A stretch of DNA of 64,000 bases from Ferrimicrobium sp. (lineage in GTDB: Bacteria; Actinomycetota; Acidimicrobiia; Acidimicrobiales; Acidimicrobiaceae): assembly GCF_027319265.1 (NCBI RefSeq), contig NZ_DAHVNP010000049.1:11558-75557 (forward strand). The letters run 5' to 3'. The position numbers and the translations under genes were made by a program. Positions 1 through 64,000 of this stretch are shown here, one piece after another; the first letter of the stretch is position 1, and each line of letters begins with the position of its first letter. The notes beneath the pieces were generated by a model, which was not told the DNA's origin, ran no database searches, and worked only from the letters and a program-made list of their open reading frames with translations.

Positions 1-1500
1 ACCCTTATCATCGATGGTGACCTTCTCATAGCGGTCCCTGAGCTCGTGAATCACCCGCAGCACCTCCTGCAATGATTCGCCCGTCCGCACAACCGAGGCG
101 TCGCGCATCATGGCCACTTGGAGCTCTCCTCGGATCGCGCCGACCTTCTCGCTACCGGTCGAGTTCATCATCATATCGATACGCTCTCGCGTCGGGTCGA
201 CGACCGATCGTGGAAGATCAGGGTGATCGACTCCCTGGACATACTCGACCATCGCTCGTCCGCCACGACGTCCAAAGACATTGATGTCAAGAAGAGAGTT
301 CGTGCCCAGCCGGTTTGCTCCATGGACCGAAACACAGGCACACTCGCCCGCCGCATAGAGTCCGGGGAGTACCGTATTGTCTCCATCGATCACCACCTCA
401 CCATGGATGTTGGTGGGGATACCACCCATCGCATAATGGGCCGTCGGCTGGATAGGAATCGGGTCAGTCTTTGGCTCAAGCCCAAGATAGGTCCTCACGA
501 AACCACTGATATCAGGGAGCTTCGCATCGATCTGTTCTGGTGGCAGATGGGTGAGATCGAGGTAGACGTAGTCCTTATCAGGGCCGGCCCCGCGTCCCTC
601 CTTAATCTCGGTATGAATGGCTCTTGCCACCATATCACGGGGAGCTAGGTCTTTGACCGTAGGAGCAACACGCTCCATAAAACGCTCCCCGAGGCCATTG
701 CGTAGGATCCCTCCTTCGCCTCGCGCGCCCTCCGTCAGGAGAATCCCGATGCCATAGATGCCGGTGGGGTGGAACTGATAGAACTCCATATCCTCTAACG
801 GGATACCGCGATGGAACAGAACTCCTGGGCCGTCGCCGGTAAGGGTATGGGCATTCGAGGTGATCTGGAAGATACGCCCGTAGCCACCGGTCGCGAAGAG
901 GACACCCTTGGAGATAAAGACGTGCAGATCGCCGGTTGCAAGCTCGTAGGCCACCACTCCAGCGGCACGACGCGAGGCGCCCTCGCCGTCAAAGAGCACA
1001 TCAAAGACTTGGAACTCATTGAAGAAGTTCACGTCAGCGGCGACACACTGCTGATAGAGTGTCTGCAAAATCATATGACCAGTTCGGTCAGCCGCATAAC
1101 AGGCCCTCCGAACCGGCGCTTCGCCGTGATTGCGCGTGTGCCCACCAAAACGGCGTTGGTCAATCCGACCCTCCGGAGTCCGGGAGAAGGGCAGGCCGAA
1201 GTGTTCCAGGTCGATCACGGCATCGATCGCCTCGCGACACATGATGTCGATGGCATCCTGATCGCCAAGGTAATCACCCCCCTTCACGGTATCGAAGGCG
1301 TGCCACTCCCAATAATCTTCCTCGACATTCGAGAGGGCCGCACACATGCCACCCTGCGCTGCTCCCGTATGGGAACGCGTGGGGTAGAGTTTGGTGATCA
1401 CCGCGGTGCGCACCTTGCCAGCCGTTTCCAGGGCGGCCCGAAGGCCAGCGCCACCGGCACCTACGATAACTGCGTCATAACTGTGGTAGTGAACGTTCAC
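1..1500 (-). CDS. sdhA: Succinate dehydrogenase/fumarate reductase flavoprotein subunit (first 500 codons; 3' end off-window)
   Basis: Absent from the ORF track because no stop lies in the window. Reverse-strand translation from GTG at 1500 reads [25 protein letters not shown]...[11 protein letters not shown]...EFYQFHPTG...[10 protein letters not shown]. These are the FAD fold and SdhA/FrdA signature motifs. The frame stays open to position 1. Confidence 0.9.
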
Positions 1501-1568
1501 ACCTAACAGTTTTGCATGAAATCTGCGAGTTCATGAAATTTCGCGCGATTTCCCTCTAGCATTTTCCT

Positions 1569-2954
1569 ATGGACTTCCCAACAAACCTCGGTGACCTGGT
1601 GGACAGTGGCTATAAGCCAAGAACCGTGCGAGAGGAGATCCGAGCGAACGTCTTTGCGAGGCTCCGGGCAAAGGCGCCAGTGATCGATGGATTATTTGGT
1701 TACCAGGACACCGTCCTGCCAGAGCTTGAGCGCGCACTTGTCATCGGACACGACATCATCTTCCTCGGTGAGCGGGGTCAAGGCAAGACCCGGATGATTC
1801 GAACGCTCTACGAACTGCTCGACGAATGGGTACCGGCGGTAGCGGGCTCTGCACTCAACGAGGATCCTCTCCGCCCGATCCTGCCAAGCACGAGAGATCG
1901 CCTCAAAGAAGAGGGGTCCAAAGCTCCGGTGACATGGATCAACAGAGCCGCACGCTTTAGCGAAAAGCTGGCCACCCCTGATACCACGATCGCCGACCTC
2001 ATCGGCGAGGTTGACCCCATCAAAGTCGCAGAAGGGCGGTACCTCGGTGACACCGACACGATTCACTACGGGCTTGTCCCGCGCACCAATCGGGGCATCT
2101 TTGCCATCAACGAGCTTCCCGATCTTCCAGAACGCATTCAAGTCGGCCTGCTGAACGCTCTTGAGGAACGCGACATTCAGATCCGCGGCTACAAGATCGC
2201 CCTCCCCCTTGACATCCTCTTCGTCGCGTCGGCCAACCCGGAGGATTACACGAGCCGTGGGCGATTGATTACCCCCCTGAAGGACCGCTTCGGCACCCAG
2301 ATCACAACGCACTACCCAGAGGTGGTCGAGGACGAGATCGCCATTATGACCAGTGAAGCCAGACTGCCATCCGATCTTGAGATCGTCTCGCCGCTACCGA
2401 TCCTGCTGATCATCGCCACCATGGCACAGCTTGCCAGACACCATTCGAGCATCTCGCAGCATTCAGGGGTCTCAGTTCGTGCATCGATCGCGGCCTATGA
2501 GGCGGTCACCGCAGCCGCACTCGTACGATCGATTCGCAATCAAGAGTCGCCAGCGGCGCTCCGAGTGACCGACCTTGAGGCCGCCCTTCCAGCTTTTGTC
2601 GGGAAGATCGAGGTGGAGTCGCTCGACCCTCGGGAAGGCATCAAAATCGGCGCTGCCCTCCTGCGCCAAGCGATAGGCGCCGTGTTCACCCAATGCTACG
2701 GGAGCCAGGATGCGACTGCATTGGTCGAAGAGGTGAATCGATCACCACTCCAGATCGAAGCTGATCAGTCAGCCACTGCGTACCAGGCCCTACTGGCCAG
2801 CTATCCAGAACTCCTCGCCTTCGTCGGGTCCTCACCGACGAGCGAAGAACTCCCTTGCTATGTCGACCTTGTCCTTGAAGGTCTCGTCGCGATGAGACGG
2901 CTCTCGCGCCACACCTCCATTGACCGCACTACCTTCGGGTCGAGCCGTGCCTAA
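1569..2954 (+). CDS. AAA+ ATPase, BchI/ChlI (Mg-chelatase)-like family
   Basis: 461 aa. Walker A is FLGERGQGKT. Walker B-like is GIFAINELPDL, followed by LLNALEERD and an arginine-finger region. It overlaps the downstream VWA gene. Confidence 0.8.
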   Translation: MDFPTNLGDLVDSGYKPRTVREEIRANVFARLRAKAPVIDGLFGYQDTVLPELERALVIGHDIIFLGERGQGKTRMIRTLYELLDEWVPAVAGSALNEDPLRPILPSTRDRLKEEGSKAPVTWINRAARFSEKLATPDTTIADLIGEVDPIKVAEGRYLGDTDTIHYGLVPRTNRGIFAINELPDLPERIQVGLLNALEERDIQIRGYKIALPLDILFVASANPEDYTSRGRLITPLKDRFGTQITTHYPEVVEDEIAIMTSEARLPSDLEIVSPLPILLIIATMAQLARHHSSISQHSGVSVRASIAAYEAVTAAALVRSIRNQESPAALRVTDLEAALPAFVGKIEVESLDPREGIKIGAALLRQAIGAVFTQCYGSQDATALVEEVNRSPLQIEADQSATAYQALLASYPELLAFVGSSPTSEELPCYVDLVLEGLVAMRRLSRHTSIDRTTFGSSRA

Positions 2955-4899
2955 GCGTTATCGCTATCATGACTATGATCCCGCGCTCGACACGACGACC
3001 CAAGCCGATGAGATTCTGGATGCACTCGCCGACTCACTCACCTACCACGGCAATGTCTCTGAGGCGCTCCGGGAGTTGCTCGCACAGGGTTTTGGAGCGA
3101 CACCGGGACTCGCAGAATTGCTGGAACGACTGCGAAGGCGTCGAGATGAGCTGCTTGCCCATTACGATCCCAACGGTCTCGTTGCGCAACTCAACACCGA
3201 ACTCGATGCCATCATCAGCCAAGAACATACCACGCGTTCCGAGGCGTATGCTGCCACCGGTGACGAACAGCATCTCCTCTCGGGGCTTGAGCTCGATGCG
3301 CTCCCAGCGGGGCTCGGCGATCGCATCCGAGAACTGACCAACTACGAATTCCTTGATGAAAGGGCCAAGGAGCGTTTTGGTGACCTCGTCGAATCGCTCA
3401 GGTCCTCCATCCTGCGCGAACAGGTACAGCAACTGCGAGATGCGCTCACCACTGCCGATCCCGAGATGACGGCACAGATGATGAACGAGTTGGCGGAGCT
3501 GATAGAGCGCTTTCGCAACGGCGACGACGTCGAGGCCGACTTCACCAATTTTAAACAACAATACCCAGGTATAGCCGGTGATGACGAGGGGTTTGAAGAC
3601 TTCTTGGCACGACTGGTGGAATCAGCAAGGTTGACGCAGTCTCTCCTGGGCTCGATGGATGCGGCGACCCGTGCAGAGCTCATGGACCTCATGTCCGCCC
3701 TCTCGGAGTCACCTCAGCTCGGCCAAGCGATGTCACGTCTTGGCTCCGCCCTTGGCTCCTGGACGAATGCCGACGCAGCGGGTTATGGCTTTCACGGGGA
3801 AGTTCCTCTTGGCCTTGGGGAGCTTGAGGAGGTCATGAGCACGCTTGGTCAACTCGACGAGCTCGAAGGTGCCCTGAAACAGGCCTCAAGCCCCGAGCGA
3901 CTCTCTGAACTCGATAGCGCCCAACTTGAGGAGTTACTCGGTTCCGATGCTGCCGACGCCGTCAGTCGCCTCAAACAACTCGCTGACCAACTCAGTGACG
4001 CCGGGTTGATCAACCGCGATGGTGGAAAACTCGAGCTCACCGGCAACGCCATCAACAAGCTCGGCGACATCATCCTCCATCGGCTCTTTCCCGCGGGACA
4101 GGCGCGCCTCCTTGGCAATCATGAGTCACGACGGATCGGCCATCAGGGCACGGATCTGAGCGGCGAGACAAAGCCCTACGAATTTGGAGACCCGTTCCGA
4201 CTCGCGCTACGCGATACCTTGACGAATGCCCTTTCACGGCAGGGTGGCGGAACCCCTCTGCAACTCGCTCCCGAGGACTTCACCGTCGAACTGACGGAGG
4301 AGCGGACACGTGCCGCCACCATGCTAGCGCTCGATCTGTCGCTCTCCATGCCATTGAACGACACCTTTCTCCCCGCCAAACAGGTCGCGCTCGCACTCTC
4401 TAACCTGATCCACTCCCGCTATCCACGGGACTACCTCGGTTATGTCGTCTTTTCCGAGGTGGCACGCGAGGTCGATCTTGCTCACCTGCCTAGCGCACAG
4501 TGGGACTACGTCTACGGCACCAACATCGAGCACGCACTACTCCTGTGCCGTGCACGATTACGACATCAACCAGGGTACCGACAGATCTTGTTGGTGACCG
4601 ATGGAGAGCCAACCGCGCACATCGATCCTGATAGCCATGAGGTGTTCTTCGCATACCCACCTTCACCCGAGACGATCCAACGGACACTCGCTGAGGTCCT
4701 GCGGTGCACTCGAGAGGGGATCACAATCAATCTTTTCATTCTCAACCCAGATACCGGATTACGCAGCTTCGTCAACGATGTCCTAGCCATCAATCATGGA
4801 CAGGCGTTTTACTCCTCAGGGACCACGCTCGGCTCGACGCTCGTGCAGGAGTACGTCGATGACAGAGTGAAACGAGCCAGTCGTCGCCCTTCTGCGTGA
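2920..4899 (+). CDS. von Willebrand factor A (VWA) domain protein with long acidic helical N-terminal region
   Basis: 659 aa. The C-terminal VWA domain has MIDAS DxSxS (ALDLSLSM) and LLVTDGEPTAH. The start is either TTG 2920 or GTG 2947; the latter overlaps the upstream stop as GTGCCTAA. Confidence 0.8.
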   Translation: MTALPSGRAVPKRYRYHDYDPALDTTTQADEILDALADSLTYHGNVSEALRELLAQGFGATPGLAELLERLRRRRDELLAHYDPNGLVAQLNTELDAIISQEHTTRSEAYAATGDEQHLLSGLELDALPAGLGDRIRELTNYEFLDERAKERFGDLVESLRSSILREQVQQLRDALTTADPEMTAQMMNELAELIERFRNGDDVEADFTNFKQQYPGIAGDDEGFEDFLARLVESARLTQSLLGSMDAATRAELMDLMSALSESPQLGQAMSRLGSALGSWTNADAAGYGFHGEVPLGLGELEEVMSTLGQLDELEGALKQASSPERLSELDSAQLEELLGSDAADAVSRLKQLADQLSDAGLINRDGGKLELTGNAINKLGDIILHRLFPAGQARLLGNHESRRIGHQGTDLSGETKPYEFGDPFRLALRDTLTNALSRQGGGTPLQLAPEDFTVELTEERTRAATMLALDLSLSMPLNDTFLPAKQVALALSNLIHSRYPRDYLGYVVFSEVAREVDLAHLPSAQWDYVYGTNIEHALLLCRARLRHQPGYRQILLVTDGEPTAHIDPDSHEVFFAYPPSPETIQRTLAEVLRCTREGITINLFILNPDTGLRSFVNDVLAINHGQAFYSSGTTLGSTLVQEYVDDRVKRASRRPSA

Positions 4900-4986
4900 C
4901 AGCACGATACCCCGTCCTCGCACCGGAGGACTTCTGAATGGCTCGAATGGTCGGGGGTACACAAAGCCTGCTAGCCTCAGAGACAA

Positions 4987-5886
4987 ATGCAGATGATCCT
5001 CACCGAGCCTCCTTCGGGGAAGCAGTATCACCTGGCCTCCGAGGGGTACCACGCCGTCATTGTCGAAGTCGGTGGCGGTATCCGGTTCTTTGAACACCAT
5101 GATCGGCCAGTCCTAGAATCCTATGATGAGAGTGCCATCTGTGACGGTGCTCATGGGGCACATCTCTTGCCATGGCCAAACCGCGTACTCGGTGGAAGGT
5201 ATCGATTCAACGACCAGGAGTACCTGTTACCCTTAACTGAGGTCGAAGCCGGCAACGCGATACATGGTCTCCTACGTTGGCACGCCTTCGACGCCACACG
5301 ACTCACACGGAGTTCTGCAACGTTGCAGACAACCCTGCACCCTGCGCCGTGGTATCCATTCCGTCTCTTCGTCCAATTGCATTACCAACTGTCGACCGAA
5401 GGACTCACGATCACCACCGAGGTGTCCAATCGTAGCTCCGAAGCCGCCCCATTTGCTCTCGGCCATCATCCCTACCTCTCTCCGGGCAGAGACCAGATCA
5501 TCGATCGAGCGATCTTCTCAGCCACAGCCTCAAGCATCGAGAGTCTTGCCAACGATGAAGATGGCTCCACTGCAAATCTTGCGCTACCACGGCCCATTGG
5601 GGGGCGTGTTCTCGACACGACCTTCGCTGTTCACGCAACCGATCGTTCTGCAAGTTGGGCGCGTCTCCAGGGGACTGACGGTCGCACTGTCGAGCTTTGG
5701 GCAGACCAAAGCTATCGCTACCTCCAAGTCTTTACTGGCGATACACTACCGAGTTGGCGCCGTCGTCGAGCACTAGCGGTCGAACCGATGACCGCGCCAC
5801 CCAACGCACTACAGAGCGGCCAGGATCTGCTAATCCTTGAACCGAAAGAGACACGTACAACACAATGGGGAGTTCAACTGCAATGA
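4987..5886 (+). CDS. Aldose 1-epimerase (galactose mutarotase-like) family protein
   Basis: 299 aa with LLPWPNR, AIHGLLRW and ALGHHPYL motifs typical of the mutarotase fold. It lies directly upstream of zwf. Confidence 0.8.
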   Translation: MQMILTEPPSGKQYHLASEGYHAVIVEVGGGIRFFEHHDRPVLESYDESAICDGAHGAHLLPWPNRVLGGRYRFNDQEYLLPLTEVEAGNAIHGLLRWHAFDATRLTRSSATLQTTLHPAPWYPFRLFVQLHYQLSTEGLTITTEVSNRSSEAAPFALGHHPYLSPGRDQIIDRAIFSATASSIESLANDEDGSTANLALPRPIGGRVLDTTFAVHATDRSASWARLQGTDGRTVELWADQSYRYLQVFTGDTLPSWRRRRALAVEPMTAPPNALQSGQDLLILEPKETRTTQWGVQLQ

Positions 5887-7301
5887 CCACGACACCTACA
5901 ACCACAGGCGGACACGACGACGATCAATCGGTGGAGGTCTTCGTCATCTTCGGCATCAGCGGTGACCTCGCCAAGAAGATGACGTTCCCATCGCTCTATC
6001 GCCTCGAAGAGAGCGACAAGCTCACCTGTCCCATCATCGGTGTCGCCATGGACGACTGGACCACCGACGGACTCATCAAACACATGCGAAGCTCGATTGC
6101 CAGCACCATCAAGGATCCTGACACCAAGGTGATCGACCGACTCGCGAACCGACTGCAGTATCTGCGAGGAGACTTCACCTCGGATAGCACCTACCATGCA
6201 CTCGCTCAGCTGATGGGCTCTGCCCAGCGCAAGCTTTATTACCTTGAAATTCCTCCCGTTCTCTTTGCGCCAGTCGTCGAGGCGGTGGCAAAGAATGGGC
6301 TGGCCAAAGATGCCTTTTTCCTGATCGAAAAGCCATTTGGCCATGATCTCGCCTCGGCGAAGGAGCTCAATGACCGCCTGCATGCTGTCATCGATGAGCA
6401 ACAAATCTTGCGGATTGACCATTTCCTTGGCAAACAACCGGTGCTCGACCTGTTCTATTTGCGATTCGCCAACTCGCTACTTGAGCCTCTCTGGAACCGC
6501 GATCACGTCTCTGCCATTCAAGTCAACATGACCGAGGACTTTGGAGTAGAGGATCGGGGTGCCTTCTACGACCCGGTTGGTGCCCTTCGCGATGTGGTCC
6601 AAAACCATCTACTGCAGGTCCTCGCGCTCGTGCTGATGGAGGCCCCGAGCCAGGTGGGTGATCGTGCCCTCTGGGACAAGAAAGCCGACGTCTTTCGCGC
6701 GATGGCGACGGTTGACCCTTCGCAGGTGATTCGTGGTCAGTATCAGGGATATCAGGACGTGCCGGGGGTCCAACCGGGATCAAAGACGGAGACCTTCGTC
6801 GCACTTCGCCTGAGTGTGAACAACTGGCGATGGGAGGGCGTGCCGATCTTTCTCCGCGCCGGCAAAGCGCTCAAAGCCACCGCAACCGAGGTCCGGCTCA
6901 TCTTCCGCCATCCGCCAAAACTCAATTCGCTTGAATTGCCGACCCATGTCGCACCAAACCAGGTCATTCTCAGGATCGATCCTGAACCAGGGTTGCGGAT
7001 GACCCTCTTCTCGAAAGCAGCCGATAGCACCGGTTCTGAGGAGGTCCATCTTGATCTGCCCTTCGCCAAAGAATTGGGACGTGCTCCCGAGCCTTACCAG
7101 TTGCTGATCAGCCATGCACTCGAGGGCAATCATTCACTCTTTACTCGCGAGGATGTCGTCGAAGAGACCTGGAGAATCCTCGATCCACTGGTCCATAGCA
7201 CCACGAAACCGAAGACCTATGCGCGCGGCACATGGGGACCAGACTCCGCAGTTGATGTCGTTCGAGGTCATCTCGCATGGCAGGTTCCTTGGACCGATTG
7301 A
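5883..7301 (+). CDS. zwf: Glucose-6-phosphate 1-dehydrogenase
   Basis: FGISGDLAKK NADP site, RIDHFLGKQ active-site motif and EKPFGHD. I prefer ATG 5883 (ATGA overlap with the upstream stop) over the track start 5865. Confidence 0.92.
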   Translation: MTTTPTTTGGHDDDQSVEVFVIFGISGDLAKKMTFPSLYRLEESDKLTCPIIGVAMDDWTTDGLIKHMRSSIASTIKDPDTKVIDRLANRLQYLRGDFTSDSTYHALAQLMGSAQRKLYYLEIPPVLFAPVVEAVAKNGLAKDAFFLIEKPFGHDLASAKELNDRLHAVIDEQQILRIDHFLGKQPVLDLFYLRFANSLLEPLWNRDHVSAIQVNMTEDFGVEDRGAFYDPVGALRDVVQNHLLQVLALVLMEAPSQVGDRALWDKKADVFRAMATVDPSQVIRGQYQGYQDVPGVQPGSKTETFVALRLSVNNWRWEGVPIFLRAGKALKATATEVRLIFRHPPKLNSLELPTHVAPNQVILRIDPEPGLRMTLFSKAADSTGSEEVHLDLPFAKELGRAPEPYQLLISHALEGNHSLFTREDVVEETWRILDPLVHSTTKPKTYARGTWGPDSAVDVVRGHLAWQVPWTD

Positions 7302-7348
7302 CCGCAAAGGCTGCAACGCGGATGCTCCTCGACCCAGGAAGTTAGGAG

Positions 7349-7534
7349 GTGCCGATGGCACACGACGAGAACGACCCAGTTGACCCTGTCGGCGACCCTG
7401 CGTGCTGGCTCTCTCGCGTCTGCCCCGCCTGCGGAGCAATCGCCTCTGAAAGTCAAATCGATCACTGTCGAATGCCGAATCCCGCACCAGCAGATTGTAT
7501 GAGGCTCGTACCCGATGACAGAATCCGTCGATGA
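7349..7534 (+). CDS. Small hypothetical Cys-rich protein (possible zinc ribbon)
   Basis: 61 aa with ACWLSRVCPACG. There is no other support, and it overlaps the probable DUF488 start by 20 nt. Confidence 0.3.
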   Translation: MPMAHDENDPVDPVGDPACWLSRVCPACGAIASESQIDHCRMPNPAPADCMRLVPDDRIRR

Positions 7535-7916
7535 GCTGACGATCTCTGCCAATATCGTCGTCCAGCGGATCTAAGCTGCGCCGTCGCTACGCCCAGGTTA
7601 CCGAGTCCTTGTGGATCGTCTTTGGCCTCGCGGTATCTCCAAGGAGGCACGCTCTTGGGACCGATGGGAGAAGGAACTGGCACCGAGCACGCCGCTTCGA
7701 CGGTGGTATCGCCATGTGCCCGAGAGGTTCGAAGCTTTTAGCGAACAGTACCAACAAGAACTGCTGCTACCGGAGCGACAGACTACCCTCAACAACCTGG
7801 CTGCCCATGCGCAAAGCGATGGTATCCTCATCCTCTTGACGGCAACACGCGATCTTGCGCACTCCGCCGCACTCGTTCTCGCCTGCACGCTTGCACAGAG
7901 CGGCTGCTCGGAGTAG
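7515..7916 (+). pseudogene. DUF488 family protein interrupted by an in-frame TAA at 7572-7574
   Basis: The frame reads MTESVDELTISANIVVQRI*AAPSLRPGYRVLVDRLWPRGISKE...LAPSTPLRRWY...ERFEAFSEQY. The stop occupies the position where the family normally has Tyr (K/R-R-I/V-Y). The track ORF restarts at GTG 7611. Confidence 0.55.
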
Positions 7917-7955
7917 GACGACAAGGATCATGGCGCGATGCGAGGGCAGCGCAAT

Positions 7956-8012
7956 GCAAGGCCAGCCCGATGCAAAGCCAGCCCGGTGCAAAGCCAGCCC
8001 GGTGCAAAGGCT
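7956..8012. repeat. 16-bp tandem repeat, about 3.5 copies (GCAAAGCCAGCCCGGT)
   Basis: The copies are gcaaggccagcccgat, gcaaagccagcccggt, gcaaagccagcccggt and gcaaaggc. They lie in the convergent gap between DUF488 and valS, abutting the valS stop codon. Confidence 0.85.
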
Positions 8013-10636
8013 CAACCCACCTCCGGATCCATCAGCACTTCGATAGCGGGTGCTGATCCCTCTTCTTGCAACGCAATACTTCGCACAACTCCGGCCGCTG
8101 CAAGATCTCCGAGCGCGGCACCAAGGGAGCGAAGCCGATCCCCGGTATCACGAATCACCACCCGCTCCACCGGCGTCTTGGGCGAAACCTTGTGTTCACT
8201 CTTGATCTTTCGCACCTCCGTCAAGACCTCCTGGGTGGCGCGAAAGACATCCACTGCAGCCTCTCCCTGTACCGCCGCGGAGCCTTCCATAAGCCTGCGC
8301 AGCCCCTCGCCCCGCTGAGGCCAGGCATTACGATGGATGGACTCATCGTGTGACCACGACCACGCCTCCTCAGTCACGAAGGGCTGGTACGGGGCCAAGG
8401 CTCGCAACAAGAGCTCGTTCGCGATTCGAAGCGTCGCCAACGCCGATGCCCTACCTGCCTCCGACAGGGTCACGAGAGGCAGTACAACCTCTGTCGGATC
8501 ACCGTAGGCACGGACCTTGACGAGCTCAAGATAGTCATCGCAGAACTCCCAGAAACAACGCTCAATCGTCTCAAGCGCCCCGGTGTAATCGTTCTGTTCG
8601 AGGCGAACGGTAGCGTCATTGAGTGCCTCGTCCAACACCGCCAGAAAGCTGAGATCGAGCGGGTGCGGAGCGACCATCTCTGGTGGACTCTCGACCCGCG
8701 CGAGGGTACCGAGCACAAACTTGGTCGCGTTGGCGATCTTGATCGCCAGACGACGACCGATTTTCATCTGTCCTTCATCGGCCGCGGTATCGACCCCAGG
8801 CCTGCCCCCTGCCGCCCAGTAGCGCAACGCATCTGACCCAAAACGTTCAACAAGGGGGAGGGGTGTGACCACATTACCCTTGGACTTGGACATCTTCTTA
8901 CGATCGGGGTCGAGCACAAACCCCGATATCAGCGCGCGCTTAAAGGGTAATGCGCCAAAGCCAAGTTCACTACGCACGATCGTATAGAACAGCCAGGTAC
9001 GAATAATCTCCTGCCCTTGGGGCCGTAGATCCATCGGGAAGACCTTCGCGAATCGTTCAGGCTGTTCAAGCCAGCCCCCCGCCAGCTGGGGGCTCAAACT
9101 CGAGGTCGCCCAGGTATCCATCACGTCAGGATCGGCAGCAAATCCGCCTGGCTGGTTCCGCTGGCTCTCCTGGAACCCAAGAGGAGTCTGGCTATGCGGA
9201 TCGATGGGGAGATCCTCCATCGCTGGGAGGATCGGCCGATCGTAGTCAATCTCGCCAGCTGCATCGATCGGATACCAGATAGGGATTGGGATCCCAAAGA
9301 ATCGCTGCCTCGAGAGATTCCAATCCGCATTAAGACCTCGCACCCAATTCTCGTAGCGAACTCGCATGTGCGGTGGGAGCCAGTCCAGCTCCTCTCCCCG
9401 AGCGATAAAGGCATCACGATGTGACAGGAGCCGCAAGAACCACTGACGCGAGGCGACAACCTCCAGTGGCCGATCACCCTTCTCGTAGAATTTGACGGCA
9501 TGCTGGACATTGGTCGGCGTTCCTAGAAGCTCTCCCGATTCCAAGAGCAGCTCAGTGACGCGCTCGCGTGCAGCAACACTGCGTCGTCGAGCCAGCTCGC
9601 CGTAGAGGGCATTGGCACGCTCAGGGTCCTCCGAAGGGAATTGATCAGAACCAAAGACGATACCGTCGAGAAGACGTCCGTCGCGCCCCATAATCACTCG
9701 CAGCGGAAGTTGTCCCTCACGCCACCAGGTGACGTCCGTGAGGTCACCAAAGGTGCACACCATCGCCGCGCCAGTTCCCTTCTCGGGATCGGCGAGTGGA
9801 TGCGCAATCACCGTAACCGGGACTCCAAAGAGTGGCGTCAACACCCTCTGTCCCACGAGCGACTGGTACCGCGTATCATCAGGATGCACCACCAAGCCAA
9901 CGCAGGCCGGAAGGAGCTCCGGCCTGGAGGTTTCGATCTCGACTTGCCCACCCCCTACCACTTGGAATCGCACGCGATGATACTTGCCGGCGACGGGACG
10001 ATCCTCGAGTTCTGCCTGCGATACTGCTGTTTGGAAGTCGACATCCCAAAGGGTCGGCGAGGAGTTTTGATAGATCTCGCCCTTTGCGAGCAGCGACAGA
10101 AATGCTGCCTGCGAGACTTTGCGAGATCGTGAGCCGACGGTGGTATAGGTGAGTGACCAATCGACAGAGAGTCCGACTCGGCGCCATAACATCTCGTAGA
10201 CCTGCTCATCGAGTTGGGTGAGTTGTTCACACAGTTCGATAAAGTTAGCCCGGGAGACAGGCCGAAGCACCTTCGCAGTCGAATCGGGTACAAGATCCGG
10301 CTCGTACTGTAGTGAGGGATCACACCGGACGGAGAAGTAGTTTTGCACCCGCCGCTCCGTTGGCACGCCGTTATCATCCCACCCCACAGGGTAGAAGACC
10401 TCATGCCCCTGCATGCGTTGATAACGAGCGATGATGTCCGCATGGGTGTAGGAAAACACATGGCCAATATGCAACGAACCACTCACCGTTGGAGGAGGAG
10501 TGTCGATTGAGTAGATGGCCTGGGCGGGAACGCTGTCATCAAAGCGGTAGACCTCGCGCTCCTCCCAGATAGTAGACCATTTTTGTTCTAGCCCATCAAG
10601 GGTGACCTTGTCGGGGACGCTGATCACAGCAACCAA
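8012..10636 (-). CDS. valS: Valine--tRNA ligase
   Basis: 874 aa. HIGH-type motif is PPPTVSGSLHIGHV and KMSKS is KKMSKSKGNVV. Editing-domain and anticodon-binding regions are colinear with ValRS. Confidence 0.95.
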   Translation of the reverse strand: MVAVISVPDKVTLDGLEQKWSTIWEEREVYRFDDSVPAQAIYSIDTPPPTVSGSLHIGHVFSYTHADIIARYQRMQGHEVFYPVGWDDNGVPTERRVQNYFSVRCDPSLQYEPDLVPDSTAKVLRPVSRANFIELCEQLTQLDEQVYEMLWRRVGLSVDWSLTYTTVGSRSRKVSQAAFLSLLAKGEIYQNSSPTLWDVDFQTAVSQAELEDRPVAGKYHRVRFQVVGGGQVEIETSRPELLPACVGLVVHPDDTRYQSLVGQRVLTPLFGVPVTVIAHPLADPEKGTGAAMVCTFGDLTDVTWWREGQLPLRVIMGRDGRLLDGIVFGSDQFPSEDPERANALYGELARRRSVAARERVTELLLESGELLGTPTNVQHAVKFYEKGDRPLEVVASRQWFLRLLSHRDAFIARGEELDWLPPHMRVRYENWVRGLNADWNLSRQRFFGIPIPIWYPIDAAGEIDYDRPILPAMEDLPIDPHSQTPLGFQESQRNQPGGFAADPDVMDTWATSSLSPQLAGGWLEQPERFAKVFPMDLRPQGQEIIRTWLFYTIVRSELGFGALPFKRALISGFVLDPDRKKMSKSKGNVVTPLPLVERFGSDALRYWAAGGRPGVDTAADEGQMKIGRRLAIKIANATKFVLGTLARVESPPEMVAPHPLDLSFLAVLDEALNDATVRLEQNDYTGALETIERCFWEFCDDYLELVKVRAYGDPTEVVLPLVTLSEAGRASALATLRIANELLLRALAPYQPFVTEEAWSWSHDESIHRNAWPQRGEGLRRLMEGSAAVQGEAAVDVFRATQEVLTEVRKIKSEHKVSPKTPVERVVIRDTGDRLRSLGAALGDLAAAGVVRSIALQEEGSAPAIEVLMDPEVG

Positions 10637-10705
10637 CTCCTCTCGCGGCTTGTGCGCCGTGACTTCACTCCCGCCGCGAGTAGCGGCTCGTATACTGAAA
10701 GAGCG

Positions 10706-12100
10706 ATGACCACACTCTTTGACACCATGACCGGATCAGTTACCCAGCTTATCAACCCGGGTCAGGAGACCTTCTCCCTCTACGTCTGCGGCCCTACGGT
10801 ACAGGACCGCCCCCATCTTGGACATGGTCGTATCGTGGCCACCTATGATCTGCTCCGTCGCCACCTTCAACACAAAGGGTTGCATGTGAACCTCGTCATG
10901 AATGTGACCGATATCGACGACAAGATCATCACACGAGCCGCAGAGGAGTCGACAAGCGCCGAGGAGATTGCCAGCCGCTATGAGGCGATCTGGTGGGAGA
11001 CCATGGACCAACTCGGGGTTGATCGGCCCGACGCCACCCCACACGCCACCGAATGGGTTCAAGCCATGATCGTCAAAATTGCGATGATGATCGATGCCAA
11101 AGCTGCCTATGTGGTCGAAGACGGGGTCTATCTCCGCATCGCGAGCGTCCCCCACTACGGACTCCTCACCAAGCAGGACTTTGACCACCTCCAACCCGGC
11201 AACCGCGTTGAGATCAACCAATCGAAAGAGTCGCCGCTCGACTTCGCGCTCTGGAAGCGAGTAGAGGCACACGAGGTCGGTTTCGCATCACCCTGGGGTT
11301 ATGGCCGCCCAGGATGGCACACCGAATGTGTGACCATGTCGATTGAGCTGCTCGGCACGACCTTTGATCTTCATGGTGGCGGCATGGACCTCATTTTCCC
11401 CCATCATGAGAATGAACTGGCTCAAGCGCAGGTACTCGGTGCACCCTTTGCTCGCCACTGGGCCCACGTCGGCTTCGTGGAGATGAACGGCGAGAAGATG
11501 TCGAAGTCGATCGGCAACACGCTTGATCTCACCGAGGCGGTGAGGGGATTTGGAGGGCGAGCCGTCCGCCTCGCGTACCTGCGCGCATACTATCGCTCAC
11601 CGCTTGAGATGTCTGAAGCCACGCTCAACGATGCGTTAGCATCGCTCAATCGCATTGACAACTTCCTCGAGCGTGGCCCATTCGGTCAGGTCGAAGCCGA
11701 CACCCTCGCCACCTTTGTCGATGCTCTCGACAATGATCTTGACACGCCTACTGCGTTTTCACTCCTCTTCGACCAGGTAAGAGAGGGCAATACCCGCTAC
11801 GACCAACGCCAATCTGGCCCAGCGGCTGATACAGCAGCTACGGTGTACGCCATGCTTGACTGGCTCGGGCTTGCGCCAACGACCGAGGACCTCTTCATCC
11901 CTCCAGAGATTAGCGAAGCTGTCGAAGCTCGGCAACAAGCCAAACAACGTCGTGACTACGCGCAAGCCGATGCGCTCCGTGCGGTCATCGAAGCCGCCGG
12001 CTTCGCCATCTTTGATACGAAAGATGGAACGGAGCTACGCAAGGATCGCCGCCTCGCAACCGACGAGTCTCTCGATGCAACGTCATCGCTTGATAGCTAG
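10706..12100 (+). CDS. cysS: Cysteine--tRNA ligase
   Basis: LYVCGPTVQDRPHLGHGR (HIGH) and KMSKSIGN. Start ATG 10706 (MTTLFDT) is preferred, because the track start 10652 would leave only 15 nt to the divergent valS. Confidence 0.93.
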   Translation: MTTLFDTMTGSVTQLINPGQETFSLYVCGPTVQDRPHLGHGRIVATYDLLRRHLQHKGLHVNLVMNVTDIDDKIITRAAEESTSAEEIASRYEAIWWETMDQLGVDRPDATPHATEWVQAMIVKIAMMIDAKAAYVVEDGVYLRIASVPHYGLLTKQDFDHLQPGNRVEINQSKESPLDFALWKRVEAHEVGFASPWGYGRPGWHTECVTMSIELLGTTFDLHGGGMDLIFPHHENELAQAQVLGAPFARHWAHVGFVEMNGEKMSKSIGNTLDLTEAVRGFGGRAVRLAYLRAYYRSPLEMSEATLNDALASLNRIDNFLERGPFGQVEADTLATFVDALDNDLDTPTAFSLLFDQVREGNTRYDQRQSGPAADTAATVYAMLDWLGLAPTTEDLFIPPEISEAVEARQQAKQRRDYAQADALRAVIEAAGFAIFDTKDGTELRKDRRLATDESLDATSSLDS

Positions 12101-12123
12101 ATAGATCAAGGTGGCATGGAGCA

Positions 12124-12145
12124 TATGTTACCGAACGGTAATATA
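12124..12145. promoter_or_regulatory. Near-perfect 22-bp palindrome (core TTACCGAACGGTAA) overlapping a -10-like TAATAT upstream of the acyl-CoA dehydrogenase gene
   Basis: The sequence is tatgttaccgaacggtaatata; the arms match except for one position. An AGGAGG RBS follows at 12156-12161. This resembles a TetR/FadR-style operator. Confidence 0.4.
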
Positions 12146-12165
12146 CTGAAAAGATAGGAGGAATT

Positions 12166-13380
12166 ATGGATCCATACTCGCTTTCACTGACAGAGGACCA
12201 GATCGAGCTACAACAATGGGCGCACGATTTTGCCGAGAAGACGATCCGGCCAGCGGCTCACGAGTGGGACGAACGTGAAGAGACACCGTGGCCGATTATC
12301 AAAGAGGCAGCCAAAATCGGCTTATACTCCTATGACTTCCTCGTAAATGCTTACGCCGACAAAACCGGCCTCACACTACCACTCGTCATGGAGGAGCTCG
12401 CGTGGGGCGACGCTGGCATCACGCTCGCCATCTTCGGCTCCACGCTTGCGGTGGCTGGCATTCTCGCAAACGGAACCGCCGAGCAAGCCAACGAATGGAT
12501 TCCCCAATGTTTTGGCAGCGCCGATGATCCCAAACTCGCCGCTTTTGGCGTCACCGAACCGGATGCGGGGAGTGACGTCTCATCGCTACGGACGCGAGCG
12601 GTCTATAACGAAGCCGACGACACATGGACCCTCAATGGAACCAAAACCTGGATCACCAATGGCGGGATCGCCGATATCCACGTCATCGTAGCGAGTGTCG
12701 ATCCTGAACTCGGATCGCGGGGCCAAGCAAGCTTCATCATCCCCCCTGGCACGAGTGGGCTTCGCATGGGGCAAAAGTTCAAGAAAATGGGCATCAGGGC
12801 ATCGCATACTGCGGAGGTTGTCCTTGAAGACGTTACCATCCCCAGTCACCTGCTGCTCGGCGGCAAGGATCGACTTGATGAACGTCTGGCCCGCGTTAGA
12901 GAAGGGAAGCGTGCCTCGTCGCAGGCAGCGATGGCGACCTTTGAGGCCTCCCGTCCCCTTGTTGGGGCCCAAGCGCTTGGCATCGCTCGAGCGGCCTATG
13001 AGTATGCGCTCGACTATGCCCGTGAGCGTCGCCAATTCGGACGAGCAATCATCGAAAACCAAGCGATCGCTTTCAAGCTCGCCGACATGGCCACGCAGAT
13101 CGACGCGGCCCGACTACTTGTCCATCGTGCCGCATGGATGGCCGCTCAGGGCCACTCTTTCTCTCACGGGGAGGGGTCGATGTCAAAGCTCTTTGCTGGC
13201 GAAGTTGCCGTCAAAGCGACCGAAGAGGCGATCCAAATCCTTGGCGGGTATGGGTACGTTCGGGAGTACCCAGTGGAGCGCTGGCACCGAGACTCCAAGA
13301 TCTATACAATCTTTGAGGGGACCTCTGAGATTCAAAGGCTGATCGTTGCGCGGGCTATCTCAGGAGTCAAACTTCGCTGA
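12166..13380 (+). CDS. Acyl-CoA dehydrogenase
   Basis: 404 aa with GVTEPDAGSD, WITNGG, and C-terminal QILGGYGY and IYTIFEGTSEIQR motifs. Confidence 0.9.
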   Translation: MDPYSLSLTEDQIELQQWAHDFAEKTIRPAAHEWDEREETPWPIIKEAAKIGLYSYDFLVNAYADKTGLTLPLVMEELAWGDAGITLAIFGSTLAVAGILANGTAEQANEWIPQCFGSADDPKLAAFGVTEPDAGSDVSSLRTRAVYNEADDTWTLNGTKTWITNGGIADIHVIVASVDPELGSRGQASFIIPPGTSGLRMGQKFKKMGIRASHTAEVVLEDVTIPSHLLLGGKDRLDERLARVREGKRASSQAAMATFEASRPLVGAQALGIARAAYEYALDYARERRQFGRAIIENQAIAFKLADMATQIDAARLLVHRAAWMAAQGHSFSHGEGSMSKLFAGEVAVKATEEAIQILGGYGYVREYPVERWHRDSKIYTIFEGTSEIQRLIVARAISGVKLR

Positions 13381-13391
13381 GTGACTGGTCC

Positions 13392-13811
13392 TCAGATAAG
13401 ATGTCGGTGCCTTGCCACCCATCGGTAACACCGATCCGCAGCCGCATACCTACGGGGACCGCGGAGCCAGGCGCCGATCAGTCTGCCCCCCGCACCCGAG
13501 AGCTGGAGCCACTCGATAACGGCATCGATGCCGACGAACTCGTGACCGTCAATTGTGAGGACGACGCCACTACCATGAATAACTGACGCCTGATCAGAAC
13601 GCACTTCGATTGCTGGCGCAAGGCGACAGGCGATAGCTCCGCTGGCCCGACAGAGTCGACAGGTGCCATCGATCGAGAGGGTCGGTTGCTGAGATTTCTG
13701 GGGTAGCGTCCTTTCGTGGCGACTCTCACCAGGACGATCAGACTTACGAGCAAAAGCACCCACCCATCTGGCGGGTTGTCCTGTGAGCCATCCGAAGGGC
13801 TTGGGTTGCAT
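13392..13811 (-). CDS. Thiol-disulfide oxidoreductase DCC family (DUF393) protein
   Basis: DGTCRLC (CxxC) near the N-terminus and a C-terminal YRWVARHR motif. The true start may be the internal GTG at 13763. Confidence 0.7.
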   Translation of the reverse strand: MQPKPFGWLTGQPARWVGAFARKSDRPGESRHERTLPQKSQQPTLSIDGTCRLCRASGAIACRLAPAIEVRSDQASVIHGSGVVLTIDGHEFVGIDAVIEWLQLSGAGGRLIGAWLRGPRRYAAADRCYRWVARHRHLI

Positions 13812-13918
13812 GTGCTCAGGCTAGCGGTATTTCGTAGCGATCATGGTGAACTCTCCGTTGACCTCGCCCGTAGCGACCGCGGGCAGCCTGCACAATCCTC
13901 TCTCCGTGTGCGATCCCC

Positions 13919-15007
13919 ATGCCCGGGTACGACATGCAACCTCATTCGTCGTCCCAACTCCCTACCCGCGCCTCACTACACTCAAAGGTTGTGAGCCACG
14001 CTCGATGGAATCTACTTCGCACCACCGCAATCCTGTGGGGCAGCCTGCTCCTCGCCGCTAGCTTGATCTGGCTTGACTTTGGTACGGTATCTGAGGTCGC
14101 CATCGGCCCAGGGGGTCTCGTCAATCTATCCCAAGCTGTTGGTTTGGATCATCACCATCCCCGTCATCTAGCCCTGTTCGATGCACAGCTTTCCGTCACT
14201 ACGCTCACCCCACTCCAGCTTGTCATCGATCACCTCAATCCCAATCTGGAGTTCATCACTCCCCTGCGCAATCAAAAGACACCCTTAGACGACGCCGCCT
14301 CTAGCAACCTCCAGGCGGTGCTATCCGCTGGAGTCGCGGCCTACCGGTATCTCGGGCTACCGATTACCGACACTCACGGGCTCATCGTCCGCGACATCCT
14401 CCCACATTCTCCAGCTCAGGGCGTCATTCGCCTTGGTGACCTCATCACCGCCGTCAACGGACTGAGGGTCTCGAATCTATTGAACTTTGAGACAGCATTG
14501 ACCTCGAAACCGCATAGTCCGACTGTTACACTTGTGCTCGAACGCCAACAAGTGGGCGCCCCAGCACCCAGGCGCAGCCAAGTGCGGGTGCCCTTTAACG
14601 AAGGGAAGTTGGGGATTGTCATTGCCGCTGGCAGCCTCTACGAGCTCCCAAACGCACTCCGGTTAGAAATCCCTCGGGCGCTCGACGGTAGTGAAGGACT
14701 CGCAGAAGCTCTCGCGATCATCGATAGCGTCCGCCATCTCCACCTCAACTACCCTCTTGCCGTGGGTCTCATTGGCGTCGTCAAACCTGACGGAGCAATA
14801 CAGCCAGTGTTTGGGATCGCACAAAGAGTCGCGGCCATGCGGGCTGGGCATCTACGCTATGTACTTGTGCCATCAGTACAGCGCCAGAGTGCCCAGCGGG
14901 CTTCACACGGAACGATCGACGTGATCGGTGTAACCTTTCTCTCTCAGGCGGTACGAGAGGTTGAGCGGCTCGGAAGGGCAATCACTCCAAAGGAAGTAGT
15001 CCGATAG
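13919..15007 (+). CDS. Membrane-anchored PDZ domain / Lon-like (S16) C-terminal domain protein
   Basis: N-terminal TM helix (ILWGSLLLAASLIWL) and PDZ domain (ILPHSPAQGVIRLGDLITAVNG). The S16-like region has DGSEGLAEALAIID and GIAQRVAAMRAGHLRYVLVP. Confidence 0.75.
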   Translation: MPGYDMQPHSSSQLPTRASLHSKVVSHARWNLLRTTAILWGSLLLAASLIWLDFGTVSEVAIGPGGLVNLSQAVGLDHHHPRHLALFDAQLSVTTLTPLQLVIDHLNPNLEFITPLRNQKTPLDDAASSNLQAVLSAGVAAYRYLGLPITDTHGLIVRDILPHSPAQGVIRLGDLITAVNGLRVSNLLNFETALTSKPHSPTVTLVLERQQVGAPAPRRSQVRVPFNEGKLGIVIAAGSLYELPNALRLEIPRALDGSEGLAEALAIIDSVRHLHLNYPLAVGLIGVVKPDGAIQPVFGIAQRVAAMRAGHLRYVLVPSVQRQSAQRASHGTIDVIGVTFLSQAVREVERLGRAITPKEVVR

Positions 15008-15016
15008 GAGGCGAGA

Positions 15017-17290
15017 ATGTGGCGGCCAGAGACTAACGATACACACGAGAGCTTCAACATCGTCAGAAAAGGTTACGACCGCGAAGCGGTTGATCGTCTG
15101 CTCGCTGCGCTGCGTCAAGAGCTATCGCAAGCCTCAGAGAGAATCGCCAAGTTAGAGGTCGAACTCTCCCAAGCGCGACAGGCTCATGAAACGCTGCGCG
15201 AGGATACGCGTCTCGCGCTCTCCGACCCAGAGCGGGCCAGCAAGTTGCTCGGCCAGGAGGCCTCTGAGGTGCTCAAAAGTGCTAACGATGCCGCACTCGG
15301 ACTCCGACGTAAGGCGGAGTCCACGGCGAAGGATCTCGTGGAACGGGCACGGCGTGAGGCAGAAGAGATTACCAGACAGGCCAAGTTAGCTGCCGAAAGC
15401 GAGATCGAGGAGGGGCGTCAAGTTGCTCGTGCCCATCTCGAGGAGGTACGACAGCAAGGACGTGAGATCCTTGCTATGGCTGACTCCACGGCGGCGAGCA
15501 CGGTAGAGGCGGCAAAGCGCGAGGGGCGTTCCTTGGTATTTCGTGCTCGCGAACATGCGGCCAACTTAACCCAGCAGGCCGAAAACCGTGCTGCTCAGGT
15601 TCGGGAGGAGATCTCTGGTCTCGACCTTGAGCGCCAACACCTGATCGGGATCCTCCGAGGCGCACAGGATCTGGTTCGTTCATCACTCGCTTCGCTCGAC
15701 ACGCGACCGCTCTTCCCTGAACACGCTGCCACCGAGGTCCCCACGGGAGAGAACGAGCACGACACCACGCCAACGAGTGAAGAACCAGGGATCGTTGACG
15801 TCAAGCTTCGTGATCTGCCAACCGCAGAATCCGTTGACGGGGATGCGCTCAACCACGTCACCAAACCAACAGAAAACGCGGATACCACCCCCGTTGAGGC
15901 GGGTGTCGATACCACGCAAGCTGCGTTGACACTCGCTGATGTTACCAAGCTCATCGAGCTCGCTGCCGAGCAGACGGCGGCATTTGAACTCGACGACGAG
16001 GAGGATTACCTGATCGACCGCGTGGTCGATGACCGTGTGATCGAGGAACCTAGCACTCTGCACTCTGACGATCAGGGTACAGAGACAACGGAATCCCCTT
16101 CGAGTGACCTCCGTGAGTCAAAGGACATTCGAGAGTCAAAGAGCAGTGAGGTCGCAGCACAAGAACCCCAAGTCTCTGTACAAGAACCCTCGACGTCCGA
16201 GGACGATCATCCAACTCCGCTTCATGAGATCGGTGAGGCCGATGCCAGCTCCACTGATGCCGCCTTCACCCCGTCGGGTGTGTCCGACACAGGAGCGGGA
16301 CAAGAACCTCCAGAGCTCCATGATGCAACGGAGTTCGAGGATGAAATCATCGTCGTGGAGCGGTATCGTCAACCACGCCCTGAGGCCACGACACCAGACA
16401 ACTCCAAGTCTCGTCTGCAACGTCTCGAGGCACTCTTTAGCGAACTCCGCGAAGAGGACGCTGACCACAGTATGGCCACTTCGCGAACCGTGAGCCAACC
16501 GAGTCCCGTTCCAGCGGCGACGTCTGACGACTCTGACGCCGCAGTGCCGGACGACTCCGTGGTCGACCCCTTACCCGAGAGTGCCCAGAATCTCCATGAC
16601 TCCGAGACCGACCATCTAGCTCAGAAAATTCGAGGTGCGCTCAAGGATCTTTTCGACCCCCGTACGGTTGACCTTTCGCGACGGATAAAGCGAATCACCC
16701 AGGATGATCTCAACAAAATTCTGGCGACGCTTCGTTCCAGCGGGCGCGATAGCGCTATCTCTCTCATCGACCAGATCATCAACGACAGCCAAACGCGAGC
16801 CGGAGATGTGCGCCTACTCGTGGCTCGTATCCTGCATGCCGGATCTGACTTCGGCGCCCTCCTCGGAGACCAGCGCTTCGATCCCTCAGGTCAGCGCTTT
16901 GACGAGCTATCGCAAGAGATGGCGATCGATCTTACCGACGCCCTCGGACAGGCGACCCTGGTGCGCGCGCTTGAAATACTCGAGCGCAGCTCCGAGCTGG
17001 ACGAGATGGAGCTCGTCGCTCGCACGAACGGGGTCTACCGTGAAGCTCGACGCAAGCTTGACGAACTCATCAGCGACAATGCCTATCAGATTTTCTGTCG
17101 TGGTGTTCGCCTCGTTCCGGGGGCAACCGGCTATCTATGGGTCACATCGTCGGCCACGCAACCCTGCGCGGACTGCGAAGACAATATGCTCGCTGGAATC
17201 AATCCCTTAGCTGAAGCGTTCCCTACTGGACATGAGAATCCGCCAGCACACCCCGGCTGCACCTGCGTTATTGTTCCTGTCTTCGCCTAG
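15017..17290 (+). CDS. DivIVA-domain coiled-coil protein with acidic low-complexity linker and C-terminal phage Mu F-like (PF04233-like) Cys/His domain
   Basis: AGGAGG RBS. The N-terminus FNIVRKGYDREAVDRLL is the DivIVA signature, followed by about 200 aa of heptad-rich sequence. The C-terminus LVARTNGVYREA...YLWVTSSATQPCADCEDN...PPAHPGCTCVIVP matches the MuF/SPP1 gp7 motif (D..C..C, then PPxHPxCxC). Confidence 0.75.
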   Translation: MWRPETNDTHESFNIVRKGYDREAVDRLLAALRQELSQASERIAKLEVELSQARQAHETLREDTRLALSDPERASKLLGQEASEVLKSANDAALGLRRKAESTAKDLVERARREAEEITRQAKLAAESEIEEGRQVARAHLEEVRQQGREILAMADSTAASTVEAAKREGRSLVFRAREHAANLTQQAENRAAQVREEISGLDLERQHLIGILRGAQDLVRSSLASLDTRPLFPEHAATEVPTGENEHDTTPTSEEPGIVDVKLRDLPTAESVDGDALNHVTKPTENADTTPVEAGVDTTQAALTLADVTKLIELAAEQTAAFELDDEEDYLIDRVVDDRVIEEPSTLHSDDQGTETTESPSSDLRESKDIRESKSSEVAAQEPQVSVQEPSTSEDDHPTPLHEIGEADASSTDAAFTPSGVSDTGAGQEPPELHDATEFEDEIIVVERYRQPRPEATTPDNSKSRLQRLEALFSELREEDADHSMATSRTVSQPSPVPAATSDDSDAAVPDDSVVDPLPESAQNLHDSETDHLAQKIRGALKDLFDPRTVDLSRRIKRITQDDLNKILATLRSSGRDSAISLIDQIINDSQTRAGDVRLLVARILHAGSDFGALLGDQRFDPSGQRFDELSQEMAIDLTDALGQATLVRALEILERSSELDEMELVARTNGVYREARRKLDELISDNAYQIFCRGVRLVPGATGYLWVTSSATQPCADCEDNMLAGINPLAEAFPTGHENPPAHPGCTCVIVPVFA

Positions 17291-17300
17291 GGTATAGTGG

Positions 17301-20165
17301 ATGCGCGTTCCACAAGATATCACCCGTAACCGACGGGGGCCGTCGCGGGCACAGCTCATTCTGATCGGGGTTGTCGTACTCCTGATTGTCGTTCTGTTTT
17401 CGCTCAAGGGCATTGCTGTCTTCTATACCGACTTCCTCTGGTTTTCGAACTACCATCTCGACGAAATCTGGAAGGGTGTTCTTCTTGCCAAGGTAGAGCT
17501 CTGGATCGTCTTTGCAGCGATCTTCGCCGTCGCTTGTTACGTCTCCTTGACCATTGCAAACCATCATCTCCCAGCGATCACCCCCCAAGACGATGATCTC
17601 ATTCAGCGTTACCGCGCCACGAATGAACAACACCCCAAAATCGCCAAGATCGCCATCACGGTTGTCGCCACGCTCATCGTCGCCTCACAGGCACCAAGCG
17701 AGTGGAAAAACTGGCTACTCTTTCGCAACTACGTACCTTTCCCAACGAAGGACCCGCAGTTCCATCTGAACGCCGGCTTCTTCGTCTTCCGCCTACCCTT
17801 CATCCAGTTCCTCATCTCATGGAGCTTCCTCGCTGTTGCTGTCACCTTCGTCCTCACGATTGCCGTGGCCTATCTCAATGGTTCCCTGCGACTCCAGGGA
17901 CGGGGCACTCGTGCTACCGCCCACCTCAAGGCTCATATGTCGGTCCTACTCGCGGTTATGGCGCTCATCAAGGCCGTTGGCTACTACTTTCAGCGCTACC
18001 AACTTGACATGTCAACACGAGGATACGTCGAGGGGGCAAGCTACACCGATGTCCATGCACAGCTCCCTGCCATCAACCTGCTAATCTTCATCTCCGTTGT
18101 CGCCTGCGGCTTATTTGTCTTCAATATCTACCGACAGGGTTGGGTACTTCCCGTCCTGGCACTCGGGCTATGGGCCTTCATCTCGATTGTGCTCGGCGCC
18201 ATCTATCCCGCCTTGATTGAGAAGTTCGAGGTGGCACCGGCGCAGGAGCAAAAAGAGGCGCCCTACATTGAGCGTAATATCATCGCGACGCGCTATGCAA
18301 TGGGTCTGAACTCGATCTCGGCCGCTCCCTACGAAGCTGCAACCAATACGTCCTCTTCCGTAGCTCTCACCAATGACAACGCGCTTCAGTCAATCATCCT
18401 CTGGGGCTCTACCCAACCATTACAGACCTTCGACAAGCTGCAAGATATCCGGTCCTACTATCAATTCAACTCCTTGTCGATTGAGACCTATAAGGTGCAC
18501 GGGGTCACCACTCCCGTGCTCGTCGGTGTGCGTCAAATCAACTCCAACAACTTGCCCGCTCAATCCTGGGTTAACGAACACCTTCAATTCACCCACGGAT
18601 ACGGTGCCGCTCTCGCTGAAGCCAACACCGTCTCTAACGGAGGTAACCCGATCTTCGACATCGGCAACCTACCCCCTGTCTCCAAGGGTGGGGTGCCGGT
18701 GCTCCAACAGCCCCAGGTCTACTACGGCGAAGATATGAGCGGCTATGTCATCGCCAACACCAAGCAGCCAGAGATCGACTACCAGCTCCGATCGGGTGCC
18801 TCAGTGGAGACGCATTATCATTCAACGGGCGGTGTGCAACTCACGTCGATCATCAAACGAGCCGCCTTCGCGCTGCGCTTTGGCGACATCAACATCTTGG
18901 ACTCCTCTCTTGTTACCCCCCAATCGCGCATTATGTTCGAACGGGGCATCGTTACGCGTGCACAGATGGCCATGCCGTTCCTCAAGTACGGATCCCACCC
19001 GTACCCAGTGATCGCTAACGGACGGGTCTATTGGGTACTCAATGGCTACACTACGAGTCCGAACTACCCGTACGCTCAGGCCGCCAACACCAGCGCCGTC
19101 CCCTCGGGCAGTCAACTCGCCAACGGCAACTACAACTACATCCGGAACTCCGTCAAAGTGGTCATCGATGCCTACTCCGGCTCAATGCACTTCTACGTAT
19201 CCGATCCATCCGACCCAATGATCCAGGCCTACGAGAAGGCTTTCCCTCACGTCTTCCAGCCACTGTCCTCAATGAATCCGGCGATAGAAGAGCATCTCCG
19301 CTACCCAAGCGATCTGTTATCAGTGCAGGCGCAAATGTACGGGCTCTATCACGTCACCAGTGCCTCGAACTTCTACTCAGCGGGTAATGCATGGGAGGTC
19401 TCAGCGAGCCCAGCGATCGGCCAAATCCCTTCAGGAACCAGTGGTGGCTTTGCCTCGCTCTCAAGCACAAGCAACTCCCCGATGTTGCCGGTCTACGAGA
19501 TGATGCAGCTTCCAGGGTCCAAGTCGACCAATCTCAGCCTTGTGGAAGCCTACGTCCCTTACTCCCCATCAGGCTCGACCCAGAACCTCACCGGCTTCTT
19601 GGTCGGCCAATCGTCTCCCTCTAATCCCTATCAACTCACCACGCTGATCACGCCGAACGGCGAGCAGATTGATGGTCCCAACCAGATCACCTCTCGCATG
19701 ACATCACAGACAGCGGTATCACAGGAACTCACCCTTCTCGATCAACACGGATCCAACGTTGACTTCGGATCGACCTCTGCCATACCGCTTGGACAAAATC
19801 TCCTTTGGGTCACGCCTCTCTACGTCTCAAGTACCTCCAACCCAATTCCTGAAATCAAAGAGATCGTCGCCGCCTACGGAACCAACATCGCCATCAGCCC
19901 AACGGTCGCTGGCGACCTTCAGCAGATCTTTGGGGTAATTCCAAATGGGGCCGAAGGAAGTCAAAAGGCCGCAACCTCCGTTCCGAGCACGGTTGTCTCA
20001 TCACAGGCCTCGAGTATCATCGCGAAAGCCCAGGCTCTTTATACCAAGGCACAGGCTGCACTCAAGTCCGGGAACCTCTCGCAGTACCAGCAGGACATCA
20101 ACCAAATTGGCGCGCTGCTCAACGAGATTTCTACCAAGGTTAAGGCTTCCACGGCTAAGAAGTAG
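17301..20165 (+). CDS. UPF0182 family large membrane protein
   Basis: 954 aa. About 7 N-terminal TM helices with YTDFLWF, then a large extracytoplasmic region with PQVYYGE and NYIRNSVKVVIDAYSG. The size and layout are typical of actinobacterial UPF0182. Confidence 0.85.
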   Translation: MRVPQDITRNRRGPSRAQLILIGVVVLLIVVLFSLKGIAVFYTDFLWFSNYHLDEIWKGVLLAKVELWIVFAAIFAVACYVSLTIANHHLPAITPQDDDLIQRYRATNEQHPKIAKIAITVVATLIVASQAPSEWKNWLLFRNYVPFPTKDPQFHLNAGFFVFRLPFIQFLISWSFLAVAVTFVLTIAVAYLNGSLRLQGRGTRATAHLKAHMSVLLAVMALIKAVGYYFQRYQLDMSTRGYVEGASYTDVHAQLPAINLLIFISVVACGLFVFNIYRQGWVLPVLALGLWAFISIVLGAIYPALIEKFEVAPAQEQKEAPYIERNIIATRYAMGLNSISAAPYEAATNTSSSVALTNDNALQSIILWGSTQPLQTFDKLQDIRSYYQFNSLSIETYKVHGVTTPVLVGVRQINSNNLPAQSWVNEHLQFTHGYGAALAEANTVSNGGNPIFDIGNLPPVSKGGVPVLQQPQVYYGEDMSGYVIANTKQPEIDYQLRSGASVETHYHSTGGVQLTSIIKRAAFALRFGDINILDSSLVTPQSRIMFERGIVTRAQMAMPFLKYGSHPYPVIANGRVYWVLNGYTTSPNYPYAQAANTSAVPSGSQLANGNYNYIRNSVKVVIDAYSGSMHFYVSDPSDPMIQAYEKAFPHVFQPLSSMNPAIEEHLRYPSDLLSVQAQMYGLYHVTSASNFYSAGNAWEVSASPAIGQIPSGTSGGFASLSSTSNSPMLPVYEMMQLPGSKSTNLSLVEAYVPYSPSGSTQNLTGFLVGQSSPSNPYQLTTLITPNGEQIDGPNQITSRMTSQTAVSQELTLLDQHGSNVDFGSTSAIPLGQNLLWVTPLYVSSTSNPIPEIKEIVAAYGTNIAISPTVAGDLQQIFGVIPNGAEGSQKAATSVPSTVVSSQASSIIAKAQALYTKAQAALKSGNLSQYQQDINQIGALLNEISTKVKASTAKK

Positions 20166-20195
20166 TCAACGGTCCAGCTATACTGAATAGGACAA

Positions 20196-20320
<125 letters not shown>

Positions 20321-20528
20321 CCCGCAGATCCATCTCATGGACCATCCTATGAATGCTGCCTCTTCGGATTTCGACGGGTGGGACGTTCGACAGCTACTCC
20401 CAGATGGGTTTGCCGGCATCGAGAAGCACCAGACCCTGAAGTTGCGGATCGATGTGGAGTCGAACGCTGGCCACGTTCCCGTGAACCATTGGTTTGGTAT
20501 CTGTTAGCTACCATGCTATATTGGTAAG

Positions 20529-20990
20529 GTGGCTAACGAAGTAACGGACCCTCAGCACGAGTCGGCCGGGGCGTGGGCGAAGAAGTATTATCTTGCATCG
20601 CGGCTGGTGATGGAATCTGTGCTGCGCCCCCACGATCTCGGCCCCACACAGTGGTACGTGCTCTACCACCTTGCAACGGTGGGCGAGATCCCACAGCGTG
20701 ACCTCGCAGCCCTGCTCCAGGTTGAACGAGCAACCCTCACCGGCGTGGTCGCCGCCTTGGTCCGCAAAGGATTGCTCGTACAGGAGCCGAGCCGCACCGA
20801 TCAGCGACAGAAGATGTTGAGGCTTACTCCGGCCGGTGCCGCGTTGTGGCCAAAGCTGCCCGACCCGATAGCCCTGATTCTGGGGACCGCGTTTGATGGC
20901 ATCGCAGCGTCTGAGGTGGAAACCACTGTCCACGTTCTTCGTACCGCCACTGGCAAGCTCCATGACCTTCTATCGAAAGGAACACCATGA
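20529..20990 (+). CDS. MarR family transcriptional regulator
   Basis: 153 aa with the winged helix LGPTQWYVLYHLATVGEIPQRDLAALLQVERATLTGVVAALVRKGLLVQEPSRTDQRQK. Confidence 0.85.
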   Translation: MANEVTDPQHESAGAWAKKYYLASRLVMESVLRPHDLGPTQWYVLYHLATVGEIPQRDLAALLQVERATLTGVVAALVRKGLLVQEPSRTDQRQKMLRLTPAGAALWPKLPDPIALILGTAFDGIAASEVETTVHVLRTATGKLHDLLSKGTP

Positions 20991-21802
20991 CCATTCTTAT
21001 CACCGGTGCAACCGGATTGGTCGGCTCTCGCCTCATTCCACGCCTGGTCGACGCGGGGTACAACTGTCGTGCACTCGTGCGACCCGGTGGGCCCCTCCCC
21101 GACGGTGTCACGTCGGTCGCCGGAGACCTCCTGGATCCGACTACCCTCCCGGAAGCCGTGGAGGGAATCTCCGCCGTGATCCACCTAGCAGCCGTTCTGC
21201 GGACCCCAGATCCGGAGCAGATACGGCGAGTCAACGTCGACGGCACCCACAACCTCATCACAGCGGTCCGGACCCATGCCCCCGAGGCACGAATAATCAT
21301 GGCTAGCACCAATCTCGTCTACGACGAACATCTGCCTTGGCCAGCGCGCGAAGACGATCCTGTTGACCCGCCCCGCCCCTACCCGGCCAGCAAGGTCATC
21401 GCCGAGCAGGAACTTCGGCGCAGCGGCCTGACGTGGAGCATCCTGCGGTTCGCTTTCGTCTACGGCGACGGCGACGGCCATCTGCAATCGGCGCCCGGAC
21501 TCTTGGGGTCATGGGGATGGCATCCCGCCGCCACGTTGAGTTTGATCCACCATCGTGACATCGCTACCGCCATGCAACTCGCCCTCACCGGAGTTCTCGA
21601 TCGGCGGATCGTCAACCTCGCGGACGATGCTCCCACCTCGGTATACGAGATCGCCCGCATCGTCGGCACCGACTACCCCACATCGGCTCAGCCCCTTGAA
21701 AACCCCTGGAACGGACACGTCGATGGAACCCTCGCCAGAAGTCTCGGCTTCGCTCCTATGGTGCGTAGCGTTTACCAAGCTGCCGACGAGGAGTCTCTCT
21801 AG
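20987..21802 (+). CDS. NAD(P)-dependent epimerase/dehydratase (atypical/extended SDR) family protein
   Basis: ILITGATGLVGSRL Rossmann motif and YPASKVIAE (YxxxK). It shares an ATGA overlap with marR, and its stop lies just before att copy 2. Confidence 0.8.
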   Translation: MTILITGATGLVGSRLIPRLVDAGYNCRALVRPGGPLPDGVTSVAGDLLDPTTLPEAVEGISAVIHLAAVLRTPDPEQIRRVNVDGTHNLITAVRTHAPEARIIMASTNLVYDEHLPWPAREDDPVDPPRPYPASKVIAEQELRRSGLTWSILRFAFVYGDGDGHLQSAPGLLGSWGWHPAATLSLIHHRDIATAMQLALTGVLDRRIVNLADDAPTSVYEIARIVGTDYPTSAQPLENPWNGHVDGTLARSLGFAPMVRSVYQAADEESL

Positions 21803-21805
21803 AGC

Positions 21806-21900
21806 GGCTCATGGCCCAAAGGTCGCAGGTTCAAATCCTACCCCCGCCACCAAGGAAAGTGCAGGCCAGGGCCAGTCTCTAGGGACTGGCCTTTCTGCTG
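21806..21900 (+). repeat. Direct repeat copy 2 (att-like), degenerate pseudo-tRNA 3' half
   Basis: The sequence is ggctcatggcccaaaggtcgcaggttcaaatcctacccccgccaccaaggaaagtgcaggccagggccagtctctagggactggcctttctgctg. The 5' 20 nt diverge from the tRNA. The T-stem carries a mismatch, so it is not a functional tRNA. Confidence 0.9.
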
Positions 21901-21951
21901 GCCCCCAAAGATTCCCAAAGGCAACCCCAAAATATCGCTACGCTTGCTTTC

Positions 21952-22359
21952 GTGTGTGGATCGAAACGTGAGATCAAGCGAGGCGTCTTGGAGCTGCGGG
22001 TCTTCCTCGAGAAGGACCCAGTCACCGGGAAGTACAAGGTGCACTCGAAGACATTCCACGGCTCGGCACAAGCAGCAGACGAACCACTCCGAGACCTCAT
22101 CGACCAGCAAGCCCCCCTCCGGCTCAGATGGGATCGGAGCGACCTTCGGTCAGCTCCCCGAGTGAGGCCATTATTCCGCCTGACTGTCACCGTCGAAGAG
22201 GCGGCGGTCGTCCTTGGTATCTCTCGTGCCACCGCCTACGACGCCGTGAACCGTGGCGAGATTCCCTGCATCCGGATTGGGCGACGCATCCTCGTGCCTG
22301 TGGTTGCCCTCAACCGACTCCTGGAGAGCGCCGGACCGGACGAATCGGGCGACACTTAA
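21952..22359 (+). pseudogene. Chimeric ORF: tyrosine integrase N-terminal arm-binding fragment fused to an excisionase/MerR-type HTH
   Basis: KRGVLELRVFLEKDPVTGKYKVHSKTFHGSAQAADEPLRDLI is the typical N-terminus of actinobacterial tyrosine integrases. It continues into LTVEEAAVVLGISRATAYDAVNRGEIPCIRIGRRILVP (HTH_17/Xis type). No catalytic R-H-R-Y domain is present. Confidence 0.55.
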
Positions 22360-22418
22360 CCTCCCACACCGCCGATCCTTATTGGAGGTTGTACACTAAC
22401 ATCTAACAAGGAGATTCC

Positions 22419-23709
22419 ATGTCTACGGTTCTGAAGCGGCGCTGGAGGAGCGATGTCGGCGGCACCGGGCTACCTCGCAAGGACAGTCGGTCATGCGAAT
22501 ACGAGGCGTATGTCCCAGATCATCTCATGGGAAGGCGGTTTTTCCTAGAGGGTGAAGTCGCTGCCGATGTTGCAGATGCCGAGGCGGCGATCGTTCGTCT
22601 GAACATCGAAGCGAACGCTCGTGTTGACACTGAGGCGCTCGCTCGAATCCTCCTTCGTGCCGAAGCCGTGGCCTCATCACGGATTGAAGGACTGGAGGTC
22701 GGAGCACGACGTCTGCTCCATGCCGAGGTCGTTCGAGGAATGCACCAGGCGGCAGCCGACGTCACGGCAGCCGAGGTCCTCAATAACATCGACGCCATGG
22801 TATTTGCGGTCGAGAGCATCGATGCCGGGGATCCCATCACCGTGGACATCCTCCTCGACATGCACCGTCGTCTCCTTGCTGGCACACGACTTGAACAGTA
22901 CGGAGGTATCGCCAGAGACCAACAAAACTGGATTGGTGGAAGCGCCAACAACCCCTGCGCTGCCGTCTTCGTCCCCCCCTCCCCCTGAATTCGTCAACGA
23001 ACTTCTTAAAGACCTGTGCGCCTTCTGCTACACGGACGATCTCCCACCTGTTGCGCAAGCTGCCATCGCGCATGCCCAGTTTGAGACGATCCACCCGTTC
23101 GTGGACGGAAACGGAAGAACAGGTCGAGCCCTGATCCATCTCATCCTTCGACGTCGGGGACTCGCTCTCCGAACGCTTCCTCCCGTGTCCCTGGTGCTCG
23201 CTACGTGGGCGAGGGATTACATCGACGGGTTGACCCTGTTCCGCTACGTCGGATCACCAACGTCCCCTGCCGCCATCGACGGGCTCAACACGTGGATTGG
23301 GCGCTTCGCAAGTGCTTGCACGAGGTCCGTCGCTGACGCCAGCACGTACGAACGACGAGCGGCTGAGCTAGAAGTGGAGTGGCGTGAACGACTGGGATCT
23401 GTCCGTGCCAACTCCGGAACGGACGTTCTCCTCCGGGTACTTCCCGGTGCGCCAATCCTGACTGCGGACAGTGCCGCAACGCTCCTCGGACGTACCTACA
23501 AACCAGCAGCGGCAGCGATCCAACGTCTCGTCGATGCCGGGATTCTCCGACAGGTGAACATCGGGCGGCGCAACAAGGCATTCGAGGCGCCAGAGGTCAT
23601 CGCCGCCTTCACTGCACTGGAGCGCCAGCTCGCTAGTCCCGAGGGCGACACTCGCACGAGTGAGCCCGTGCGTACTGTGCCTCGACACAGGGGGATCGCA
23701 GTAACATGA
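22419..23709 (+). pseudogene. Fic family (AMPylase-type) protein, disrupted by a 1-nt frameshift in a C7 run at 22973-22979
   Basis: Frame 0 ends ...[20 protein letters not shown]. Frame +1 continues [14 protein letters not shown]...[22 protein letters not shown] (Fic motif HPFxDGNGRxGR) plus a C-terminal wHTH. Removing one C restores VFVPPPPEFV. Confidence 0.8.
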
Positions 23710-23791
23710 GGGTCGAAGCCGTAGCGTTGACTGTCAGCTGGACAACTGGTGTGCTGCTTCGCGGAGGCTCAGAGCCAAGGCAACTCAACAG

Positions 23792-24715
23792 TCATTGGTG
23801 AGTCGTCTGTTCGTGCAACTGATGCCGTGCAGGCTCAAGTTGAAAGGTGCAATGTTCGACATCAAAATGCCCAGAGAGACACTCCCCAAGTTCATCTAGT
23901 ATCGTCGCCGCTCCACCACGATCGAAGACGATATCTTCGATCACGACATGCGCAGAAAGCACCGGATTGCCGCTCGTAATCGTCCAGACATGAAGATCGT
24001 GGACCGCCAACACTCCTGGTGTTGACTGGATATGTTCTCGTATCTCAGCCATGTTGATATCTCTTGGCGTCGCCTCCAAGAGCACATCCACCGTTTCACG
24101 CAACAACTTCATCGTTCTCGGCACAATGAGGATTCCGATCAGGAGCGAGGCAAGCGCGTCGGCTCGTTCAAACCCGGCCGCCGCGATCAAGGCCGCCGCG
24201 ATCAACACCGCAATCGCTCCAAGCAGGTCAGAGAGGGTCTCGAGAAAGGCCCCCCGTATATTCAAGCTTTCTCCTTGGCCGGGACGCAGGATCGCCAAAC
24301 TTATCCCATTGCCAACCAGTGCTACCACACCAAAGATGGTCATGATGCCCGCAGATGCCACTTCCGGGTGGATCAGACGCAAGATTGCCTCAACGATAAT
24401 GAAAATCCCGACTCCAAAGAGTAAGACGGCATTGATCACTGCCGCGAATATTTCCGCTCGTTGGTAGCCAAAAGTTCGCGCATCATTCGAAGGTCGACGA
24501 CCAAACCAGATACCGAGGAGTGAGAGACCAATGCCAGCGACATCCGTCGCCACATGGCCAGCATCAGCGAGGAGAGCGAGTGAATGGCCCAACAACCCAC
24601 CGATGACCTCTGCGGCCAGTACCGTCAGGCTGATCCCAAGTACGAACTTGAGTCGACCCCGATGACGGCTACCAGCCGTTGCGGTGAAGGCGTGATGGTC
24701 GTGTGCTTGTGCCAC
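23792..24715 (-). CDS. Cation diffusion facilitator (CzcD/ZitB-type) metal efflux transporter
   Basis: 307 aa with a His-rich N-terminus, HSLALLADAGHVATD (TM2 metal site) and a C-terminal cytoplasmic domain with HDLHVW. Confidence 0.9.
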   Translation of the reverse strand: MAQAHDHHAFTATAGSRHRGRLKFVLGISLTVLAAEVIGGLLGHSLALLADAGHVATDVAGIGLSLLGIWFGRRPSNDARTFGYQRAEIFAAVINAVLLFGVGIFIIVEAILRLIHPEVASAGIMTIFGVVALVGNGISLAILRPGQGESLNIRGAFLETLSDLLGAIAVLIAAALIAAAGFERADALASLLIGILIVPRTMKLLRETVDVLLEATPRDINMAEIREHIQSTPGVLAVHDLHVWTITSGNPVLSAHVVIEDIVFDRGGAATILDELGECLSGHFDVEHCTFQLEPARHQLHEQTTHQ

Positions 24716-25133
24716 TGTTTACAATCCTCGACAGCGGCGACGGGCCGAACAGGAATCGGCAGACAGACGCATACCAGCCCCCCAGGATCGGCATCCGAGC
24801 ATCCGACTTGTTCCCAAGACCACATGCGCTTGGCACGCGCTGGAACTCGTTCCGGAGACGTCGACCACCTCAACCAGTCTACCGAGATCGCAACATGAAA
24901 AGAGCGCGAGCCCAATCGATGGTTGCTCCAGCTGCAGGCTCCAACAGGCATCGCTGCCCCACTCCGAAGAACCTCTTTGCAGGAGCAGATGTCTTGCTCC
25001 GGTTACTCAGCCGTGCCGACCGCCCATCACCACGCAAACACAATCCCACACCACAGGAGCAGATGGGTATGGCACCCCTCGCGGATGCGTAGCGGAACAT
25101 GAGACTCCACCTCTAGCGGTAATCATCTGCATT

Positions 25134-25153
25134 ATTTCGCAATTTCGCAATTT
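25134..25153. promoter_or_regulatory. Tandem octamer ATTTCGCA x2.5 immediately upstream of the ArsR-family gene
   Basis: The sequence is atttcgcaatttcgcaattt, followed by atgatagt (TATGAT -10-like). It is a candidate operator or promoter element. Confidence 0.35.
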
Positions 25154-25597
25154 ATGATAGTGCTTAGCATTCCTGGCGGTAAGATCTCCACCATGGAACG
25201 AACATCTCTCGCCCCTTCGACAGCGGGCGCGACGCCTCTCTACGAGCTCAAAGCGGAGTTTTTCAAGGCGATGGGCCATCCCATCCGCATCAGAGTCTTG
25301 GAGCTGCTCTCGGGGGGACCGCTCAGCGTCAGTGATCTCAATGCCCAGATTGGGGCGAACGCACCCCACCTCTCACAACAGCTCAACGTGCTCAAACGTG
25401 CAGGGCTTATCAGCTCTGAGCGGAGCGAAAAATACGTCGTCTATTCACTCGCGTTCCCAGAGCTCATCGAATTGCTCGCCGTTGCCAGGCGTATTCTGAT
25501 CGACGTTCTTGCCCAGCGCAGCGATCTCCTGATCGACCTCCAAGCCTCGTACCCACTACCAAATCGCCCAAACGTCCTACAACCCCCCAGCGCATAG
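25154..25597 (+). CDS. ArsR/SmtB family transcriptional regulator (no metal-site cysteines)
   Basis: LKAEFFKAMGHPIRIRVLELLSGGPLSVSDLNAQIGANAPHLSQQLNVLKRAGLI. LSVSDL replaces the usual ELCVCDL. The start may be ATG 25193. There is a 7-nt gap to the next gene. Confidence 0.85.
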   Translation: MIVLSIPGGKISTMERTSLAPSTAGATPLYELKAEFFKAMGHPIRIRVLELLSGGPLSVSDLNAQIGANAPHLSQQLNVLKRAGLISSERSEKYVVYSLAFPELIELLAVARRILIDVLAQRSDLLIDLQASYPLPNRPNVLQPPSA

Positions 25598-25604
25598 CTC
25601 GCCA

Positions 25605-26087
25605 ATGCTCAAACAACTCCTTCGCACCATCATCCATGCGGGAAGGGTCAGCGAGACTGAGCCCCCCTCAGAGCAGACCTCGGAACAGCCAGCTTTCCCT
25701 TCTGGCTCCGTGCATCTACGTCATCTCGATGTGGGGTCCTGCAACGGCTGTGAACTCGAAATCAACGCCTGCTTCTCGTCGATCTATGACATCGAACAGT
25801 ACGGTATCTCCATGGCGGCCTCGCCACGTCACTGCGATGGCGTTCTCATCACAGGAGTCGTCACCAAGAACCTGGTGGGTCCGCTCCATCAAACCATCGC
25901 GGCCGTCCCTGCCCCTAAGCGCCTCATCGCCATCGGGGACTGCGCCATCAACGGAGGTCCCTTCCTTGCTAGCTATGCCGTCGAGGGAAGCCCGGCCGAT
26001 CTCGTCCCTATCGATCTAAAGGTTCCCGGCTGTCCACCTGATCCAGCTGCGATCGTCGCAGCATTGCGAGAACTGAGTGGCAGATGA
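25605..26087 (+). CDS. NuoB/HycG-like small subunit of a complex I / group 4 hydrogenase-related (Ehr-type) complex
   Basis: 160 aa with VGSCNGCELEI, ASPRHCDGVLITG, IGDCA and VPGCPP. Four Cys for one 4Fe-4S cluster are retained. Confidence 0.85.
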   Translation: MLKQLLRTIIHAGRVSETEPPSEQTSEQPAFPSGSVHLRHLDVGSCNGCELEINACFSSIYDIEQYGISMAASPRHCDGVLITGVVTKNLVGPLHQTIAAVPAPKRLIAIGDCAINGGPFLASYAVEGSPADLVPIDLKVPGCPPDPAAIVAALRELSGR

Positions 26088-28027
26088 CCGACCAAAGACT
26101 TCGATCATATCGCTGGTGGCTGGTCGGCTGCTCGGCGATCACCCTCGCGGTGGCACTCGCTGGGGGACTCCTCTCCGTCGCAAGCCTCATGGGACACATT
26201 TTTGTTCTCAACACGACCGAGTTGCTGCCAATCGCTGGCCTTCATCTCAGGTTAGGTGTGCTGTCGGCTCTCTTTGATCTGCTCACATCGTTCGTCGCGA
26301 TCACCGTCGCCGCTTATATGGGCACCTACTTCTCACGGCATCAGGTGCCACGACTGACCCTGGTACTGATGCCGACCTTCCTCGCCGCGATGTTGTTGGT
26401 CCCCATGGCAGCGACCTACTTCGATTTCTGGTTCTTTTGGGAGACGATGGCACTCACCTCAGCCGCACTCGTCCTGGCACACTACAGCGACTCCAGCACT
26501 CGAGTGGCTGGGCTCTACTATATCGCCTACACCCAAGTTGGCTTCGCCCTGATCCTGGCCGCGACGGCGACGCTGAGTGTCAACTCCACCTCCGCCTTTT
26601 TGGATGGCCCCACCGCACAGCTTTTGCCGCTCTCGAACCTTGTCTTCATCCTCAGTTTGTTGGGTTTCGCCTCCAAGGCGGGACTCCTCCCGCTGAACTC
26701 CTGGCTCCCTCTCGCCCATCCTGCAGCGCCGACTCCGGTCTCGACCTTGATGAGTGCGAGCATGGTCAATCTCGGCATCTACGGCATCGTCCGCATCGAC
26801 CTTATCACTCCTGGTCAGAGCTGGTGGGGGATACTGATGATGATCATCGGGCTCGCATCCGCAACCTATGGAGCACTCCATGCCCTTGTCTCCTCCGACA
26901 TCAAGCGGCTCCTCGCCTTCTCGACGAGTGAGAACCTCGGTATCATTATCACCGCACTGGGGGCCTACGAACTCCTCCGAGCGACGCACTTCGTCGTCCT
27001 GGCAGAACTCGCCATAGCGGCCGCGATTCTTCATCTGATCGGACACGCTCTCTTCAAGTCACTCGCCTTTATCTCCTCCGGGCGACTCATCGACGATGCC
27101 GGCACACGCGATATCGACCATATGGGTGCGATGATTCATCGCTCACCACTCGCCAGTGCTGGTTTTGGCGTTGCCAGTCTCGGTGCCACCGGTCTTCCCC
27201 TTGGAGCTGGTTTCATCGGTGAGTGGCTCCTCCTGCAAGCACTCATCCACACGCCGTCAACCGCACCAATCCTTCTACGTGTGGTCATGCCGATCGCACT
27301 CGCCCTCCTCGCTCTGACCGTTGGCTTGAAGGTGGCGGCAATGACCAAGTCATTTGGCATCGGCGTTCTCTCCAGGCAACGGACACCCCACGTCAACACG
27401 GTACAGCGAAGGCGAGTGGCGGTTGTGCTCGACACCATCGTCATCTCCTTGCTCATAAGCGCGAACCTCGTCTTTGGGACCCTTCCCAACCTCGTGGACC
27501 CGCTCTATCAACGCGTCGCCACGCTACTGCTGCCCCAGGGAGTGCCGACCCACATCGGACTCTTTGTGACCCTCGCACCGCTCAGGGGAGGCATCTCCCC
27601 CCTTGCGATCCTCGTCGAAGTTGCCTGCTTCACCATCGCCGTGGGCATCCTCGTCGAAGGTCGGATACGGTCCAATGGGAGGGTGATCGCCGCTGATCTT
27701 TGGAACGGGGGTGGAGGAGAGCCTCGTATCCGAATGCAGTACAACTCCACCTCGTTCGCCCAACCGCTTGAGTCGATCTTCGCGAGTGCCCTTCGACTCC
27801 AGGAGCGCACCGCCGCCGATCACGCAGACCCCGATCGTCTCATCGTTGCTACCGTCAGCTACGAACGCTCACGGGCGGATATCGTCGCCTCAACCCTTCA
27901 TCGATTCGTGACCCAAAGCATGGGTCAAGCCGCACACCTCATACGTCGCGCGCACCCCGGCAACATGCGCCTCTACGTACTCTATGGCGCCATCGGATTC
28001 CTGATCATCTTGCTGGTTGCCAGATGA
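26084..28027 (+). CDS. NuoL/HyfB-like proton-conducting antiporter-type membrane subunit
   Basis: 647 aa and polytopic. It has GLLPLNSWLPLAHPAAPTPVSTLMSA and HALFKSLAFI motifs of the ND5/Mrp family, and an ATGA overlap upstream. Confidence 0.85.
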   Translation: MTDQRLRSYRWWLVGCSAITLAVALAGGLLSVASLMGHIFVLNTTELLPIAGLHLRLGVLSALFDLLTSFVAITVAAYMGTYFSRHQVPRLTLVLMPTFLAAMLLVPMAATYFDFWFFWETMALTSAALVLAHYSDSSTRVAGLYYIAYTQVGFALILAATATLSVNSTSAFLDGPTAQLLPLSNLVFILSLLGFASKAGLLPLNSWLPLAHPAAPTPVSTLMSASMVNLGIYGIVRIDLITPGQSWWGILMMIIGLASATYGALHALVSSDIKRLLAFSTSENLGIIITALGAYELLRATHFVVLAELAIAAAILHLIGHALFKSLAFISSGRLIDDAGTRDIDHMGAMIHRSPLASAGFGVASLGATGLPLGAGFIGEWLLLQALIHTPSTAPILLRVVMPIALALLALTVGLKVAAMTKSFGIGVLSRQRTPHVNTVQRRRVAVVLDTIVISLLISANLVFGTLPNLVDPLYQRVATLLLPQGVPTHIGLFVTLAPLRGGISPLAILVEVACFTIAVGILVEGRIRSNGRVIAADLWNGGGGEPRIRMQYNSTSFAQPLESIFASALRLQERTAADHADPDRLIVATVSYERSRADIVASTLHRFVTQSMGQAAHLIRRAHPGNMRLYVLYGAIGFLIILLVAR

Positions 28028-28962
28028 CTGTCCTACTCCAAATCATCCTTTTTCTCCTGCTGGGTCCCGTCACTATCGGTTTGATCCGCAAGATCCATGC
28101 CCTGCTTGAGGGGCGCCGAGGTGCCCCTCTCCTCCAACCGTTCCGACACTTTCACCAGCTTTGGGACAAAGAGACGATCGAGCCCGTTGGGGCAAGCGCT
28201 ATCTTCCGTTTTGCTCCCTATCTCCTCCTTGGGACTAGCCTCACCATCGCGGCGGTAGGACCCTTCATCGCTACCTCTGACGGCCTTGGCTCATCGTCCG
28301 ATCTCTTCGTCGTCGTCGGGCTCCTCTTCCTCGGCAATATCGCCACAGCACTCGCCGGCCTCGACCTGGGTACCTCTTTTGGAGGCATGGGTGCCTCTCG
28401 CGAACTCACCGTATCATCCCTGGTCGAACCAACGTTGCTCGTTGCCATTTTCGCGCTCTCCATCCCGGCTCACAGCAGCTCACTCGATATCATCTGCCGA
28501 AGTGCACTCTCCAATCCAGGCCACCTGCTTGCACCCGCGGATCTACTAGCCCTTGGCGCCTTCATCGTGGTGGTGATCGCAGAGACCAAACGACTCCCTA
28601 TTGATAACCCAACGACGCACCTTGAACTCACCATGATCCACGAAGCGATGCTGCTCGAGTACTCCGGTCCTCGCCTCGCAGCCGTGGAATGGGCCTCTGC
28701 TATTCGCCTTTCACTCCTGCTCGGGTTAGTCGCTAATCTCTTCTTCCCGATCGGAATTGTTGATCGGGTCTCAGACCTCAGCGCACTACTGCTATCGATG
28801 ACGGTGCTCATCGCCAAGGTATTGGTCCTCGCAGCGCTGATCGCCCTGGCCGAGACGGCCCTGGCCAAGATCCGACTCGGCAGGGTTCCCGAGTTACTCT
28901 CAGGGTCATTCATCCTTGCCTTCTTGTCGATCATGCTCTCGTTCTTTGTAGGCGGACGATGA
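28024..28962 (+). CDS. NuoH/HycD-like membrane subunit
   Basis: 312 aa and polytopic. It carries the ETKRLPIDNPTTHLELTMIHEAMLLEYSG motif of HycD/NuoH. ATGA overlaps occur on both sides. Confidence 0.85.
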   Translation: MTVLLQIILFLLLGPVTIGLIRKIHALLEGRRGAPLLQPFRHFHQLWDKETIEPVGASAIFRFAPYLLLGTSLTIAAVGPFIATSDGLGSSSDLFVVVGLLFLGNIATALAGLDLGTSFGGMGASRELTVSSLVEPTLLVAIFALSIPAHSSSLDIICRSALSNPGHLLAPADLLALGAFIVVVIAETKRLPIDNPTTHLELTMIHEAMLLEYSGPRLAAVEWASAIRLSLLLGLVANLFFPIGIVDRVSDLSALLLSMTVLIAKVLVLAALIALAETALAKIRLGRVPELLSGSFILAFLSIMLSFFVGGR

Positions 28963-29606
28963 GCATTCTGATCGAACTCTGCCCAGCACTGCTCTTGCTG
29001 ACTGGCATCCTGATCGCCGCCTTTCGAGATCTTCGCGCCCAGGTCTCGATCCTCCGCGTACAAGGGGTCGTACTCGGCCTGCTGCCAGGGTTACTTGCCA
29101 TCGAAGCGCACTCCGTCGCACTCGCCATCGCTGGAGTTCTCGAACTTGGAATCCGGGGCATATTGCTACCAGGGCTGCTGATGCGCACCGTCAAGCGCCT
29201 CCCACCAGAAGCTGACCTCGCCAACGTCCGCAACACCACCAGCTCCTTTCTCCTCTCAGGCATCCTCAGCGTGATCGCCTATCTCGTGTTCCTCCCCCTC
29301 ACACGTGCAACCCATACCAGCCTTGCCCAATCCAGCTTCATCGGCCTCGCGCTGATCTTCTTCGGCATGCAAGTCCTACTCATGCGGCGCAGGGCGGTCG
29401 GTCAAATTATTGGCTTCTTGATGATCGACAACGGGATCGATGCCTTCGGGTTCCTTGCCACCCTCGGGGTTCCCTTCGTGCTCGAGCTCGGCGGCAGTCT
29501 CGACCTGGTGTTTGTGATTCTGATCCTCGCGGCACTCACCAATCGCATGGTGATCAAATTCGAGGGCACCGATGTCGATGACCTTTCGGCATTGAGGGAA
29601 CAATGA
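28959..29606 (+). CDS. HyfE/HycP-like small membrane subunit
   Basis: 215 aa with 6-7 TM helices. Its position and size match hydrogenase-4 component E. Confidence 0.7.
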   Translation: MSILIELCPALLLLTGILIAAFRDLRAQVSILRVQGVVLGLLPGLLAIEAHSVALAIAGVLELGIRGILLPGLLMRTVKRLPPEADLANVRNTTSSFLLSGILSVIAYLVFLPLTRATHTSLAQSSFIGLALIFFGMQVLLMRRRAVGQIIGFLMIDNGIDAFGFLATLGVPFVLELGGSLDLVFVILILAALTNRMVIKFEGTDVDDLSALREQ

Positions 29607-31069
29607 CCGCAACCATCGCACTCTCTGTCGCTGTGGGGCTCCCTCTTGTCGTACTAGGGCTCTCCAACCTAGGCCATGTTCACCGGATACCGTGGATCGC
29701 CACCCTCGTCGCGGACCTTGGCATCATCGCCATTGGTGCCTTTGTCCTCCTCTTGCACCCTGACCGCGCGGTAGCGGCGAACAACTTTCGCCTCGGCCCA
29801 CTGGCTGGCATGATGTTACTCGTGATTGGATCGGTGGCGATGCTTGCCGCTGCCGCCAGTCGTGCCTATCTCAATCATCAACTCGGCGATGATCCGATGG
29901 CCGAACAGAAACGACGACTGTACTGGAACCTCTTCAACCTCTTCACGCTGACCATGGTTCTGGCTGTCGTCTCCAACAACCTCGGTATTACCTGGATCGC
30001 CGTTGAGGCCACGACCGTCTCCACCACCTTTCTCGTGGGTTTTAAGCGGACTCCCAAATCCCTCGAAGCCGCATGGAAATACGCCATCATCTGCTCCTTC
30101 GGCCTCTCTGTTGCCCTCCTTGGCGTCGTGGTGATCTATTTTGGTGCCACAAAGGCTGGTCTACCCGGATCACAGGCGTTGCTCATCAGTACCCTGTTGC
30201 ACCACGCGAAGCAGCTCAATCCTGAGATTATGCGCATCGGAATTGGGCTAGGCATCATCGGGTTTGGGGCCAAGGCAGGTTTGGTCCCCTTCCATACCTG
30301 GCTACCCGACGCCCATTCCCAGGCTCCCGCCCCAATATCGGCGATGATGTCTGGCGTGCTCCTCTCGGTTGCAAGTTCGGTAGTACTTCGCATCGCTGAG
30401 CTCTCGACAGCGATCGTCGGACCCTCGTACAGTCGACTCCTCCTCCTCACGATTGGCATCCTCACCATGGGGGTCGCCGCGCTGTTGATCATCGGCCAAA
30501 CAGAGCTCAAACGCATGCTGGCACAGTCATCGATGGAGCAGATGGGCCTTGTCGCCATCGCTATCGCTATCAACACCGAACTCGCTATCGCAGCGTTACT
30601 GCTCCACATACTGGTTCACGGCATCGCGAAGAGCTCCGCTTTTATCACCGCGGGTCAGATGGAGGAGGCGACGGGCAAGCATCGAATTGCCGATATTGGT
30701 GGAATGCTACGGACCCATCCCTCCGTTGCCCGAGGCTTTATCCTCGCCGTGATCGCGCTCGTTGCGGTACCACCCTTTGGCCTGTTCTGGAGTGAAGCAG
30801 GCATCATCATCGCAACCATTCAGGCAGGCTACCTACTTCCTGCCATCGTTATCGTGCTCCTACTGCTTCTCGCCTCCGTCGGTCTCGCACGAGCAGGTCT
30901 CTCCTTGACCCTCGCTGAGCCTCTCCACCCCATCAGTACCGCAAGGTCGGTTGGGTCATCACTGCCTATTCTCCTCGCCACCTCCGCCGCGGTGCTCGTG
31001 GGCCTGCTTGGCACGCCGACCACGCAGGTCATCACCCATGTCGCCTCCATCGTTGTCCAGCGGGTCTGA
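29603..31069 (+). CDS. NuoM/NuoN/HyfF-like proton-conducting membrane subunit
   Basis: 488 aa with GLVPFHTWLPDAHSQAPAPISAMMSG and HGIAKSSAFI motifs of the ND2/ND4 family. Confidence 0.85.
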   Translation: MTATIALSVAVGLPLVVLGLSNLGHVHRIPWIATLVADLGIIAIGAFVLLLHPDRAVAANNFRLGPLAGMMLLVIGSVAMLAAAASRAYLNHQLGDDPMAEQKRRLYWNLFNLFTLTMVLAVVSNNLGITWIAVEATTVSTTFLVGFKRTPKSLEAAWKYAIICSFGLSVALLGVVVIYFGATKAGLPGSQALLISTLLHHAKQLNPEIMRIGIGLGIIGFGAKAGLVPFHTWLPDAHSQAPAPISAMMSGVLLSVASSVVLRIAELSTAIVGPSYSRLLLLTIGILTMGVAALLIIGQTELKRMLAQSSMEQMGLVAIAIAINTELAIAALLLHILVHGIAKSSAFITAGQMEEATGKHRIADIGGMLRTHPSVARGFILAVIALVAVPPFGLFWSEAGIIIATIQAGYLLPAIVIVLLLLLASVGLARAGLSLTLAEPLHPISTARSVGSSLPILLATSAAVLVGLLGTPTTQVITHVASIVVQRV

Positions 31070-31072
31070 ATC

Positions 31073-32644
31073 ATGTCTACCACAATCCCCACCAAGAGCC
31101 TCACGCCCAACGACGTCGCTCCAGCGCTCAGTGCCGCCCTCGAGGCTGGGGGACGAGTCGCCTTAGTGAGCGCCGAGGATCGATCCGATGACGGGGTTAT
31201 CGAGATCGCCTATGTGTTGGCCAACACACCAACCGCACCCCTGGTTGAGTGGGCACTGCCGCTGGAGAGATCCGACCCACAACTCCTCTCAATGGCCTCA
31301 CTCGACTTCTCGACTGGCCGATTCGAACGAGAGATCGCTGACCAATTTGGCGTCACGCTGGTGGGGCACCCGCAACCGGCACGGCTGGTCAAACATGCCC
31401 ATTGGCCCAGTGAGTACCATCCGCTCCTCCATGGGGCAGCCCCTAGTCCGGGGAGACTCACCGATGAGCGTGGCTATCAGTTTCTGGAGGTCGACAGCGA
31501 TGCCGTCTACGAAATCGGCGTCGGCCCCATTCATGCAGGGATCATTGAACCGGGTCACTTTCGATTTTCGGCGGTCGGTGAATCGATCATCACCATGAAG
31601 GCACGCCTCTGGTTCGTCCATCGCGGCATCGAGAAGTTGTTCGAGGGGTGCTCGTACCCCGAGGCCATCGTTCTCGCCGAGAAGATCTCTGGAGACACCT
31701 CGGTTGGCCACGCCCTCGCCATGGCCCAGGCGATCGAAGACGCGCTCGGGATCGAGATCGATACCACAAGTGCACTCCTACGCCAGCTCCTCCTCGGCTT
31801 GGAGCAGACCTACAACCTCATCAATGACATTGGGGCCATCGCAAACGACGTTGCCTTCTCCATCATTCATGCCTTCACCGGCGTCCAGCGCGAGCACGTC
31901 ATGCGCGAGAACAGACGCCTTACCGGTCATCGACTGCTGCGCGGAGCGGTGAGGCTAGGGGGCGCCGACCTGCGCGAGCGACCTGATCCCCAGTTCTTTG
32001 TGGAGCGATTGACGGCGATGAACGAGATCATCGACATCTTCACCTCCAACATCATGGCCATGGACAGATTGAAGGGTACTGGCATCCTAGACACCGTTGA
32101 TGCCAAAGCAATCGGGTGTGTTGGCTATGTCGCACTCGCCTCCGGTCTGCCCATTGCGGAGGTAGGAGCCCCGCTCCGTGACGCCTCGTTGGGTCATGGG
32201 GCCTCACTGGACAAAACCCCACCATTGGACCATGACAAACCGGCGCTGATCCACTCCCAGGCGCAAAACCACGCCGGGATCACGCCCTTACAAACCGGTG
32301 ACGTCGCGGCCCGCCTTGATGTTCGCCTCCAACAGCTGCGTGCGACCTTGGTCCATCTCGCAGAGGTATCAGCACAACTGAGTGGGCATCCAATGTCCAC
32401 AGTGACCGGCACCCAAGACTACTCGTTATCGAGAACAAGCGGAATCGCCTGCGTCGAGAGCTGGAGAGGCCGACTCACCCATCGTATCGTCGCTGAAAAT
32501 GGATGCATCCTACGGGCAAAGATCGTCGACCCCTCCTTCTTCAACTGGCCAGCTGTCTCGATCTCTCTCCGTGGAGCGATGGTAGCCGATTTTCCGTTGA
32601 TCAACAAGAGTTTCAATCTCTCCTACGCTGGCAACGACCTCTAA
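31073..32644 (+). CDS. Fused NuoC-NuoD / HycE-like large subunit lacking Ni-Fe ligand cysteines
   Basis: 523 aa with GVGPIHAGIIEPGHFRF and FVHRGIEKLFE. The L1 site reads AEKISGDTSVGHA (no CxxC). The C-terminus reads PLINKSFNLSYAGNDL (no DPCxxC). Confidence 0.85.
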   Translation: MSTTIPTKSLTPNDVAPALSAALEAGGRVALVSAEDRSDDGVIEIAYVLANTPTAPLVEWALPLERSDPQLLSMASLDFSTGRFEREIADQFGVTLVGHPQPARLVKHAHWPSEYHPLLHGAAPSPGRLTDERGYQFLEVDSDAVYEIGVGPIHAGIIEPGHFRFSAVGESIITMKARLWFVHRGIEKLFEGCSYPEAIVLAEKISGDTSVGHALAMAQAIEDALGIEIDTTSALLRQLLLGLEQTYNLINDIGAIANDVAFSIIHAFTGVQREHVMRENRRLTGHRLLRGAVRLGGADLRERPDPQFFVERLTAMNEIIDIFTSNIMAMDRLKGTGILDTVDAKAIGCVGYVALASGLPIAEVGAPLRDASLGHGASLDKTPPLDHDKPALIHSQAQNHAGITPLQTGDVAARLDVRLQQLRATLVHLAEVSAQLSGHPMSTVTGTQDYSLSRTSGIACVESWRGRLTHRIVAENGCILRAKIVDPSFFNWPAVSISLRGAMVADFPLINKSFNLSYAGNDL

Positions 32645-32795
32645 ACGTTCGATGGACGACGACATAATCGATCGGCCCTAACCCGTGAGCGATCCCGACG
32701 CAACAGCGCCTTCCAAGAGCAGCCACTCACGCGACCCGTATCCATCACCAATGTACCGTTTGACGCGCTCTGCCGTCAACGATACATCCAAGGGT

Positions 32796-33119
32796 TCACC
32801 GGATATCGACAACGGGGAGAACTTCATGGATCCGATCAGCGCAACGCTTTGGGACCCTTACCACCTTGTGCCGCGCGCTGGGTCCAGCTACCAGAACGAC
32901 GGAAGACTTTGGGACACCGCCAACGTGGGCGATGAGCGCCGTAGTCGCTTCATTCGCCTTCCCCTCGATCGGTCGCGCCCGAACCTCGACGCCGAGGGAT
33001 CCATCACTCAACCGACTGAGGCGCTCGATCCTTCGCCCGGGACGAACCACAACATGAAGATCAACCATCTCCTCAGTACGATCCTCCATAGTGGCGAGAC
33101 TAGCGTCGATCTCACTCAA
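32796..33119 (-). CDS. DUF167 (YggU-like) family protein
   Basis: LHVVVRPGRR...GSLGVEVRARPIEGKANEATTALIAHVGGVPKSSVVLVAGPSARHKVVRV matches the DUF167 pattern (ApP-x-G-kAN). Confidence 0.7.
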   Translation of the reverse strand: MSEIDASLATMEDRTEEMVDLHVVVRPGRRIERLSRLSDGSLGVEVRARPIEGKANEATTALIAHVGGVPKSSVVLVAGPSARHKVVRVPKRCADRIHEVLPVVDIR

Positions 33120-33249
33120 GACCGTCAGCGAACCTGACAGCGACGGATTCGCAGACCGACTCTTGATCGAACAGCCATAGTCGGAGACGGCAACTCTTGT
33201 AGCGATTGACTATCGATCTACCCAGCCGCGCAGGACCTTGGCTCCCTCC

Positions 33250-33606
33250 CTAGAACCCGATGACTGTTGCGCCCTCGAGCGCATACCTGACAAAGGCGTC
33301 GCGGGCGTACTGCAGCACAAAGCCACGCTTGCGCAACGCCTCTTCGGTACCTGCAGCCTCAGCGGCGTTGCGACAGGTCCCGACCGGGACCCCAGCTGCG
33401 ATCAAGGCATCAAGTTGATCGTTGTACTCGGTGACCACAGCGTCGCCGTCACTGCCATTGAGCGCCGCCTGTGCCGGGCCAAAACAATAGATCTCCAGTT
33501 CAACGTGCTGATCTGCGGCCACCTGGCGCACCCTTTCGGCGACATGCGATCCTGCTGACAACGAATCTGGGTCCCCATGGAATAGATGAACAACGACTTT
33601 AGCCAT
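33250..33606 (-). CDS. DsrE/DsrF-like family protein
   Basis: 118 aa. MAKVVVHLFHGD, ELEIYCFGPA and GVPVGTCRNA are typical of the small DsrE-fold proteins. It lies 36 nt downstream of arsA. Confidence 0.65.
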   Translation of the reverse strand: MAKVVVHLFHGDPDSLSAGSHVAERVRQVAADQHVELEIYCFGPAQAALNGSDGDAVVTEYNDQLDALIAAGVPVGTCRNAAEAAGTEEALRKRGFVLQYARDAFVRYALEGATVIGF

Positions 33607-33642
33607 GAGCTATTTCCCTTCTTTCATGCGATCTTGACTCGC

Positions 33643-35442
33643 CTACCGTAGCGCCATCGTGGTCCCAACAAGCAGATGGAACTCCTCAATGGTCTGTGGT
33701 GCCTCGCATACCATCGGGACCACCGCCACGCGACCACCTGCGCGCCGGGCGACTTCCTGGAGTATCTCTGTCTCACGCATCGCCCTGGCCCGAAGGATCG
33801 GGTCGGTGACCTTGGCCGCCAAAAGACTCTGATTCACGATCCAGGCCTTGGGGTGAATACCGGCACGCTCAAGGTCCTCCTGGAGTGAGGCCGCTTCATG
33901 CACGGGCGTAGCCTCAGGTAGGGTCACTACCAAAACCGACGTGTACGTAGGATCGGTCAGTCGCGCAAGCAACTGCATCACCTCAGGTGACGCCTCACCA
34001 CCCTGGCGGGCTACCTCACGGTGATAGGTCTGCGCTGAGTCCAACAGGAGTACCGTATGGCCGGTTGGCGCGGTATCGGCGACCACAAAGTGATCGCTGG
34101 CATGGGCAACAATACGAGCAAAGGCACCAAAGACGGCGATCTCCTCGGTGCACGGTGAGCGCAGATCCTCCTTGAGGACTGCGAGTGCGTCACCTTCGAG
34201 GTCAGCGCCGGCCTTGGCAAGCACCTCTGCGGTATAGGAGCGTGTCACTACTTCAGGATCGATACGACCGACATGCAGTCGTTCGGCGACACTTTGGCCC
34301 GCATCAGCAAGTACCGCTCCCAGATGGTCAGCTGGATCGGTAGTTGTTAGTTCAACCTCATGACCCCGACGAGCGAGTTCGAGGGCGACCGCAACCGCGA
34401 GGGTTGTCTTGCCAACCCCACCCTTGCCCATCGTCAGTACAAGCCCATTGCCCCGATGCGCCAACTCGTCAATCAACTCGTCAAAGCCGAGCTCCTCCGG
34501 TATCGTCGCCTCGCTCGGGTGGGGAGCTCCCGGCCCGACGCCACTGACAAAGGCCCGCAGGCCACTGATTCCATTCAAGCTGAAATCGACGAGAGCAACC
34601 TCATCACGCTCAATCGCAGCCAAGGCCGGGGGGAGATCTCGCACGAGCACGCGCGAACGGGCGGCCATGGCGTCAGCGAGGGGATCGCCCTCACCAGTTG
34701 CGACAAACATCCCGTTGAGTACGAGACGTTGGTGCGCAATACCTAAAGCGCCAAGCTCCTGTGCCGCTCTCGCTGCCTCATCGATCGCGATGGGGTCAGG
34801 TCTCGCCACCAAGACCAGCACGGTCTGTGCGCTATCGGCTAGGGTGGCTACCGCCTGACGATAGCGATCCTGCTGATTGCCCAGGCCGGCCAACGGCCCA
34901 ATGCAGGAGGTCCCGAGGGTATTGGTATCGATAAAGTCGCTCCAAGCTCCCGGCAAGGCCAGGAGCCGTAACGTATGGCCGGTTGGTGCGGTATCGAAGA
35001 GGACATGGTCGTACTGCTCGGTTGCACGAGGCTCGGCCAGCAACGAGGTGAACTCATCGAAGGCAGCGATCTCAACCGTACACGCCCCTGATAGTTGTTC
35101 CTCAATGCTCCTAACGGCGGAGTCAGGAAGAAGCCCCCGGTACGGACCGACGACGCGCTCTCGGTAGGCCGCTGCGCTCGCAACGGGATCGATATTCATC
35201 GCGTCCAAGCCAGGGAGTACGCCACGAGGGGTCGATCCAAGTGTCGTCTCGAGCACCTCATCAAGGTTCGAAGCCGGATCTGTCGAGACCAACAGTACCC
35301 GTCGCCCCTGATCGGCCAAGGCCACCGCGGTCGCCGCCGCTGTTGAAGTCTTGCCGACACCGCCCTTCCCGGTGAAGAAGAGAAAGCGTGGGGGCGCGCT
35401 CAATAAGCCAGAGAGGATCGCTGGTCGGTTAGCCACAACAAC
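33643..35442 (-). CDS. arsA: Arsenite-stimulated ATPase ArsA (two-domain)
   Basis: Two P-loops (GKGGVGKTS and GKGGVGKTT), two DTAPTGHT signatures, and metalloid-site Cys contexts LSGACTVEIAAFDEF and SPCTEEIAVFGAF. The start is probably one of GTG 35436-35442; the track start 35538 would overlap arsD by 110 nt. Confidence 0.9.
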   Translation of the reverse strand, partial: VVVANRPAILSGLLSAPPRFLFFTGKGGVGKTSTAAATAVALADQGRRVLLVSTDPASNLDEVLETTLGSTPRGVLPGLDAMNIDPVASAAAYRERVVGPYRGLLPDSAVRSIEEQLSGACTVEIAAFDEFTSLLAEPRATEQYDHVLFDTAPTGHTLRLLALPGAWSDFIDTNTLGTSCIGPLAGLGNQQDRYRQAVATLADSAQTVLVLVARPDPIAIDEAARAAQELGALGIAHQRLVLNGMFVATGEGDPLADAMAARSRVLVRDLPPALAAIERDEVALVDFSLNGISGLRAFVSGVGPGAPHPSEATIPEELGFDELIDELAHRGNGLVLTMGKGGVGKTTLAVAVALELARRGHEVELTTTDPADHLGAVLADAGQSVAERLHVGRIDPEVVTRSYTAEVLAKAGADLEGDALAVLKEDLRSPCTEEIAVFGAFARIVAHASDHFVVADTAPTGHTVLLLDSAQTYHREVARQGGEASPEVMQLLARLTDPTYTSVLVVTLPEATPVHEAASLQEDLERAGIHPKAWIVNQSLLAAKVTDPILRARAMRETEILQEVARRAGGRVAVVPMVCEAPQTIEEFHLLVGTTMALR

Positions 35443-35902
35443 CGGATCCGTTCGGTTCCGTTCCTTGGGCACTCTTTGCGCCCATCTGCACGAGCGTCGA
35501 ATCGGCCCCACCACAACAGCCAGCATCCGTTGCATCACTTACCTCAGCCTGCACCGTAGCCGTCGGACCCTGCCCGGAGAGGGCACGGAGCGACCAAGTG
35601 ATCAACTCATCGCGCGTCGGATAGCGTCCATAGGAGAGCAGCTCCCCGGCGACAACGACTGCCGGTAATGCCCCCTCACCCTCCTTGGCGAGCAACGCTT
35701 GGATCACGGAGTTCTCCACAAAACTGCCGGGCTCCTGTGAGAGGTTGTATCGAACGACCGTCACCCCTTGACCACCAAGCCAGGTGAGGTCAGCTGCAAA
35801 AGTCGATAGTGCCGGGTCAACACTTGGCCCACAGACACCTGTCGAACAGCACATTGCGGGATCAAAAACCTCAACGATTGCCACTACTGCTACCTCCTCC
35901 AT
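35429..35902 (-). CDS. arsD: Arsenic metallochaperone/repressor ArsD
   Basis: VEVFDPAMCCSTGVCGPSVDP, RYNLSQEPGSF, and C-terminal GCCGG and SGCCG Cys pairs. The start is ATG 35902 (MEEVAVV). Confidence 0.88.
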   Translation of the reverse strand: MEEVAVVAIVEVFDPAMCCSTGVCGPSVDPALSTFAADLTWLGGQGVTVVRYNLSQEPGSFVENSVIQALLAKEGEGALPAVVVAGELLSYGRYPTRDELITWSLRALSGQGPTATVQAEVSDATDAGCCGGADSTLVQMGAKSAQGTEPNGSGCCG

Positions 35903-36344
35903 CACCAGCCCACGATCTCGATGACGTGAAGTACATCGCTTATCGTCGAACAACGATCAGTTTAGCACAATCGCCGCAGCAGCAAGCCATCGAGGGAAGA
36001 CCGACCCAACGACGTCATTCATCAACGTAATGCACAGGCAAGAAGCCGGCCTCGGCAGCATCGGTCCTAACCGACTCCATCGAAGGAGTGACGACTTGCA
36101 CAAGGAAGGTTCGCTGGCACCAGGACGTCAGGGTTTTGACACGGTGGGTCAACTCACGCTTGCGTACCCTCGAACAACGCTTGGCCGCTTACCATCGACC
36201 CCAGCGTCATCCGTTGCGTTGACGTTCTCCACCCGACGCACGTTCGTGAAAACCACACTCTGGACCAGGAAATGACGACCACAACGCGCAGCCACCCAAC
36301 AGAGTCAAACTGGCGGGGTCGCACTGGCGGGGTGCGTGGATCAC

Positions 36345-37328
36345 TCAAGGGAGCAGTTCGGTAACCTCTGATCGTTCGCCCAACAGCTCGTCCCTCGTCG
36401 TGGCGATCGCGTCCTGAGCAGCCTCGTTGTGATCGAGTCCTGTGACGACTTCCCAGGAGTTTCCATCCGAACGGATCGGGAATCCGAACTGGAGACCCTC
36501 GGGAATCCCGTACTCTCCGTGCGACATCACTCCGACCGAAAACCAATCGTTCGCCGGCGTCGGGGTGGCGATCGAGCGAACCGTATCGATCACCGCGTTT
36601 GCCGCGGATGCCGCAGACGAGGCTCCTCGGGCTTCAATGATCGCCGCTCCGCGCTTTTGCACGGTCGTGACGAACTCACCGCTGAGCCAGGTGTGATCGC
36701 TGATCACCTTTGGAACCTCGATGCCATCGATCTCGGCATGGTAATAGTCCGGGAACTGTGTCGCAGAGTGGTTACCCCAGACTGCCATCTTGGTCACCGA
36801 CGTCACCGGCTTATCAGCCTTTCTGGCCAGCTGCGTCATTGCACGATTCTGGTCGAGTCGCATCATGGAAAACCAGCGATCCGCCGGAACATCTTTGCCG
36901 TTCTCTCTCGCGATGAGACAGTTTGTGTTGCAAGGATTACCCACCACGACAACACGGACGTCATTCGCCGCCGAAGCGGCGATCGCCTGTCCCTGTGGCT
37001 TGAAGATTCCACCGTTGATGCCGAGCAGATCTCGCCGTTCCATACCTTGTTTGCGTGGGACCGATCCAATCAGCAAGGCCCAACTCACGCCGTCAAAGCC
37101 GACCTTCAGGTCGCTCGTGCTCACAACATTGACAAGATTTGGAAACGCGCAGTCATCGAGCTCCATCACCACGCCCTCGAGCGCGCGCATCGCTGGGTCG
37201 ATCTCAATCAGCCGCAGCTCCACTGGCACATCAGCACCAAAGACATCGCCAGCCGCAATCCGAAACAACAGCGAGTAACTAATTTGTCCTGCCGCGCCCG
37301 TAACCGCAACCTTGACTGGACCTTTCAT
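36345..37328 (-). CDS. mdh: Malate dehydrogenase (NAD-dependent, LDH-like cytoplasmic type)
   Basis: [35 protein letters not shown] and MRLDQNRA. The start is ATG 37328 rather than the track start 37469. Confidence 0.92.
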
Positions 37329-37429
37329 CTCTTCTCTTCCTTTCTCATCAACATTCTCATCTGTGATCGATAGTGACCGGTCACCGCCAGCCGACGAACC
37401 GATGTTCTTCGGACCAAATTCGATGTCCC

Positions 37430-38626
37430 CTAGATGCGTTCCGCAATCGCATGGCCGAACTCCGAACACGAGACCTCAGTGGCACCCTCCATGAGACGGG
37501 CAAAGTCGTAGGTGACAATCTTGGCTGCAATGGTCTCCTCAAGAGCACGGGTGATTGCATCAGCCACCTCCTGGAGACCGAGATACTCGAACATCATCAC
37601 ACCCGAGAGGATCACGGATCCCGGATTCACCTTGTCCTGTCCCGCATACTTGGGTGCGGTCCCATGGGTCGCCTCAAAAACGCCGTGTCCGGTAACGTAG
37701 TTGATGTTGCCTCCAGGGGCAATACCAATTCCGCCGACCTGTGCCGCTAGCGCATCGGAGAGGTAATCTCCATTGAGATTCATCGTTGCGATCACGTCGA
37801 ACTCATCCGCCCGCGTAAGGACCTGTTGGAGCGCATTGTCAGCGATGGCATCTTTGACCAACAGACGGTCCCCAGGATCTCCGTGACACTCCTCCCAACT
37901 CACCGCTCGGTCAGCAAACTCCTCTTTGACGAGTTCGTAACCCCAGGAACGAAAAGCTCCCTCGGTAAACTTTTGAATATTGCCTTTATGCACCAAGGTG
38001 ACGCTACGACGATGGTGCTCGAGTGCATAGTTCAGTGCTGCCCTGATCAGTCGCTGCGATCCAGTCTTCGAGATCGGCTTAATCCCTATGCCGGAGTCAC
38101 TTCGAATCTCCCAGCCAAAGGTGTCATGAAGGAATTCACGGAGTTTGGCTGCCTCAGGGGTGCCCTCTGCCACCTCAAGACCGGCATAGACATCCTCTGT
38201 GTTCTCCCGGAAGATCACCATATCCACCAACTCCGGGCGACGCACCGGTGAAGGCACGCCCCGAAACCAACGGACTGGGCGAAGACATACGTAAAGATCC
38301 ATGATCTGGCGAATGGCGACATTGAGAGAGCGAATCCCACCACCGACCGGCGTCGTCAATGGACCCTTGATACCAACACGATAGTCACGGAACGCCTCAA
38401 TAGTCGCCTCGGGCAACCACTCGCCCGTCTCACGATAGGCCTTCTCTCCCGCAAGCACCTCCTTCCAGGAGACGCGCTGACCGTGTTTTGCGAGCGCGGT
38501 ATCAAAGACGTGCTGGGCTGCCGGCCAGATATCAATACCAGTGCCGTCACCCTCAATGTAGGGCAATACGACGTCGTTAGGAACTACCAATTTGCCCTGC
38601 GCATCGAGGGTCAATTTCTCAGCCAT
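37430..38626 (-). CDS. icd: Isocitrate dehydrogenase (NADP-dependent, homodimeric type)
   Basis: 398 aa with [22 protein letters not shown] and [25 protein letters not shown]. Confidence 0.93.
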
Positions 38627-38758
38627 AAGCCGATTCTACTCTTGCAGAGCCCCCGGCTTCCAATCAAGGATCGGCGCGCCGACCGTCATGCGGCGGGGAC
38701 TGACACCAGGAGACCACCAGACGATCAGATCCATCGTGCGGTGCCGCGCTCGGCGCGC

Positions 38759-39934
38759 TCAGTTGTCGACCGAGCGCCGTAACCGCCATAGATTAGGGTC
38801 GTCGAACTCATCTGGGCTTGGGAACAGCGATGCGTCGTGGAGCGCGGCCACGAGGGCAGCGATATCGTCCTCGGTGCCATCGATCTCACCCGCAAAGCGC
38901 TCAGCACGCGCCCGCACCTCCGCCAGTGTGATCCCAAAGACCGACGCCATCACCGACCGGGCCGGGTCCTCGTCGAGGTACTGATTCATCCCTTCAATCC
39001 AGGTCGTGCTCCCAAAAACCGAAGGGCCGATCTGGGCCATCACCAGCTCGACAAAGGCCTGCACCACCGCCATCGTCGTCTGCAACTCTGCCACGTTGGC
39101 TACTTGAGCAGGGCTCGTGGACTGCTCAAGCATCGCCGTGGGGTCAAAATTGGTGAGAAAGTTCGGGTCTGACATCGCACCCTCGGTAAAGCTCTCCATC
39201 ATGCGGGTGGTGTCAGCCTTGAGGTCGAGTAGATAGAGTCGGAGCTCGGTGTCGAACCGATCGAGGATCACCGGTTGCGCCAGGACCCTAGAGACGATGA
39301 GTTCGCGCATGCTCCAGTAGAGCGCCACCTCGTCGAGCGGTACGTGAATCGCCGTAGCCACTCGCTGCAGGTTGCCTACGATCACACCGAGATCCCCTGG
39401 CGGGGTGAGCGGCAAAAGGAGATCCTGCGTACCAAGCGCTGAGAGTGCATAATGGCCGACCAGTGATCCAACCTGTGCATTGGAAAACATTGGGCCCAAC
39501 GAGGCCGACAGCGACGCCGCGAGAGACGCAAAATCCGTCTCAGCACCCAAGGACAGATCCATCGAGCCCGAGGGGACACTGCCCGCCAGCGCCGAAGCGA
39601 GCAGGTCGAGGTACGGTTTCAGTCCCTCAAGACACCGCTCCGCGATGTCGACGGGGCGCTCGACGAGGAGACGCCGAGGGGACCAGGGGATGCTCGAGAG
39701 GAATCCCACCGCCTCAAGGTGTCGCGTGGCAAGATCAAAGAGGGACTCCACCCTTGTGCGCTCGCTCATGGCCGGGAGTGCGTTGGCAGACTCAGCGCCG
39801 AGCGCGAGGCCCATAAACTGCCGTCGTAGACCCTGGGGGTCAACATTTGCCGATCCGATCGCCTTCATGATGTCATCCATCATGAATTGAAACGGGTTGA
39901 TTGGCTCATCAGAATCGGCCACCACTACCTCCAC
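38759..39934 (-). CDS. DUF2342-type zinc-metalloprotease paralog lacking the HExxH motif
   Basis: 391 aa, colinear with the 58514..59521 protein. DEVALYWSMRELIVSRVL aligns with DEVALWVLVHELTHRAQF, TTMAVVQAFVELVM with TMMTVAEGHAEWVM, and C-terminal PSPDEFDDPNLWRLRR with PTADELTDPACWLRR. Confidence 0.6.
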   Translation of the reverse strand: MEVVVADSDEPINPFQFMMDDIMKAIGSANVDPQGLRRQFMGLALGAESANALPAMSERTRVESLFDLATRHLEAVGFLSSIPWSPRRLLVERPVDIAERCLEGLKPYLDLLASALAGSVPSGSMDLSLGAETDFASLAASLSASLGPMFSNAQVGSLVGHYALSALGTQDLLLPLTPPGDLGVIVGNLQRVATAIHVPLDEVALYWSMRELIVSRVLAQPVILDRFDTELRLYLLDLKADTTRMMESFTEGAMSDPNFLTNFDPTAMLEQSTSPAQVANVAELQTTMAVVQAFVELVMAQIGPSVFGSTTWIEGMNQYLDEDPARSVMASVFGITLAEVRARAERFAGEIDGTEDDIAALVAALHDASLFPSPDEFDDPNLWRLRRSVDN

Positions 39935-40182
39935 AAAATCGACGACAACGCCTCTAAGTGTAGCCGAGAAGGACCATCCGAGAACTTTGTCGCCCAGCGG
40001 GAGGACTCAGACCCGCATACCACCGCGCAGCCAGGCGTTACTCTTGCGCCCCTGCGACTGAGATCCAGCTAAGAACTCGGTGTGAATCCCGGCGATTAGC
40101 ACCGACTCATCGGCTAGGAAGCCTATCCTTTTAGGGGTAGGGCAACTGAGTCGATCAGGCAGCACGAGGAGGAGTACATCAA

Positions 40183-40692
40183 ATGGAGGCACCACGGCCA
40201 TCGTTACCGTGGCGAGTTCAAACGCCTCGGCGTTGGCTCGAGCTCACCGATGAACCGCTTGACGTGGGCTTGGTCTATGACTTCCTCAATCGAACGGATG
40301 CCGGTGGTATCGTGCTCTTCTCTGGAACCGTTCGAACCTACTCCTCCGAGATGGACCAAGTCTCTGCGATCCATTACGAAGCCTATCTTGACCTCGTCGC
40401 CGATCGCCTCGGCGAGATCGCAACATCGATCGAGGAGACCTTCGAAGAGGTTCGATCTCTCGTGATCATGCACCGCCTCGGCGAGGTGCCGACAGGTGCG
40501 TCGAGCGTCCTCGTAGGCTGTAGCGCTGGACACCGCGATGCTGCCTTCGGGGCAAGTCGCTATGGCATCGACACCATCAAGGTCGCCGTCCCGATCTGGA
40601 AACAAGAGAAGAACCAGCAGGGGGCACAGTGGTCGTCATCAGCGACACCTCTACAAGATATTCCAACCCCAATGAAAGGTTCCCATGGCTGA
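40183..40692 (+). CDS. moaE: Molybdopterin synthase catalytic subunit
   Basis: GAGGAGGAG RBS 8 nt upstream. Motifs are GGIVLFSGTVR, IHYEAY, HRLGEVPTGASSVLVGCSAGHRDAAF and PIWKQE. Confidence 0.85.
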   Translation: MEAPRPSLPWRVQTPRRWLELTDEPLDVGLVYDFLNRTDAGGIVLFSGTVRTYSSEMDQVSAIHYEAYLDLVADRLGEIATSIEETFEEVRSLVIMHRLGEVPTGASSVLVGCSAGHRDAAFGASRYGIDTIKVAVPIWKQEKNQQGAQWSSSATPLQDIPTPMKGSHG

Positions 40693-40876
40693 ACTCTTAT
40701 ACGTTTTGATCCCAATCGCCTTTGTCGTTATCATCGGACTGCTCAGCTCGTTGCATCGGGTCAAGCCGGTCTCGATCGACGACGGCGTGCGCTCTTTCGA
40801 CAGTATGCGTCGTGCTCTCAACAAGCAACACCGTAATGAACCTGCCTCTCCAGGCGCTGGCTCATCACGGTCCTAG
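40685..40876 (+). CDS. Small single-pass membrane protein, hypothetical
   Basis: 63 aa with TM helix LLYVLIPIAFVVIIGLL. It overlaps moaE by 8 nt and abuts the next start (TAGATG). Confidence 0.4.
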   Translation: MAELLYVLIPIAFVVIIGLLSSLHRVKPVSIDDGVRSFDSMRRALNKQHRNEPASPGAGSSRS

Positions 40877-41857
40877 ATGGCGCTCATCACCCTCGACATC
40901 GGCGCTGCCTTCACGCGTATTCAGATCGGCAACGAGCCGATCTTAACCGTCGCTTCTGAGGCTGCCTACGACCTCGATCGCAAAACGGTGAAGGTTATCG
41001 GTGCGAACGCAAGCCAAGAGGTGTTGCGGAGCGGCTCCAAGACCAGGCTGGTCAGGATTATGGAACGGGGAGCGCCGGCCGATCCGGGAGTGTTGAGTGG
41101 CTTCCTCCAACAGGCGCTTCGATCGATCGGTGTACGCTCCTTCGGGCGCAGTGAGGTGCTCGTTGCGGCCACGACTCACGCCTCTCCACTCGACATCGCC
41201 TCACTCAAACGCTGCATCGAGAAGTTGAATGCCAAGACCGTCACCCCGTTGGAGACGCCGATCGCAGCTACCGCCGGTATTGATCAGGATGTGCTCGGCG
41301 AAGTCGGTACCATGACGGTGGTCCTCGGCGAATCGTTAGTCGAAGCGGGCATCGTGTCCTTTGGCAAACTCGCCGCGCGAGCTACGAGCCCAACCGGCGT
41401 GAGCTCATTGCGCAGCGCCATTCGCGAATCCGTCAAGACCACCTGCGACCTCGTCATCTCGGAGGAGGTCGCCAACGACATCTTGATTGAGCTGATCGAT
41501 TTCCAGCGCAGCCATCGCGGAGTCCAGGCCAAGATCTGGGGTAGGAGCTTGGCCAACGGGGAGAGCGAGAGTGGCGTGATCACTGAGGATGTGATCTTCG
41601 CCGCTATTCTCCCAGGCCTTGAGCTCATCACTCAAACGATCACCTCATGTATCTCGCAGGCCCCAAACCAATTGGTGACCGACGTCGCTGATCGTGGACT
41701 GTGGCTCCTCGGTGGTGGTGCGCATCTCCCGGGCCTGGCACCCGAACTCGAACGACGCCTTGGCGTAGAGGTGCATACCATCGCAGAACCCGAACTCGCC
41801 GTCGTCCGCGGGCTCTCGGTGATTCATGCCGTGAACCCGACCAAGATCTACTGGTAA
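40877..41857 (+). CDS. Divergent MreB/actin-like (ASKHA fold) protein
   Basis: 326 aa. ITLDIGAAFTRI is phosphate-1-like and LWLLGGGAHLPGLAPELERRLGVEVHTIAEPELAVVRG is the adenosine motif/MreB C-terminus. The phosphate-2 site reads VVLGESLVE instead of DIGGGTT. Confidence 0.65.
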   Translation: MALITLDIGAAFTRIQIGNEPILTVASEAAYDLDRKTVKVIGANASQEVLRSGSKTRLVRIMERGAPADPGVLSGFLQQALRSIGVRSFGRSEVLVAATTHASPLDIASLKRCIEKLNAKTVTPLETPIAATAGIDQDVLGEVGTMTVVLGESLVEAGIVSFGKLAARATSPTGVSSLRSAIRESVKTTCDLVISEEVANDILIELIDFQRSHRGVQAKIWGRSLANGESESGVITEDVIFAAILPGLELITQTITSCISQAPNQLVTDVADRGLWLLGGGAHLPGLAPELERRLGVEVHTIAEPELAVVRGLSVIHAVNPTKIYW

Positions 41858-42480
41858 GGATCTCGCTCAAGATCGACAAAGAGCTGGCGGATCTGCGCAT
41901 CACGATCATCTCGGAGCGCCTCAACCGCACGGTCGATCTCGGGTGACTCAAAGGCCACAGAGATCACCAATGCCCTCCGGCGTAGGTAGACGCTCTTGGC
42001 GCTTAGAGCAGCGAGTACCACTGGTATCGCGCGTTGGTCTCCAATGGCGCCGAGACTCGCCAGCGCAGCCTCTCGCACCAACAGTTCCTCGTGATCAGTA
42101 GCGAGTTCGATCAACCGTGGAACCAGCTCGGGGTCCTCCAATTCACCCGCGACAAAAGCTCCAAATTCGGCGACGAGCCACGAACCATCTTCCATCCATC
42201 GCTTCGCATGCACGCTCGAGCGCCGATCGTTTGGAACAGCCGTCACTGCAGCAATGCCGACCCGAGCATCTGGATGAGCAAGTGCTATCTCCAAGATCTC
42301 TTCATCTGGACCAAATCTTCGTTGATAGGCTCGATGCCCCTGCGCCAAGTGTTCGGCGGGCAACACTTCGAGCAGTGCTCGCAACTCCGCACGACTCCCA
42401 TGGAGGAGGACCTCAAGCTCATCCGCCACGACGAGCTCCAGCGATGGTAAAGAGGGCGACCGCGGTTGCGGCACTGGCAT
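41848..42480 (-). CDS. HEAT-repeat protein
   Basis: Repeated xxVRxAAxxALGxIGDxRAIPxL-like units (REAALASLGAIGDQRAIPVVLAAL and LRRRALVISVA). The start is probably internal, because the track start overlaps rlmB by 62 nt. Confidence 0.6.
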   Translation of the reverse strand: MPVPQPRSPSLPSLELVVADELEVLLHGSRAELRALLEVLPAEHLAQGHRAYQRRFGPDEEILEIALAHPDARVGIAAVTAVPNDRRSSVHAKRWMEDGSWLVAEFGAFVAGELEDPELVPRLIELATDHEELLVREAALASLGAIGDQRAIPVVLAALSAKSVYLRRRALVISVAFESPEIDRAVEALRDDRDAQIRQLFVDLERDPYQ

Positions 42481-43159
42481 TGAGCGACGCTACCGATGGT
42501 GCCATCGGGATCTTGACCAAGAGATCACAGCGCTGTCGCGTCAGCCGCGCAAGTCCGTCGCCTTCGGCACCGACGACGAGCGCAAGCGGTTCCGTGAGGA
42601 GGTTGGACTCGGCAAGGACGGTATCGGCCTCGGCGGCGAGACCGACGGTCCACACCCCATGTTTCTGGAGGAATGCTAAGGCGTTGGGGATACCGGCAAC
42701 TACCGCAAAGTCGAGGTACTCCACCGCACCAGAGGCAACCTTGGTCACCGCTGGTGTGACGAGCGCCCCACGGCGCTCGGGCAGAATAACCCCACTCACG
42801 CCAGCTCCGGCCGCACTGCGCAACATGGCACCGAGATTCTGGGGATCTTGTATGCGATCAAGCACCAGCAACAGGGCATCCGCTCCCACAAGCTCGTCAA
42901 GGGCCCGTGATCGCAGAGGCTCCGCAATCGCGAGGACTCCCTGTGGTTGGAAGGAGGAGGCCCGCTCCCTAAAGGTACTCTCGCTGACCTCGCGCACCCG
43001 TACGCCGACCGAGGCCGCCACCTGGACAATCTCCTCGTCGACGGCCCTACGCTGGCACCAGACCTCCTGCACCAACCGGCGCCGAGCGCGCAGAAGCTCA
43101 AGGACAGCCCGGCGACCCTCCACCTGGGTCCCCCCGACGTTACGTTCACTCATCGACAT
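42419..43159 (-). CDS. rlmB: 23S rRNA (guanosine-2'-O-)-methyltransferase, SpoU/TrmH family
   Basis: VEGRRAVLELLRA (substrate-binding N-domain), LDRIQDPQNLGAMLRSA, LVVGAEGDGL and SLNASAATAVALF. Confidence 0.85.
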   Translation of the reverse strand: MSMSERNVGGTQVEGRRAVLELLRARRRLVQEVWCQRRAVDEEIVQVAASVGVRVREVSESTFRERASSFQPQGVLAIAEPLRSRALDELVGADALLLVLDRIQDPQNLGAMLRSAAGAGVSGVILPERRGALVTPAVTKVASGAVEYLDFAVVAGIPNALAFLQKHGVWTVGLAAEADTVLAESNLLTEPLALVVGAEGDGLARLTRQRCDLLVKIPMAPSVASLNASAATAVALFTIAGARRGG

Positions 43160-43181
43160 TCACCCATAGAACGACACTCAC

Positions 43182-44261
43182 TCATAGAACGGTGGCCACG
43201 ACAAAGGTCGCGACACCGAGGCCAGCGCCGAGAGCCCCAAGACCCTCAGCACGCTTTGCCTTGACCAACACCGGGGCAGCCAGGACCGTGCCGAGCGCGC
43301 GCCCCAGGGCACCAAGCGATGGACCGAGACGTGGATGTTCTGCGATGATCGTGGCATCGATTGAGTGAATTTGATACCCTTTTGCGGCGATGGCGTCGAG
43401 ACATTCACCAAGGAGAACCATCGAGTTCGCACCACGCAACGCAGGATCAGTATCGGGGAAGAGATCTCCGATACCACCGATGCCAGCGGCACCGAGGATC
43501 GCATCGGCAACAGCGTGGGCGAGACAGTCTCCATCTGAGTGACCGACGAGCCCCGGTGGTCCAAAGTGCTCGCCCGCAAGGACCAGATCACCACCTCCGT
43601 CAGGATCGAAGGGGTGAATGTCAAAACCGAGCCCAACCCGTGGAATGCGCCATCGATCCAGATCGCTGCGCAGTGTGATCTTGGCGGCGAGTTCCTCACC
43701 CGCAACGATCGTCACTGGGTAACCCAACTGCTCGGCGATGGCCGCCTCGTCAGTCGCGTCCTGCTCCGCCTCAACGACCTCGGCTAACACCTTTCGAGCA
43801 AAACCCTGTGGCGTCTGCACTCGAACGATACTGCTACGGTCGAGGGTCTGGCGAACCATCCCTCCTTCAACGACCTTGAGCGTGTCGACGGAGCTGATCG
43901 CAGGCACCACCGCTGCACAACCCCGAGCGAGCGCCGCCACCACTCGTTCAAACAACGCTGGCGATGCAAAGGGACGGGCTGCATCGTGCACGAGGACATA
44001 CTCGACATCATCACCAAGTACTCGAAAGGCATTGGCGACGGAGCCTGTGCGTGTCGCGCCGCCAAAGGTATAGATCAGTTCCGGGGTAGATTCCGGGAGT
44101 TCGTAGCCTAGCGGCAAGGCAACCACGATCTGGTTCGAGACCGACCGTGCTTGGGCGATCGCTGAATCGAGCAGACTCACCCCGCCGATGCGTTCAAATT
44201 GTTTGTGGCCTCCGAATCGCTCCCCGGATCCGGCAGCGACAATCAGGGTGCCAACCGTCAA
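43182..44261 (-). CDS. ispDF: Bifunctional 2-C-methyl-D-erythritol 4-phosphate cytidylyltransferase / MEcPP synthase
   Basis: IVAAGSGERFG (IspD) is followed by GLGFDIHPF, GHSDGDCLAHAVADAILGA and FPDTDP (IspF) in one 359-aa ORF. Confidence 0.92.
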   Translation of the reverse strand: MTVGTLIVAAGSGERFGGHKQFERIGGVSLLDSAIAQARSVSNQIVVALPLGYELPESTPELIYTFGGATRTGSVANAFRVLGDDVEYVLVHDAARPFASPALFERVVAALARGCAAVVPAISSVDTLKVVEGGMVRQTLDRSSIVRVQTPQGFARKVLAEVVEAEQDATDEAAIAEQLGYPVTIVAGEELAAKITLRSDLDRWRIPRVGLGFDIHPFDPDGGGDLVLAGEHFGPPGLVGHSDGDCLAHAVADAILGAAGIGGIGDLFPDTDPALRGANSMVLLGECLDAIAAKGYQIHSIDATIIAEHPRLGPSLGALGRALGTVLAAPVLVKAKRAEGLGALGAGLGVATFVVATVL

Positions 44262-44272
44262 GAACCGCTCCG

Positions 44273-44752
44273 CTACGCGAGTGCCTTGTCGAGTCGCCCC
44301 TCAGCATCTTCAGGAGTAACCGACAGGGCGAAGGTAAGTTCCGAGACCAGGATCTGACGCGCCTTGGCTAACATCCGTCGTTCACCCGCCGAAAGACCCT
44401 TATCATTATCGCGGATGGTTAAATTACGAACAACCTCTGCCACCTGATAGATGTCGCCCGACTTCAACTTCTCAACATGATTCTTGTAACGCCGTGACCA
44501 ATTTGTTGGCATTCGCGCGTCCTTCTTGCCAAGGACAGCGAAGACCTCCTCCACCTCTTCATCGTTGATCACGTCGCGCAAACCAACCTCTTCGGCCAGT
44601 TCAACTGGGACACGAACCGTCAGATCCCCATACGCAATCTTGAGGACGAAGTACTCACGTTCTTCACCAAAATCCTCACGCCGCTCCCGATCTTCGATGA
44701 TGGCAGCACCATGGTGGGGATAGACGACCTTGTCGCCGACTTCAAATGACAA
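44273..44752 (-). CDS. carD: CarD family RNA polymerase-binding transcription regulator
   Basis: [18 protein letters not shown]... The start is assigned to TTG 44752, preceded by GGAAGG. The track start 44845 adds an implausible extension. Confidence 0.9.
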
Positions 44753-44870
44753 TGAAACCGCCTTCCAGGAAGGACACACAGTAAGGATTAACTGAACTTT
44801 TCTATTAGTATACCAGGTCGGGTGCAGGGGGGTGGATATGCTCAAGTGGGCTGGTGTCGACGATACCGCT

Positions 44871-45611
44871 ATGGCGGTCTCACTTTTGCGGGAACATCCT
44901 GTCTTTTCGCACTTCCCCGGAGCGCTCTGTGCTCCGCAATTTCTCGAAGCGCATCTGTTACGTCGTCACCGAGGTGAGACACTCTACGAAATTGGTACCC
45001 CCGGAGACGAGTGCTATCTCATCTGTTCAGGGCGCGTTGGCCTGCTCGCTGCCGGTCCCTGGGGTCGACCAAGCCTGTTTGCAATCAAAGCCAGGGGTGC
45101 GGTCGTCGGCGACCTCAGTCTCTTTGACGATGCGCCACGTACCTCAACCGCACAGGTGCTCGAGACGTCGGCCATCCTCACAATCCCCTACCCATTGCTA
45201 CGCGAGAGCATCGCAAGCGATCCCTCGTTAGCACAGAGAGTCCTCAGTGCCTACGCAGCACGGATTCGCGATAACGATGACCGTCTTGTCGAGGCGCTCA
45301 ACCTGGATCTCATCAACCGTCTGGCGCGACGCATCCTTGAGTTTGCCCAAGGTGAGACTGAGTTTGTACTTAACCTTACGCAAGAAGAGATCGCCAGCCT
45401 GGTGGGAGCTTCGCGAGAGCGCACCAATAAGGCCTTGGGCGTCCTCCAACGGTGCGGAGCGCTGGAGATTCGTGGTCACCACCTCTACCGAGTCCTTGAC
45501 CTAGAGAAGCTAACCCTCCTAGCGCTCCAGTGGGGTGACGATCGGTGTCACACCGAGCGCCTCCCTGATCACACGGGCCCAATCGGGCCCAATCTCGTCG
45601 AGCGCTCCTAG
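44871..45611 (+). CDS. Crp/Fnr family transcriptional regulator (cNMP-binding + HTH)
   Basis: The cNMP domain is [11 protein letters not shown]...[19 protein letters not shown] and the HTH is [30 protein letters not shown]. The start is uncertain (44832 or 44871). The 3' end overlaps disA convergently. Confidence 0.8.
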
Positions 45612-46622
45612 CTCCTGCTCGGAGGCCGAACGGATGGCATCAAGGGTTGGGTAACGGTCTAAGAGCACCCGAACCGCTGCGGTAGGGATGCGCGAGATGT
45701 TGCTCAGGATACGAGAACCCCGTGACGGTAGCGTGAAGAGCGATAGGTCGCCCTGATGATCGACGTTGATCTGCCGGAGCGGCTCACAGATCGCTTGGCG
45801 CGCGACCCAACCCGCAAAAGTGCGCAGATCGGTCACATCATCCGTCGAAAGTGACGCCAGCGAGTCACGGACAGCCTCGATTTCAATCGGATCGCTATAG
45901 CCAAGGAAATCAAAGATCAACGAATCGAAGCGCTCCTCGAAGTCGAGAGAGATCTCAGCCGACTGCAGCGCGAGTAGTCGTCCGTCGGTGCCCAATTCGA
46001 GTAGATATCCCTCAATCTCGGCACCAATCCGACGGACCATCTCGCCACGCTGCAGTGCAAAGAGCACATCGCGAAAAGTGACTTGACCATTGAGTTCCAG
46101 CGGCACCAGACTGGTGAGCACCGACTCAAACCGTTCCCGGTAACGCTCGAGCGTCGACAGAGCCTGACTCGCCCGCGACAGCACCGCCGGGATCGGTTGG
46201 AGTGTCTGCTTATGATTGCGATAGTAGACCGAGATCACCGACAACTCCTCGGAGACCGCCACGACCACTGCGTCAACGCTCGATGCCACACGCTCTGCTG
46301 TCCGGTGTCTCGTCCCAGTCTCGGTGGTGACCAGACGCGGATCGGGCACGAGGTGGACATTGGCTCTCACGATTCTGGTTCCATTCGCAGAGAGAATGAT
46401 TGCTCCGTCCATCTTTGCCAGCTCAAAAAGCTTTTGTGGCGAAAACGCCGCCTCGATCAGAAAGCCACCAGTGCAGATCTCTAGCACCTCCGCCGCATCA
46501 CCGAGCACCACTAGGGCACCGGTGCGGGCCAGAAGAATACGATCGAGCCCAGCGCGTAAAAGCGTTCCGGGAGCCACCCGGGCCAGTGCTGTTTGCTGAA
46601 ACTCAGTCGTCGATGCACTCAT
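45519..46622 (-). CDS. disA: DNA integrity scanning protein / diadenylate cyclase
   Basis: GALVVLGD, DGAIILS and GTRHRTAERV (DAC domain), plus a C-terminal HhH region. Confidence 0.92.
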   Translation of the reverse strand: MSASTTEFQQTALARVAPGTLLRAGLDRILLARTGALVVLGDAAEVLEICTGGFLIEAAFSPQKLFELAKMDGAIILSANGTRIVRANVHLVPDPRLVTTETGTRHRTAERVASSVDAVVVAVSEELSVISVYYRNHKQTLQPIPAVLSRASQALSTLERYRERFESVLTSLVPLELNGQVTFRDVLFALQRGEMVRRIGAEIEGYLLELGTDGRLLALQSAEISLDFEERFDSLIFDFLGYSDPIEIEAVRDSLASLSTDDVTDLRTFAGWVARQAICEPLRQINVDHQGDLSLFTLPSRGSRILSNISRIPTAAVRVLLDRYPTLDAIRSASEQELGALDEIGPDWARVIREALGVTPIVTPLER

Positions 46623-46626
46623 TTGG

Positions 46627-47901
46627 CTACAAGCCTACCACCTGCAGACGTTCTGGCTTATAGAGACCGAGTTCCTCAAGAACCTCGCGCAAATAGGGCC
46701 GCGTTCGGGGCGTAATGATCTCGCCAGGAGCTACCGGCAGCGATTGGGTCAGCCCACGAATCGCATCGTCAGGGATCAGCTCGCCGAGCAACCCGATCTC
46801 AGCGCAGGCCAGCAGTGGCCGCTTGAGCGCGTGCCCACGCCGCGAACTCACCAACGCGATAGCGAGTGCCAGGTCGATCCGAGGATCGACGACGACACCA
46901 CCACTGGGTATGGCAACAAGCACCTCGCGTTCCGAAAGATCGAGATCGCAGTGCTTGTCAATCACCGACATCAGGTAGCGCACCCGATCAACTTCAATCC
47001 CACGCGAGAGGAGTCTGCCTTTGGACTTCGCTCCTACCAGCGCATTAACCTCAACGACTTGAGCCAGTCGTCCCACGCGCACCCCAGCCCAGGCCCGTCC
47101 CACCTCTGGGGTGCCCTCAAGGCGATTGCTCTCCTCGATCATATGGATACCGTTGGCCTCGAGCGAGAGACGGCGAACCCCATCACTTGGGCCAAACCGA
47201 TTCTTCCTCACCATTACGCGGCGTACTCCAGGAGCACCAGTGGGTTCAAGCATCAACGAGGCATCGACCATGTGTTCCACGTACCGAGGACCCAGAAGAT
47301 CTCCATCCTTGGTGACCTGGCCAATGACGACGACCACGAGTTCACGTTGCTTGGCTACTTTCACGACCGCGTCTACAAACTCCTTCATCAAGGTCACCCC
47401 GATGGCCAGGGCCTGTAGCGAGTCGATGACGATAAACCTCGCCTCGGTGGCCTCCATGGCCGCCAACGCCTGATCGCTGTCGCGAGTGGCGAGCACAAGT
47501 AGTTGGTCGTAGGAGCCAGCCAAACGTTCCGCTCGCTCAGCGAGCTGCAGACTCGTCTCCTCTGCCGAGATGTAAAGACTAGGGGTCGACTCCATGATTT
47601 TGGCCGACATACCAAGAATGAGCGAGGACTTCCCCACGCCCGGCTCACCCGAGACGAGGACTACGGATCCGAGGACAAATCCATCTCCGAGTAGCTCATC
47701 AAAGCCCGATACACCGGAGGTCAAACGCCGCTGACGCCCACGCACTACCCTCGAGAGTGGCACAGGTGCCTCATACGCCTTTGTCGCCGACGCGGCGACA
47801 GTCTCCTCGGCGATAAGACCCCACTGGCCGCAGCCAGAGCACTGACCCATCCAGGCAAGATGGACTTCACCACAACCGGAGCACCGAAATCTCTGCTTCA
47901 T
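46627..47901 (-). CDS. radA: DNA repair protein RadA/Sms
   Basis: N-terminal zinc finger CSGCGEVHLAWMGQCSGCGQWG, Walker [10 protein letters not shown], the KNRFG motif and a Lon-like C-terminal domain. Confidence 0.92.
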   Translation of the reverse strand: MKQRFRCSGCGEVHLAWMGQCSGCGQWGLIAEETVAASATKAYEAPVPLSRVVRGRQRRLTSGVSGFDELLGDGFVLGSVVLVSGEPGVGKSSLILGMSAKIMESTPSLYISAEETSLQLAERAERLAGSYDQLLVLATRDSDQALAAMEATEARFIVIDSLQALAIGVTLMKEFVDAVVKVAKQRELVVVVIGQVTKDGDLLGPRYVEHMVDASLMLEPTGAPGVRRVMVRKNRFGPSDGVRRLSLEANGIHMIEESNRLEGTPEVGRAWAGVRVGRLAQVVEVNALVGAKSKGRLLSRGIEVDRVRYLMSVIDKHCDLDLSEREVLVAIPSGGVVVDPRIDLALAIALVSSRRGHALKRPLLACAEIGLLGELIPDDAIRGLTQSLPVAPGEIITPRTRPYLREVLEELGLYKPERLQVVGL

Positions 47902-47983
47902 CTACTCCGGTCTAGTTCGAGACTCAGACAGCCATGCCCTACCAACGATGCGCGCACATCCCCTCAGGCAAGCGACGATAAGA

Positions 47984-50473
47984 CTATTCAGCGCTTGAGG
48001 ACTCAGCGAGCTCCATCGGCGTGGTATCAACCCCTTCGATCACACGGAAGACGACGTCTTCCCCATCCAGATCAACCACTACCATCTCGCCTGGATGGAA
48101 CTCCTTATTGAGCAATCGTTCAGAGAGCGGGTCCTCAATCAGGCGTTGCAGCGTGCGTCGTAACGGACGTGCACCGAGTTCGCGGTCGTAGCCGACCTTG
48201 GCTAGATGTGCACGCACCGACTCGGTCAGCTCAATGCCGATCGCCTTGGTCTCAAGTTGCGTCTGTATCCGCTTGAATAGGAGATCAACGATCTGCTCTA
48301 CCTCTGGCTGCGTCAACTCGTGGAACACGATGACCTCATCAATACGGTTCAGAAACTCGGGCTTAAAGTGCGACTTCAGAGCCTCATTGAGCTTGATTCG
48401 CATCTTCTCATGATTCACAGCGTCGGTGTTCTTCGAGAATCCCACCTGACTCTTGTGCAGATCGGCACTACCCAGGTTTGAGGTCATGATCAAGATGGTG
48501 TTCTTAAAGTCCACAGCTCTACCTTGGGCGTCGGTTAGACGACCATCCTCCAAGATTTGCAGCAATGTGTTAAAGATGTCGGGATGCGCCTTCTCGATCT
48601 CATCAAAGAGCACCACCGAGAATGGCTTCCTTCGCACCGCTTCGGTCAACTGCCCACCCTCGTCATAGCCGACGTACCCAGGAGGGGAGCCAACCAGGCG
48701 TGCCACGGTGTGCTTCTCCATATACTCGCTCATGTCGAGCTGGATCAATGCATCCGGATCGCCAAAGAGGAACTCCGCCAATGTCTTGGCAAGCTCAGTT
48801 TTACCGACACCGGTTGGGCCAAGAAAGATAAAGGAGCCAGAGGGACGCCTTGGATCCTTCAACCCAGCGTGCGTGCGTCGGATCGAACGAGACAGCGCAG
48901 AGATCGCCTCCTGCTGCCCAACGATACGGCGGTGGAGCTCATCTTCCATCCGGAGCAGTTTGGCGGTCTCCTCCTCGGTCAAACGATTGACAGGGATACC
49001 CGTCCACATCGCAAGAACCTCAGCAATGACCTCCTCATCGACAACTCCGTAACGCTCCTTGCCCTCCTCTTTCCAGGATGCCTCAAGCTCACTCTTGCGC
49101 TGGGCCAATTCGCCCTCTTTCGTCGAGAGCCGCTTCGCCTCATCGAAGTTTTGGCGAGCTAACGCTGAATCCTTGTCTTTGCGCGTGCGCACCAGATCAT
49201 CATCGATCTTACGCAACTCAGGCGGAGAGGTTACCCGCTTGATACGCAGTCGACTACCCGCTTCGTCGATCAAATCAATCGCCTTATCGGGAAGAAAACG
49301 ATCCGAGATATATCGATCGGCCATATTGGCGGCCGCTACGAGCGCCTCATCGGTGATGGTTACGTTGTGATGAGATTCGTAGCGCTCACGAAGGCCCTTC
49401 AAGATCTCGAAGGTATCCTCGATCGAGGGTTCTCCCACCGTAATCGGCTGAAATCGACGTTCAAGCGCAGCATCCTTTTCGAAATGCTTGCGATACTCAT
49501 CGATCGTGGTCGCCCCAATCGTCTGTAGCTCACCTCGGGCCAGCATTGGCTTGAGAATCGAAGCAGCGTCAATCGCTCCCTCTGCGGCACCAGCACCGAC
49601 AAGGGTATGGATCTCATCGATGAAGAGAACAATGTTCTCCTTGGTACGCACCTCTTTGAGAACCTTCTTCAACCGCTCCTCAAAATCACCGCGATACCGG
49701 CTTCCCGCCACCAAGGCTCCGAGATCAAGGGTGTAGATCTGCTTGCCTCGCAGAGTTTCAGGAACGTCGCCTTGCACGATCTTCTCAGCAAGACCCTCCA
49801 CAATGGCGGACTTACCAACGCCAGGCTCACCGATCAGCACGGGATTATTTTTCTGTCGGCGCGAGAGAACCTGCATCATCCGTTCGATCTCACGATCACG
49901 TCCAACGACTGGATCGAGTTTGTGCTCTCGAGCCATCTGTGTGAGGTTGCGACCAAACTGGTCAAGGACGGCAGACCCTCCGGACTGCTCCTGACCGGTC
50001 GATGGACCCACCCCTGCGCCAGCCGGCTGCTTACCTTCGTAGGTGGTAAGGATCTGCATGACCTGAGAACGCACTCTCGTCAGATCGATACCAAGGTTCA
50101 TCAGCACCTTCGACCCGGTTCCTTCACCCTCACGGACGAGGCCAAGCAACATGTGCTCGGTACCGATGTAGTTGTGGCCGAGCTGCAGTGCCTCTCGCAA
50201 TGAATACTCAAGCACCTTCTTGGCGCTTACGGTAAAGGCTGGAGAGTTCGGTGTAGGGCCCGACGAAGGCTCAGCAAGCTTGACAACCTCCTCCCGGAGG
50301 CTCTCCAACGTGACACCAAGTGACTCGAGCGCCTTTGCGGCGATCCCATCGCCTTCGTGCACAAGACCAAGCAATATGTGTTCCGTGCCAATGTAATTGT
50401 GGTGGAGAAGCTTAGCTTCCTCCTGAGCGAGCACCAATACCCGGCGAGCACGATCCGTAAAACGTTCGAACAA
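47984..50473 (-). CDS. clpC: ATP-dependent Clp protease ATP-binding subunit ClpC
   Basis: (M)[11 protein letters not shown]...[12 protein letters not shown] (Clp_N repeats), and Walker A motifs GEPGVGKS and GPTGVGKT. The start is assigned to TTG 50473, 8 nt after GAGGAGG. Confidence 0.95.
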
Positions 50474-50967
50474 GTTAACTGCCTCCTCATCGAGATTCCT
50501 AGCCGGAGTCACCCGGCGACACAATCCCGATCTATGTTTTCATCAGTCTAGTCAACACCAACGACAAGCTTTCCATGCCCGCCTACATCTTGGATAGCGT
50601 GAGAACACCGTTTTCTCACTCTATCCCTTGGGTCCCCCGTCATCCCTGGGGTCCCCTATCCAACCTATCGCCACGCATCCTTGATCATACGACGGCCAAC
50701 CGATCCCCCTCACACAACCCCCAGGTTTCTTGCCCAACCTCACCTGCCAAACCTTCTAGGGCGCGAATCCACTCGCAGTAAGGTTGTCCTGATGCCCACA
50801 ACGACGTCTCTCATCCTTGGCTGCTATCGTCCCGACTTGACCAAAACCCAACCAACAATTTGCTGGCTCCCCAAACACCTGGTCCACCAGCAGGTCAGCT
50901 GGACATCGATGACGAGATATTGGCGACCAGTATTGTGCTTATCATTCGAGAGCCTCTAGGGTAGAGG

Positions 50968-52002
50968 ATGGTGGAATACGAAATCAGTCTAACAGAGCCA
51001 TGGATGAGCCATTCCCTAGCACTTCTTGAGGAGCAGCTGCGCGAGGCCGCGGTTACCGGCGACCCAATGATCAGTGAAGCAGCAACCCATCTCATCGCGG
51101 CAGGAGGTAAACGTATCCGGCCGATGATCTCGTTCGCGGTCGCTCATGCCCTCGGCTGGTCGCCAGAGAAAATCGCCTCCTATGCGGGATCTGCGATGGT
51201 GCAGGGTGCCGTGGCCGTTGAACTCGTCCATCTGGCCTCGCTGTATCACGATGACGTCATGGACGAAGCAAGCGAACGTCGCGGCGTCCAGAGTGTCAAC
51301 TTGAAGTTTGGGAATCTGATCGCCATCGTTACCGGCGACTTTCTGCTGGCCAAGGCCGCTGGTATCTCCGCGCGCCTAAGCCAGGAGACCGCGACCCTGC
51401 TCGCTGACACCCTCGCACGTATGTGTGAAGGGCAGATCCTTGAAGTCGCCGCCGCCCATCGTCTCGATCGCAGTCGTGCCGAATATCTCGCTGCGATCGC
51501 GGGAAAGACGGCCTCCCTGATGGCGGCGTCGGCGCGCATTCCCGCCTTGATCGCTGGCCTACCAGCCGATGAGATCGCGATGCTTACCGAGATCGGCGAG
51601 TCCATTGGGATGGTCTTCCAAATCAGGGATGACATCATGGACATCTTCGCACCCAAGGAGATCTTGAAGAAGGAGCCTGGACAGGACCTTCTTGAGGGGG
51701 TCTACACTCTCCCGGTCATCCTCTTCCTCGCCGATCCGGCGGACGGCCAAGCGTTAGCCCGGCTGCTTCCCAACGCCAATACCGGCAGAAACCTCCGGCA
51801 AATCGCCGAGTTACTCCGTAGTTCGGGAGCACTCGACGAATCGCTTGCGACCATGGATCACTACCGGGACCGTGTGGGCGAACTCACCGCCCACTTGAGT
51901 CAGTACGACTTCAGCTGGGTCACGAATCTCTTCACACAACTCATCGACTCCACCCGCGTCGCGGTTGATCAGGGGACAGGGTTCCTCCGACTAGCTACCT
52001 AG
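50968..52002 (+). CDS. Polyprenyl diphosphate synthase (trans-isoprenyl, FARM/SARM)
   Basis: LYHDDVMDEASERRG (first DDxxD) and FQIRDDIMD (second). Confidence 0.88.
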   Translation: MVEYEISLTEPWMSHSLALLEEQLREAAVTGDPMISEAATHLIAAGGKRIRPMISFAVAHALGWSPEKIASYAGSAMVQGAVAVELVHLASLYHDDVMDEASERRGVQSVNLKFGNLIAIVTGDFLLAKAAGISARLSQETATLLADTLARMCEGQILEVAAAHRLDRSRAEYLAAIAGKTASLMAASARIPALIAGLPADEIAMLTEIGESIGMVFQIRDDIMDIFAPKEILKKEPGQDLLEGVYTLPVILFLADPADGQALARLLPNANTGRNLRQIAELLRSSGALDESLATMDHYRDRVGELTAHLSQYDFSWVTNLFTQLIDSTRVAVDQGTGFLRLAT

Positions 52003-52104
52003 CAGTACTTCACCTTTGGCGAGATCATGCACCACATCGCTCCCAGCCGCAGAGTCGCCTCTCTTGTGCCAGTAAGCGTAACCCAGCAATATTTCCACTC
52101 GACT

Positions 52105-53568
52105 TCACGACGATTCCGGACGAAGCGCCGGGAACGCAATCACCTCTTTGATATGTGGAGCGTCTGTTAACAAAACCACGAGACGATCGATCCCGATGCC
52201 GAGGCCACCGGTTGGGGGCATGCCATGTTCAAGGGCCCGAAGAAAGTCCTCGTCCAACACCATGGCCTCGTCATCTCCTTGCAATCGAGCCTGTGCTTGC
52301 TGGAGAAATCGTCGACGCTGCTCATCTGGATCATTCAGCTCCGAGTAGGCCGTGCCAACCTCTCGTCCCATGATCACGAGATCAAACTGCTCGACACGGC
52401 CAGCCTTGGCAGGATCACGGTGATCCCTTGCTAGCGGCGAGACCTCTTTGGGAAAGTCAAGCACAAAGGTCGGCTCCACCAGCGTAGGCTCCACCAGCTC
52501 CTCATACAGCGAGAACAGAATACGCCCAGGGCCGTCGCCTTCGTCTACCTTGACCGCATGGTCAGCGGCGAGCCGTGCGAGCTCTTCTCGCCCTTGTTCG
52601 AGCCGGATCGTCTGGCCGATGGATTCGCTGACGAGTTCCTCCATCGTCGCACGGCGGAATGGAGGAGTAAGGTCGATCACCTGACTCTGACAGGTGATAC
52701 GTAAGGAACCCTGCGCCGACATCGCTGCATGCGAGATAAGTGCCTCGGTAAGGTCAATCATCCCATAGACATCCGTATAGGCCTGATACACCTCCAGCAT
52801 GGTGAACTCAGGGTTATGCCTCGGAGAAAGCCCTTCGTTACGGAAGTCACGACCAAGCTCAAAGACCCGCTCGAAACCTCCCACCACAAGCCGCTTGAGG
52901 TAGAGCTCTGGGGCAATCCGGAGGAAGAAGTCGGCGTCAAGTGCATTGTGATGGGTTACAAATGGTTTCGCAATCGCACCAGAGGCAACCGGCTGAAGAA
53001 TGGGTGTCTCCACCTCGATAAAACCGCGATCAGTCAGGTCACTGCGCACCTGTGCGATGATGCGAGACCGGGTAAGCAATCGTTCACGCACCTCTGGATT
53101 GGCCCACAGGTCAACATAACGTTGGCGATACCGGGTGTCGGGATCAGTAATACCGCGCCATTTATCTCCAAAGTTACGACGGGCACGCGCAAGAAGTTGC
53201 CAGGCCGCCACCTCCACAGATAGCTCACCACTGCGCGATGTCATCACCTCTCCAGTGACGCTGACCCAATCGCCTAGCACGCGCTGATGGACAAAACGTT
53301 CGAAGTCCTCCGTGGTCTCACGACGCAGTAATAGCTGGATCTTCCCACTCGAGTCAACAAGATCGCCAAAGGCCAGCTTGCCTTGACGCCGGAAGCGCAT
53401 CAGACGTCCTGCAATCGTTACCACCCGACCAGTCTTGCTGTCTGCACCTAGGTGCTCGAAGGACGCGCGGACCGGGCCAATCGGCTCCACCGCCGCCACC
53501 TCATAGGGGATAACTTCATCGGTCAGTGATTCTCTCTCATCGTTCACTGACTCTGTCTCATCGTTCAC
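52105..53568 (-). CDS. lysS: Lysine--tRNA ligase (class II)
   Basis: OB-fold N-domain, FIEVETPILQ, DFRNEGLSPRHNPEFTMLE and a C-terminal GIGIDRLV. The start is assigned to GTG 53568, overlapping the coaX stop. The track start 53715 lies inside coaX. Confidence 0.92.
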   Translation of the reverse strand: MNDETESVNDERESLTDEVIPYEVAAVEPIGPVRASFEHLGADSKTGRVVTIAGRLMRFRRQGKLAFGDLVDSSGKIQLLLRRETTEDFERFVHQRVLGDWVSVTGEVMTSRSGELSVEVAAWQLLARARRNFGDKWRGITDPDTRYRQRYVDLWANPEVRERLLTRSRIIAQVRSDLTDRGFIEVETPILQPVASGAIAKPFVTHHNALDADFFLRIAPELYLKRLVVGGFERVFELGRDFRNEGLSPRHNPEFTMLEVYQAYTDVYGMIDLTEALISHAAMSAQGSLRITCQSQVIDLTPPFRRATMEELVSESIGQTIRLEQGREELARLAADHAVKVDEGDGPGRILFSLYEELVEPTLVEPTFVLDFPKEVSPLARDHRDPAKAGRVEQFDLVIMGREVGTAYSELNDPDEQRRRFLQQAQARLQGDDEAMVLDEDFLRALEHGMPPTGGLGIGIDRLVVLLTDAPHIKEVIAFPALRPESS

Positions 53569-54421
53569 TGAGTAACCCCCGTCGCTCCGTATTCGTCGTC
53601 GGTGGACGATTCCGCTCCCAGATGAGTCTAAGGCCGTGCAAGGTGAGCCATGGCTCGACCTGGGTGATGACGGGGATAAAGGGTGCCAACAACTCAGCGA
53701 GACCACCCGTCCCAATCACCGTCGCTGGACCGATCAGCTCCTCGGTATCGGCAACAATCTGGGTCACCTGTCCCTTGATTCCATAGAGCACACCCGCCTG
53801 AATCGACTCAACCGTCGTCTTGCCGATGACCGACCTCGGCGCTACAAGCTCGACTTTACGCAGCGCTGCGGCCCGAGAGATGAGTGCATCGAGTGCGACC
53901 ATCACGCCCGGACAGATCGCACCCCCGAGATAGTCACCCTCAGCGGCAACCACATCGAAGGTGGTAGCGGTTCCCAGATCAACGATGATCGCTGGACCCC
54001 CATAGAGGTCATGGGCGCCGACTGCATCAGCAAGTCGATCTGGTCCAACCTCAGCAGGGTTGTCATACCGGATCGTAAGACCGATATCAAGCCCACGACC
54101 GAGTACCAGCGGCTCGATCGCCAACCACCTACGGGACACATCGATCATCGCCTGGGTTGCACTTGGTGCGGAGGAGGAGATAATCACTCCAGCCATCCCA
54201 CCAGCAGCCATCCCCGCAGACAGGGCCAACCCTCGAGCATCGATGAACTGGCGCAGCAGCAGGTAGATCTCATCGACGGTGCGATCGATCCTCGTCGCAA
54301 GGCGTAGATGGGCCAACAGCCCATCCTCGGCTCTACGACCAACCCCCGAAGGACCAAGCTCGTAAAAACCAAAGACAGTTTCCGTATTGCCGATATCGAC
54401 GGTGAGCAGCAGCTCAGTCAC
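53558..54421 (-). CDS. coaX: Type III pantothenate kinase
   Basis: LLTVDIGNTETVFG, IIVDLGTATTFD and TGGLA. The start shares a GTGA overlap with the folK stop. Confidence 0.88.
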   Translation of the reverse strand: MTELLLTVDIGNTETVFGFYELGPSGVGRRAEDGLLAHLRLATRIDRTVDEIYLLLRQFIDARGLALSAGMAAGGMAGVIISSSAPSATQAMIDVSRRWLAIEPLVLGRGLDIGLTIRYDNPAEVGPDRLADAVGAHDLYGGPAIIVDLGTATTFDVVAAEGDYLGGAICPGVMVALDALISRAAALRKVELVAPRSVIGKTTVESIQAGVLYGIKGQVTQIVADTEELIGPATVIGTGGLAELLAPFIPVITQVEPWLTLHGLRLIWERNRPPTTNTERRGLLSER

Positions 54422-54978
54422 TGCGATGCCTCCTGTTCATTCCTCAAGCTCAGGGGTTGGCCTCGATCACTGTCGCCTCTGTGCGTCGAATCTCGCTCAT
54501 TGGTGCCCCAACGGCCCGCCACGCGATCGAATCGGGCAATCCTGACCACTTCTTCGGGGATGGAGCTGTCGAAGCCGAAGGCTCTTGCCATCTTGGGATC
54601 GATTTCAGCCAACGGTACCAGCACAAAAGCCCGCTCCGCCATTCGAGGATGCGGAACACAAAGATCGGCGCTCGTAATCGTCAGGCCAGGGATAGTGAGG
54701 ATATCAATGTCAAGCGTGCGCGGGCCAAACCGTACTAACCGTTCCCGTCCAAACGCTGCCTCAATACGATGAATGTGGGCGAGCAGCGCAAAAGGTGACT
54801 GGTCCCAGGTCATCGTCATCACGGCGTTAAGATAGTCAGGCTGGTTGGCCGGTCCACCAACTGGTGCGGTGCGGTACAGCGATGATACCGACAATGACTC
54901 CCCCAGCTCCACGAGCGCACTCTCCATCTGGCGCTGAGGATCGACAAGGTTCGCGCCTAATCCAAGGTAGACCTTCAC
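54418..54978 (-). CDS. folK: 2-amino-4-hydroxy-6-hydroxymethyldihydropteridine diphosphokinase
   Basis: VKVYLGLGANL, YRTAPVGGP, GPRTLDIDIL and PHPRMAERAFVLVPL. GTG 54978 forms a GTGA overlap with the folB stop. Confidence 0.88.
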   Translation of the reverse strand: MKVYLGLGANLVDPQRQMESALVELGESLSVSSLYRTAPVGGPANQPDYLNAVMTMTWDQSPFALLAHIHRIEAAFGRERLVRFGPRTLDIDILTIPGLTITSADLCVPHPRMAERAFVLVPLAEIDPKMARAFGFDSSIPEEVVRIARFDRVAGRWGTNERDSTHRGDSDRGQPLSLRNEQEASQ

Positions 54979-55364
54979 CGCTGAGTCGCCACCGCGCCGC
55001 CAGAGATTGGCGTGACCAACGTCACGATTACCCCATCTGAGACGAGCGAGATAGGAGGTCGACACTTGGTGACCGAGATCTCAATCGACTCGATTCGTGA
55101 GCACTCCGCAACATCGAGGATGCCAATGGTGATGCGCTCGGCCACCGTCTCGAGGAGCTTAGGGGCGGGCTCAAGCGCCGCTGGAATCACCTGATCCAGT
55201 AACGAGTAATCGAAGGTACCCCGAATGTTGTCATGGAGACCACGATCCACCTTGAGGAGCAGACGGACTCCGATCCTGATTGGCTGAGGAGCGGCTCGTT
55301 CAGCCTCCGACAGGCCTACATGGGCCATGAGTTCAATGTGGGGAATGTCGATGATGTCACTCAT
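54975..55364 (-). CDS. folB: Dihydroneopterin aldolase
   Basis: 129 aa between folP and folK. It has LMAHVGLSEAERAAPQPI and a tunnel-fold pattern. It overlaps folP by 8 nt. Confidence 0.82.
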   Translation of the reverse strand: MSDIIDIPHIELMAHVGLSEAERAAPQPIRIGVRLLLKVDRGLHDNIRGTFDYSLLDQVIPAALEPAPKLLETVAERITIGILDVAECSRIESIEISVTKCRPPISLVSDGVIVTLVTPISGGAVATQR

Positions 55365-56181
55365 TGTCTTGCCTCGCGAGCTCCATTGCGTCGATCAGCC
55401 TGAGATACTCCATCACCGGAGTGACCTCATGCACGCGAACCACCGAGGCCCCATGCGTCAGCGCCCATATATTCGCTGCCAGACTCTCCTCTTCGCGTTG
55501 TGCGGGGTCTTCGATCCGGTTGAGCCTCGAAAGACCGGCTAAAAAGGACTTACGCGAGATCCCGACGAGGACAGGCGCACCAAGATCACAAAAACGCATA
55601 AGATGGCGCAACAGCTCCAGGTTATGGTGGATCGATTTGCCGAAACCGATGCCCGGATCGAGATAGAGTTCCTGGACACCAAAGGTCTGTGCATCTTGAC
55701 GACACGCCGCAAGGAAACGATACACCTCATCGACGACATCGGTGTAATGGGGTGCTTGTTGCATCGTCGTTGGATCACCCTGTGCATGCATCGCGACCCA
55801 ACCCGCCCCAAACTCTGCCGCCACCCGGCCAAGTGAAGCACTGACGTCATTGACGATGGTGGCTCCATGCGCGAGTGCCGACCGAGCAACTGCTTCCTTA
55901 CGAGTGTCGATCGAGACCACACCGACCTCGGCAAGCGCCTCGACTACCGGCAAGACTCGGCGTTCTTCCTCATCATCGGGGACCGTTCGCGCTCCTGGAC
56001 GGGTTGACTCACCACCAACATCGACGATCGCGGCTCCCTGGGCAAAGAGTTCCCTGCCGTGGTCAATGGCGTCCTGAGTATCAACATACCTACCTCCATC
56101 GGAAAACGAGTCAGGAGTGACGTTGACGATCCCCATGACCGCCGGTCGTGGTCGATGCGACGGCGCTAGGGTCCCACTCAT
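55357..56181 (-). CDS. folP: Dihydropteroate synthase
   Basis: MGIVNVTPDSFSDGG, DVGGESTRPG, LDPGIGFGK and SRKSF. Confidence 0.92.
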   Translation of the reverse strand: MSGTLAPSHRPRPAVMGIVNVTPDSFSDGGRYVDTQDAIDHGRELFAQGAAIVDVGGESTRPGARTVPDDEEERRVLPVVEALAEVGVVSIDTRKEAVARSALAHGATIVNDVSASLGRVAAEFGAGWVAMHAQGDPTTMQQAPHYTDVVDEVYRFLAACRQDAQTFGVQELYLDPGIGFGKSIHHNLELLRHLMRFCDLGAPVLVGISRKSFLAGLSRLNRIEDPAQREEESLAANIWALTHGASVVRVHEVTPVMEYLRLIDAMELARQDNE

Positions 56182-56699
56182 CGCGCACCAGCCGACACCG
56201 TGAACTCAGTGCTGACTCGAACCCCTGGCTTGTTCACTCCACGCATCGACATGCATAGGTGCTCAGCGACCACACTCACCTTGACCGCACGAGATCCGGT
56301 CACTTTCGCGATATCCTGGGCGATGTCCCGAGTCATGCGTTCTTGGAGTTGGAGGCGATGCGCATGTCGTTCGACGACGTGGACCAGCGCCGAGATCCCG
56401 ACGACCGCGTCTACAGGCAGATATTCAATGGTTACGTTTCCAAAGAACGGCAAAAGATGATGTTCGCACAACGAGTAGAAGCTGACCGCCTCCAAATGGA
56501 CCGACCCACCATCGTTGAGTTCAAAACGCACCGCCGAGGGCTCTAGCTCCCCCAACCCGTCAGTTGCCGACTCAAGAAAGGTGATCCAACGCTCCGGCGT
56601 ATGGTCGTATACCTCTCGATCGAACTGTACTCCGCTGCGGCCACCAAGGTAAGCAAGAATCTCCCCAACGGCAGCAACCGCCTCATCGCGTGTGGTCAC
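56178..56699 (-). CDS. folE: GTP cyclohydrolase I
   Basis: FYSLCEHHLLPF and LQLQERMT. The GTG start overlaps the hpt stop by 1 nt. Confidence 0.9.
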   Translation of the reverse strand: MTTRDEAVAAVGEILAYLGGRSGVQFDREVYDHTPERWITFLESATDGLGELEPSAVRFELNDGGSVHLEAVSFYSLCEHHLLPFFGNVTIEYLPVDAVVGISALVHVVERHAHRLQLQERMTRDIAQDIAKVTGSRAVKVSVVAEHLCMSMRGVNKPGVRVSTEFTVSAGAR

Positions 56700-57244
56700 T
56701 AGAGCTTCTCACGATACTTCGCGATGTACGAGAGGTTCCGATACTTTTCCGCCACATCAAGACCATACCCGACGACGAACTCCCGTGGAATCGAGAAACC
56801 AACGTAGTCAGGTGCGACTAATTCGCGCTGCTCACCCTCTTTGAGCAGCAAGGTACACACCCTCAGCGACTGAGGATTTCTGGAACGCAAGTTGTGCAAC
56901 AGATACCGCAGTGTGAGTCCACTCTCAATAATATCTTCGACCAACAAGACATCGCGATCCACAAGATCGATGTCGAGATCCTTGATAATTCTTACGACAC
57001 CGGAGGTCTTCGTTGCATCACCATAGGACGAGACCGCCATGAAATCGACACTCACCGGGAGATCAATCGCTCTTGCAAGGTCAGTCATAAAGACGAAGGC
57101 ACCCTTGAGAACGCCGATCAGGAGCGGAGAGCGACCCCGATAGTCCTGGGTGATCGTCGCACCAAGCTCCTCAACTCGCTGTGCGATTCTTTCAGCACTG
57201 ACCACCACCTCACCGAGATGTTTGTCCTCATCACGCCAACCCAT
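56699..57244 (-). CDS. hpt: Hypoxanthine-guanine phosphoribosyltransferase
   Basis: [14 protein letters not shown] (PRPP loop) and FVVGYGLD. The start is assigned to ATG 57244. Confidence 0.9.
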
Positions 57245-57540
57245 ACCTTCAACCTCTCTCCGCGAGCCCAGCAACCCAATCCATCTTAGGACCGTGACAT
57301 CATCGTTACCCTCAAGGACAGCTCCTTGTCAAGGTGACGCTCCAGCCCATCAGATGCGATGGGAGGAGCCGTCTTCACCACAGCGATCACCGGTGTCTTC
57401 TCGGCCGACCGCGAGCAGCACACAGCGTCAGCGGCCTCCTCGATGCTAGGGCCGCCGACTCATCACCGTAGGACCATGCAACAGCTCCTGAGTTGTGGAA
57501 CGACTGGGCAATCAGCCCTGCGTAGCGCCCCAATAGCTAC

Positions 57541-58482
57541 TCATAGTGGAAACTGTAGGAGACAACTCCCGTCATTGTCGTAAAACATGAGTTCATCACC
57601 TATTCTTCGAACAGTGATCGCACCAACGATCTGATGGGCCCTCCGCTGGCCGACCGCGACCTCACGGATCGCTTCAAGGTGCGCACCATCGAGCCTGAGC
57701 CCCAAGCCTTTCGAAAGCAACCCATTGAGTTGGTGGCGCGCGAGTATCGGAGGGAGCTCCTCCAAGCGCCAGGGCACCTCATCTAAGAGCACCTCCACGG
57801 CCGCTGCGTACTCCTGAGAACGCAGGGCTGTGCGCGCGAGAATAGGAATCACATCACGCTGGACGATAGCCGCTGCCAACGGTAGAAGCTCGCTCCGTAC
57901 ACGATTGCGAACAAAACGCGGATCGACGTTGCTGGGATCATCAAAGGACCATATGCCAGCCGCATCACAGAGAAGATGGAGCTCGGTGCGGCGTAGACGA
58001 AGGATGGGGTGTCTACGTCCCGGCTGCATGCCGCCAACTCCTACCAGACCCGCACCTCGCAACAGATTGGCGAGCACCGTTTCCGCTTGATCGTCCATGG
58101 TGTGGGCAGTCGCGGCATCTCCGAGTTTCATGAGTCGCGCTTGCCGTGCTCGATCCTCGAGGTTACCACCCGTCTCCAGGACAACGCGGTACTCCAGGAC
58201 GCCAATGCCGTACGGTCCCAAGGCGTCCGCAATCATGGCTCCCTCGACGTTTGAGCCAGTACGAAGACCATGGTCAACGTGGATCCCGATGACCTGTTGA
58301 TGGTTTGCCCACGCAAGGAGGGCAAGACCCATCGAGTCACGCCCGCCAGAGATCCCAACCCGTACCGGTTCCTGCCCCCACAGATCGAGATCCGAACGCG
58401 CGATCAGTTCCCGAAGCGAGACACCACGACGACTAAGTTCTCCTGCTATGGCCTCTCGACGCGCACTCGGCATGGGAGTCAA
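57541..58482 (-). CDS. tilS: tRNA(Ile)-lysidine synthase (short form, no obvious C-terminal domain)
   Basis: PP-loop VGISGGRDSMGL, VDHGLR and AHTMDDQAET. It is 313 aa. Confidence 0.85.
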   Translation of the reverse strand: MTPMPSARREAIAGELSRRGVSLRELIARSDLDLWGQEPVRVGISGGRDSMGLALLAWANHQQVIGIHVDHGLRTGSNVEGAMIADALGPYGIGVLEYRVVLETGGNLEDRARQARLMKLGDAATAHTMDDQAETVLANLLRGAGLVGVGGMQPGRRHPILRLRRTELHLLCDAAGIWSFDDPSNVDPRFVRNRVRSELLPLAAAIVQRDVIPILARTALRSQEYAAAVEVLLDEVPWRLEELPPILARHQLNGLLSKGLGLRLDGAHLEAIREVAVGQRRAHQIVGAITVRRIGDELMFYDNDGSCLLQFPL

Positions 58483-58513
58483 TTTATCCTGGATCGCCGA
58501 CGGGAGGTGGCGC

Positions 58514-59521
58514 CTAGGCTCTTCGGACCGATGGCGTCCTTTGTGACATGCGACGAAGCCAACAAGCTGGATCCGTCAGCTCGTCAGCTGTTGGCAGGCC
58601 ATCTGGCGTATTAAAGACGCGCTGAGGTGCGCGTTCATCGGCCTCGGCGATCGCCTGAAAAAACTGCAGCCCCACGGAGTACTGGCGGCGCTTCGATGCA
58701 ATCCCAGAGAACTGGGCGACGATTTTGCCTAGACCGGCGGCCTGCCTTCGTTCGTCGATCACGTCCTCAAACGCATCCCGATGAGGGATCACCTCCGTTG
58801 ATACCTGGCGCATCACCCACTCGGCATGTCCTTCGGCGACCGTCATCATGGTGGTCGCCTCCTTCGCCACTGCCCGAAGTCGTTCTGGCAGAAAGAGGGT
58901 GGCCACGTCAATCGGCTCACCCGAGCCAAGACCGCGTAATCTCGCCAAAACCTCACCGACCAGATCGATCGGAGAGATCGTCGAGGCCCTAAAGAGCTGC
59001 CCCATCAATTCGAGAAGACGTTCGCGGAACCAAGGAACTCCATGGAACTGCGCCCGATGGGTGAGTTCATGCACGAGGACCCACAACGCAACCTCATCGG
59101 CGTCTAACTGCGCGTGCGCCGCAAAACGGTTGATGTTCTCATCGACCATCCACACGGCAGGTGAGCCGACAGCGAAGGCCGGATCGTACTGTCCGAGCAC
59201 CTTAGAAGCGAAGCCCCCCAACAGGGCACCGAGTGCCACCGCGTTCAGTTCAGCCATGCCGATAGAGCTCAAACGCGATGGTGGGGTCAACCGCTCGATC
59301 AGTCCGGCGTAGGAGTTGATATTACGCTCTGCCCAACCCTCACGATCGACCCCCTCGATAGTGAGGGTGCCAAGATCAAGCTCGAGACCCGTCAGCTCAT
59401 GGACGACACGACTCGCCGTGGCTGCGAGCCTCTGATAATCACGATCAGTGTGCCCGGCTGACTGGTGAATGAGGAGTTTTGCTGTCGTACTAGCAATACG
59501 ACGGGCGACGACTTCAGCCAC
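58514..59521 (-). CDS. Zinc-dependent metalloprotease, DUF2342 family
   Basis: 335 aa with an intact HExxH (VLVHELTHRAQF) and TVAEGHAEWV. Confidence 0.75.
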   Translation of the reverse strand: MAEVVARRIASTTAKLLIHQSAGHTDRDYQRLAATASRVVHELTGLELDLGTLTIEGVDREGWAERNINSYAGLIERLTPPSRLSSIGMAELNAVALGALLGGFASKVLGQYDPAFAVGSPAVWMVDENINRFAAHAQLDADEVALWVLVHELTHRAQFHGVPWFRERLLELMGQLFRASTISPIDLVGEVLARLRGLGSGEPIDVATLFLPERLRAVAKEATTMMTVAEGHAEWVMRQVSTEVIPHRDAFEDVIDERRQAAGLGKIVAQFSGIASKRRQYSVGLQFFQAIAEADERAPQRVFNTPDGLPTADELTDPACWLRRMSQRTPSVRRA

Positions 59522-59542
59522 ACCACACCTCCTAGCGTTAGC

Positions 59543-59743
59543 CTAGGCGATCTTTTTGCGCCCACGTGTTCGTGGGACAACAAGAGGTTCGTGGAGATAA
59601 CAGTATTTACCCTTGTTGTAGATTGAGAGCGCGGTCCCGCACCCAGGTTCTTTGCACACTCGGCCCTTATCAAAGGTCCGAGCGGGCCGACCTGTTCCAG
59701 ACGTGTCTGGAACGTTCACTATTTGATCCCCTCCGTAAGGCAT
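59543..59743 (-). CDS. Small basic zinc-ribbon-like protein, hypothetical
   Basis: 66 aa with CKEPGCGTALSIYNKGKYCYLHE (C-x4-C...C-x2-H) and a basic tail RTRGRKKIA. Confidence 0.45.
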   Translation of the reverse strand: MPYGGDQIVNVPDTSGTGRPARTFDKGRVCKEPGCGTALSIYNKGKYCYLHEPLVVPRTRGRKKIA

Positions 59744-59771
59744 ACAACCTATAACGGATCAAAGATTGGAA

Positions 59772-60062
59772 CTATTCCGAACTTCCATTCGGAGCGAGGC
59801 GGTCCTCCTCCTCGATCAACAACGCGAGCTTGTGCATAAGACTCGGGGGCACCTGCTCCTTGGAGTGCGAGACGATCACTGCTCGCAGCTCAGCTTCGAA
59901 CTCGAAGGCCTCCAGACATGATCCACAGTGATCGAGGTGTTCACGCACCCGTTCACGCCGATCGTCAGTGAGCTCGCTATCGAGAAACTCATAGAGCTGC
60001 GCAATCACCTTCCGGCACTCTTCCGGCTCGTCATCACTATCGACTGTTCTCAAAGCATCCAT
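59772..60062 (-). CDS. rsrA: Anti-sigma factor, zinc-associated (ZAS) RsrA/RshA type
   Basis: REHLDHCGSCLEAFEFE carries the H-x3-C-x2-C motif. It lies immediately downstream of the ECF sigma gene. Confidence 0.8.
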   Translation of the reverse strand: MDALRTVDSDDEPEECRKVIAQLYEFLDSELTDDRRERVREHLDHCGSCLEAFEFEAELRAVIVSHSKEQVPPSLMHKLALLIEEEDRLAPNGSSE

Positions 60063-60076
60063 ATCCTCGATGATCC

Positions 60077-60664
60077 TTATGACCGGCTACCCTCTTCGAG
60101 ATTACCACTTACCGCGGCTTTCCGAAGTTCCAACTCCAATAACGCTCGTTGCATCGCTCTTCTTCCCCGATGTAGCCGACTCATCACCGTTCCCAGCGGT
60201 ACCTCCATGATCTCAGCGATCTCCTTATAGGAGAATCCTTCAATATCGGAGAGCACAACGGCCAGTCGAAACTGATCAGGCAACGAGTCGATCGCCGCCT
60301 TCACATCGGTATCGGTGATCCGATCAAGCACCTCTTCCTCAGCGCTGCGACCAGCCTGCACCGCCTCGAGACCGCCAAGACGACGGTAGAGATAGAGGTC
60401 TTCGACGTCCTCGAGGTTGCTCTCATCCGGGCGACGTTTCTTGGCACGATAGATATTGATGTATGTGTTGGTAAGGATACGATAGAGCCAGGCCTTCAGG
60501 TTCGTACCCTCTTGGAAGGAACCATAACCCCGATAGGCCTTCAGGAAGGTCTCCTGCACCAAGTCTTCGGCGTCGGCCGCGTTATGGGTCATGCGGAAGG
60601 CGGCCGAGTAGAGATTTTCAGCGTACTGCATCGCATCGGAGGAGAAGTTCTTTTTATCCGCCAC
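60077..60664 (-). CDS. sigH: ECF RNA polymerase sigma factor SigH/SigR type
   Basis: Region 2 is [17 protein letters not shown]. Region 4 is [37 protein letters not shown]. Confidence 0.88.
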
Positions 60665-60769
60665 TCATTATCCAATCATTCGAAGAAATCTGTTGCGTCG
60701 AACCGCAACGCCGGCACCGGTGACCCATCCTCGTTGGTCAGATCATTCAATGACCGGCCCCTGACGCAG

Positions 60770-60842
60770 AGCCCGAGAGGGGATTCGAACCCCTGACCTG
60801 CTCATTACGAGTGAGCTGCTCTACCGACTGAGCTACCCGGGC
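60770..60842 (-). tRNA. tRNA-Thr (anticodon CGT)
   Basis: The reverse complement is GCCCGGGTAGCTCAGTCGGTAGAGCAGCTCACTCGTAATGAGCAGGTCAGGGGTTCGAATCCCCTCTCGGGC. It forms a cloverleaf with GTTCGAATC in the T-loop. CCA is not encoded. Confidence 0.9.
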
Positions 60843-60868
60843 CTAACGTTTGTCTGGGAGTAGCTTAG

Positions 60869-61747
60869 CTAACCGGAGCGCAGAATCAGCTCAGCCAAGA
60901 CGACCTGAATGGGAAGATGCAGTTTCAGCGACGTTGAGGCGCGGGCCGCACGACGAAGCCAATCGCCGCTGTCGGCGTGGGAGGCGACAAGAATTTCAAG
61001 GCCACATTGAATGATCTCCTCTGACGCCGAAACACTACCGAGATCCTCTGGCGTTAACCGATGGACCAGCTCCATGCACCACCGAGCATCGTCTCGGATC
61101 AGACCAGGGAGTTCCTCATACGTGGACAGATATCGCTCTGCATCAGTCAGCCGCGCAAAGAGTTCCACCCTGTCGAGACGGCGCCGTGTCCATCTGATCA
61201 GCAACTCACTGGGCTCAAGCTTGTACTCTCGAAAACGGTCCCAGACCTCACTATCGCTTGGCGCTTCGAGTTCGACCGTGAGACAGCGCGACGCCACCGG
61301 GGCGAGCTCCGCACCGATCAATGCCGCTGATAGCAGCCATTTCGTGGCGGTAGGAGGCTCCTCAAGCGCCTTCAAGATCACCGGGAACGTCAAACGCAGC
61401 GTATCGATATCAGGGATGACAACCACGCGGTATCGTGCTTGTGCAGGAGCGAGGCTCGCGAATCGAACGATCCGCCGCAACTCCTCAACAGGAACCGACT
61501 TATGTTGCTCACCTTGTGCCCAGAGGACGTCGGGATGTTCTCCGTCAGCTACCGCACGGCACGACGGGCACTGGCCACACCCTCCGCAGGTGCCGACTAG
61601 CGCCTGAGCAATGGCGCCCAACAGCTCGTCAGCGCCACAACCTCGGGGTCCTTTCAGGAGATAACTTGAGGAGTCAGCCGCCAGGGCCTGCGTGATGCGG
61701 TCGACCGTCGTGGGTCGATACGCACGGAAGGCAGCAAGTGTCCTCAC
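60869..61747 (-). CDS. holB: DNA polymerase III subunit delta-prime
   Basis: LLKGPRGCGADEL (degenerate P-loop), Zn module CGGCGQCPSCRAV and GEHPDV. It overlaps the tmk stop by 4 nt. Confidence 0.8.
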   Translation of the reverse strand: MRTLAAFRAYRPTTVDRITQALAADSSSYLLKGPRGCGADELLGAIAQALVGTCGGCGQCPSCRAVADGEHPDVLWAQGEQHKSVPVEELRRIVRFASLAPAQARYRVVVIPDIDTLRLTFPVILKALEEPPTATKWLLSAALIGAELAPVASRCLTVELEAPSDSEVWDRFREYKLEPSELLIRWTRRRLDRVELFARLTDAERYLSTYEELPGLIRDDARWCMELVHRLTPEDLGSVSASEEIIQCGLEILVASHADSGDWLRRAARASTSLKLHLPIQVVLAELILRSG

Positions 61748-62370
61748 CCAATACCCTCCTGTGCAAGCACCCCGACAAGACGCTCGGTAACCGACTCGGG
61801 CGAACCATCACCACTGAGGAGCACCCACCCAAAGCGACGGGCAAGAATCTGATAGCGCACGCGGCGCTCGTGCCAGCCGTCAAGTCCAGAGAACTCAAAG
61901 CGATCAAGGGTGTCGAGTGCCCCCAGTGGTGCGGCACAGTCGAGAATGATGGTGATCTCTGGCCGTCGAAAGACCGGCAGACTCGTAAGCTGGAGGACTA
62001 CCTCCTCACCCAGCTGAGCGCCTTGGTAGACAAGCGTAGAGGGGGTATAACGGTCAAGGATGACGAGTTCACCACGGCGTAGGGCGGGCTCAATCACTTC
62101 GTTGAGATGGCGCGCTCGCCCCGCAAGAAAGAGAAAGAGCTCGGTCCACCCGTCAACTGACTCCCCAAGGAGCATGGTTCGGATCGTCTCTCCCAACGCA
62201 TCCCCTCCAGGTTCGCGCGAGACACAAACCGACCGCTTGCGCTGTCGGAACCATTGAGCCAGCCGCTCTACCTGGGTTGACTTACCGACGTGGTCGGGTC
62301 CCTCCAACACCACCAGGGCACCGCCTTGACGATCATCCACGATCGTTATTGAGCTTAGCCTTGCGTTCAT
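61744..62370 (-). CDS. tmk: Thymidylate kinase
   Basis: VVLEGPDHVGKSTQ P-loop, SREPGG and LDRYTPST. Confidence 0.88.
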   Translation of the reverse strand: MNARLSSITIVDDRQGGALVVLEGPDHVGKSTQVERLAQWFRQRKRSVCVSREPGGDALGETIRTMLLGESVDGWTELFLFLAGRARHLNEVIEPALRRGELVILDRYTPSTLVYQGAQLGEEVVLQLTSLPVFRRPEITIILDCAAPLGALDTLDRFEFSGLDGWHERRVRYQILARRFGWVLLSGDGSPESVTERLVGVLAQEGIG

Positions 62371-64000
62371 TGAGCAGGTCGAGCGCCTGTTCGAGCGTTA
62401 CCTCAGTCGGCTCCATTCCTCGCGGAAGCGAGGCGTTGACCTTCCCATCGGTGACATAGGGACCAAAGCGACCGGAGCGTAGCACCACCTTTGCCTCTCC
62501 TTCGGGGTCGACACCAAGCTCAACTGAACTGGCACGACGAGCGCCACGTCGCTTTGGTTCCTTGAACTTGGCCAGTGCTTCGTCAAGATCAATAGTGAAG
62601 ATCTCCTCCGGTTTATCGAGTGAGCGCGTCTCGCGTCCACGCGTCAGGTACGGACCGAACCTGCCATTCTGGGCAAAGATCTCCTGGCCCACCTCTGGAT
62701 CGATGCCAACCATGCGAGGAAGCGATAGCAGCGAACGTGCCTCATCAAGGGTGACCGACTCCACGGTCATCGACGGGAACAAGGACGCACGTTTGAGCTC
62801 CTTGCTATCGCCTTCACCAAGCTGGACATAGCCTCCATAGCGCCCAAGCCGGGCAAAGACTGGAGTCCCATCGACCTCGCCGAGCGGGCGCTCCTTGACC
62901 TGGGAGGAGGACAGGAGCGCCAGAGCACTCTCCATCGTCAGCTCATCGGGCGTCACCGTATCCGGCAGACTCGCCGTCTGATCATCGAGCTGCACGTAGG
63001 GGCCATAGCGCCCAACTCGTACAACGACCTCGCGTCCATCGTCAGTGAGGCCAATCGGGATTGTATTGACCATACGCGCATCGATCTCGCCGAGGCGGAC
63101 CAGCACTTCCTCCTTCAACCCATCGTTGTCATCGCCAAAGTAGAAGTGACGAAGATAAGGAATAGCTTCGCGTTCGCCAGAGGCGATGGCGTCCAGCTCG
63201 TCCTCGAGCTGAGCAGTGAAGTCGTAGTTCACGAGGTCGGCGAAGTAGCGCTCCATGAGTTGGACAACTGCAAAGGCGACGAAACTAGGGACGAGTGCCT
63301 GACCCTTCTTCCATGCGTAGCCACGATCAAGCAGCGTTGAGATGATGCTGGCATAGGTTGATGGGCGACCGATGCCACGCTCTTCCAACGCCTTGACAAG
63401 GGTGGCCTCAGTGTAACGGGCGGGCGGGTTGGTGACATGATCGACGACCTCAATACCGTGCTCAATGAGCCGTTGCCCGTTGATGACCTCCGGCAACTCT
63501 TGGGCATCCTCATTCTCTTCGATGTGCTCTTGATAGATGCGGAAGAAGCCAGGTGCATTGATGACTCTGCCAGACGTAGCAAAGGTGATAGGAGCCCCCA
63601 ACGCAAGGGGCTGAACAGCGAGGTTGACGTTGGCTGTCACTGGGGCGTCGATCGTCACCGAGACGACCACCCCGATCGCATCGTTCATCTGCGAAGCGAG
63701 CGTTCTTCTCCAGATGAGTTCATAGAGTCGCAACTCATCACCGCTGAGCTGCCCATCGAGATCCTCAGGCGCGCGCCACTCATCCCCTGCCGGTCGAATC
63801 GCCTCATGGGCTTCCTGGGCATTTTTGATCTTCGATCGGTACACCCGCGGGTTAGCCGGGAGTTCACCCGCGCCGAATCGAGCACCGATGACCCGACGCG
63901 CCTCAGTGAGTGCGTCTGCTGACAAGATGACTGAATCGGTTCGCATATAGGTGATAAAACCGCGCTCATAGAGACGCTGGGCGACACTCATCGTCCTCGA
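62333..64000 (-). CDS. topA: DNA topoisomerase I (C-terminal ~555 codons; 5' end off-window)
   Basis: ITYMRTDS is the catalytic Tyr motif. Repeated C-terminal GRYGPYVQ, GRYGGYVQ, GRFGPYLT and GRFGPYVT units are typical of actinobacterial Zn-finger-less TopA. The frame is open to 64000. Confidence 0.92.
   Translation of the reverse strand, partial: SRTMSVAQRLYERGFITYMRTDSVILSADALTEARRVIGARFGAGELPANPRVYRSKIKNAQEAHEAIRPAGDEWRAPEDLDGQLSGDELRLYELIWRRTLASQMNDAIGVVVSVTIDAPVTANVNLAVQPLALGAPITFATSGRVINAPGFFRIYQEHIEENEDAQELPEVINGQRLIEHGIEVVDHVTNPPARYTEATLVKALEERGIGRPSTYASIISTLLDRGYAWKKGQALVPSFVAFAVVQLMERYFADLVNYDFTAQLEDELDAIASGEREAIPYLRHFYFGDDNDGLKEEVLVRLGEIDARMVNTIPIGLTDDGREVVVRVGRYGPYVQLDDQTASLPDTVTPDELTMESALALLSSSQVKERPLGEVDGTPVFARLGRYGGYVQLGEGDSKELKRASLFPSMTVESVTLDEARSLLSLPRMVGIDPEVGQEIFAQNGRFGPYLTRGRETRSLDKPEEIFTIDLDEALAKFKEPKRRGARRASSVELGVDPEGEAKVVLRSGRFGPYVTDGKVNASLPRGMEPTEVTLEQALDLLNERKAKLNNDRG

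Follow-up and report, generated by a model that had tools for sequence, protein, structure and literature searches.

The window analysed here is a 64,000-nucleotide stretch of a Ferrimicrobium sp. genome (contig NZ_DAHVNP010000049.1); Ferrimicrobium is an acid-mine actinobacterium of the class Acidimicrobiia. Three genes read in the same direction occupy the locus of interest, and the middle one encodes a protein that joins a DivIVA/GpsB-type N-terminus, as found in scaffolds of the cell pole and septum, to a C-terminal domain of the kind found in phage head-morphogenesis proteins (Table 1).

Table 1. Features of the locus, with positions in the window.
Feature	Position	Strand	Basis and remarks
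PDZ + Lon_C-like (S16) membrane-anchored protein, 362 aa	13919..15007	+	Pfam PDZ_2/PDZ; weak NCBIfam LonB/SepM-type matches
9-nt intergenic junction	15008..15016	+	TAG-GGAGGCGAGA-ATG, GGAGG Shine-Dalgarno inside; read directly
DivIVA-linker-MuF fusion gene	15017..17290	+	757 aa, acidic throughout, no TM segment
DivIVA/GpsB-type N-domain (residues ~11-65), then long helical/putative coiled-coil region to ~230	15047..15706	+	PF05103; family profile vs PDB
Acidic, length-variable, poorly conserved disordered linker (residues ~231-520)	15707..16576	+	Composition, alignment, AF2
Short conserved helical motif in linker	16412..16459	+	Query RLQRLEALFSELREED; family consensus V-D-x-L-F-A-R-L-R-A
MuF-like (SPP1 gp7 / Phage_Mu_F superfamily) domain, residues ~521-757	16577..17287	+	Helical bundle + small beta/Cys-His module
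Putative metal-binding module, W708...C-x2-C(EDN) at about C716-C719...FPTG...P-x-H745-x2-C748-x-C750	17138..17266	+	Conserved columns
UPF0182 family membrane protein, 954 aa	17301..20165	+	PF03699, E 7e-238

The three-gene locus

The fusion gene begins with ATG, and the list of open reading frames and their translations place it exactly where a sequence-only reading of the window had put it, with gaps of 9 nt to the PDZ/Lon-like ORF upstream and of 10 nt to the UPF0182 ORF downstream. The first of these gaps, with its GGAGG, suggests that the fusion gene is transcribed together with the PDZ-Lon gene and coupled to it in translation. An NCBI-annotated protein of a Ferrimicrobium sp. MAG, likewise of 757 aa, is 99 % identical to the fusion protein, which consists of the DivIVA N-domain and a helical stretch, an acidic disordered linker of ~300 aa and a folded C-terminal domain of ~235 aa, and which carries a net charge of roughly -67.

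Both neighbours of this acidic protein without TM segments lie in the membrane and have short basic tails on its cytoplasmic side. The PDZ-Lon protein has one predicted N-terminal TM segment (residues 32-50). Its orthologues at two related loci (L001 and L002) carry PF05362 (Lon_C); in the alignment, GGPSAG/QK of the orthologues reads DGSEG/QR in the Ferrimicrobium copy (Lys to Arg), and the Ser-Lys dyad of the latter appears degenerate, the catalytic Lys apparently being missing. The UPF0182 protein has, according to prediction, a short cytoplasmic N-tail rich in Arg, ~7-8 TM helices in its N-terminal part and a large domain outside the cytoplasm. The N-tail shows a conserved pattern, MR.P.DLPRR.RR, and has a median length of 19 aa with six R/K. 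This Arg-rich tail may merely reflect the positive-inside rule. To our knowledge, UPF0182 proteins are universally conserved in Actinomycetota, and in mycobacteria the PDZ-Lon gene Rv3194c and the UPF0182 gene Rv3193c are presumably direct neighbours. The available text of a recent preprint ties UPF0182 by phenotype to FtsH/YccA, and thereby to FtsH-dependent quality control of membrane proteins, and predicts a tetrameric dome for it (bioRxiv 10.1101/2025.11.14.688347); the layout of seven TM helices and a large extracytoplasmic domain given there for MSMEG1959 / Rv3193c / cgp_0896 recurs in the UPF0182 protein of the operon. The partners which that text names are YccA, MSMEG4237 and FtsH, with no DivIVA- or MuF-like protein among them (bioRxiv 10.1101/2025.11.14.688347). 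Compared with the FtsH-YccA-linked module as described there, the operon of Acidimicrobiia has a dedicated cytoplasmic component in addition.

Architecture of the fusion protein

That the protein starts with a DivIVA domain, as first read, is borne out at several levels. PF05103 matches residues 11-122 at 29.8 bits against a Pfam cutoff of 28 and is matched by all 70 full-length relatives (best E 6.6e-17), and a family profile run against the sequences in the PDB finds the solved, lipid-binding DivIVA N-domain 2WUJ (E 1.1e-9), with 2WUK and 7O39 also matched, as well as Wag31 (6LFA, E 8.6e-7) and GpsB (4UG3, E 4e-6). The family profile was needed for this, as a single-sequence phmmer search of the PDB with the N-terminus gave no DivIVA match. 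A Wag31 model aligns over residues 15-196, other matches being limited to weak ones with the long helices of ATP synthase b/E and FliH-type proteins. The fusion protein has in common with DivIVA, Wag31 and GpsB (PF05103) an N-domain of ~55 residues with the signature F-x3-(R/F)-(R/K)-G-(Y/F)-D-x2-(E/A)-V, and F13 and G19 are conserved. The exposed hydrophobic-basic pair with which Bacillus subtilis DivIVA inserts into the membrane, F17/R18, is R17-K18 in the query, the hydrophobic residue being absent; across the relatives, position 17 is R in 57/70 and F in 11/70, and position 18 is R/K in 70/70. With Arg usually in place of the membrane-inserting Phe17, membrane binding of the classical, curvature-dependent kind cannot be taken for granted. 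In contrast to canonical DivIVA, moreover, the fusion protein is three times longer, has an acidic disordered linker of 135-334 aa and a C-terminal globular domain apparently derived from phage, and is encoded with UPF0182 and PDZ-Lon rather than in a dcw/ylm-type division cluster.

The description of the middle of the protein as acidic and disordered agrees with its composition, charge, low conservation and low pLDDT. Residues 231-545 have a pI of 4.1 and a net charge of -54, with 76 D+E and 87 S+T+P among 315 residues, and the linker of the whole family, over the range of lengths given above, has a median pI of 4.05. Between the linker motif and the C-terminal domain, the AF2 pLDDT is 46-56. 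Conservation in the linker alignment is confined to the short motif, which is predicted to be helical (pLDDT ~85) despite its disordered flanks and whose columns, in 70 relatives, are F in 69, L in 57, A in 63, R/K in 62, L/I in 66 and R/K in 69.

At the C-terminus, the Cys/His motif on which the sequence-only reading had based its MuF assignment (ARTNGVYREA...W.T....PCADCEDN...PPAHPGCTCVIVP) is present in the translation. Across 70 relatives with a mean identity of ~23 %, W708, D719, D722, N723, P736, T737, C748 and C750 are invariant and F735, G738, P743 and H745 retained in 90 % or more; at so low an identity, the motif lies far beyond chance. The Cys/His module probably binds metal, to judge from these columns. 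Among the invariant polar residues of the domain are R555, K558, R559, D563, N566, R675, E676, D719, D722, N723 and H745. These would also fit an enzymatic role, and were counted against pure docking.

The AF2 model of the C-terminal domain has a pLDDT of 93.4 and a pTM of 0.88, with the folded part starting at about residue 521. In a Foldseek comparison with BFVD, whose targets are themselves predicted models, there were 36 matches at E<1e-3, the best with E 1.4e-6 and TMq 0.82 over ~250 aligned columns. Nearly all of the named matches are head-morphogenesis, minor capsid or MuF proteins, two being labelled capsid maturation protease, and the top ones include MuF-toxin fusions with zeta-toxin or ADP-ribosyltransferase domains. 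When the PDB was searched with Foldseek, the best matches were designed helical bundles at E 0.27, and none was an enzyme fold; since this search had no significant match, there is no solved MuF structure for comparison.

The check that had been proposed along with the MuF assignment, a HMMER comparison of the C-terminus with PF04233, came out negative: the last 110 aa score 13 bits (E 0.18) against a gathering threshold of 29.6, and the full protein searched against Pfam has no PF04233 match at E<=1. In the Pfam searches with the full protein and with its C-terminal 196 and 110 aa, the family VG15 came up at E 1e-3; PF04233 is found at E<0.01 in only 5/70 relatives (best 1.5e-4). HHalign of the family against the phage protein L113:5371-6159, a bona fide PF04233 member (36.1 bits, above cutoff) encoded directly after a gene in portal position, yielded 98.2 % probability and E 4.9e-14 over 89 columns, helical parts included, and against the family of phiCD119 gp05 (PF04233 at 61.9 bits) 86 % probability and P 5e-6 over 49 columns. 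Among the PHROGs, matches of the domain are confined to 'head and packaging': 19/22 relatives match the C-terminal end (~650-709 of 717) of phrog_2662, a phage portal family (best E 3e-15), and 5/22 match a head-morphogenesis PHROG (2e-9). By tblastn against phages, the matches among annotated genes are only head or portal genes, and 98 % of the domain is covered by the alignment with the phiCD119 minor head protein. Two other results were set aside, namely phmmer matches of the C-terminus to chlorophyll-binding proteins in the PDB, which are spurious, and the use as a reference of the 'capsid head morphogenesis protein' of Enterococcus phage 9181, which does not itself reach PF04233 and yielded few relatives. 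Because direct scoring with PF04233 fails, MuF homology rests on profile-profile and fold evidence; the failure is not taken as a refutation, since independent weak matches all converge on head proteins. On these profile and model comparisons, then, the C-terminus is a genuine, though highly divergent, MuF domain of the SPP1 gp7 type, and the original assignment holds as homology, not as a match to the Pfam family.

MuF/gp7 domains are among the commonest proteins of phage head modules. With phage MuF and SPP1 gp7 (PF04233, MuF1) the C-terminal domain has in common its predicted fold over ~235 residues and a terminal W...C..C...PP-x-H-P-x-C-x-C module; this Cys/His module is the part most clearly common with phage MuF1 (PPxHPxCxC), aligning to PF04233 positions 66-111, and the 'C..CEDN' signature is also present in the L113 phage MuF. 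By contrast with phage MuF, the domain is below the Pfam threshold, acidic and placed behind a DivIVA scaffold, in a gene that is chromosomal, vertically inherited and outside any head module. The literature otherwise places MuF domains only in (pro)phages and MuF-toxin systems (PMC5576092; PMC5512222), where they are virion-anchoring modules (PMC5512222), and SPP1 gp7 binds the portal oligomer, a property known for this protein alone (PMC5576092). Like the MuF polymorphic toxins (PMC5576092) and the phage polyvalent proteins (PMC5512222), the fusion protein uses MuF as a modular attachment domain. MuF toxins, however, have an N-terminal MuF, a C-terminal toxin and a small downstream immunity ORF, and lie on a (pro)phage (PMC5576092), whereas the fusion has its MuF-like domain at the C-terminus and a cytoskeletal scaffold as partner, with no toxin or immunity gene and no prophage.

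Distribution and genomic context

Far from being peculiar to this genome, the fusion is, as judged from sequence matches, a class-wide Acidimicrobiia family. The family numbers 3897 representative clusters (at 50 % identity) at E<1e-3 and 956 at E<=1e-30, and the domain is always C-terminal. A genome scan with a narrower family alignment produced at least 419 confirmed matches, of which the best 80 with named genomes are all Acidimicrobiia, the restriction to the class resting on these 80. DivIVA and MuF occur in one ORF at 61/70 loci. The fusion gene is followed directly by UPF0182 at 81/81 loci, with a median gap of ~36 nt, and is directly preceded by PDZ-Lon at 46/57 assessable loci, PDZ-Lon being non-adjacent in ~20 %; synteny thus supports the earlier idea of a three-gene envelope module. 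Because of that ~20 % and the apparently missing catalytic Lys, the link to the protease is weaker than the link to UPF0182. The fixed chromosomal position and the divergence across orders and families of Acidimicrobiia argue for long vertical inheritance. A gene immediately downstream of the portal gene in a head-packaging module is the contextual hallmark of MuF (Jamet et al. 2017, PMC5576092); the fusion has PDZ-Lon and UPF0182 as its neighbours and no portal gene directly upstream, and its context recurs in 81 related loci.

The view that no phage genes are nearby was likewise upheld. The flanks are housekeeping, with no phage, toxin or defence genes found near the fusion gene with Pfam and PADLOC; no portal, terminase, capsid, integrase, toxin, immunity, par or dcw genes are among the neighbours; the three operon proteins have no PADLOC-DB family at E<=0.01; and GC content is uniform across the region. 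The family is common, yet its members are annotated, without a known function, only as 'DivIVA domain-containing' or 'hypothetical' (by JGI, as 'cell division septum initiation protein DivIVA'), and the literature search found no description of a DivIVA-MuF architecture.

A candidate adaptor and its alternatives

Since the fusion is conserved across Acidimicrobiia and always lies directly before UPF0182, it appears to be a phage component that the cell has taken over for a function in its envelope. The reading that we favour, with moderate confidence, is that of a cytoplasmic DivIVA-type adaptor in a conserved Acidimicrobiia operon (PDZ-Lon, DivIVA-MuF, UPF0182) whose exapted MuF domain would dock on the co-operonic membrane machinery. 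The DivIVA/GpsB-like domain and the putative coiled coil would form oligomers located at the membrane, either at sites marked by DivIVA or on the basic cytoplasmic tails of membrane proteins, or both. The acidic disordered linker would serve as a flexible spacer with one conserved helical docking motif (LFARLR). The MuF/SPP1-gp7-type domain would have passed from phage to a forebear of the class, which retained it for use in the cell; there, by analogy with attachment to the phage portal ring, it may dock onto oligomeric UPF0182 and/or PDZ-Lon and so position or regulate an envelope/proteolysis module. More tentatively, the fusion may represent the first recognised cellular exaptation of MuF/gp7, an adaptor that clamps the oligomeric UPF0182 machine (possibly FtsH/PDZ-Lon too) and positions or gates it at sites of growth or division.

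An unlikely alternative, though the best placed of the others, makes the MuF-like domain a metal-dependent enzyme or effector, which the DivIVA part only delivers to a membrane site and whose substrate is possibly among the neighbouring proteins. The nearly invariant His/Cys cluster, the many invariant charged residues and the 'C..CEDN' shared with the L113 MuF would suit such an activity, and MuF itself has no known biochemical function (PMC5576092) that would speak against catalysis. However, neither the PDB Foldseek search nor Pfam gave an enzyme match, and the literature treats MuF as a structural module, bound to the portal, to which separate enzymatic domains are attached (PMC5576092; PMC5512222). 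The first Cys pair, moreover, is variable (CxxC 73, CxxA 66, SxxC 19) and compensated, with a further Cys after FPTG in 39/65 CxxA forms vs 13/71 CxxC forms, as is typical of a structural metal site.

Still less probable is a DivIVA paralogue acting in chromosome/nucleoid anchoring or in division proper, with MuF binding DNA and only a shared promoter linking it to UPF0182. DivIVA proteins of other bacteria tether chromosome-segregation factors, which was counted for this reading, as was the JGI label of septum initiation protein; a work listed among the references of PMC5576092 describes SPP1 gp7 as DNA-binding and targeted to the procapsid. The MuF-like domain of the query, however, has an acidic pI of 4.8 with a net charge of -9, and the median pI in 70 relatives is 4.9, against 9.1 for the phiCD119 MuF; DNA binding was down-weighted for this reason. 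The charge of the whole protein disfavours non-specific binding, and no par or dcw genes are nearby. The invariable linkage to UPF0182, with its very short gaps, points to a functional rather than incidental association and argues against a shared promoter as its only basis.

There is little to recommend convergence, in which a generic Cys/His knuckle would sit on an unrelated helical bundle: the sub-threshold PF04233 score, the 49 columns of one HHalign comparison and the lack of a solved MuF structure as an anchor would allow it, but the fold matches span the whole domain and are, where named, nearly all head proteins, the alignment to the L113 MuF takes in helical parts, and the PHROG matches and the near-complete phiCD119 alignment concur. 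A prophage remnant, MuF-type polymorphic toxin or anti-phage defence gene at the locus by chance, which the otherwise phage- or toxin-borne occurrence of MuF and the MuF-toxin fusions among the top fold matches might suggest, is effectively refuted by the neighbourhood, the signs of long vertical inheritance given above, the lack of PADLOC matches, the uniform GC content, a reversed domain order with no toxin domain, a downstream 954-aa UPF0182 protein in place of a small immunity ORF, and viral matches limited to two contigs and to the last ~45 residues.

Because standard annotation sees only the DivIVA domain, about 1000 protein clusters are under-annotated, a gap that an HMM built from the C-terminal domains of the family would close. 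A MuF domain that is class-wide, vertically inherited, chromosomal and carried on a cytoskeletal scaffold indicates that the fold can work outside the capsid, and the fusion family offers a tractable system for finding the binding partner of MuF. For UPF0182, a dedicated and putatively translationally coupled cytoplasmic partner in one class leads to a direct hypothesis on its positioning or regulation. If true, the docking adaptor would give a genetic and biochemical handle on two long-standing questions at once, what the MuF fold binds and how the cytoplasm controls UPF0182.

The DivIVA-linker-MuF gene and its operon

Between a PDZ/Lon-like gene and a UPF0182 gene, the Ferrimicrobium window encodes a soluble, very acidic, multi-domain protein in which a predicted DivIVA-type oligomerizing N-terminus is joined to a MuF-type C-terminus, MuF being the SPP1 gp7-like phage head domain (Pfam PF04233). 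This domain architecture is novel and class-wide. ORF calling and translation confirm the gene as it had been described from sequence alone, lying 9 nt after the PDZ/Lon-like ORF and 10 nt before the UPF0182 ORF; the upstream gap, TAG-GGAGGCGAGA-ATG, holds a good predicted ribosome-binding site, and GC content is uniform around the ORF. At 99 % identity over its full length, the protein matches an NCBI "hypothetical protein" from a MAG of Ferrimicrobium sp., a member of the class Acidimicrobiia within the phylum Actinomycetota. Aligned with relatives of as little as ~23 % identity, the query shows three conserved modules with unconserved sequence between them.

Features of the three-gene block, modules of the fusion protein and tRNA genes of the window
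Feature	Position	Strand	Description
PDZ-Lon partner	13919-15007	+	1 TM segment, bulk extracytoplasmic
DivIVA-linker-MuF fusion ORF	15017-17290	+	ATG start, 757 aa
DivIVA module	residues ~11-230		PF05103 and family profile vs solved N-domains
Linker	residues ~231-520		acidic composition, variable length
C-terminal domain	residues ~521-757		helical bundle with terminal small beta/Cys-His module
UPF0182 partner	17301-20165	+	~7-8 TM segments and large outer domain
tRNA-Met (CAT)	20196-20272	+	30 nt after UPF0182 stop codon; end of three-gene block
tRNA-Thr (CGT)	60769-60842	-	second tRNA of the window

Across related loci, UPF0182 lies directly downstream of the fusion gene in 81 of 81 (median gap ~36 nt) and PDZ-Lon directly upstream in 46 of 57 that could be assessed; linkage to both membrane-protein genes is tight and apparently translationally coupled. 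DivIVA and MuF share one ORF in 61 of the 70 loci that contain the 5' end and occupy separate ORFs in nine (L033, L057, L062, L078, L084, L085, L100, L105 and L107). Frameshift errors likely account for the split loci, since several are 'MFD' MAGs, which we take to be long-read assemblies; alternatively, some of these genes may be truly split or use an internal start codon.

The partner proteins have features of their own. In the window PDZ-Lon, the S16 dyad region (residues ~255-263 and ~298-307) reads 'DGSEGLAE' and 'FGIAQRVAAM', with Lys replaced by Arg, and the orthologues of two distant relatives, L001 and L002, read 'GGPSAGLAF' and 'GG..QKV'; Pfam Lon_C is on record for these orthologues and was not detected in the window copy. 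The catalytic dyad of the window protein seems, from its residues, to be degenerate, and PDZ-Lon of the Ferrimicrobium lineage may be a pseudo-protease. Upstream of the block, L001 (838-4473) and L002 (422-5459) conserve a set comprising an HtrA-like trypsin-PDZ protease, MoaE, a small ORF, MreB and a HEAT-repeat protein; the Ferrimicrobium window lacks this upstream set, whose place is taken by a CysS-like ligase, an acyl-CoA dehydrogenase and a DCC1-like protein. Elsewhere in the window, a Fic/DOC domain (PF02661, E 1e-18) is encoded by a 362-aa ORF (22621-23709, +) ~2.5 kb past the downstream end of the operon, and a 659-aa ORF with no Pfam match at E<=1e-5 (2920-4899, +) follows an AAA_5/MoxR-like ATPase ORF (1569-2954).

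The C-terminal domain HMM matches 3897 representative clusters (50 % identity) at E < 1e-3, 1577 at < 1e-10 and 956 at < 1e-30, and the domain is C-terminal in all 150 best clusters. Two peptide patterns yield at least 419 confirmed loci in GTDB species genomes, the best 80 of which are labelled Acidimicrobiales, Microthrixaceae, Ilumatobacteraceae, Iamiaceae, Acidimicrobiia or generic Actinomycetota, apart from two odd MAG labels. These two, L046 and L072 ('Acidobacteria bacterium ATN2' and 'uncultured Bifidobacterium sp.'), both have the typical Acidimicrobiia operon, and wrong naming or binning is the probable explanation, not a real presence in other classes. Source databases name the relatives "DivIVA domain-containing protein", "cell division septum initiation protein DivIVA" or "hypothetical protein", and PF05103 is their only precomputed domain.

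DivIVA module and acidic linker

The DivIVA N-terminus proposed by the sequence-only reading holds up well: PF05103 scores 29.8 bits on the query (Pfam cutoff 28), and a DivIVA match is present in all 70 full-length relatives (best E 6.6e-17). The family profile also matches the solved N-domains of B. subtilis DivIVA (2WUJ, E 1.1e-9), Wag31 (6LFA, 8.6e-7) and GpsB (4UG3, 4e-6), and the Wag31 NCBIfam model aligns over query residues 15-196, which fits a long coiled coil. The N-domain places the protein in the DivIVA family, although position 17, where B. subtilis DivIVA has its membrane-inserting Phe, is Arg in the query and in 57 of 70 relatives; the basic residue directly after it is kept in 70 of 70.

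The linker, which varies from 135 to 334 aa among relatives, is strongly acidic, with pI 4.1, a net charge of -54, 76 D+E and 87 S+T+P among the 315 residues from 231 to 545. Its single sharply conserved motif is V-D-x-L-F-A-R-L-R-A (Phe in 69 of 70 relatives), represented in the query by RLEALFSELR (residues ~470-479). AlphaFold models the motif as a helix (pLDDT ~85), followed by ~40 residues at pLDDT 46-56 before the folded domain, a predicted pattern that suits a docking helix. Many short metagenome-called proteins (e.g. P0024, P0070 and P0077) start right at this motif.

Identity of the C-terminal domain

The C-terminal domain is modelled confidently (pLDDT 93.4, pTM 0.88). Among the 70 relatives, its invariant columns are K558, D563, R675, E676, W708, D719, D722, N723, L725, P736, T737, C748 and C750, and H745 is kept in at least 90 %. 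The upstream Cys pair varies (CxxC 73, CxxA 66, SxxC 19), and a compensating Cys after FPTG occurs in 39 of 65 CxxA forms vs 13 of 71 CxxC forms, as expected of a structural metal site; the Cys/His module would accordingly be a putative metal-binding one.

Scored directly against PF04233, a check that the sequence-only reading had named, the protein fails (E 0.18, 13 bits vs a cutoff of 29.6, over the last 110 aa only), and just five of 70 relatives reach E < 0.01. All other evidence agrees on MuF, so the assignment is borne out as homology by HHalign, Foldseek against BFVD, and PHROG comparison. Weak single-sequence matches of the C-terminus are to "head and packaging" PHROGs and Pfam VG15 only, and in a tblastn search of 50,697 phage genomes the annotated matches are exclusively minor head, head-morphogenesis and portal genes, with C. 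difficile phage minor head proteins aligning to 98 % of the domain. Of 22 relatives, 19 match the "portal protein" family phrog_2662 (best E 3.1e-15), always within its C-terminal end (positions ~650-709 of 717), and five match a head-morphogenesis PHROG (2.2e-9). Foldseek returns 36 BFVD matches at E < 1e-3, aligned over ~250 columns with TMq up to 0.82, and nearly all named ones are head-morphogenesis, minor capsid or MuF-like proteins, including MuF-toxin fusions; two carry the label capsid maturation protease. This fold comparison has predicted models on both sides, as Foldseek found no solved structure of a MuF-like fold in the PDB copy searched.

Profile comparison used as its PF04233 reference the family seeded with phiCD119 gp05 (61.9 bits), whose gene lies just after the portal gene; HHalign pairs it with the fusion family at 86 % probability (P 5e-6) over the terminal 49 columns. 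Close relatives of this seed (P0169-P0178 and P0190-P0214), used here only as the reference family, carry a C-terminal Ntox50 (PF15542) or ADP-ribosyl exotoxin (PF03496) domain, a clear MuF polymorphic-toxin architecture. An IMG/VR scan further uncovered a phage contig (L113) with a terminase gene, a gene in portal position and then a 263-aa protein that ends in "PCPECEDN...FPSGDDSPPAHPNCAC", passes PF04233 (36.1 bits) and aligns with the actinobacterial family profile (98.2 % probability, E 4.9e-14, 89 columns). The portal-position gene of L113 (3725-5374, +; 549 aa), between the T4-type large terminase and the PF04233 MuF gene, has no Pfam match at E<=0.1 and is probably a divergent portal.

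On this evidence we place the domain in the MuF superfamily, as a divergent and remote member that is nearest to MuF1, escapes the current Pfam model and scores below the PF04233 threshold. Phage MuF genes lie downstream of a portal gene, their contextual hallmark, whereas the fusion gene has no such position. The gene is not a MuF toxin either: its domains come in the opposite order, and neither a toxin nor an immunity gene is present.

Proposed role and evolutionary meaning

Known binding partners of GpsB/DivIVA N-domains include membrane proteins with basic cytoplasmic tails, to which these domains attach. Before TM1, UPF0182 carries a short, conserved cytoplasmic N-tail, MR.P.(S/D)DLPRR.RR (median 19 aa, 6 R/K), in the window (17301-17360) and in 82 related loci (L001, L002 and L033-L112). 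This Arg-rich tail, not covered by the Pfam UPF0182 model, may be where the acidic fusion protein docks, or could simply reflect the positive-inside rule. In virions, MuF domains anchor other domains (PMC5512222), and SPP1 gp7 binds the portal oligomer (PMC5576092). A preprint on three distant actinobacteria links UPF0182 proteins phenotypically with FtsH and YccA and predicts that they form a tetrameric dome, suggesting a role in membrane-protein quality control (bioRxiv 10.1101/2025.11.14.688347).

With slightly better than even confidence, we infer that the fusion protein is a cytoplasmic adaptor: it would oligomerize via its DivIVA part, and its MuF domain, possibly together with the LFARLR helix (residues ~463-483), would dock onto the UPF0182/PDZ-Lon machinery, which the docked protein would position or regulate. 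That the MuF-like domain is instead an enzyme is unlikely. A DNA or chromosome anchor is less likely again, as the domain is acidic (pI 4.8 in the query, median 4.9, vs 9.1 for phiCD119 MuF). Convergent similarity to MuF is very improbable. Least credible is a prophage remnant, toxin or defence gene: the wider flanks are housekeeping (tRNA synthetases, G6PD, acyl-CoA dehydrogenase, NADH-dehydrogenase-type subunits and a CDF transporter), Pfam found no phage or mobile genes in them, in keeping with the original remark that none lie nearby, and PADLOC had no matches among the three operon proteins.

Literature searches found no paper joining DivIVA with MuF or UPF0182 and no study of DivIVA paralogues in Acidimicrobiia; PF04233 came up in phage, prophage or toxin settings only. 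The DivIVA-MuF finding stands, with more support than sequence alone gave. On parsimony, the MuF domain would have passed from phage to cell, since MuF is widespread in tailed phages (PMC5576092) and the cellular family is seen in one class only. The fusion family appears to be the first recognized cellular exaptation of the MuF domain.
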